Program-made: the position numbers and the translations under genes | Shown here: piece after piece, positions 1 to 11,633 of the stretch | How the letters are laid out: every line of letters begins with the position of its first letter | How positions within the stretch are numbered: position 1 is the stretch's first letter | From: a virus | Lineage: Duplodnaviria > Heunggongvirae > Uroviricota > Caudoviricetes | IMG/VR virus record: IMGVR_UViG_2548876940_000003 | Coordinates: 1 to 11,633 of that record | Length of the DNA: 11,633 nt | Strand: one strand, 5' to 3' | Notes under the pieces: model-generated | What the model saw: only the letters and a program-made list of their open reading frames with translations | The model's database searches: none | Told to the model about the DNA's origin: nothing

Positions 1-6
1 GTGAGC

Positions 7-34
7 GGGGGCGAAATGCCCCCGTGTCTTTTTT
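7..34 (+). terminator. GC-rich stem-loop followed by a T-run; putative rho-independent terminator or mRNA-stabilising hairpin upstream of FI
   Basis: Positions 7-12 GGGGGC and 18-23 GCCCCC form a perfect 6-bp inverted repeat around a 5-nt loop (gaaat), followed by gtgtcTTTTTTc. It sits just upstream of the FI ribosome-binding site (aggggg, ~38-43). Confidence 0.4.
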
Positions 35-48
35 CACAGGGGGCTGAT

Positions 49-423
49 ATGGCAACGAAAGAGCAAAATCTGAAACGGCTTGATGAACTGGCCCTGATTC
101 TGGGGCGTGAGCCGGATATATCCGGGAGTGCCGCAGAGATAGCGCAGCGGGTGGCGGAATGGGAAGAGGAAATACAGTCATCCGGCGAGGATGTTCAGGT
201 TATGAATATGGATATCCGGGAGCGGGAAACCGCGGCTCATGATGTTCGTGAGGATACATCCGGTGCGTTAACGCGCATCAGAGTTCTGACCTGCCTCCAT
301 CTCTGTGGCATTGATGGTGAAACAGGGGAATCCGTTGAGCTTGCGGATGTTGGTCGGGTGATTCTGATTATGTCCTCAGATGCAAAAACACACGTTGATG
401 GCGGAATGGCTGTTTATGCGTGA
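49..423 (+). CDS. FI: DNA-packaging protein FI-like (head assembly/packaging accessory)
   Basis: ORF track frame 1..423. The likely true start is the ATG at 49 (MATKEQNLKRLDEL...), preceded by a purine-rich RBS. It sits immediately upstream of FII as in lambda, and the N-terminal helix resembles lambda gpFI from memory; the C-terminal half is more divergent. Confidence 0.7.
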   Translation: MATKEQNLKRLDELALILGREPDISGSAAEIAQRVAEWEEEIQSSGEDVQVMNMDIRERETAAHDVREDTSGALTRIRVLTCLHLCGIDGETGESVELADVGRVILIMSSDAKTHVDGGMAVYA

Positions 424-769
424 TTTTCAGAATGCCTTTGATGCCGCCCTTGCCGGGGTGGACAGTACGATTGTTGAAGTGATGGGCATCAGTGCGCAGT
501 TCACCTCCGGTGCACAGCGTGGCGGCGAAGTTCAGGGGGTTTTTGACGATCCGGAGTCGCTGGGGTTTGCCAGTAGTGGGATCCGTATTGAAGGAAGCAG
601 CCCGTCATTATTTGTGCGGACGGATACGGTTCGTGCCGTGCGGCGTGGTGACACGCTGACCATTAATGGTGAGACGTTCTGGGTGGATCGTGTTTCTCCG
701 GATGACGGGGGCAGTTGTTATCTCTGGCTGAACCGTGGGCAACCACCCGCAGTTAACCGGCGACGATAA
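416..769 (+). CDS. FII: Head-tail connector / head completion protein gpFII
   Basis: Translation from the ATG at 416 (MRDFQNAFDAA...GVFDDPE...EGSSPSLFVRTD...RRGDTLTI...FWVDRVSPDDGGSC..LWL.RG.PPAVNRRR) is near-colinear with lambda gpFII (117 aa). The track ORF begins at 380, but 416 matches the conserved N-terminus and overlaps the FI stop (ATGCGTGA). Confidence 0.85.
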   Translation: MRDFQNAFDAALAGVDSTIVEVMGISAQFTSGAQRGGEVQGVFDDPESLGFASSGIRIEGSSPSLFVRTDTVRAVRRGDTLTINGETFWVDRVSPDDGGSCYLWLNRGQPPAVNRRR

Positions 770-783
770 ACGCAGGGTGAATT

Positions 784-1359
784 ATGGCGATAAAAGGGCT
801 TGATCAGGCGATTGAAAATCTGAGCCGGGTTCGTAAAAACGCCATTCCGTCGGCTTCAGCAATGGCTATTAACCGCGTGGCTACAACGGCGATTAATCAG
901 TCTTCATCACAGGTTGCCCGGGAGACCAGGGTGAGACGGAAACTGGTAAAGGAACGGTCCAGACTGAAACGGGCGACGATCAGAAATCCGAATGCCAGAA
1001 TTATCGTTAACCGCGGTGATCTCCCTGCTATTAAGCTGGGGATCAGGATGCTTGGTCATCGTCCGAACAGCATACTTAAAGCCGGTCAGCATCGTTATCA
1101 GCGGGCATTCATCCAGCGATTAAATAATGGGCGCTGGCATGTTATGCAACGTTTGCCAGAAGCCCGGTATGCGAAGGGCAATGACGATAAAGGAAGGAAA
1201 AAGCGTAATCGTCTTCCCATTCAGGTGGTTAAAATTCCGATGGCGGCCCCACTGAAGCAGGCTTTTGATGAGAACGTTAACCGTATCCGGCGAGAACGTC
1301 TGCCAAAAGAACTGGGCTATGCGTTGAAACAACAACTAAGGATTGTGATAAAGCGATGA
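784..1359 (+). CDS. Z: Tail completion protein gpZ
   Basis: 191-aa ORF; the N-terminus MAIKGL.QA.ENLSR and C-terminus IRRERLPKELGYAL..QLR.VIKR match lambda gpZ. Position after FII and ATGA overlap with U. Confidence 0.9.
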   Translation: MAIKGLDQAIENLSRVRKNAIPSASAMAINRVATTAINQSSSQVARETRVRRKLVKERSRLKRATIRNPNARIIVNRGDLPAIKLGIRMLGHRPNSILKAGQHRYQRAFIQRLNNGRWHVMQRLPEARYAKGNDDKGRKKRNRLPIQVVKIPMAAPLKQAFDENVNRIRRERLPKELGYALKQQLRIVIKR

Positions 1360-1751
1360 AACATACGGATATCCGTGCAGCCGTACTGGATGCACTGGAG
1401 AAACATGATACCGGGGCGACGCTTTTTGATGGTCGCCCCGCTGTTTTTGATGAGGCGGATTTTCCGGCAATTGCCGTTTATCTCACCGGCGCTGAATACT
1501 CGGGCGAAGAGCTGGACTGCGATACCTGGCAGGCGGAGCTGCATATTGAAGTTTTTCTGCCTGCTCAGGTGCCGGATTCAGAGCTGGACACGTGGATGGA
1601 GTCCCGGATTTACCCGGTGATGAGCGATATCCCGGCACTGTCAGATTTGATCGCCAGTATGGTGGCCAGCGGCTATGACTACCGGCGCGATGATGATGTG
1701 GGCCTGTGGAGTTCAGCCGATCTGACTTATGTCATTACCTATGAAATGTGA
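1356..1751 (+). CDS. U: Tail tube terminator protein gpU
   Basis: 131-aa ORF ([123 protein letters not shown]), essentially colinear with lambda gpU. Confidence 0.95.
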
Positions 1752-1758
1752 GGACGAT

Positions 1759-2499
1759 ATGCCTGTACCAAATCCAGCAATACCGGTGAAAGGTGCCGGA
1801 ACCACCCTGTGGGTTTATAACGGAAACGGCGACCCTTATGCGAACCCGCTTTCAGACGTTGACTGGTCGCGTCTGGCAAAAGTTAAAGACCTGACGCCCG
1901 GCGAACTGACCGCGGAGTCCTATGACGACAGCTATCTCGATGATGAAGATGCGGACTGGACCGCAACCGGTCAGGGGCAGAAATCCGCCGGAGATACCAG
2001 CTTCACGCTGGCGTGGATGCCCGGAGAGCAGGGGCAGCAGGCGCTGCTGGCGTGGTTTAATGAAGGTGATACCCGTGCCTATAAAATTCGCTTCCCGAAC
2101 GGCACGGTCGATGTGTTCCGTGGCTGGGTCAGCAGTATCGGTAAGGCGGTGACGGCGAAGGAAGTGATCACCCGCACGGTGAAGGTCACCAATGTGGGAC
2201 GCCCGTCGATGGCAGAAGATCGCAGTACGGTGACAGCGGCAACCGGTATGACCGTGACGCCTGCCAGTGCTTCCGTGGTGAAAGGGAAGAGCACCACGCT
2301 GACTGTGGCATTTCAGCCGGAAGGCGCAACCGACAAGAGCTTCCGTGCGGTGTCAGAGGATAAAACAAAAGCCACCGTGTCGGTCAGTGGTATGACCATC
2401 ACCGTGAACGGTGTTGCTGCAGGTAAGGTCAACATTCCGGTTGTATCCGGTAATGGTGAGTTTGCTGCGGTTGCAGAAATCAACGTCACCGACAGCTAA
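1759..2499 (+). CDS. V: Major tail tube protein gpV with C-terminal Ig-like (Big_2) domain
   Basis: The track ORF starts at 1729, but that overlaps U. The ATG at 1759 gives MPVPNP...[10 protein letters not shown]...[47 protein letters not shown]..., matching lambda gpV. The C-terminal ~90 aa are rich in T/V/S, as in the lambda Ig-like decoration domain. Confidence 0.93.
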
Positions 2500-2513
2500 T
2501 CGGAGAGTCAGCG

Positions 2514-2936
2514 ATGTTCCTGAAAACCGAATCATTTGAATATAACGGCGTGAGCGTCACGCTTTCTGAGCTGTCAGCCCTGCAGCGTATTGAGCATCTT
2601 GCCCTGCTGAAACGGCAGGCAGAACAGGCGGGAGCCGGCGACAACCTGCAGGTGAGCGTGGAGGATCTCGTCAGAACCGGCGCGTTTCTGGTGGCGATGT
2701 CCCTGTGGCATAACCATCCGCAGAAGACAAAGAGGCCGTCCATGGATGAAGCCGTTAAACAGATTGAGCAGGAAGTGCTTACCACCTGGCCCACAGAGGC
2801 AATTGCTCAGGCTGAAAATGTGGTAATGCGTCTGTCCGGTATGTCTGAGTTTGTTGTGAATAATGCTCCTGAGCAGACAGAAGACGCGGGGCCTGCAGAG
2901 CCTGTTTCTGCGGGAAAGTGTTCGACGGTGAGCTGA
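2514..2936 (+). CDS. G: Tail assembly chaperone gpG
   Basis: 140-aa ORF (MFLKTESFE.NGV.VTLSELSALQRIEHLAL.KRQAEQA...AFLVAMSLWHNHPQKT..PSM.EAVKQIEQEVLTTWPTEAI..AENVV.RLSGM.EFVVNNAPEQTEDAGPAEPVSAGKCSTVS) matches lambda gpG, including the slippery site near its 3' end. Confidence 0.93.
   Translation: MFLKTESFEYNGVSVTLSELSALQRIEHLALLKRQAEQAGAGDNLQVSVEDLVRTGAFLVAMSLWHNHPQKTKRPSMDEAVKQIEQEVLTTWPTEAIAQAENVVMRLSGMSEFVVNNAPEQTEDAGPAEPVSAGKCSTVS
2912..2918 (+). promoter_or_regulatory. Programmed -1 ribosomal frameshift slippery heptamer G GGA AAG (G to G-T fusion)
   Basis: GGGAAAG lies in the G reading frame as G_GGA_AAG, 6 codons before the G stop. The -1 frame continues open for 141 codons (ORF 2918..3343), as in the lambda G/GT system. 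Confidence 0.85.
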
Positions 2937-3343
2937 GTTTTGCCCTGAAACTGGCGCGTGAGATGGGGAGACCCGACTGGCGTGCCATGCTTGCCGGGAT
3001 GTCATCCACGGAGTATGCCGACTGGCACCGCTTTTACAGCACCCATTATTTTCATGATGTTCTGCTGGATATGCACTTTTCCGGGCTGACGTACACCGTG
3101 CTCAGCCTGTTTTTCAGCGATCCGGATATGCATCCGCTGGATTTCAGTCTGCTGAACCGGCGCGAGGCTGACGAAGAGCCTGAAGATGATGTGCTGATGC
3201 AGAAAGCGGCAGGGCTTGCCGGAGGTGTTCGTTTTGGTCCGGACGGGAATGAAGTTATCCCCGCTTCCCCGGACATGACGGAGGATGACGCAATGCTGAT
3301 GACAGTATCAGAAGGGATCGCAGGAGGAGTCCGGTATGGCTGA
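2918..3343 (+). CDS. T: T-frame portion of the tail assembly chaperone gpGT fusion, expressed by -1 frameshift from G
   Basis: The -1 frame ORF begins at the slippery site and ends at a TGA overlapping the H start (3336). Acidic C-terminus as in lambda gpT. No independent RBS is expected. Confidence 0.85.
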   Translation: MFDGELSFALKLAREMGRPDWRAMLAGMSSTEYADWHRFYSTHYFHDVLLDMHFSGLTYTVLSLFFSDPDMHPLDFSLLNRREADEEPEDDVLMQKAAGLAGGVRFGPDGNEVIPASPDMTEDDAMLMTVSEGIAGGVRYG

Positions 3344-3878
3344 ACCGGTAGGCGATCTGGTCGTTGATTTAAGTCTGGATGCAGCCAGATTTGACGAGCA
3401 GATGGCCAGAGTCAGGCGTCATTTTTCCGGTACGGAAAGTGATGCGAAAAAAACAGCGGCAGTTGTTGAGCAGTCGATGAGCCGACAGGCGCTGGCTGCA
3501 CAGAAAGCGGGTATCTCTGTAGGGCAGTATAAAGCTGCCATGCGTATGCTGCCTGCGCAGTTCACCGACGTGGCCACGCAGCTTGCAGGGGGGCAGAACC
3601 CGTTTCTCATCCTGCTGCAACAGGGCGGTCAGGTAAAAGATTCCTTCGGTGGGTTGATCCCCATGTTCGGGGGGCTTGCCGGTGCAGTCACCCTGCCGAT
3701 GGTGGGGCTCACTTCGCTGGCAGTTGCCACCGGAGCGCTGGCGTATGCCTGGTATCAGGGGGACTCAACCCTGTCCAGTTTCAATAAAACGCTGGTCCTT
3801 TCCGGTAATCAGGCAGGACTAACGGCAGATCGTATGCTGGTCCTGTCCTGTCCAGAGCAGGGCAGGCGGCAGGGCTGA
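3336..3878 (+). CDS. H: Tail tape measure protein gpH, N-terminal fragment (reading frame broken at ~3849-3853)
   Basis: Strong RBS (aggagga) and ATG at 3336. MAEPVGDLVVDLSLDAARFDEQMARVRRHFSGTESDAKK... matches the lambda gpH N-terminus. The frame ends after LVLS with an aberrant CPEQGRRQG* tail, while the H sequence continues in another frame. Confidence 0.85.
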   Translation: MAEPVGDLVVDLSLDAARFDEQMARVRRHFSGTESDAKKTAAVVEQSMSRQALAAQKAGISVGQYKAAMRMLPAQFTDVATQLAGGQNPFLILLQQGGQVKDSFGGLIPMFGGLAGAVTLPMVGLTSLAVATGALAYAWYQGDSTLSSFNKTLVLSGNQAGLTADRMLVLSCPEQGRRQG

Positions 3879-5920
3879 CGTTTAACCAGACCAGCGAGTC
3901 ACTGACGGCGCTGGTGAATGCCGGTGTGCGTGGTGGTGAGCAGTTTGAGGCGATCAGCCAGAGTGTGGCGCGTTTCTCCTCTGCATCGGGCGTGGAGGTG
4001 GACAAGGTCGCTGAAGCCTTCGGGAAGCTGACCACAGACCCGACGTCGGGACTGACAGCGATGGCACGTCAGTTCCATAACGTGACGGCGGAGCAGATTG
4101 CGTATGTTGCTCAGTTGCAGCGTTCCGGAGATGAAGCCGGGGCATTGCAGGCGGCGAACGAGGCCGCAACGAAAGGGTTTGATGACCAGACCCGCCGCCT
4201 GAAAGAGAACATGGGCACGCTGGAGACCTGGGCAGACAGGACAGCACAGGCATTCAAATCCATGTGGGATGCGGTGCTGGATATTGGCCGCCCGGACTCC
4301 TCTGCAGATATGCTCGCCAAAGCTGAAAAGGCTTTTGATGAAGCGGATAAAAAATGGCAGTGGTATCAGAGCCGAAGCCACCGGCGCGGTAAAACGTCAG
4401 CATTTCTTGCCAATCTCCGGGGGGCATGGGAGAAGAGAGAGAATGCGCGACTTGGGCTTTCAGCCGCCACGTTGCAGGCCGATCTTGAAAAGGCCAGTGA
4501 GATGGCAGCAAAAGATCGGGCTGAGTCTGAGGCATCACGGCTGAAATATACCGAAGAGGCGCAGAAGGCTTACGAACGCCTGCAGACGCCGCTGGAGAAA
4601 TATACCGCCCGTCAGGAAGAACTGAATAAGGCACTGAAAGACGGGAAAATTCTGCAGGCAGATTACAACACGCTGATGGCGGCGGCGAAAAAGGATTATG
4701 AAGCGACGCTGAAAAAGCCGAAGCAGTCCGGCGTGAAGGTGTCTGCGGGTGATCGTCAGGAAGACAGTGCTCATGCTGCCCTGTTGACGCTTCAGGCAGA
4801 ACTCCGGACGCTGGAGAAGCATGCCGGAGCGAATGAGAAAATCAGCCAGCAGCGCCGGGATTTGTGGAAGGCGGAGAATCAGTTCGCGGTACTGGAGGAG
4901 GCGGCGCAACGTCGCCAGCTGTCTGCACAGGAGAAATCCCTGCTGGCGCATAAAGACGAGACGCTGGAGTACAAGCGCCAGCTGGCTGCACTTGGCGACA
5001 AGGTTACGTATCAGGAGCACCTGAACGCGCTGGCGCAGCAGGCGGATAAATTCGCACAGCAGCAACGGGCAAAACGGGCCGCCATTGATGCGAAAAGCCG
5101 GGGGCTGACTGACCGGCAGGCAGAACGGGAAGGCACGGAACAGCGCCTGAAGGAACAGTATGGCGATAATCCGCTGGCGCTGAATAACGTCATGTCAGAG
5201 CAGAAAAAGACCTGGGCGGCTGAAGACCAGCTTCGCGGGAGCTGGATGGCAGGCCTGAAGTCCGGCTGGAGTGAGTGGGAAGAGAGCGCCACGGACAGTA
5301 TGTCGCAGGTAAAAAGTGCAGCCACGCAGACCTTTGATGGAATTGCACAGAATATGGCGGCGATGCTGACCGGCAGTGAGCAGAACTGGCGCAGCTTCAC
5401 CCGTTCCGTGCTGTCTATGATGACAGAAATTCTGCTTAAGCAGGCAATGGTGGGGATTGTCGGGAGTATCGGCAGCGCCATTGGCGGGGCTGCCGGTGGT
5501 GGCGCATCCGCGTCAGGCGGTAGAGCCATTCAGGCCGCTGCGGCGAAATTCCATTTTGCAACCGGAGGATTTACGGGAACCGGCGGCAAATATGAGCCAG
5601 CGGGGATTGTTCACCGTGGTGAGTTTGTCTTCACGAAGGAGGCAACCAGCCGGATTGGCGTGGGGAATCTTTACCGGCTGATGCGCGGCTATGCCACCGG
5701 CGGTTATGTCGGTACACCGGGCAGCATGGCAGACAGCCGATCGCAGGCGTCCGGGACGTTTGAGCAGAATAACCATGTGGTGATTAACAACGACGGCACG
5801 AACGGGCAGATTGGACCACAGGCGCTGAAGGCTGTGTATGACATGGCCCGCAAGGGTGCCCGTGATGAAATTCAGGCACAGATGCGCGATGGTGGTCTGT
5901 TCTCCGGAGGTGGACGATGA
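3842..5920 (+). CDS. H: Tail tape measure protein gpH, C-terminal ~690 codons in the shifted frame (likely pseudogene or sequencing error)
   Basis: The frame 3842.. reads PVLSRAGQAAGLTFNQTSESL...ISQSVARFSSASGVEVDKVAEAFGKLTTDPTSGL..., colinear with lambda gpH through to the C-terminal ...MRDGGLFSGGGR. The track ORF 3914..5920 starts at an internal GTG. The stop overlaps the M start (ATGA). Confidence 0.85.
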   Translation, partial: PVLSRAGQAAGLTFNQTSESLTALVNAGVRGGEQFEAISQSVARFSSASGVEVDKVAEAFGKLTTDPTSGLTAMARQFHNVTAEQIAYVAQLQRSGDEAGALQAANEAATKGFDDQTRRLKENMGTLETWADRTAQAFKSMWDAVLDIGRPDSSADMLAKAEKAFDEADKKWQWYQSRSHRRGKTSAFLANLRGAWEKRENARLGLSAATLQADLEKASEMAAKDRAESEASRLKYTEEAQKAYERLQTPLEKYTARQEELNKALKDGKILQADYNTLMAAAKKDYEATLKKPKQSGVKVSAGDRQEDSAHAALLTLQAELRTLEKHAGANEKISQQRRDLWKAENQFAVLEEAAQRRQLSAQEKSLLAHKDETLEYKRQLAALGDKVTYQEHLNALAQQADKFAQQQRAKRAAIDAKSRGLTDRQAEREGTEQRLKEQYGDNPLALNNVMSEQKKTWAAEDQLRGSWMAGLKSGWSEWEESATDSMSQVKSAATQTFDGIAQNMAAMLTGSEQNWRSFTRSVLSMMTEILLKQAMVGIVGSIGSAIGGAAGGGASASGGRAIQAAAAKFHFATGGFTGTGGKYEPAGIVHRGEFVFTKEATSRIGVGNLYRLMRGYATGGYVGTPGSMADSRSQASGTFEQNNHVVINNDGTNGQIGPQALKAVYDMARKGARDEIQAQMRDGGLFSGGGR

Positions 5921-6246
5921 AAACCTTCCGCTGGAAAGTGAAACCCGGGATGGATGTGACATCGGCTCCTTCCGTCAGGGAGGTGCGCTTTGGTGATGGC
6001 TATTCCCAGCGTGCGCCTGCCGGGCTGAACGCTGACCTGAAAACGTACAGCGTGACGCTGTCTGTCTCCCGTGAGGAGGCCACGGCGCTGGAGTCGTTTC
6101 TGGCTGAGCACGGGGGCTGGAAGGCCTTTCTGTGGACGCCGCCTTATGGTTACAGGCAGATAAAGGTGACCTGCGCAAAATGGTCGTCGCAGGTCAGTAT
6201 GCTGCGTGTTGAGTTCAGCGCAGAGTTTAAACAGGTGGTGAACTGA
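5917..6246 (+). CDS. M: Tail tip protein gpM
   Basis: 109-aa ORF (MKTFRWKVKPGMDV...VRFGDGYSQRAPAGLNA.LKTYSVTLSV.REEAT.LESFL.EHGGWK.FLWTPPY..RQIKVTCAKWSS.VSMLRVEFSAEF.QVVN), colinear with lambda gpM. Confidence 0.95.
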   Translation: MKTFRWKVKPGMDVTSAPSVREVRFGDGYSQRAPAGLNADLKTYSVTLSVSREEATALESFLAEHGGWKAFLWTPPYGYRQIKVTCAKWSSQVSMLRVEFSAEFKQVVN

Positions 6247-6944
6247 TGCAGGATATCCGGCAGGAAACACTGAATGAATGCACCCGTGCGGAGCAGTCGG
6301 CCAGCGTGGTGCTCTGGGAAATCGATCTGACAGAGGTCGGTGGAGAACGTTATTTTTTCTGTAATGAGCAGAACGAAAAAGGTGAGCCGGTCACCTGGCA
6401 GGGGAGGCAGTATCAGGCGTATCCCATTCAGGGGAGCGGTTTTGAACTGAATGGCAAAGGCACCAGTACGCGGCCCACGCTGGCAGTCTCTAACCTGTAC
6501 GGCATGGTCACCGGTATGGTGGAAGATATGCAGAGTCTGGTCGGCGGAACGGTGGTCAGGCGTAAGGTTTACGCCCGTTTTCTGGATGCGGTGAACTTCG
6601 TCAACGGAAACAGTGACGCCGATCCGGAGCAGGAGGTGATCAGCCGCTGGCGCATCGAGCAGTGCAGTGAACTGAGCGCGGTGAGTGCCTCCTTTGTACT
6701 GGCCACGCCGACGGAAACGGATGGCGCTGTTTTTCCGGGGCGTATCATGCTGGCCAACACCTGCACCTGGACCTATCGCGGTGATGAGTGCGGTTATAAC
6801 GGTCCGGCTGTCGCGGATGAATATGACCAGCCGACGTCCGATATCACGAAGGATAAATGCAGCAAATGCCTGAGTGGCTGTAAGTTTCGCAATAACGTCG
6901 GCAACTTTGGCGGCTTCCTTTCCATTAACAAACTTTCGCAGTAA
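6246..6944 (+). CDS. L: Tail tip protein gpL (C-terminal cysteine cluster, iron-sulfur binding in lambda)
   Basis: 232-aa ORF (MQDIRQETLNECTRAEQSASVVLWEIDLTEVGGERYFFCNEQNEKGEPVTWQGRQYQ.YPIQGSGFELNGKGTSTRPTL.VSNLYGMVTGM.EDMQSLVGGTVVRRKVYARFLDAVNFVNGNS.ADPEQEV...CTWTYRGDECGY.GP...DKCSKCLSGCKFRNNVGNFGGFLSINKLSQ) matches lambda gpL. Confidence 0.95.
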   Translation: MQDIRQETLNECTRAEQSASVVLWEIDLTEVGGERYFFCNEQNEKGEPVTWQGRQYQAYPIQGSGFELNGKGTSTRPTLAVSNLYGMVTGMVEDMQSLVGGTVVRRKVYARFLDAVNFVNGNSDADPEQEVISRWRIEQCSELSAVSASFVLATPTETDGAVFPGRIMLANTCTWTYRGDECGYNGPAVADEYDQPTSDITKDKCSKCLSGCKFRNNVGNFGGFLSINKLSQ

Positions 6945-6949
6945 ATCCC

Positions 6950-7693
6950 ATGACACAGACAGAATCAGCGATTCTGGCGCACGCCCGGCGATGTGCGCCA
7001 GCGGAGTCGTGCGGCTTCGTGGTAAGCACGCCGGAGGGGGAAAGATATTTCCCCTGCGTGAATATCTCCGGTGAGCCGGAGGCGTATTTCCGTATGTCGC
7101 CGGAAGACTGGCTGCAGGCAGAAATGCAGGGTGAGATTGTGGCGCTGGTCCACAGCCACCCCGGTGGTCTACCCTGGCTGAGTGAGGCCGACCGGCGGCT
7201 GCAGGTGCAGAGTGATTTGCCGTGGTGGCTGGTCTGCCGGGGGACGATTCATAAGTTCCGCTGTGTGCCGCATCTCACCGGGCGGCGCTTTGAGCACGGT
7301 GTGACGGACTGTTACACACTGTTCCGGGATGCTTATCATCTGGCGGGGATTGAGATGCCGGACTTTCATCGTGAGGATGACTGGTGGCGTAACGGCCAGA
7401 ATCTCTATCTGGATAATCTGGAGGCGACGGGGCTGTATCAGGTGCCGTTGTCAGCGGCACAGCCGGGCGATGTGCTGCTGTGCTGTTTTGGTTCATCGGT
7501 GCCGAATCACGCCGCAATTTACTGCGGCGACGGCGAGCTGCTGCACCATATTCCTGAACAACTGAGCAAACGAGAGAGGTACACCGACAAATGGCAGCGA
7601 CGCACACACTCCCTCTGGCGTCACCGGGCATGGCGCGCATCTGCCTTTACGGGGATTTACAACGATTTGGTCGCCGCATCGACCTTCGTGTGA
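6950..7693 (+). CDS. K: Tail tip assembly protein gpK (MPN/JAMM domain plus NlpC/P60-like domain)
   Basis: 247-aa ORF. It contains a complete JAMM motif (E in AESCGF, then HSHPGGLPWLSEAD = HxHx7Sx2D) and a C-terminal Cys/His region (TDCYTLF...NHAAIY..LLHH). The lambda annotation I recall uses the internal Met at 7094 (MSPEDW..., 199 aa); the 6950 start includes the whole MPN domain. The 3' end overlaps I by 103 nt. Confidence 0.85.
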   Translation: MTQTESAILAHARRCAPAESCGFVVSTPEGERYFPCVNISGEPEAYFRMSPEDWLQAEMQGEIVALVHSHPGGLPWLSEADRRLQVQSDLPWWLVCRGTIHKFRCVPHLTGRRFEHGVTDCYTLFRDAYHLAGIEMPDFHREDDWWRNGQNLYLDNLEATGLYQVPLSAAQPGDVLLCCFGSSVPNHAAIYCGDGELLHHIPEQLSKRERYTDKWQRRTHSLWRHRAWRASAFTGIYNDLVAASTFV

Positions 7694-8262
7694 AAACGGG
7701 GGCTGAAGCCATCCGGGCACTGGCCACACAGCTCCCGGCGTTTCGTCAGAAACTGAGCGACGGCTGGTATCAGGTACGGATTGCCGGGCGGGACGTCAGC
7801 ACGTCCGGGTTAACGGCTCAGTTACATGAGACTCTGCCTGATGGCGCTGTGATTCATATTGTTCCCAGAGTCGCCGGGGCCAAGTCAGGTGGCGTATTCC
7901 AGATTGTCCTGGGGGCTGCCGCCATTGCCGGATCATTCTTTACCGCCGGAGCCACCCTTGCAGCATGGGGGGCAGCCATTGGGGCCGGTGGTATGACCGG
8001 CATCCTGTTTTCTCTCGGTGCCAGTATGGTGCTCGGTGGTGTGGCGCAGATGCTGGCACCGAAAGCCAGAACTCCCCGTACACAGACAACGGATAACGGT
8101 AAGCAGAACACCTATTTCTCCTCACTGGATAACATGGTTGCCCAGGGCAATGTTCTGCCCGTTCTGTACGGTGAAATGCGCGTGGGGTCTCGCGTGGTTT
8201 CTCAGGAGATCAGCACGGCAGACGAAGGGGACGGTGGTCAGGTTGTGGTGATTGGTCGCTGA
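7591..8262 (+). CDS. I: Tail tip assembly protein gpI
   Basis: 223-aa ORF (MAATHTLPLASPGMARICLYGDLQRFGRRIDLRVKTGAEAIRALATQLPAFRQKLSDGWYQVRIAGRDVS...GEMRVGSRVVSQEISTADEGDGGQVVVIGR), colinear with lambda gpI. It starts inside the 3' end of K in another frame, as in lambda. Confidence 0.93.
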   Translation: MAATHTLPLASPGMARICLYGDLQRFGRRIDLRVKTGAEAIRALATQLPAFRQKLSDGWYQVRIAGRDVSTSGLTAQLHETLPDGAVIHIVPRVAGAKSGGVFQIVLGAAAIAGSFFTAGATLAAWGAAIGAGGMTGILFSLGASMVLGGVAQMLAPKARTPRTQTTDNGKQNTYFSSLDNMVAQGNVLPVLYGEMRVGSRVVSQEISTADEGDGGQVVVIGR

Positions 8263-8280
8263 TGCAAAATGTTTTATGTG

Positions 8281-8301
8281 AAACCGCCTGCGGGCGGTTT
8301 T
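8281..8301 (+). terminator. Intergenic I-J stem-loop with trailing T-run (putative attenuator or RNA-stability hairpin)
   Basis: AAACCGCC-tgcg-GGCGGTTT is a perfect 8-bp inverted repeat with a 4-nt loop, followed by TTTTgtcgTTTaT, in the 60-nt gap between the I stop (8262) and the J RBS/ATG (8323). Confidence 0.4.
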
Positions 8302-8322
8302 GTCGTTTATGGAGCGTGAGGA

Positions 8323-10263
8323 ATGGGTAAAGGCAGCAGTAAGGGGCATACCCCGCGCGAAGCGAAAGATAACCTGAAATCCACGCAGCTGCTGAGTGTG
8401 ATTGATGCCATCAGCGAAGGGCCGATTGAAGGTCCGGTGGATGGATTAAAAAGCGTGCTGCTGAACAGTACGCCGGTGCTGGACAGTGAGGGGAATACCA
8501 ACATCTCCGGCGTCACGGTGGTGTTCCGGGCAGGTGAGCAGGAGCAGACACCGCCGGAAGGTTTTGAATCCTCCGGCTCCGAGACGGTGCTGGGTACGGA
8601 AGTGAAATATGACACGCCGATCACCCGCACCATCACGTCGGCAAACATCGACCGCCTGCGCTTTACCTTCGGTGTGCAGGCACTGGTGGAAACCACCTCA
8701 AAGGGGGACCGGAATCCGTCGGAAGTCCGCCTGCTGGTTCAGATACAGCGTAACGGTGGCTGGGTGACGGAAAAAGACATCACCATTAAGGGCAAAACCA
8801 CCTCGCAGTATCTGGCCTCGGTGGTGGTGGATAACCTGCCGCCGCGCCCGTTTAATATCCGGATGCGCAGGATGATGCCGGACAGCACCACAGACCAGCT
8901 GCAGAACAAAACGCTCTGGTCGTCATACACCGAAATCATCGATGTGAAACAGTGCTACCCGAACACGGCACTGGTCGGCGTACAGGTGGACTCGGAGCAG
9001 TTCGGCAGCCAGCAGGTGAGTCGTAATTATCATCTTCGCGGGCGCATTCTGCAGGTGCCGTCGAACTATAACCCGCAGACGCGACAATACAGCGGTATCT
9101 GGGACGGAACGTTAAAACCAGCATACAGCAACAACATGGCCTGGTGTCTGTGGGATATGCTGACCCACCCGCGCTACGGCATGGGGAAACGTCTTGGTGC
9201 GGCGGATGTGGACAAATGGGCGCTGTATGTCATCGGCCAGTACTGCGACCAGTCAGTGCCGGACGGCTTTGGCGGCACGGAGCTGCGCATCACCTGTAAT
9301 GCGTACCTGACCACACAGCGCAAGGCGTGGGATGTGCTCAGTGATTTCTGCTCGGCGATGCGCTGTATGCCGGTATGGAACGGGCAGACGCTGACGTTCG
9401 TGCAGGACCGACCGTCGGATAAGGTGTGGACCTATAACCGCAGTAATGTGGTGATGCCGGATGATGGCGCGCCGTTCCGCTACAGCTTCAGCGCCCTGAA
9501 GGACCGCCATAATGCCGTTGAGGTGAACTGGATTGACCCGAACAACGGCTGGGAGACGGCGACAGAGCTTGTGGAGGATACGCAGGCCATTGCCCGTTAC
9601 GGTCGTAACGTCACGAAGATGGATGCTTTTGGCTGTACCAGCCGGGGGCAGGCACACCGCGCCGGGCTGTGGCTGATTAAAACAGAACTGCTGGAAACGC
9701 AGACCGTGGACTTCAGCGTGGGCGCAGAAGGGCTTCGCCATGTGCCGGGCGATGTCATTGAAATCTGCGATGATGACTATGCCGGTATCAGCACCGGCGG
9801 GCGCGTGCTGGCGGTGAACAGCCAGACCCGGACGCTGACGCTCGACCGTGAAATCACGCTGCCATCCTCCGGTACCACGCTGATAAGCCTGGTTGACGGA
9901 AGTGGCAATCCGGTCAGCGTGGAGGTTCAGTCCGTCACCGACGGCGTGAAGGTGAAAGTGAGCCGTGTTCCTGACGGCGTTGCTGAATACAGCGTATGGG
10001 GGCTGAAGCTGCCGACGCTGCGCCAGCGCCTGTTCCGCTGCGTGAGTATCCGTGAGAACGATGACGGCACGTATGCCATCACTGCCGTGCAGCATGTACC
10101 GGAAAAAGAAGCCATCGTGGATAACGGGGCGCACTTTGACGGCGACCAGAGCGGCACGGTGAATGGTGTCACGCCGCCAGCGGTACAGCACCTGACTGCC
10201 GAAGTCACCGCAGACAGCGGGGAATATCAGGTGCTGGCGCGCTGGGACACCCGAAGGTGGTGA
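8323..10263 (+). CDS. J: Tail tip / central fibre host-specificity protein gpJ, N-terminal ~640 codons (frame broken at ~10250)
   Basis: RBS tgagga and ATG at 8323. [54 protein letters not shown]... is colinear with lambda gpJ. The ORF ends prematurely with ...ARWDTRRW* where lambda reads ...[14 protein letters not shown].... Confidence 0.9.
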
Positions 10264-11633
10264 AGGGCGTTAGCTTCCTTCTTCGCCTGACCGTGGCAGC
10301 GGATGACGGCAGTGAGCGGCTGGTCAGCACGGCCCGGACGACGGAAACCACATACCGCTTCAGGCAACTGGCGCTGGGGCGTTACACGCTGACAGTCCGG
10401 GCGGTAAATGCGTGGGGACAGCAGGGCGATCCGGCGTCGGTATCGTTCCGGATTGCCGCACCGGCAGCGCCGTCGCGGATTGAGCTGACGCCGGGCTATT
10501 TTCAGATAACCGCCACGCCGCATCTTGCGGTTTATGATCCGACGGTACAGTTTGAATTCTGGTTCTCGGAAAAGCGGATTGCGGATATCAGGCAGGTTGA
10601 AACCACAGCCCGCTATCTTGGCACGGCGCTGTACTGGATAGCTGCCAGTATCAATATTAAGCCGGGCCATGATTATTATTTTTACATCTGCAGTGTGAAC
10701 ACCGTTGGCAAATCGGCATTTGTGGAGGCCGTCGGCCAGCCGAGTGATGATGCATCCGGCTATCTGGATTTTTTCAAAGGCGAGATAGGGAAAACCCATC
10801 TGGCTCAGGAGTTGTGGACGCAGATTGATAACGGTCAGCTTGCGCCTGACCTGGCTGAAATCAGGACGTCCATTACGGATGTCAGCAATGAAATCACGCA
10901 GACCGTCAATAAGAAACTGGAAGACCAGAGTGCGGCAATTCAGCAGATACAGAAGGTTCAGGTTGATACAAATAATAACCTGAACAGCATGTGGGCTGTG
11001 AAGCTGCAGCAGATGCAGGACGGACGCCTTTATATCGCGGGTATTGGTGCCGGTATTGAGAACACCTCTGACGGCATGCAGAGTCAGGTGCTGCTGGCGG
11101 CGGACAGGATTGCGATGGTTAATCCTGCGAATGGCAACACAAAACCGATGTTTGTTGGTCAGGGCGATCAGATATTCATGAACGACGTGTTCCTGAAACG
11201 CCTGACGGCCCCCACCATTACCAGCGGTGGAAATCCACCGGCATTTTCCCTGACACCGGACGGAAAGCTGACCGCTAAAAATGCGGATATCAGTGGCAGT
11301 GTGAATGCGAACGCCGGGACGCTCAACAATGTCACGATTAACGAGAACTGTCGGGTTCTGGGAAAACTGTCCGCGAACCAGATTGAAGGCGATCTCGTTA
11401 AAACAGTGGGCAAAGCTTTCCCCCGGGACTCCCGTGCACCGGAACGGTGGCCATCAGGGACCATTACCGTCAGGGTTTATGACGATCAGCCGTTTGACCG
11501 GCAGATTGTTATTCCGGCGGTGGCATTCAGCGGCGCTAAACATGAGAGAGAGCATACTGATATTTACTCCTCATGCCGTCTGATAGTGCGGAAAAACGGT
11601 GCTGAAATTTATAACCGTACCGCGCTGGATAAT
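10254..11633 (+). CDS. J: gpJ C-terminal continuation in the shifted frame (partial; open to the end of the window)
   Basis: By my manual translation, the frame starting at 10254 has no stop through 11633 and reads [104 protein letters not shown]...[47 protein letters not shown]..., matching the distal half of lambda gpJ. It is not in the ORF track, presumably because it lacks a start codon and a stop within the window. Confidence 0.85.

Follow-up and report, generated by a model that had tools for sequence, protein, structure and literature searches.

In phage lambda, the V tube polymerizes on a tail initiator whose formation requires both the tape-measure protein H and the tail fiber protein J. 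The closest described relatives of the locus studied here, phage 21 (OL657228.1) and the lambda-like phages of the ECOR and ev series (Jouyvirus), are functional temperate siphoviruses with the same gene order, FI-FII-Z-U-V-G/T-H-M-L-K-I-J. A second point of comparison is provided by enterohemorrhagic E. coli (EHEC) O157:H7 Sakai, in which defective lambdoid prophages with defects of the kind described below, and their rescue by co-resident prophages, have been documented (Asadulghani et al. 2009, PMC2669165). The late modules of these Sp prophages are near-identical to those of co-resident prophages that are able to complement them or recombine with them (PMC2669165).

The window, that is, the whole stretch of 11,633 bp that was analyzed, is the complete contig AIAU01000221.1 and carries a phage-21/lambda-type module from FI through J in lambda order. 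Over most of its length, its nucleotide identity to phage 21 and Jouyvirus is about 94%, and the likeness extends to head genes A to E (93 to 99% amino acid identity), to an identical cos 12-mer, and to a conserved G-T slippery site. Phage 21 encodes an intact H of 853 amino acids (aa) and an intact J of 1,160 aa, whereas both genes are frameshifted in the window; the two also differ in the type of Nu1 (40% amino acid identity) and at the extreme 3' end of J, where the window departs from phage 21 after position 11421. With the Sakai Sp prophages it shares a lambdoid organization, an attaching/effacing-type E. coli background, effector cargo, and defects in morphogenesis genes (PMC2669165). 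The Sp prophages typically have several defects, including IS insertions and deletions, whereas two small indels were found in the ~27 kb of this prophage that was examined. We conclude, with a probability of roughly 0.9, that the locus is the tail assembly module of a phage-21/lambda-like E. coli prophage in which H and J have been inactivated by two genuine, independent mutations.

All features lie on the plus strand. The module opens with an FI-like DNA packaging protein (positions 49 to 423, 124 aa) that aligns to the FI coding sequence of phage 21; the identical gene of loci L010 and L019 carries the Pfam family Packaging_FI, and among the loci read, the exact protein occurred only in this lineage. 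It is followed by the FII head-tail joining protein (416 to 769, 117 aa, Phage_attach), the Z tail completion protein (784 to 1359, 191 aa, Minor_tail_Z), the U tail terminator (1356 to 1751, 131 aa, Phage_tail_U), and the V major tail tube protein (1759 to 2499, 246 aa, Phage_TTP_12 and Big_2), all of them, like FI, complete open reading frames. The G tape-measure chaperone (2514 to 2936, 140 aa, Phage_TAC_2) contains a conserved GGGAAAG slippery heptamer at 2912 to 2918, read directly from the sequence, at which a programmed −1 G-T frameshift is predicted; a joined G-T product is annotated at the equivalent place in phage 21. The T frame (2918 to 3343, −1 relative to G, Phage_tail_T) stays open to its end at 3343, has a 9-bp in-frame deletion near 3274 in the alignment to phage 21, and gives a 141-aa product that was indexed in 221 blocks of the searched collection. 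The H tape-measure pseudogene (3336 to 5920) retains TMP_2 and Tape_meas_lam_C across two fragments. Downstream are the complete reading frames of the M (5917 to 6246, 109 aa, Phage_min_tail), L (6246 to 6944, 232 aa, Phage_tail_L), and K (6950 to 7693, 247 aa, with JAB and NlpC/P60 domains matching Prok-JAB and NLPC_P60) tail tip proteins and of the I tail assembly protein (7591 to 8262), which, counted from the ATG (7591) that corresponds to the phage 21 annotation, has 223 aa. Gene callers place the start of I at 7690, which gives 190 aa. The J central tail fiber/host specificity pseudogene (8323 to 11633; FNIII-A_GpJ, Phage-tail_3, and Ig_J) runs off the end of the contig. The initial annotation had every gene from FI to J present in lambda order without inserted accessory genes, and open reading frame coordinates, Pfam families, and the alignment to annotated phage 21 agree with this within the window, including the collinear Z-U-V-G-T-H-M-L-K-I-J series with matching families. 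What sets the window apart from a lambda-type siphovirus tail module is the state of H and J, which are split by a 5-bp duplication and a 1-bp deletion, respectively.

The H reading frame is divided into an upstream part at 3336 to 3878 (180 aa) and a downstream part at 3914 to 5920 (668 aa). In alignments to phage 21 and Lambda_ev058, the only uncompensated indel in H is a 5-bp insertion at 3840 to 3844, a tandem duplication of GTCCT that leads to a premature TGA at 3876 to 3878. The window reads GTCCTGTCCTGTCC at 3840 to 3853 (GTCCT GTCCT GTCC), compared with GTCCT GTCC in relatives. The repeat finder did not report a 5-nt tandem in H, and the duplication was read straight from the sequence. 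When the 5 bp were removed in silico, H became uninterrupted over 859 aa. The same duplication is present in L004 to L007, L010/L019/L032, and L020, for a total of seven data sets, including the source of the window. It was recovered in GCA_021449985.1 (4 single nucleotide polymorphisms [SNPs] and no gaps over 9,326 bp), in the ENA metagenome assembly ERZ28640788 (2 SNPs and no gaps over 6,398 bp), and in Logan assemblies of SRR18173770, ERR180862, and SRR12495199; these five data sets are 99.95 to 100% identical to the window, with no indels. All haplotypes that differ at positions 3929 and 5411 have the duplication in common, and since at least three haplotypes carry it, it is inherited within a lineage.

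In J, a single G is missing between positions 10250 and 10251, which leads to a premature TGA at 10261 to 10263. Relatives read GACAC[G]CCGAAG at this site, and the window reads CACCCG at 10248 to 10253. The closest relative that is intact at the deletion site is a prophage of E. coli O26:H11 11368 (J gene ECO26_RS16510 in NC_013361.1), which is also the closest sequence over K-I-J, with 98.4% identity over 4.5 kb, and relative to which the missing G is the only gap; its own J is a pseudogene for another cause, a 3' truncation beside an IS66-family element. Addition of one G in silico, with the 3' end taken from L010, gave an uninterrupted J of 1,159 aa. The identical deletion is present in GCA_041890445.1, so that support for the J lesion comes from two assemblies, the other data sets of the lineage ending short of the J site.

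A consensus error at one or both sites was the alternative raised by the initial annotation, and it might be expected of a fragmented draft in which near-identical prophage tail modules had perhaps been collapsed. The window was taken from a draft assembly as an 11.6-kb contig, the ends of this and other short-read contigs fall at likely repeat boundaries (window positions 1 to 2 and 4614), and the exact 646-aa N-terminal J fragment is on record for the source assembly and contig only. That look-up is uninformative, because the lesion-bearing NCBI record lists no J product, which is why the fragment is absent elsewhere in the product index, and because none of the short-read contigs reaches the J site. 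Against an artifact, a separately deposited assembly, GCA_041890445.1, is 100% identical over all 11,633 bp within a 174.9-kb contig and contains both lesions, with neither H nor J given a called product; the H indel was seen again in five further data sets from different pipelines; and there are no indel discrepancies across 6.4 to 9.3 kb of independent sequence. Neither indel lies in a homopolymer, the one in H being the duplication of a 5-bp unit and the one in J the loss of a lone G between C's. The two assemblies with the J deletion, whether they represent different isolates or one strain sequenced twice, speak against a consensus error, except in the event that a single set of reads was assembled twice. 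For H, the artifact reading is already largely refuted, and for the two sites together we consider it very improbable. The frame disruptions relative to intact homologs, reproduced in independent data (seven data sets for H and two assemblies for J), indicate on sequence grounds that the frameshifts in H and J are genuine mutations. The comparison with independent sequence and related prophages that the initial annotation had proposed thus left both lesions in place and favors real mutations over a low-quality consensus, a reading we reject.

The ancestral state was assessed from related loci. All full-length related loci read had H and J as single-frame genes except L013 and L014 (H) and L037 and L040 (J), none of which is broken at the lesion sites of the window. 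Relatives often have lesions of one kind or another in H or J, and an IS element disrupts J in L008 and in many top matches. None of 5,426 complete E. coli genomes carries either lesion, and none exceeds ~95% identity over window positions 1 to 4600. A near-identical (>99%) unlesioned copy was not found among the complete E. coli genomes, and the ancestral state is therefore deduced from relatives at 94 to 98% identity. An exact-pattern scan for both lesion junctions gave no matches in one-genome-per-species contigs or in viral contigs; the lineage is neither a species representative nor in IMG/VR. The remaining indels of the window relative to these loci are compensated pairs, in frame, or intergenic, and a single repair restores each of the two genes, in agreement with the earlier view that the frameshifts in H and J are the only anomalies of the module.

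The long contig of GCA_041890445.1, the 174,903-bp JANWGQ010000007.1, places the module at about 133 to 156 kb and made it possible to follow the prophage beyond the window. Genes for holin, lysozyme, Rz, and Nu1 are called upstream. The 12-mer of the cos cohesive end is present. The head genes A, W, B, C, D, and E align to phage 21 in a single frame with 93 to 99% amino acid identity (W, B, C, and D from end to end, A from residue 6, and E to residue 336 of 342); in length, the called products equal those of phage 21. On the 3' side of J are lom, a side fiber gene, a tfa-like gene, and an nleG effector gene. This downstream walk was made via the L protein; a look-up of the I protein returned only unrelated prophages because that protein is ubiquitous. 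Within the late region that was covered, gene calls exist for lysis, the head genes align with phage 21 over their full length, and the tail and fiber genes other than H and J are complete open reading frames; the multiple deletions, IS elements, or pseudogenes across modules that mark a heavily decayed remnant were absent. The search for further pseudogenes nearby that had been suggested at the outset accordingly found none among the lysis genes, as called, or the head genes, compared with phage 21. Of the proposed description as a cryptic or defective prophage, the part that stands is a tail defect resting on real lesions in H and J; a decayed remnant is not what we see, given that lysis genes and cos are present, the head genes align over their full length, and the other tail reading frames are complete.

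Two further readings accept the mutations as real. In one, ribosomes would bypass the shifts (+1 in H and −1 in J), or the downstream fragments would be translated separately, so that tails are still made. The downstream parts of both genes do stay fully open, rare AGG-CGG arginine codons lie just ahead of the TGA in the out-of-frame stretch of H, and the 668-aa H fragment begins with a GTG at 3914. Direct inspection, however, turned up neither an X XXY YYZ heptamer in J (10251 to 10263) nor a known +1 motif in H (3840 to 3878); a Shine-Dalgarno-like sequence is absent ahead of 3914; an Rfam search of the sequence gave no matches; and two independent recoding events would be required in one module. 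None of the related loci read is interrupted at either site, and the interrupted frames are therefore derived states rather than a conserved recoding design. Programmed recoding was rejected on the strength of the inspection and of these relatives, and we give it next to no weight. In the other reading, loss of the tail was favored by the host, either because it locks cargo (nleG and lom) in place or because productive induction then no longer burdens the host, and selection maintains the rest of the element. H and J are broken while the other late genes are complete open reading frames, an nleG effector gene lies downstream, the H lesion has been inherited across haplotypes, and the lineage SNPs are nonsynonymous in H and J (all three) and synonymous in I (both). 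For the repurposing by the host that the initial annotation had raised, the downstream nleG gene is the only hint. Five SNPs prove nothing, however, and the intactness of the other genes is explained equally well by recency. Since H and J are the largest mutational targets, at about 6 kb of ~20 kb of late coding sequence, two random hits in these genes are unsurprising. Selected immobilization or domestication is therefore a doubtful explanation.

The reading we prefer, inactivation of H and J by two independent mutations, suggests the following course of events. A short direct repeat in H probably expanded by slipped-strand mispairing, from GTCCT GTCC to GTCCT GTCCT GTCC, which would leave a truncated H protein with about 169 native residues; in J, the missing G would end the tail tip protein after 643 of 1,159 residues. 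The lesions are probably recent, because neither H nor J has a secondary stop or indel and the other late genes examined all have complete open reading frames. With H and J truncated, two virion-essential genes are lost, essentiality being taken from established lambda genetics; because both are needed for the tail initiator, the prophage would be unable to build a tail from its own genes. At best, these genes would yield DNA-filled heads. The element would then persist as a chromosomally locked carrier of its lom and nleG cargo, and any particle formation would probably need co-resident lambdoid prophages as a source of tails or of recombinational repair. The term "tail-defective, recently inactivated" fits it better than "cryptic."

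It is conceivable, if unlikely, that simple decay has led to a helper-dependent lifestyle, in which induced DNA-filled heads are completed with the tails of co-resident lambdoid prophages. The prophage would lack its own tail, but cos and its terminase, head, and lysis genes are apparently intact, and it could be inducible to form such heads; if so, the nleG cargo would spread, with a host range set by the J protein of the helper. The analysis also yields a clean negative, in that the anomaly reflects real biology and not a bad consensus, and illustrates that recovery of a matching lesion from independent assemblies can decide whether a frameshift in a draft contig is real. A recently tail-disabled lambdoid prophage is of a well-known kind and represents commonplace decay in E. 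coli; this one offers a small worked example, with an inherited, putatively slipped-strand duplication in a tape-measure gene and a remaining late region that is apparently intact.

The window is the complete contig AIAU01000221.1 of assembly GCA_000446445.2 (100% along the full 11,633 bp) and is collinear with the phage 21 annotation. On the plus strand, it carries FI (49 to 423), FII (416 to 769), Z (784 to 1359), U (1356 to 1751), V (1759 to 2499), G (2514 to 2936), T (−1 frame, to 3343), H, M (5917 to 6246), L (6246 to 6944), K (6950 to 7693), I (7591 or 7690 to 8262), and J (8323 to the contig end). The expected Pfam family was recorded for every called gene, which, together with this collinearity, confirms the lambda-order module from FI to J proposed in the initial annotation; as was also proposed there, no accessory genes are inserted between the window genes. 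The slippery heptamer of G-T, GGGAAAG, is kept at 2912 to 2918, and Rfam identified no RNA families in the window. Phage 21 and the ECOR/ev-series lambda-like phages were the top phage matches (~94% identity). By gene order and sequence, the window is a member of the phage 21/lambda-like group, from which it departs in a single feature, the possession of intact H and J.

Relative to phage 21 and Lambda_ev058, T has a 9-bp in-frame deletion at ~3274 that gives a frame of 141 aa rather than 144 aa; this product is widespread, with 221 blocks of the collection indexing it, and so represents a normal allele. In three related prophage loci, a minus-strand gene for a Cu/Zn superoxide dismutase (Sod_Cu) sits between I and J (L009:15353-15874, L014:15350-15871, and L018:15353-15874), an insertion absent from the window. 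Within J, G+C content falls to 49% in the central to C-terminal portion (10501 to 11000); homology to phage 21 stops at 11421, and a match to PhiR46_1 continues to the window end (11421 to 11633). Both features, the G+C drop and the homology break, are mosaic joints within the receptor-binding region of J.

The frame disruptions noted in H and J were borne out when all gaps against phage 21 and Lambda_ev058 were listed and J was compared with the prophage of O26:H11 strain 11368, the nearest relative across K-I-J (98.4% across 4.5 kb, with exactly one gap). Only two indels were uncompensated, one in each gene, the rest being in-frame, intergenic, or pairs compensating within a few bases. H lies in two pieces, 3336 to 3878 (180 aa) and 3914 to 5920 (668 aa), owing to a 5-bp insertion at 3840 to 3844 (GTCCT GTCCT GTCC versus GTCCT GTCC in relatives) that brings a TGA into frame at 3876 to 3878. 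The insertion expands a preexisting short direct repeat by one unit, which is a signature of slipped-strand mispairing. The lesion in J is a 1-bp deletion (GACAC[G]CCGAAG versus GACACCCGAAG in the strain 11368 prophage) leading to a TGA at 10261 to 10263, after which the other frame is open to the window end. The missing base is a single G flanked by C's, so that homopolymer length is unchanged. Removal of the 5 bp in silico yielded an unbroken 859-aa H, and restoration of the G yielded a 1,159-aa J (3′ end taken from the longer contig described below). Since one edit each restores the full frames, H and J carry these two lesions and none further.

The initial annotation had offered a low-quality consensus as an alternative source of both frameshifts, and independent assemblies contradict this. 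The exact 180-aa truncated H product was found in four further assemblies (a 6,398-bp ENA metagenome scaffold and the Logan assemblies of SRR18173770, ERR180862, and SRR12495199), which are 99.95 to 100% identical to the window with zero gaps. A protein look-up with T led to a 174,903-bp contig from a separate deposit (JANWGQ010000007.1; GCA_041890445.1), which matches the whole window at 100.000% over 11,633 bp and contains both lesion junctions; its record has H and J without a called product. A third NCBI assembly (GCA_021449985.1) has the H duplication on a 9,341-bp contig that aligns to the window over 9,326 bp with 4 SNPs and no gaps and stops short of the J site. Independent sequence thus agrees with the window at all checkable indel positions, and sequencing error is rejected with high confidence for H (seven datasets) and good confidence for J (two datasets). 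It is also unlikely that the full products are recovered by recoding across the frameshifts: the stretch from 10251 to 10263 has no −1 heptamer and that from 3840 to 3878 no known +1 motif, the GTG at 3914 lacks a preceding ribosome-binding site, and both frameshift sites are unbroken in all of the related loci read.

The lesions being real, their age can be considered. Lineage members vary at five window positions: 3929 (C to T, Arg to Cys in H; L004 and L005), 5411 (C to G, Leu to Val in H; L004 and L020), 8653 (C to T, Arg to Cys in J; L020), and the synonymous changes in I at 7731 (G to A) and 8064 (A to G), both in L020. The H duplication occurs on at least three haplotypes at 3929/5411 (C-C, C-G, and T-G); it therefore predates their divergence and was inherited. 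All three SNPs in the broken H and J are nonsynonymous and both of those in the intact I are synonymous, a pattern suggestive of relaxed constraint on H and J in which five sites are too few for a test. No secondary stops or indels were present in H or J, a sign that both genes were inactivated recently. Neither lesion occurred in 5,426 complete E. coli genomes, in the one-genome-per-species contigs, or in IMG/VR. Among the complete genomes, the best identity over window positions 1 to 4600 was not above ~95%, and so no near-identical unlesioned ancestor was found there.

Comparison with related prophages, as the initial annotation had advised, showed them to be uninterrupted at the window's lesion sites and frequently damaged elsewhere in H or J. 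H is frameshifted in L013 and has a truncated match in L014, and in many of the best-matching complete genomes and in O26 strain 11368, IS66, IS30, and IS3 elements lie in or adjoin J. Loci L037 (L037:12077-15489) and L040, from different assemblies, share a J frameshift near residue 297, a further case in this phage group of a tail-gene lesion that has been inherited. Lesions of H and J in such prophages are a well-known phenomenon.

The long contig extends the window by ~10 kb upstream and ~5 kb downstream. Upstream are genes for a holin, lysozyme, Rz-like spanin, pRha-like protein, and DUF3950 protein, followed by Nu1, A, W, B, C, D, and E. The called products of A through E equal their functional phage 21 counterparts in length and align in a single frame at 93 to 99% identity; the alignments cover W, B, C, and D in full, begin at residue 6 for A, and reach residue 336 of 342 for E. 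The cos 12-mer of phage 21 was also found. Despite this, Nu1, the small terminase (L019:2796-3305), is only ~40% identical to that of phage 21, a divergence that indicates an exchange of modules at the cosB/Nu1 specificity region. Downstream of J are lom, a 437-aa side-fiber gene (phage_tail_N, collagen repeats, and Phage_fiber_C), an 89-aa Phage_fiber_C protein, and a 215-aa NleG type III effector. Across ~27 kb of late region, head and lysis genes included, only H and J are broken; as these are the largest two targets (~6 kb combined), two random hits in them are unremarkable. Of the earlier description "cryptic or defective," the second term is supported by the recurrence of the lesions in independent assemblies, but the first overstates the decay, because the late region appears otherwise complete and the tail loss recent. 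The element looks like a recently tail-disabled prophage.

In lambda, gpH and gpJ are both needed for the tail initiator on which gpV polymerizes, and H or J mutants lack tails while still forming DNA-filled heads. Given this requirement, truncation of H and J would be expected to block the initiator, and we infer that the prophage's own genes are insufficient for tails. The nleG gene (L032:18082-18729), ~2.7 kb beyond the window end and behind the side tail fiber genes, is suggestive of an attaching/effacing-type E. coli host and of an effector-carrying prophage. The least ordinary reading, that this nleG-carrying genome spreads helper-dependently with the tails of other prophages, is improbable. 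Independent short-read contigs share end coordinates at window positions 1-2, 2696, 2953, and 4614 (L003, the source contig, and L004 to L007), a pattern that other prophages with near-identical tail modules in the same genomes would be expected to produce. The copy number of such modules per E. coli genome has a median of 3 and reaches 15, and complementation and recombination of this kind have been documented among the O157 Sakai prophages (PMC2669165). Because of these multiple copies, the shared contig breaks, and the Sakai precedent, it is plausible that coresident lambdoid prophages rescue the element, either by supplying tails in trans or by recombination.

What the first reader, a model, noticed from the sequence alone, without database searches (positions are those of the whole stretch)
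3837..3860. Tape-measure gene H is split by a 5-bp tandem duplication
At 3837-3853 the sequence reads ctg gtc ctg tcc TGTCC aga gca. In frame 0 this gives ...ADRMLVLS then CPEQGRRQG and a stop at 3876-3878. The conserved gpH sequence (LVLS-RAGQAAGLTFNQTSESL...) resumes in the +2 frame from 3842. Removing one copy of the 5-nt direct repeat (tgtcc / ctgtc) restores a single ORF of about 859 codons, colinear with lambda gpH (853 aa). An intact tape measure is essential for tail assembly and sets tail length, so if the lesion is real this tail module is non-functional (defective or cryptic prophage). Otherwise it is an assembly artefact.
Basis: partly seen in the sequence, partly recalled or inferred. 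Interest (0 to 1): 0.6.

Follow-up and report, generated by a model that had tools for sequence, protein, structure and literature searches.

The report
Frameshifted lambda-type tape-measure gene H
A lambda-like prophage in an E. coli draft genome carries a real, inherited 5-base repeat expansion that breaks its tail tape-measure gene, which is an ordinary case of prophage decay.

Summary
At 3840-3853 the window reads GTCCT GTCCT GTCC, where every intact relative reads GTCCT GTCC. One relative, E. coli AR_0089, has identical flanks across 3822-3940. The extra 5 nt shifts the frame at codon 172 of the lambda-type tape-measure gene H. Nine wrong codons (CPEQGRRQG) follow, then TGA at 3876-3878. 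Deleting one unit restores a single 859-aa ORF. That ORF aligns without gaps to intact 859-aa E. coli tape-measure proteins and is 90% identical, end to end, to lambda/DE3 gpH (853 aa).

The lesion is not an assembly artefact. The window is the whole contig AIAU01000221.1 (GCA_000446445.2). The same 180-aa truncated product and the same 14-nt repeat occur in three or four other sequencing data sets, and one of them differs by two SNPs. None of 5,426 complete E. coli genomes carries the lesion.

Recoding is unlikely. The overlap has no slippery heptamer and no homopolymer, and the two-frame arrangement is not conserved.

The most likely cause is replication slippage at a pre-existing 1.8-unit pentanucleotide repeat. 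It leaves an H pseudogene, so this module cannot make tails by itself. Rescue by a co-resident lambdoid prophage remains possible. J on the same contig also carries a 1-nt frameshift, which I could not verify elsewhere. Interest is low.

The parts
3336..5920 (+). Tape-measure gene H (lambda gpH homologue), now a frameshifted pseudogene: 2585 nt where intact alleles have 2580 nt
   Evidence: After removal of 5 nt it is a single 859-aa ORF, 90% identical end to end to DE3/lambda gpH and 94-96% identical, without gaps, to intact 859-aa E. coli proteins.
3336..3878 (+). N-terminal ORF of 180 aa: 171 native H residues, 9 out-of-frame residues (CPEQGRRQG), then TGA
   Evidence: Pfam TMP_2 (PF06791) matches profile positions 2-121 of 208, E = 2e-44. 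It contains the hydrophobic segment at about residues 112-140. It starts at ATG with GGAGGAG upstream.
3840..3853 (+). Pentanucleotide repeat GTCCT GTCCT GTCC (2.8 units). Intact alleles have GTCCT GTCC, so one 5-nt unit is extra.
   Evidence: AR_0089 is identical to the window over 3822-3940 except for these 5 nt. This is the only period-5 run of 13 nt or more in the window.
3876..3878 (+). Premature stop codon TGA in the shifted frame
3914..5920 (+). Remainder of H. The native frame is open from 3809. The first canonical start is GTG at 3914, giving 668 aa, with no evident Shine-Dalgarno sequence upstream.
   Evidence: Pfam TMP_2 profile positions 144-207 plus Tape_meas_lam_C (PF09718). Upstream sequence.
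2514..3343 (+). Tail assembly chaperone genes G (2514-2936) and T (2918-3343), with the conserved -1 slippery site G GGA AAG at 2912-2918. This is the intact context immediately upstream of H.
   Evidence: Pfam Phage_TAC_2 and Phage_tail_T. GGGAAAG at 2912 in the X XXY YYZ register of the G frame.
5917..8262 (+). Downstream tail-tip genes M, L, K and I, apparently intact
   Evidence: Called genes and their Pfam families. Lengths equal those of annotated homologues.
8323..11633 (+). Tail-tip and host-range gene J, also split: 8323-10263 (646 aa) and 10260 to the contig end. A 1-nt deletion lies at about 10251.
   Evidence: Seen only on this contig.

Best explanation
The window is the tail-gene block (FI-FII-Z-U-V-G-T-H-M-L-K-I-J) of a lambda-like prophage of E. 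coli. Its tape-measure gene H gained one extra unit of a short pre-existing direct repeat: GTCCT GTCC became GTCCT GTCCT GTCC. The most likely mechanism is slipped-strand mispairing during replication. The extra 5 nt shifts the reading frame after codon 171, and translation ends nine codons later at TGA 3876-3878.

The 180-aa product keeps only the N-terminal fifth of the protein. It lacks most of the ruler and the C-terminal part that docks in the tail tip. The remaining 668 codons have no good start signal.

The mutation is real and inherited in a small lineage. gpH is needed to start polymerisation of the tail tube and to set its length. This module therefore cannot build tails from its own genes, and the prophage is defective for virion production unless a co-resident lambdoid prophage supplies H in trans or repairs the gene by recombination.

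Shown here: the lesion, its derived state, and its presence in independent data sets. Inferred: the slippage mechanism and the loss of tail assembly.
For: - **Sequence and translations:**
- **Five extra nucleotides relative to all relatives:**. An intact allele (AR_0089) has 100% identical flanks over 3822-3940.
- **Repair restores the gene:** the repaired ORF is 859 aa, gap-free against intact 859-aa proteins and colinear with lambda/DE3 gpH at 90% identity.
- **The break is inside a conserved domain:** it lies within Pfam TMP_2. The N fragment matches profile positions 2-121 and the C fragment matches 144-207.
- **Independent occurrence:** ENA ERZ28640788, Logan SRR18173770, ERR180862 and SRR12495199 all carry the 14-nt tract, with 0-2 SNPs elsewhere.
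- **Rarity:** all 7,797 proteins found at E <= 1e-100 include single full-length ORFs of 853-866 aa. No complete E. coli genome has the expanded repeat.
- **Role of gpH:** it determines tube length, interacts with gpG/gpGT, and its C-terminus sits in the tail tip (PMC10721106, PMC5009743). Its N-terminal hydrophobic segment is at residues 116-140 (PMC12617516).
- **Second lesion:** a frameshift in J on the same contig fits a decaying module.
Against: - No reads were inspected. The case against an artefact rests on independent assemblies, and two of these (ERZ28640788 and SRR18173770) share a SNP and are probably one sample.
- Loss of tail assembly was not tested.
- Frameshift mutants can be leaky. 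A rare -1 slip of the P-site tRNA at GGC with TGA in the A site would re-enter the H frame. H is needed in only a few copies per tail.
- The exact repaired protein is absent from a collection of about 15 billion sequences, so the immediate intact ancestor has not been sampled.
- Only 11.6 kb of the prophage is available, so the state of the rest of the element is unknown.
Confidence: 0.88

Rival explanations
1. The 5-nt duplication is a sequencing or assembly artefact, and the strain actually has an intact 859-codon H.
For: The source is a fragmented draft assembly in which this contig is at least number 221. A second frameshift, in J, is seen only on this contig. That could point to imperfect consensus quality.
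Against: The identical tract is present in an ENA metagenome assembly and three Logan run assemblies, which were made from other reads with other assemblers. One of these differs by two SNPs elsewhere. The tract is not a homopolymer, so it is not the usual kind of read error (my own knowledge of sequencing error profiles, not tested here).
Confidence: 0.03
2. The two-frame arrangement is decoded on purpose or by compensation. A -1 ribosomal frameshift between 3809 and 3878 would yield a near full-length tape measure, two residues longer, in useful amounts.
For: The downstream frame is -1 relative to the upstream frame and is open from 3809, giving a 70-nt overlap. The RNA at 3836-3960 folds stably, z = -3.25. 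The codon before the stop is GGC preceded by G, so a P-site slip onto GGG at the slow TGA is conceivable.
Against: No X XXY YYZ heptamer is present, not even a relaxed two-tRNA slip site, and there is no homopolymer in the overlap. The window has no Rfam frameshift element. The arrangement is absent from every homologue, so it is recent and not a conserved recoding signal. The genuine G/T slip site upstream is of the classical type.
Confidence: 0.04
3. The two halves of H work as separate polypeptides (a split tape measure), so tails are still made, perhaps shorter ones.
For: Tail length scales with tape-measure length (PMC10721106 citing Katsura 1987; PMC1796659). A 668-aa C-terminal piece would retain the tip-docking end. 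Three deposited phage genomes have H annotated as two CDS.
Against: The first start in the H frame is a GTG 36 nt after the stop, with no Shine-Dalgarno sequence. The break lies inside the conserved TMP_2 domain and separates the N-terminal hydrophobic segment from the rest (PMC12617516). The three split H annotations are different single-base indels at codons of about 67-95, two of them in G runs. They are most simply read errors and give no precedent for this lesion.
Confidence: 0.02
4. The pentanucleotide tract is a reversible on/off switch (a contingency repeat) for tail production.
For: The frame depends on the unit number of a tandem repeat. Slippage could in principle remove the unit again.
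Against: The tract has only 2.8 units. All samples of this allele carry the OFF state, and the exact ON protein is not in the collection of about 15 billion sequences. No other H allele shows variation in unit number.
Confidence: 0.02

Closest known systems
Bacteriophage lambda gpH (tail length tape-measure protein, 853 aa; Pfam TMP_2 PF06791 + Tape_meas_lam_C PF09718)
   Same: The repaired protein has 90% amino-acid identity end to end, the same two Pfam domains, and the same position between G/T and M-L-K-I-J.
   Different: The repaired protein is 859 aa, not 853 aa, because of a variable central segment at residues of about 316-400. As it stands, the gene is interrupted by a +5 frameshift at codon 172.
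Intact 859-aa tape-measure alleles of E. coli prophages and phages (AR_0089 WP_119178241.1, phage Kati, PhiR34_1, PhiR68_2)
   Same: The gene is 2580 nt after repair. Nucleotide identity is 94.7-95.7%, alignment is gap-free, and AR_0089 is locally identical over 3822-3940.
   Different: These alleles have GTCCT GTCC and a single ORF, whereas the window has one more GTCCT unit.
Defective lambdoid prophages of E. coli O157 Sakai (Asadulghani et al. 2009, PMC2669165)
   Same: These are lambdoid prophages with point lesions in morphogenetic genes, residing in genomes that carry several related prophages. E. coli genomes with this H family hold a median of 2 copies and up to 7.
   Different: In Sakai, complementation and recombination between prophages were shown by experiment. 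Here they are only a possibility, and the rest of this prophage and genome was not available.

Membership tests
Lambda-type tail tape-measure protein (gpH) | Pfam TMP_2 (PF06791) and Tape_meas_lam_C (PF09718) above gathering score | tested here: met
   TMP_2 scores 152 bits in the N fragment and 50.5 bits in the C fragment (cut-off 30.2). Tape_meas_lam_C scores 75.9 bits (cut-off 23).
Lambda-type tail tape-measure protein (gpH) | End-to-end colinearity with lambda gpH | tested here: met
   After removal of 5 nt, 777 of 861 positions are identical and residues 1-859 align to 1-853.
Lambda-type tail tape-measure protein (gpH) | Gene order: follows chaperone genes G and T, with their -1 slip site, and precedes M-L-K-I-J | tested here: met
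   GGGAAAG lies at 2912 in the correct register.
Lambda-type tail tape-measure protein (gpH) | One uninterrupted reading frame encoding the whole ruler (a functional gene) | tested here: not met
   The gene is split into 180-aa and 668-aa ORFs. It is a member of the family by descent and is now a pseudogene.
Slipped-strand duplication pseudogene | The extra sequence is one more unit of a direct repeat already present in intact alleles, with otherwise identical flanks | tested here: met
Slipped-strand duplication pseudogene | The lesion is present in independent sequencing data sets, so it is heritable and not an artefact | tested here: met
   Three or four other data sets carry it, and one has 2 SNPs.
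Programmed -1 ribosomal frameshift site | Slippery heptamer X XXY YYZ in the overlap of the two frames | tested here: not met
   None is present in 3806-3878, and neither a relaxed slip site nor a homopolymer is found.
Programmed -1 ribosomal frameshift site | Two-frame arrangement conserved among homologues | tested here: not met
   Homologues are single ORFs, and no other record carries the tract.
Programmed -1 ribosomal frameshift site | Measured frameshifting efficiency | not testable with these tools
   This needs a reporter assay.
Simple-sequence contingency locus (phase variation) | Repeat-number polymorphism, with both ON and OFF states, within the lineage | tested here: not met
   All five contigs carry the OFF state. 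The exact ON protein is not in the collection. The tract has only 2.8 units.

The most novel reading that the evidence does not exclude
The frameshifted H is not fully dead. A low-level -1 slip of the P-site tRNA at GGC-TGA (3873-3878), helped by the stable hairpin that starts at the stop codon, could give a trace of tape measure two residues longer than normal. That would keep the prophage weakly able to make tails. Alternatively, the retained 180-aa membrane-active N-terminal fragment could have been co-opted by the host.
Probability: 0.03. Interest if true: 0.4.

Novelty: already known. Interest (0 to 1): 0.08.

Why it matters
The wider significance is small. The result marks this prophage tail module as defective by itself. 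That is useful for annotation (H should be flagged as a frameshifted pseudogene, not as two genes) and for predicting whether the element can form infectious particles. The 14-nt tract is also a convenient lineage marker: it occurs in a handful of public data sets and in none of 5,426 complete E. coli genomes. The finding opens no new question about tape-measure proteins or recoding.

Tried and rejected
- **Recoding.** I scanned the 70-nt overlap for slippery heptamers, relaxed slip sites and homopolymers and found none. An Rfam scan of the window found nothing. The RNA fold shows stable hairpins, but with no slip site I do not read them as a stimulator.
- **Other carriers of the lesion.** Exact-pattern scans of the GTDB representatives, IMG/VR and JGI metagenomes gave no hits. 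A 50-nt junction query that cannot seed on the unexpanded allele gave no hit in 5,426 complete E. coli genomes.
- **The intact ancestor.** An exact look-up of the repaired 859-aa protein did not find it in the collection. The closest intact proteins read are 94-98% identical.
- **Quasi-palindrome origin.** I asked whether the nearby synonymous GCA (3859-3861) arose together with the duplication by quasi-palindrome correction. I rejected this because the intact AR_0089 allele already has GCA.
- **Split H annotations in deposited phages.** PhiR70_1, PhiR49_1 and 1H12 might have been a precedent for a working split gene. They are unrelated single-base indels, two of them in G runs, so they are not a precedent.
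- **Identity of the strain.** Paper searches for the accession numbers found nothing.
- **The J frameshift.** I could not verify it elsewhere.
- **Unavailable sources.** Xu et al. 2014 on gpG/gpGT-gpH interactions is not held.

Full report
**What is in the sequence**

Window 3830-3859 reads tcgtatgctg gtcctgtcct gtccagagca. The ORF that starts at ATG 3336 translates to 171 residues of a lambda-type tape-measure protein, ending ...GLTADRMLVLS. Then come CPEQGRRQG and TGA at 3876-3878. The tape-measure sequence continues as PVLSRAGQAAGLTFNQTSESL... in the frame of 3842 and stays open to 5920. That frame is -1 (equivalently +2) relative to the upstream frame and is open from 3809. Its first canonical start is GTG 3914, giving 668 aa.

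**The extra five bases are derived**

- Megablast of 3336-5920 against 50,697 phage records finds 122 records that cover at least 80% of the query. The best full-length matches span 2580 nt against the window's 2585 nt.
- A 501-nt query around the site matches 496 nt in every listed phage and E. coli record that covers the whole query.
- Alignment with E. coli ECONIH2, phage PhiR34_1 and DE3/lambda places one 5-nt gap. Relatives read CTG GTCCT GTCC AGA, and the window reads CTG GTCCT GTCCT GTCC AGA.
- The intact tape-measure gene of E. coli AR_0089 (2580 nt, annotated as one CDS) is identical to the window from 3822 to 3940 apart from these 5 nt.

So the event added one unit to a repeat that already had 1.8 units. 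This is the signature of slipped-strand mispairing (inference from established knowledge). It is the only period-5 run of 13 nt or more in the window. Runs of 14 nt or more occur 0.07 times per base-shuffled window.

**What the gene is**

Deleting one unit gives a single 859-codon ORF. It aligns without gaps to intact 859-aa E. coli tape-measure proteins at 94-96% identity. It also aligns end to end with DE3/lambda gpH (853 aa) at 90% identity. The only indels are in the variable central segment.

Pfam finds TMP_2 and Tape_meas_lam_C. The break falls inside TMP_2: the N fragment matches profile positions 2-121 and the C fragment matches 144-207.

The neighbours are FI, FII, Z, U, V, G, T upstream and M, L, K, I, J downstream. 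The classical G/T slip site G GGA AAG is at 2912-2918 in the right register. A search of 5.8 billion cluster representatives returned 7,797 relatives at E <= 1e-100. The best-scoring listed hits are single proteins, mostly of 853-866 aa.

**Real or artefact**

The window is the complete contig AIAU01000221.1 of NCBI assembly GCA_000446445.2. An exact look-up of the truncated 180-aa product finds it on four further contigs:
- an ENA metagenome scaffold (ERZ28640788, 6.4 kb)
- Logan assemblies of SRR18173770, ERR180862 and SRR12495199

All four carry GTCCTGTCCTGTCC and are 99.95-100% identical to the window. The metagenome scaffold has two SNPs, at 3929 and 5411, and SRR18173770 shares the first. 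These two are therefore probably one sample, and they differ in genotype from the window. That leaves at least three data sets independent of the window's own assembly.

A 5-nt non-homopolymer duplication reproduced by different reads and different assemblers is not an assembly artefact. The lesion is also rare:
- no hit in 5,426 complete E. coli genomes, using a 50-nt junction query that cannot seed on the unexpanded allele
- none in the GTDB species representatives, IMG/VR or JGI metagenomes
- the exact repaired protein is not in the collection of about 15 billion sequences

The immediate intact ancestor is therefore unsampled, and the lesion looks fixed in a small lineage.

**Could the cell read through it?**

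A -1 shift anywhere in 3809-3878 would restore the frame. However, the overlap has no X XXY YYZ heptamer, no relaxed two-tRNA slip site and no homopolymer. Rfam finds nothing in the window. The arrangement is absent from all homologues.

The RNA at 3836-3960 does fold stably, z = -3.25, and the repeat sits in the 5' arm of a hairpin that the duplication lengthened. Without a slip site I treat this as incidental. At most it may have stabilised the slipped intermediate. A rare P-site slip at GGC with TGA in the A site cannot be excluded, and it would make the mutant leaky, not null.

A working split gene is also unlikely. The GTG at 3914 has no Shine-Dalgarno sequence. The break lies inside a conserved domain. 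The hydrophobic N-terminal segment (residues 116-140 in lambda, PMC12617516) would also be separated from the ruler.

Three deposited phage genomes (PhiR70_1, PhiR49_1, 1H12) have H annotated as two CDS. Their lesions are different single-base indels near codons 67-95, two of them in G runs. They look like read errors and give no precedent for this lesion.

**Consequence (inferred)**

gpH forms the oligomer around which gpV polymerises. It sets tube length, is chaperoned by gpG/gpGT, and has its C-terminus in the tail tip (PMC10721106, PMC5009743). A 180-aa stub cannot do this, so the module should not make tails from its own genes.

E. coli genomes that hold this gene family carry a median of two copies and up to seven. 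Lambdoid prophages are known to complement each other's morphogenetic defects and to recombine (PMC2669165). Rescue in trans or repair by recombination is therefore possible. The Logan contigs all break at the same points (2696 or 2953, and 4614), which hints at other related modules in those genomes.

**Other lesions**

J is also split on this contig. The window has GACAC-CCGAAGG where 86 complete genomes, otherwise 100% identical over 10150-10350, have GACACGCCGAAGG. This gives TGA at 10261-10263. Inserting one base opens 1104 codons to the contig end. This lesion is seen only on this contig, so I cannot say whether it is real. T has an in-frame 9-nt deletion.

**Verdict**

This is an ordinary frameshift pseudogene in a well-known gene of a well-known phage family. 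It has value for annotation and as a lineage marker, but it is not novel in kind.

Noticed in passing
window 10240-10263 (J, 8323-11633): J is frameshifted by a 1-nt deletion: GACAC-CCGAAGG where 86 otherwise identical complete genomes have GACACGCCGAAGG. This gives TGA at 10261-10263 and splits the Ig_J domain. The lesion is seen only on this contig, so real versus error is undecided.
   Followed up: partly
window ~3270-3274 (T, 2918-3343): T has an in-frame 9-nt deletion relative to ECONIH2, PhiR34_1 and DE3, so it is 141 aa where they have 144 aa.
   Followed up: no
window 1-4296 versus 4529-11633: The module is a mosaic. The right part (distal H through J) is 98.5% identical to an O26/O111-type prophage (UTME-2). 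The left part is only about 85% identical to it, and 92-94% identical to lambda-like phages.
   Followed up: partly
L010 2332-4892, L011 2337-4897, L012 2336-4916: Deposited phage genomes PhiR70_1, PhiR49_1 and 1H12 have H annotated as two CDS because of single-base indels at H codons of about 67-95. Two are in G runs and one is an extra T. They are probably read errors in otherwise viable phages.
   Followed up: partly
L005 (window positions 3929 and 5411): The metagenome scaffold carrying the same lesion differs from the window by only two SNPs. Both are first-codon-position and nonsynonymous (R197C, L691V), and both lie in the disabled downstream part of H. This is compatible with relaxed selection, but n = 2.
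   Followed up: partly
L006-L008 (window 2696/2953 to 4614): All three Logan contigs with the lesion end at window 4614 and start at 2696 or 2953. These are probably assembly-graph branch points caused by other lambdoid tail modules in the same genomes.
   Followed up: no
L009 ~14777 (window 10769): The closest O26/O111-type relative (UTME-2) has its own J pseudogene, from an 11-nt deletion, annotated as frameshifted, with an IS600 just downstream. This shows how common such lesions are.
   Followed up: no
proteins P0004, P0006 (cluster of the 180-aa product): Other truncated N-terminal H products end at ...LTADR (166 aa, 16 contigs, longest 416 kb) and ...ADRML (168 aa), which is 2-6 codons before the lesion site. 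They may be contig ends or independent disruptions.
   Followed up: no
window 3836-3960: This stretch folds into two stable RNA hairpins (-61.3 kcal/mol, z = -3.25). The pentanucleotide repeat forms the 5' arm of the first hairpin, pairing with GCAGGGCAGG. The duplication lengthens that stem.
   Followed up: partly

Follow-up and report, generated by a model that had tools for sequence, protein, structure and literature searches.

The window analysed here is 11,633 bases long, contains no Ns and covers the whole of contig AIAU01000221.1, which belongs to a draft E. coli assembly (GCA_000446445.2). The assembly is a bacterial draft, and the contig carries phage genes only, from FI to J; no tRNA gene was found in the 11,633 bases. 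The plus strand, to which all coordinates below refer, encodes a lambda-type head-tail joining and tail module in the order FI (49-423), FII, Z, U, V, G (2514-2936), T (2918-3343), H, M, L, K, I and J. Near the end of G, at the G-T junction, lies the slippery heptamer GGGAAAG (2912-2918), the counterpart of the lambda heptamer that is the site of the programmed −1 frameshift between G and T; it is an example of a real recoding site within the same module.

The gene J, encoding the tip attachment or central tail fibre protein, was identified by its place after H, M, L, K and I, as given by gene order together with the Pfam families, which is the synteny of lambda gpJ. The window J shares with lambda J (NP_040600.1; PDB 8iyk) both this position and the order of the domains. 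Only its first 1104 codons are present, since the contig stops some 55 codons short of the complete gene. The lambda gene is a single open reading frame of 1132 amino acids and the intact relatives encode proteins of 1132-1165 aa, whereas the window J does not form the uninterrupted frame of about 1130-1165 codons expected of such a gene. Its 5′ part (8323-10263) comprises 646 codons and ends with the residues LARWDTRRW. As the original prediction had it, the frame reads tgg gac acc cga agg tgg tga at 10243-10263, that is W D T R R W followed by a stop; the premature TGA at 10261-10263 takes the place of codon 647, and the last three residues, RRW, are out of frame. The remainder of the gene (10251-11633; 461 codons) is shifted by −1, or equivalently by +2, with respect to the upstream part and stays open up to the end of the contig, again in agreement with the earlier reading of the sequence. 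The third reading frame is closed and full of stops.

The 646-residue product corresponds to residues 1-644 of lambda J (E=0, phmmer against PDB 8iyk and 9e7m). In Pfam, the upstream product matches FNIII-A_GpJ, Phage-tail_3 and positions 1-36 of Ig_J, while the downstream frame matches positions 35-104 of Ig_J, followed by Ig_J_second, Phage_Tail_Tip and Ig_GpJ_C. The domain series of gpJ is thus complete but divided between two frames, with Ig_J split at profile position 35/36, approximately, of 104. Insertion of one base restores 1104 codons devoid of stops, which are 86% identical to lambda J over 1101 residues, in agreement with the proposed loss of 1 bp. Since both halves of J are present and a one-base repair restores the frame, the interruption truly exists in the sequence; the frame is shifted by one base within a single Ig-like domain, and not between domains.

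We then determined which base is missing. The original prediction had supposed that lambda reads acc ccg aag at this point and that a run of four Cs had shrunk to three. Comparison with the lambda J nucleotides at the WDTPKVV codons, which had been proposed as a check, gives another picture: lambda reads GAC ACA CCG AAG, with ACA CCG at Thr-Pro 643-644 and no four-C run, while phage 434 and the closest prophages read GAC ACG CCG AAG. Among the 21 relatives retrieved, the Thr-Pro codons are ACG CCG in 18 and ACA CCG in three, lambda being one of the latter, and ACC CCG occurs in none (0/21). The third base of Thr643 is thus polymorphic, G or A, among the J alleles. The missing base sits between 10250 and 10251, at the third (wobble) position of Thr codon 643, and the window gene, which lacks it, stops at codon 647. 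Because all relatives carry ACG or ACA, the base that was lost is a G, as in the closest relatives (it is an A in lambda), and the CCC run at 10250-10252 is the product of the deletion. Judged from these codons, the J lesion is the loss of a single G flanked by Cs (ACG CCG to AC- CCG), and the C3 run is its consequence rather than its substrate.

This result was strengthened by searches with synthetic 71- and 72-mers, which carried the flanks of the window in three versions and were compared by BLAST with 5,426 complete E. coli genomes. At this site the three-C form of the window reads GACACCCGAAGG and the G form reads GACACGCCGAAGG. The G version of the 72-mer is found exactly in 89 records of the 5,426 genomes, whereas neither the 71-mer of the window nor the 72-mer with four Cs has an exact match among them. 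These data bear directly on a homopolymer contraction, in which either replication slippage or a flow or pore sequencing platform would have cut a CCCC run, real or apparent, down to CCC. The C3 run is indeed there at 10250-10252. However, four Cs are seen in none of the 21 relatives, lambda included, and a contraction would require a private G-to-C substitution followed by the loss of one C. We consider this explanation very improbable; the codons of the relatives and the 72-mer searches effectively refute it. As the lost base does not belong to a homopolymer, the main ground for suspecting a read error of the homopolymer type is removed.

The J allele of the window is carried by a prophage of strain DEC9B (gpJ WP_000515460.1, NZ_CP074760.1) and also occurs in O26/O111 strains; the DEC9B gene is intact and encodes 1159 aa. 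Over the 3311 nt of J in the window, it differs by two substitutions, one silent and one causing T185M, and by the lost G. After repair, the window J protein is identical to DEC9B gpJ at 1103 of 1104 positions, and the stretch downstream of the break is identical in protein. The repaired full-length J, completed with the C-terminus of DEC9B, was not found in the protein collection.

J is not the only gene of the module with a broken frame; a second frame-breaking lesion, which was not part of the original finding on J, lies in the tape-measure gene H. The 5′ fragment of H (3336-3878) has 180 codons and is ended by a frameshift. The shift results from a 5-bp tandem duplication: positions 3840-3853 read GTCCT GTCCT GTCC, as against GTCCT GTCC in seven intact relatives; the span measures 496 nt in these relatives versus 501 nt in the window. 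The remainder of H continues in the shifted frame (3854-5920), in which the gene caller placed an ORF of 668 aa at 3914-5920. The identical 5-bp duplication, together with the exact 180-aa truncated product, is encoded in four other independent datasets. Because the duplication recurs in these four datasets, the H lesion is genuine, and it is inherited in a small and very young lineage of strains whose members diverge by at most 2 SNPs in 6.4 kb. The C-terminal H fragment is found on AIAU01000221.1 alone, owing to 1-2 SNPs, and a 33-mer covering the duplication was not found in viral and metagenome contigs.

The accuracy of the contig was evaluated against independent sequences of the same lineage. 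The metagenome scaffold L002 (ERZ28640788) aligns with positions 2-6399 of the window (6398 nt) with two substitutions and no indel, and the overlaps with three Logan contigs from other runs, 1.7-1.9 kb long, are 99.95-100% identical. K and I encode proteins that match widespread ones exactly (21,118 and 23,755 blocks of the collection, respectively) and are too common for the lineage to be followed through them. Relatives' own lesions aside, the missing G is the sole indel between the window and its nearest relatives. A platform troubled by homopolymers would have miscounted the long runs first. The window has 47 homopolymers of at least 5 nt, 29 in the stretch compared with L002 and 18 in the rest, and none is discrepant with respect to L002 or to the DEC9B J. 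None of the 47 long runs is miscounted, and the contig bears no sign of indel-prone sequencing.

As to the J deletion itself, a 27-mer across it was found nowhere but in the source contig in searches of viral, metagenome and species-representative genome collections, and the exact 646-aa truncated product was found only on AIAU01000221.1 in the contig and protein collections. The deletion was not found in the independent datasets, in which the sister contigs sharing the H duplication stop before J. The Logan assemblies of the lineage end at window position 4614 and the metagenome scaffold at 6399; these breaks indicate that other prophages of such genomes probably contain further copies of the sequence past the two points, while the part upstream of 4614 is specific to the lineage. 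Furthermore, the segment 6400-11633 is present in a median of 3 and in up to 15 copies per E. coli genome. The J segment of the contig could consequently be a multi-copy consensus, or could come from another prophage than the broken H.

The original prediction had rightly framed the question as one of artefactual sequence versus genuine decay of the prophage, and the above observations weigh on both sides of it. If the deletion were an artefact of assembly or sequencing, the J gene of the strain would be intact (ACG CCG), and the G would have been dropped in the consensus of near-identical prophage J copies piled together. Several data are in keeping with such an event. In all the collections searched, the deletion occurs on one draft contig and nowhere else; it lies in a region of high copy number that other assemblers failed to cross, at a position that is G or A depending on the J allele. 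The rest of J reproduces an intact allele almost perfectly, and a break in a gene free of other damage is a pattern equally expected from a sequencing error. Against this, the missing base is not a homopolymer miscount, and no other indel discrepancy was detected in 11.6 kb, the 47 long runs included. In addition, a collapsed consensus of mixed copies should leave more than one scar, but J shows two clean substitutions only. We hold the artefact to be a serious possibility, though not the reading that we favour.

The indel rate is usually about tenfold below the SNP rate. With approximately 1-2 SNPs per 6.4 kb in the lineage, the expectation for a real indel private to the strain would be a few per cent over the remaining 5 kb. 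For a draft that has no other indel error, the probability that 5 kb of its consensus contains a false indel outside a homopolymer would be similar or somewhat lower.

In UTME-2, the J allele is the same as in the window and has an 11-bp deletion, equivalent to window positions 10769-10779, and the gene is annotated 'frameshifted'. In the O111:H11 strain 8D and related genomes, again with this allele, J is disrupted by an insertion of ISEc22. As in the window, the allele has been inactivated here as part of a resident prophage; these are, however, closed genomes, compared with one draft contig in our case. Since the type and the position of the lesions differ, those of UTME-2, 8D and the window are independent events.

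Taken with the verified H lesion, this repeated and independent inactivation of the allele tilts the balance toward a real mutation, and the presence of the H lesion in independent datasets makes decay the likelier reading. We infer that the J deletion is present in the DNA of the strain and not only in the assembly. Probably, though we say so with no great assurance, it is a recent and private pseudogenising deletion in a prophage that was already tail-defective, and hence a case of ordinary decay. According to this scenario, the H duplication would have come first and would have been inherited, while the J deletion would have followed later as an event private to the strain, under relaxed selection. 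The H and J segments would then belong to one prophage copy, a point that depends on a correct assembly of the contig. If the assembly is correct, the split of H implies that the tail could no longer be built before J was hit, and that purifying selection on J was already relaxed.

The proposed consequences for the protein follow from the position of the break. Deletion of the single G at the wobble base of Thr643 would inactivate the J gene of this lambda-type tail module. Translation past the deletion would read three wrong codons (R R W) and would then meet the TGA. The predicted product of 646 residues keeps the hub part of the protein and breaks off within the first Ig-like domain, two thirds of which are missing. 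Also absent are the second Ig domain and the domains of the tail-tip fibre and of C-terminal receptor binding, so that this product could not form a receptor-binding tail tip. We regard the J gene of the window as a pseudogene.

We also considered whether the split J might be tolerated or even functional, either through a −1 ribosomal frameshift that restores the full-length protein or through separate synthesis of two parts that assemble. The local arrangement lends itself to this idea, because the downstream frame has a GTG at 10260 that overlaps with the early stop TGA at 10261-10263 (GTGA), and the gene caller begins the downstream gene at this very codon. Re-initiation at the GTG is conceivable, but a divided beta-sandwich would then need to be rebuilt from the two pieces, as the break lies inside one Ig-like domain. 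The overlap of the two frames (10140-10263) contains no slippery heptamer of the type X XXY YYZ, and the two-frame layout is seen in no relative, all of which have J in a single frame. Programmed frameshifting in J was rejected on these two grounds, the missing heptamer and the lack of conservation. Moreover, H is broken too, and no tail would be made from the module alone. A functional split J is accordingly an explanation to which we give hardly any credence. The same holds for its more elaborate form, a natural two-piece J in which the 646-residue hub, a re-initiated C-terminal fragment and the tail proteins of co-resident prophages would make up a working tail tip; such an assembly appears exceedingly improbable.

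Decay of the gene, the reading that we prefer, has precedents. In the lambdoid prophages of enterohaemorrhagic E. coli (O157 Sakai), frame-shift mutations, deletions and IS insertions are reported to be common (Asadulghani et al. 2009, PMC2669165). The defective Sp prophages of O157 Sakai have lesions in morphogenesis genes, and the 11.6-kb window has two such lesions, in H and in J. A broken J in a decaying lambdoid prophage is thus a known kind of event and is biologically ordinary.

These results have practical consequences for the use of the sequence. The right annotation of J, and likewise of H, is one frameshifted pseudogene and not two genes, and the prophage should be scored as tail-defective. 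A 'fixing' of the site as a homopolymer, by polishing tools or by curators, would be unjustified, since what was lost is a G, and the C-run has not been shortened by a C. For studies of host range that draw J from this draft assembly, the allele is to be read as an intact gpJ of the O26/O111 type minus one base. Upstream of J, the tail genes of the DEC9B prophage differ from those of the window, where H and the genes that precede about 4.5 kb reach an identity of only about 86-94% with their best counterparts in the complete E. coli genomes.

The J allele of the window is also found inactivated at other positions in related prophages. In UTME-2 (NZ_CP169026.1), where J is annotated as frameshifted, the gene lacks the 11 bases TTTTTTCAAAG, which are present in the window at positions 10769-10779. 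This lesion inactivated the same J allele independently. The O111:H11 strain 8D (NZ_CP077469.1, locus 5685-8125) also carries the J allele of the window, in which ISEc22, an element of the IS66 family with tnpA, tnpB and the transposase, is inserted close to the 3′ end. According to the hit tables, the ISEc22 insertion in J appears to be common to EH031, 07_3986, 88_1577, 95_0274 and 6883.

After restoration of the reading frame, the J protein differs from the intact gpJ of DEC9B by a single amino acid, T185M, resulting from an ACG to ATG change at window position 8876 (codon 185). A full-length J carrying T185M and completed by the DEC9B C-terminus was absent from a collection of 15 billion proteins. 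Many J proteins labeled as partial in public drafts terminate within a few codons of the break site of the window (cluster members P0003 and P0004): a form of 660 amino acids, found on 288 contigs, ends in RLTVTA, and another of 641 amino acids ends in LARW. These partial proteins look like truncations at contig ends rather than frameshifts, and their termini look like a recurrent assembly break point near a boundary between conserved and variable parts of J.

Three long antisense ORFs are situated inside J and the tail gene L, at positions 9253-10191 (312 aa), 6150-6956 (268 aa) and 10227-10799 (190 aa), all on the minus strand. Gene calling of the window predicted no gene at any of these three locations, and they are most likely chance ORFs opposite GC-rich coding sequence.

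The tape-measure gene H (positions 3336-5920) falls into two reading frames as the result of a tandem duplication of 5 bp at 3840-3853, where the window reads GTCCT GTCCT GTCC and intact relatives read GTCCT GTCC. Because the identical lesion is also carried by the metagenome scaffold ERZ28640788 and by three Logan runs (SRR18173770, ERR180862 and SRR12495199), the split of H is a genuine defect, inherited within the prophage lineage of the window.

The window contains a mosaic boundary separating positions 1-4300 from 4529-11633. The left part, covering FI through the 5′ portion of H, shares only around 86% identity with the best complete-genome prophage, its H segment reaching 94% at best, whereas from around 4529 to the right the sequence matches O26/O111-type prophages at 98.5-99% identity. 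In independent assemblies of this lineage, breaks occur at window positions 4614 and 6399, and ERZ28640788 starts at position 2. These three positions and the contig ends look like repeat boundaries; the contig might therefore be made of segments joined from different prophage copies.

Upstream of H, a GGGAAAG heptamer is located at positions 2912-2918, 18 nucleotides before the stop codon of G, where the T frame starts. Lambda-like tail chaperones use this arrangement for their conserved programmed -1 frameshift between G and T.

Follow-up and report, generated by a model that had tools for sequence, protein, structure and literature searches.

The distal half of J, the gene for the central tail fibre and tip attachment protein, appears here to be a natural recombinant from a lambda-like Escherichia coli prophage. 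Its receptor-binding domain (RBD) is likely of an OmpC type, and the tail genes around it are either decaying or carry draft-assembly indels; we give this reading as a whole a probability of roughly 0.85. Interchangeable modules would make up the allele: a hub and FNIII part as in lambda, an alpha-helical shaft of the long kind seen in phage 21, a conserved beta-prism block serving as the joint for recombination, and an Ig-like RBD of the '1A2' type. On this model, the trimeric RBD would dock on EDL933-like OmpC, and the remaining J would trigger tail opening as in lambda.

The window, by which we mean the whole stretch of DNA analysed (11,633 bp), is the entire draft contig AIAU01000221.1 (assembly GCA_000446445.2). 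Its tail module is lambda-like, with the gene order FII, Z, U, V, G, T, H, M, L, K, I, J. Called genes and Pfam families across the contig place J directly after I, in an order Z-U-V-G-T-H-M-L-K-I-J that is colinear with lambda.

J is a stepwise mosaic relative to lambda

As sequenced, J is read from two overlapping frames, and the parts discussed below are the following (window coordinates).

8323–10263 (+), first J ORF, 646 aa: hub and start of the first FNIII/Ig-like domain (ORF list, Pfam, 90–99% DNA identity to lambda)
10250–10251 (+), private 1-nt deletion in J (alignment with relatives)
10251–10745 (+), rest of FNIII-1 and FNIII-2, lambda-like, in the shifted frame (Pfam Ig_J and Ig_J_second; phmmer match to 8iyk_J residues 644–835)
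10746–10988 (+), alpha-helical shaft of the central fibre, long variant (identity to phage 21, PhiR55_1 and F2_407_2_2; limits from PMC11101478)
10989–11150 (+), proximal beta-prism 'central straight fibre' (moderate divergence from lambda; start of the Phage_Tail_Tip match)
11151–11297 (+), conserved straight-fibre block (47/49 residues identical to lambda)
11298–11633 (+), first two thirds of the RBD, 1A2 type (Ig_GpJ_C; 1A2 codon match; cut by the contig end)

J DNA was compared in 90-nt bins with lambda J (NC_001416), phage 21, PhiR55_1 and VT1-Sakai. Identity to lambda was 90–99% from 8323 to about 10740, fell to 23–70% over 10739–11188, where the window is longer by 36+27+21 = 84 nt, returned to 94% over 11189–11278, and dropped again to 46–64% from 11369 to the end. 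Protein identities were calculated with the frameshift repaired, using domain limits from lambda tail structures (PMC11101478). Lambda J residues 1–808 (hub and FNIII) are 98% identical in the window. The value is 28% (23/81) for the alpha-helical shaft (residues 809–861), in which the window has 28 additional amino acids, and 57% (31/54) for the proximal straight fibre (residues 862–915). It rises to 96% (47/49) in the conserved straight-fibre block (residues 916–964) and falls to 52% (58/111) in the RBD (residues 965–1075). The steps in identity coincide with the domain boundaries, far beyond chance.

A sequence-only reading of this DNA had proposed that the C-terminal region of J is mosaic relative to lambda, with near-identical N-terminal and middle parts and an equally lambda-like block between two divergent segments. 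Its quoted peptides are found in the translation of the frame containing base 10101, and the alignment bears out all three parts of the proposal. The divergent segments had been placed accurately, at 10780–11000 and from about 11340, although 11000–11150 is moderately divergent as well and had gone unflagged. As a check, it had proposed a pairwise alignment of J, with similarity followed along the gene. There is next to no chance that the apparent divergence stems from a wrong lambda J sequence in that first comparison and that the C-terminus is uniformly lambda-like: alignment to NC_001416 J refutes this, with the shaft and RBD values above set against 98% upstream.

The domain content is that of a lambda-type J. 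The first ORF matches the Pfam families FNIII-A_GpJ, Phage-tail_3 and Ig_J, and the second matches Ig_J, Ig_J_second, Phage_Tail_Tip and Ig_GpJ_C, all above Pfam cut-offs. The expected set of a hub, two FNIII/Ig-like domains, the tail tip fibre (PF09327) and the C-terminal Ig-like RBD (PF12421) is thus present. The Ig_GpJ_C match (73 bits) covers profile positions 1–76 of 135 and is partial because the contig ends. By phmmer, the J fragment aligns with the solved lambda J chains and with 'A8 gpJ 713' (9wca). Lambda J itself (NP_040600; PDB 8iyk, 8xcj; LamB-binding) occupies the same position after I, has the same Pfam set, and shares the architecture of hub, two FNIII domains, helical shaft, beta-prism and Ig-like RBD. 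The window J differs from it in the 28 extra shaft residues, in the 52% RBD identity, and in a predicted receptor that is OmpC instead of LamB.

The shaft is long but does not set the receptor

The shaft has 81 residues in the window and 53 in lambda. Its identity is 98% to phage 21 and 100% both to PhiR55_1 and to gpJ of E. coli F2_407_2_2. Judged by the lambda structure, from which the helical and heptad character is taken, the 28 additional residues would amount to four heptads and would lengthen the three-helix bundle that refolds upon tail opening. The similarity to phage 21 J (UMO75436, OL657228) extends on both sides, with a near-identical hub and 94% identity in the proximal fibre (10989–11150). 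The native receptor of phage 21 is LamB (PMC11336670). Given that the long shaft is common to this LamB-using phage, it does not set the receptor; the first divergent segment (10780–11000) is the alpha-helical shaft and no receptor determinant.

The conserved block at 11151–11297 can act as a homology arm for exchange of RBD modules. Within it, the DNA of 11189–11278 is closest to lambda (94%), followed by PhiR55_1 or VT1-Sakai (87%) and phage 21 (78%). This stretch is a small extra recombination patch, and the F2_407_2_2 copy has it in common with the window. On either side of 11189–11278, PhiR55_1, VT1-Sakai and phage 21 are otherwise the nearest relatives of the window.

The receptor-binding domain is nearly identical to the OmpC-type allele 1A2

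The RBD of the window lacks its last 56 codons and the stop codon, as measured against the relative that is 100% identical in the part present. That relative is F2_407_2_2 gpJ (WP_000515460.1); identity is 97% to PhiR55_1 and 64% to phage 21, and at 52% to lambda the window is not a member of lambda's LamB-type RBD allele (J residues 965–1132). The sequence-only reading had described J as truncated by the end of the window. J is indeed cut at 11633, but since the window is the whole contig, the cut is the contig end.

A functional comparison is available from Brödel et al. (Nature 2024; PMC11338833), whose supplement holds the DNA of the chimeras 1A2 and A8. In 1A2, the gpJ C-terminus of an E. 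coli strain from a private collection was fused to lambda gpJ at residue 964 (PMC11338833). Delivery by this chimera is efficient with EDL933 OmpC but fails with the K-12 variant (PMC11338833; also bioRxiv 10.1101/2025.02.28.640725), whereas A8 accepts both of these OmpC variants (PMC11338833). We located 1A2 and A8 in the supplement with a lambda-derived 12-mer and compared them with the window by a purpose-written, frameshift-tolerant protein–DNA alignment. The RBD part in the window matches 1A2 at 120 of 128 readable codons. For the last 168 amino acids of the 100%-identical relative, 150 of 160 readable codons match. Because the 1A2 sequence was taken from machine-read PDF text with dropped letters, the 94% identity obtained is a minimum. 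Most mismatches between the window and 1A2 fall at visibly corrupted supplement text, so the exact differences are uncertain; one that looks real is an R to K change (HEREH/HEKEH). Distal to lambda residue 964, the part of J inside the window is therefore nearly identical to 1A2.

The two J proteins also share the conserved joint upstream of the RBD. They differ before residue 964, where the 1A2 construct has the short lambda shaft and proximal fibre and the window has the long phage-21-type shaft, and their DNA differs at many synonymous sites. Unlike the RBD of the construct, that of the window breaks off with the contig and is preceded by a frameshift.

A8 (PDB 9wca/9wcb) belongs to the same RBD family, aligns over the whole RBD part and uses OmpC, but its identity is only about 70% for the part covered by the window, and 62% when the last 168 amino acids are compared, with loop indels unlike those of the window RBD. 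Its OmpC range is also wider, as 1A2 takes only the EDL933 type of the two variants. The phage 21 RBD is closer to A8 (81%) than to the window and, with a 4-aa deletion and a 5-aa insertion relative to both window and lambda, falls in another indel class. Given that phage 21 nevertheless uses LamB, receptor calls by homology are fragile in the J family. Our literature search found no publication describing 9wca/9wcb ('A8 gpJ 713'), and lambda-type RBDs lie outside the coverage of a 2026 receptor-prediction preprint.

From its allele, the window RBD would most likely dock onto OmpC, in EDL933-like variants, rather than onto LamB. This predicted assignment seems reasonably safe, and it is so only through the near-identity to 1A2. 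Of the two divergent segments, the altered receptor suggested by the sequence-only reading holds for the distal one, which is a different receptor-binding allele, and not for the shaft.

The mosaic J is the common form in E. coli prophages

The allele frequencies place the window J among ordinary E. coli sequences. Of 5426 complete E. coli genomes searched with DNA queries, 3378 contain the window RBD allele (11340–11633), for which 2373 records reach an identity of at least 95%, and 3566 contain the long shaft allele. Lambda's own RBD was found by megablast in just 98 of these genomes, including BL21(DE3), always at 99% identity or more, and so forms a separate allele class. The window J is the predominant form in E. 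coli prophages and the LamB-type RBD of lambda the rare one. Given these RBD counts, lambda is the outlier, not the window J, and divergence from lambda at the J C-terminus is the expected state rather than a signal. The finding has little importance beyond annotation: among lambdoid prophages of E. coli, this J allele is the usual and predominant one.

The same mosaic J is present and intact in closed E. coli genomes, at 99.9% DNA identity over 9900–11633. One such copy, the gpJ of NZ_CP074756, has 1159 aa, and downstream of it come lom and a side tail fibre gene; type III effector genes also occur behind intact copies, after these two. The gpJ proteins of F2_407_2_2, PhiR55_1, vB_EcoS-640R1, VT1-Sakai and PPompW show the same mosaic. 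F2_407_2_2 gpJ has 99.9% DNA identity over 9900–11633 and 100% protein identity for the shaft, fibre and RBD parts. Phage records PhiR55_1 and PhiR46_1, whose host field gives E. coli C or ECOR13 as a propagation host, carry it as well, and PhiR55_1 J is colinear with the window J at 96.6% over the whole gene.

The modularity of J is not new. Maddamsetti et al. (2018) reported that J residues 960–1132 form an independently recombining 'specificity region' whose phylogeny is unlike that of the rest of J (PMC6646904), and the RBD allele has already been described and exploited to retarget lambda to OmpC.

Alternative explanations for the mosaic

Might the mosaic have been stitched together during assembly from several co-resident lambdoid prophages? 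In favour, the draft contig is short, breaks off within J and carries two private indels, and an E. coli genome can hold up to 15 J-like places. We nonetheless consider such an origin very unlikely, because the same arrangement recurs in closed genomes and in the colinear J of PhiR55_1, so that both joints, near 10750 and near 11300, are natural ones. Farther upstream the contig may still be chimeric, given that the 5' part of the V-G-T-H region is 92% identical to lambda and 79% to F2_407_2_2.

A reading that accepts the natural mosaic but has the RBD bind LamB, as in lambda and phage 21, with the divergence neutral or reflecting LamB variation, is improbable, though less so than an assembly artefact. 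The RBD of LamB-using phage 21 is, after all, 64% identical to that of the window, and single mutations can change receptor use in the J family: one mutation adds OmpC use to phage 21 (PMC11336670). The near-identical 1A2 argues the other way. The test strain for the chimeras lacked lamB and ompC and received ompC variants on a plasmid, and 1A2 gave little delivery into LamB-bearing wild-type MG1655 but became efficient once EDL933 OmpC was supplied (PMC11338833). We therefore favour a natural recombinant with a likely OmpC-type RBD.

Frameshifts in J and H

An uninterrupted J frame of about 1130–1160 codons is absent from the window as sequenced. The first ORF ends at a premature TGA (10261–10263), and in GGGACAC-CCGAAG the window lacks one base, at 10250, where all six comparators (lambda, PhiR55_1, VT1-Sakai, phage 21 and two E. 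coli chromosomes) have A or G. Adding one base at this position gives a frame without stops. The break falls inside the first FNIII/Ig-like domain, and in the second frame Ig_J is matched again over profile positions 35–104. The divergent C-terminal region lies entirely in this other frame, downstream of the deletion. The gene called there (10260–11633) begins with a GTG at 10260 that overlaps the TGA (GTGA).

The deletion is private to this contig. A BLAST search with 161 nt around the junction, covering 5426 complete E. coli genomes and 9612 matching places, found it in no other copy and gave no 100% match; among the matches listed, the best were 99.4% identical and one base longer. The exact junction 36-mer was likewise absent from the genome contigs and viral contigs searched. 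Since the deletion occurs in no other copy, we rejected a programmed frameshift at 10250. As sequenced, the window J is thus a pseudogene or mis-assembled, not an intact member of the family.

The tape-measure gene H carries a second private indel, a 5-nt tandem duplication at about 3840–3844 (window 3836–3850), with three copies of GTCCT where lambda has two. It splits H into ORFs at 3336–3878 and 3914–5920, and deleting the five duplicated bases yields an 859-codon frame. BLAST found the duplication in none of the 5426 complete E. coli genomes.

With private indels in two essential tail genes, either the prophage is decaying or the draft assembly contains indel errors. That both are errors and the tail genes are intact in the real genome is quite possible, though short of probable. 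In favour of errors, the assembly is a draft and the prophage region rich in repeats, neither indel recurs in thousands of homologous copies, and all 13 tail genes are open but for these two indels. Against errors, neither indel lies in a long homopolymer: the J change is the loss of a single A/G from ACAC[A/G]CCG, and a GTCCT tandem duplication is a classic product of replication slippage. J pseudogenes are, moreover, common in prophages (VT1-Sakai, UTME-14). If real, the two frameshifts would leave the prophage unable to build a tail, and no altered specificity would be expressed from this contig if its sequence is correct. An apt annotation of the window J is frameshifted or partial, at a contig end.

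We see only a very slim chance that the deletion is real and that J is made as two polypeptides, through a predicted termination–reinitiation at the TGA/GTG at 10260. Such reinitiation could give a free C-terminal fragment comprising FNIII-2, shaft, fibre and RBD, which would resemble the soluble 'gpJ713' of structural work that binds receptor alone. If so, the free J fragment of a lysogen might occupy OmpC and modulate superinfection, and the fragment might be acquired through recombination by incoming phages.

The relatives' gpJ genes are intact at the site of the window frameshift, and VT1-Sakai and UTME-14 are disrupted differently. VT1-Sakai J is in two pieces and is annotated 'truncated by a mutation' (L003, 1542–5014), and UTME-14 gpJ, labelled 'frameshifted', has lost one C from a C-run (L006, 4521, equivalent to window 11420). 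J pseudogenes recur in E. coli prophages, with the disruptions at differing sites.

The rest of the tail module

Of 5426 complete E. coli genomes, 4676 have tail modules related to that of the window by megablast, but none matches it over the full length at more than about 94%. Positions 4529–11633 are 98.7% identical to the prophage of strain F2_407_2_2. Over 1671–4287 this value is 79%, compared with 92% to lambda. The 5' part of the V-G-T-H region (1671–4528) is thus nearer to lambda, despite the 99.9% identity of the F2_407_2_2 J, and 4288–4528, inside H, has no megablast alignment to lambda or to the F2_407_2_2 prophage. This patchwork reflects either mosaicism of the tail module on a larger scale or a chimeric contig.

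An Rfam scan of the window found no RNA families. The overlapping ORFs at 11168–11464 (−), 10227–10799 (−) and 11305–11583 (+) have no Pfam match and were taken as chance frames. In the G-T region, the gene T part has an in-frame 9-nt deletion relative to lambda at window position 3269. Gene K (6950–7693) encodes 247 aa with Prok-JAB and NlpC/P60 domains, and all K genes examined in phage 21, PhiR55_1 and E. coli prophages have this length. The lambda reference is short by one base at the equivalent of window 7084 (L001, 8128–8280), which puts its first ~45 K-like codons in another frame; lambda K is annotated as 199 aa, with its start downstream, and the shortened K is peculiar to the lambda reference.
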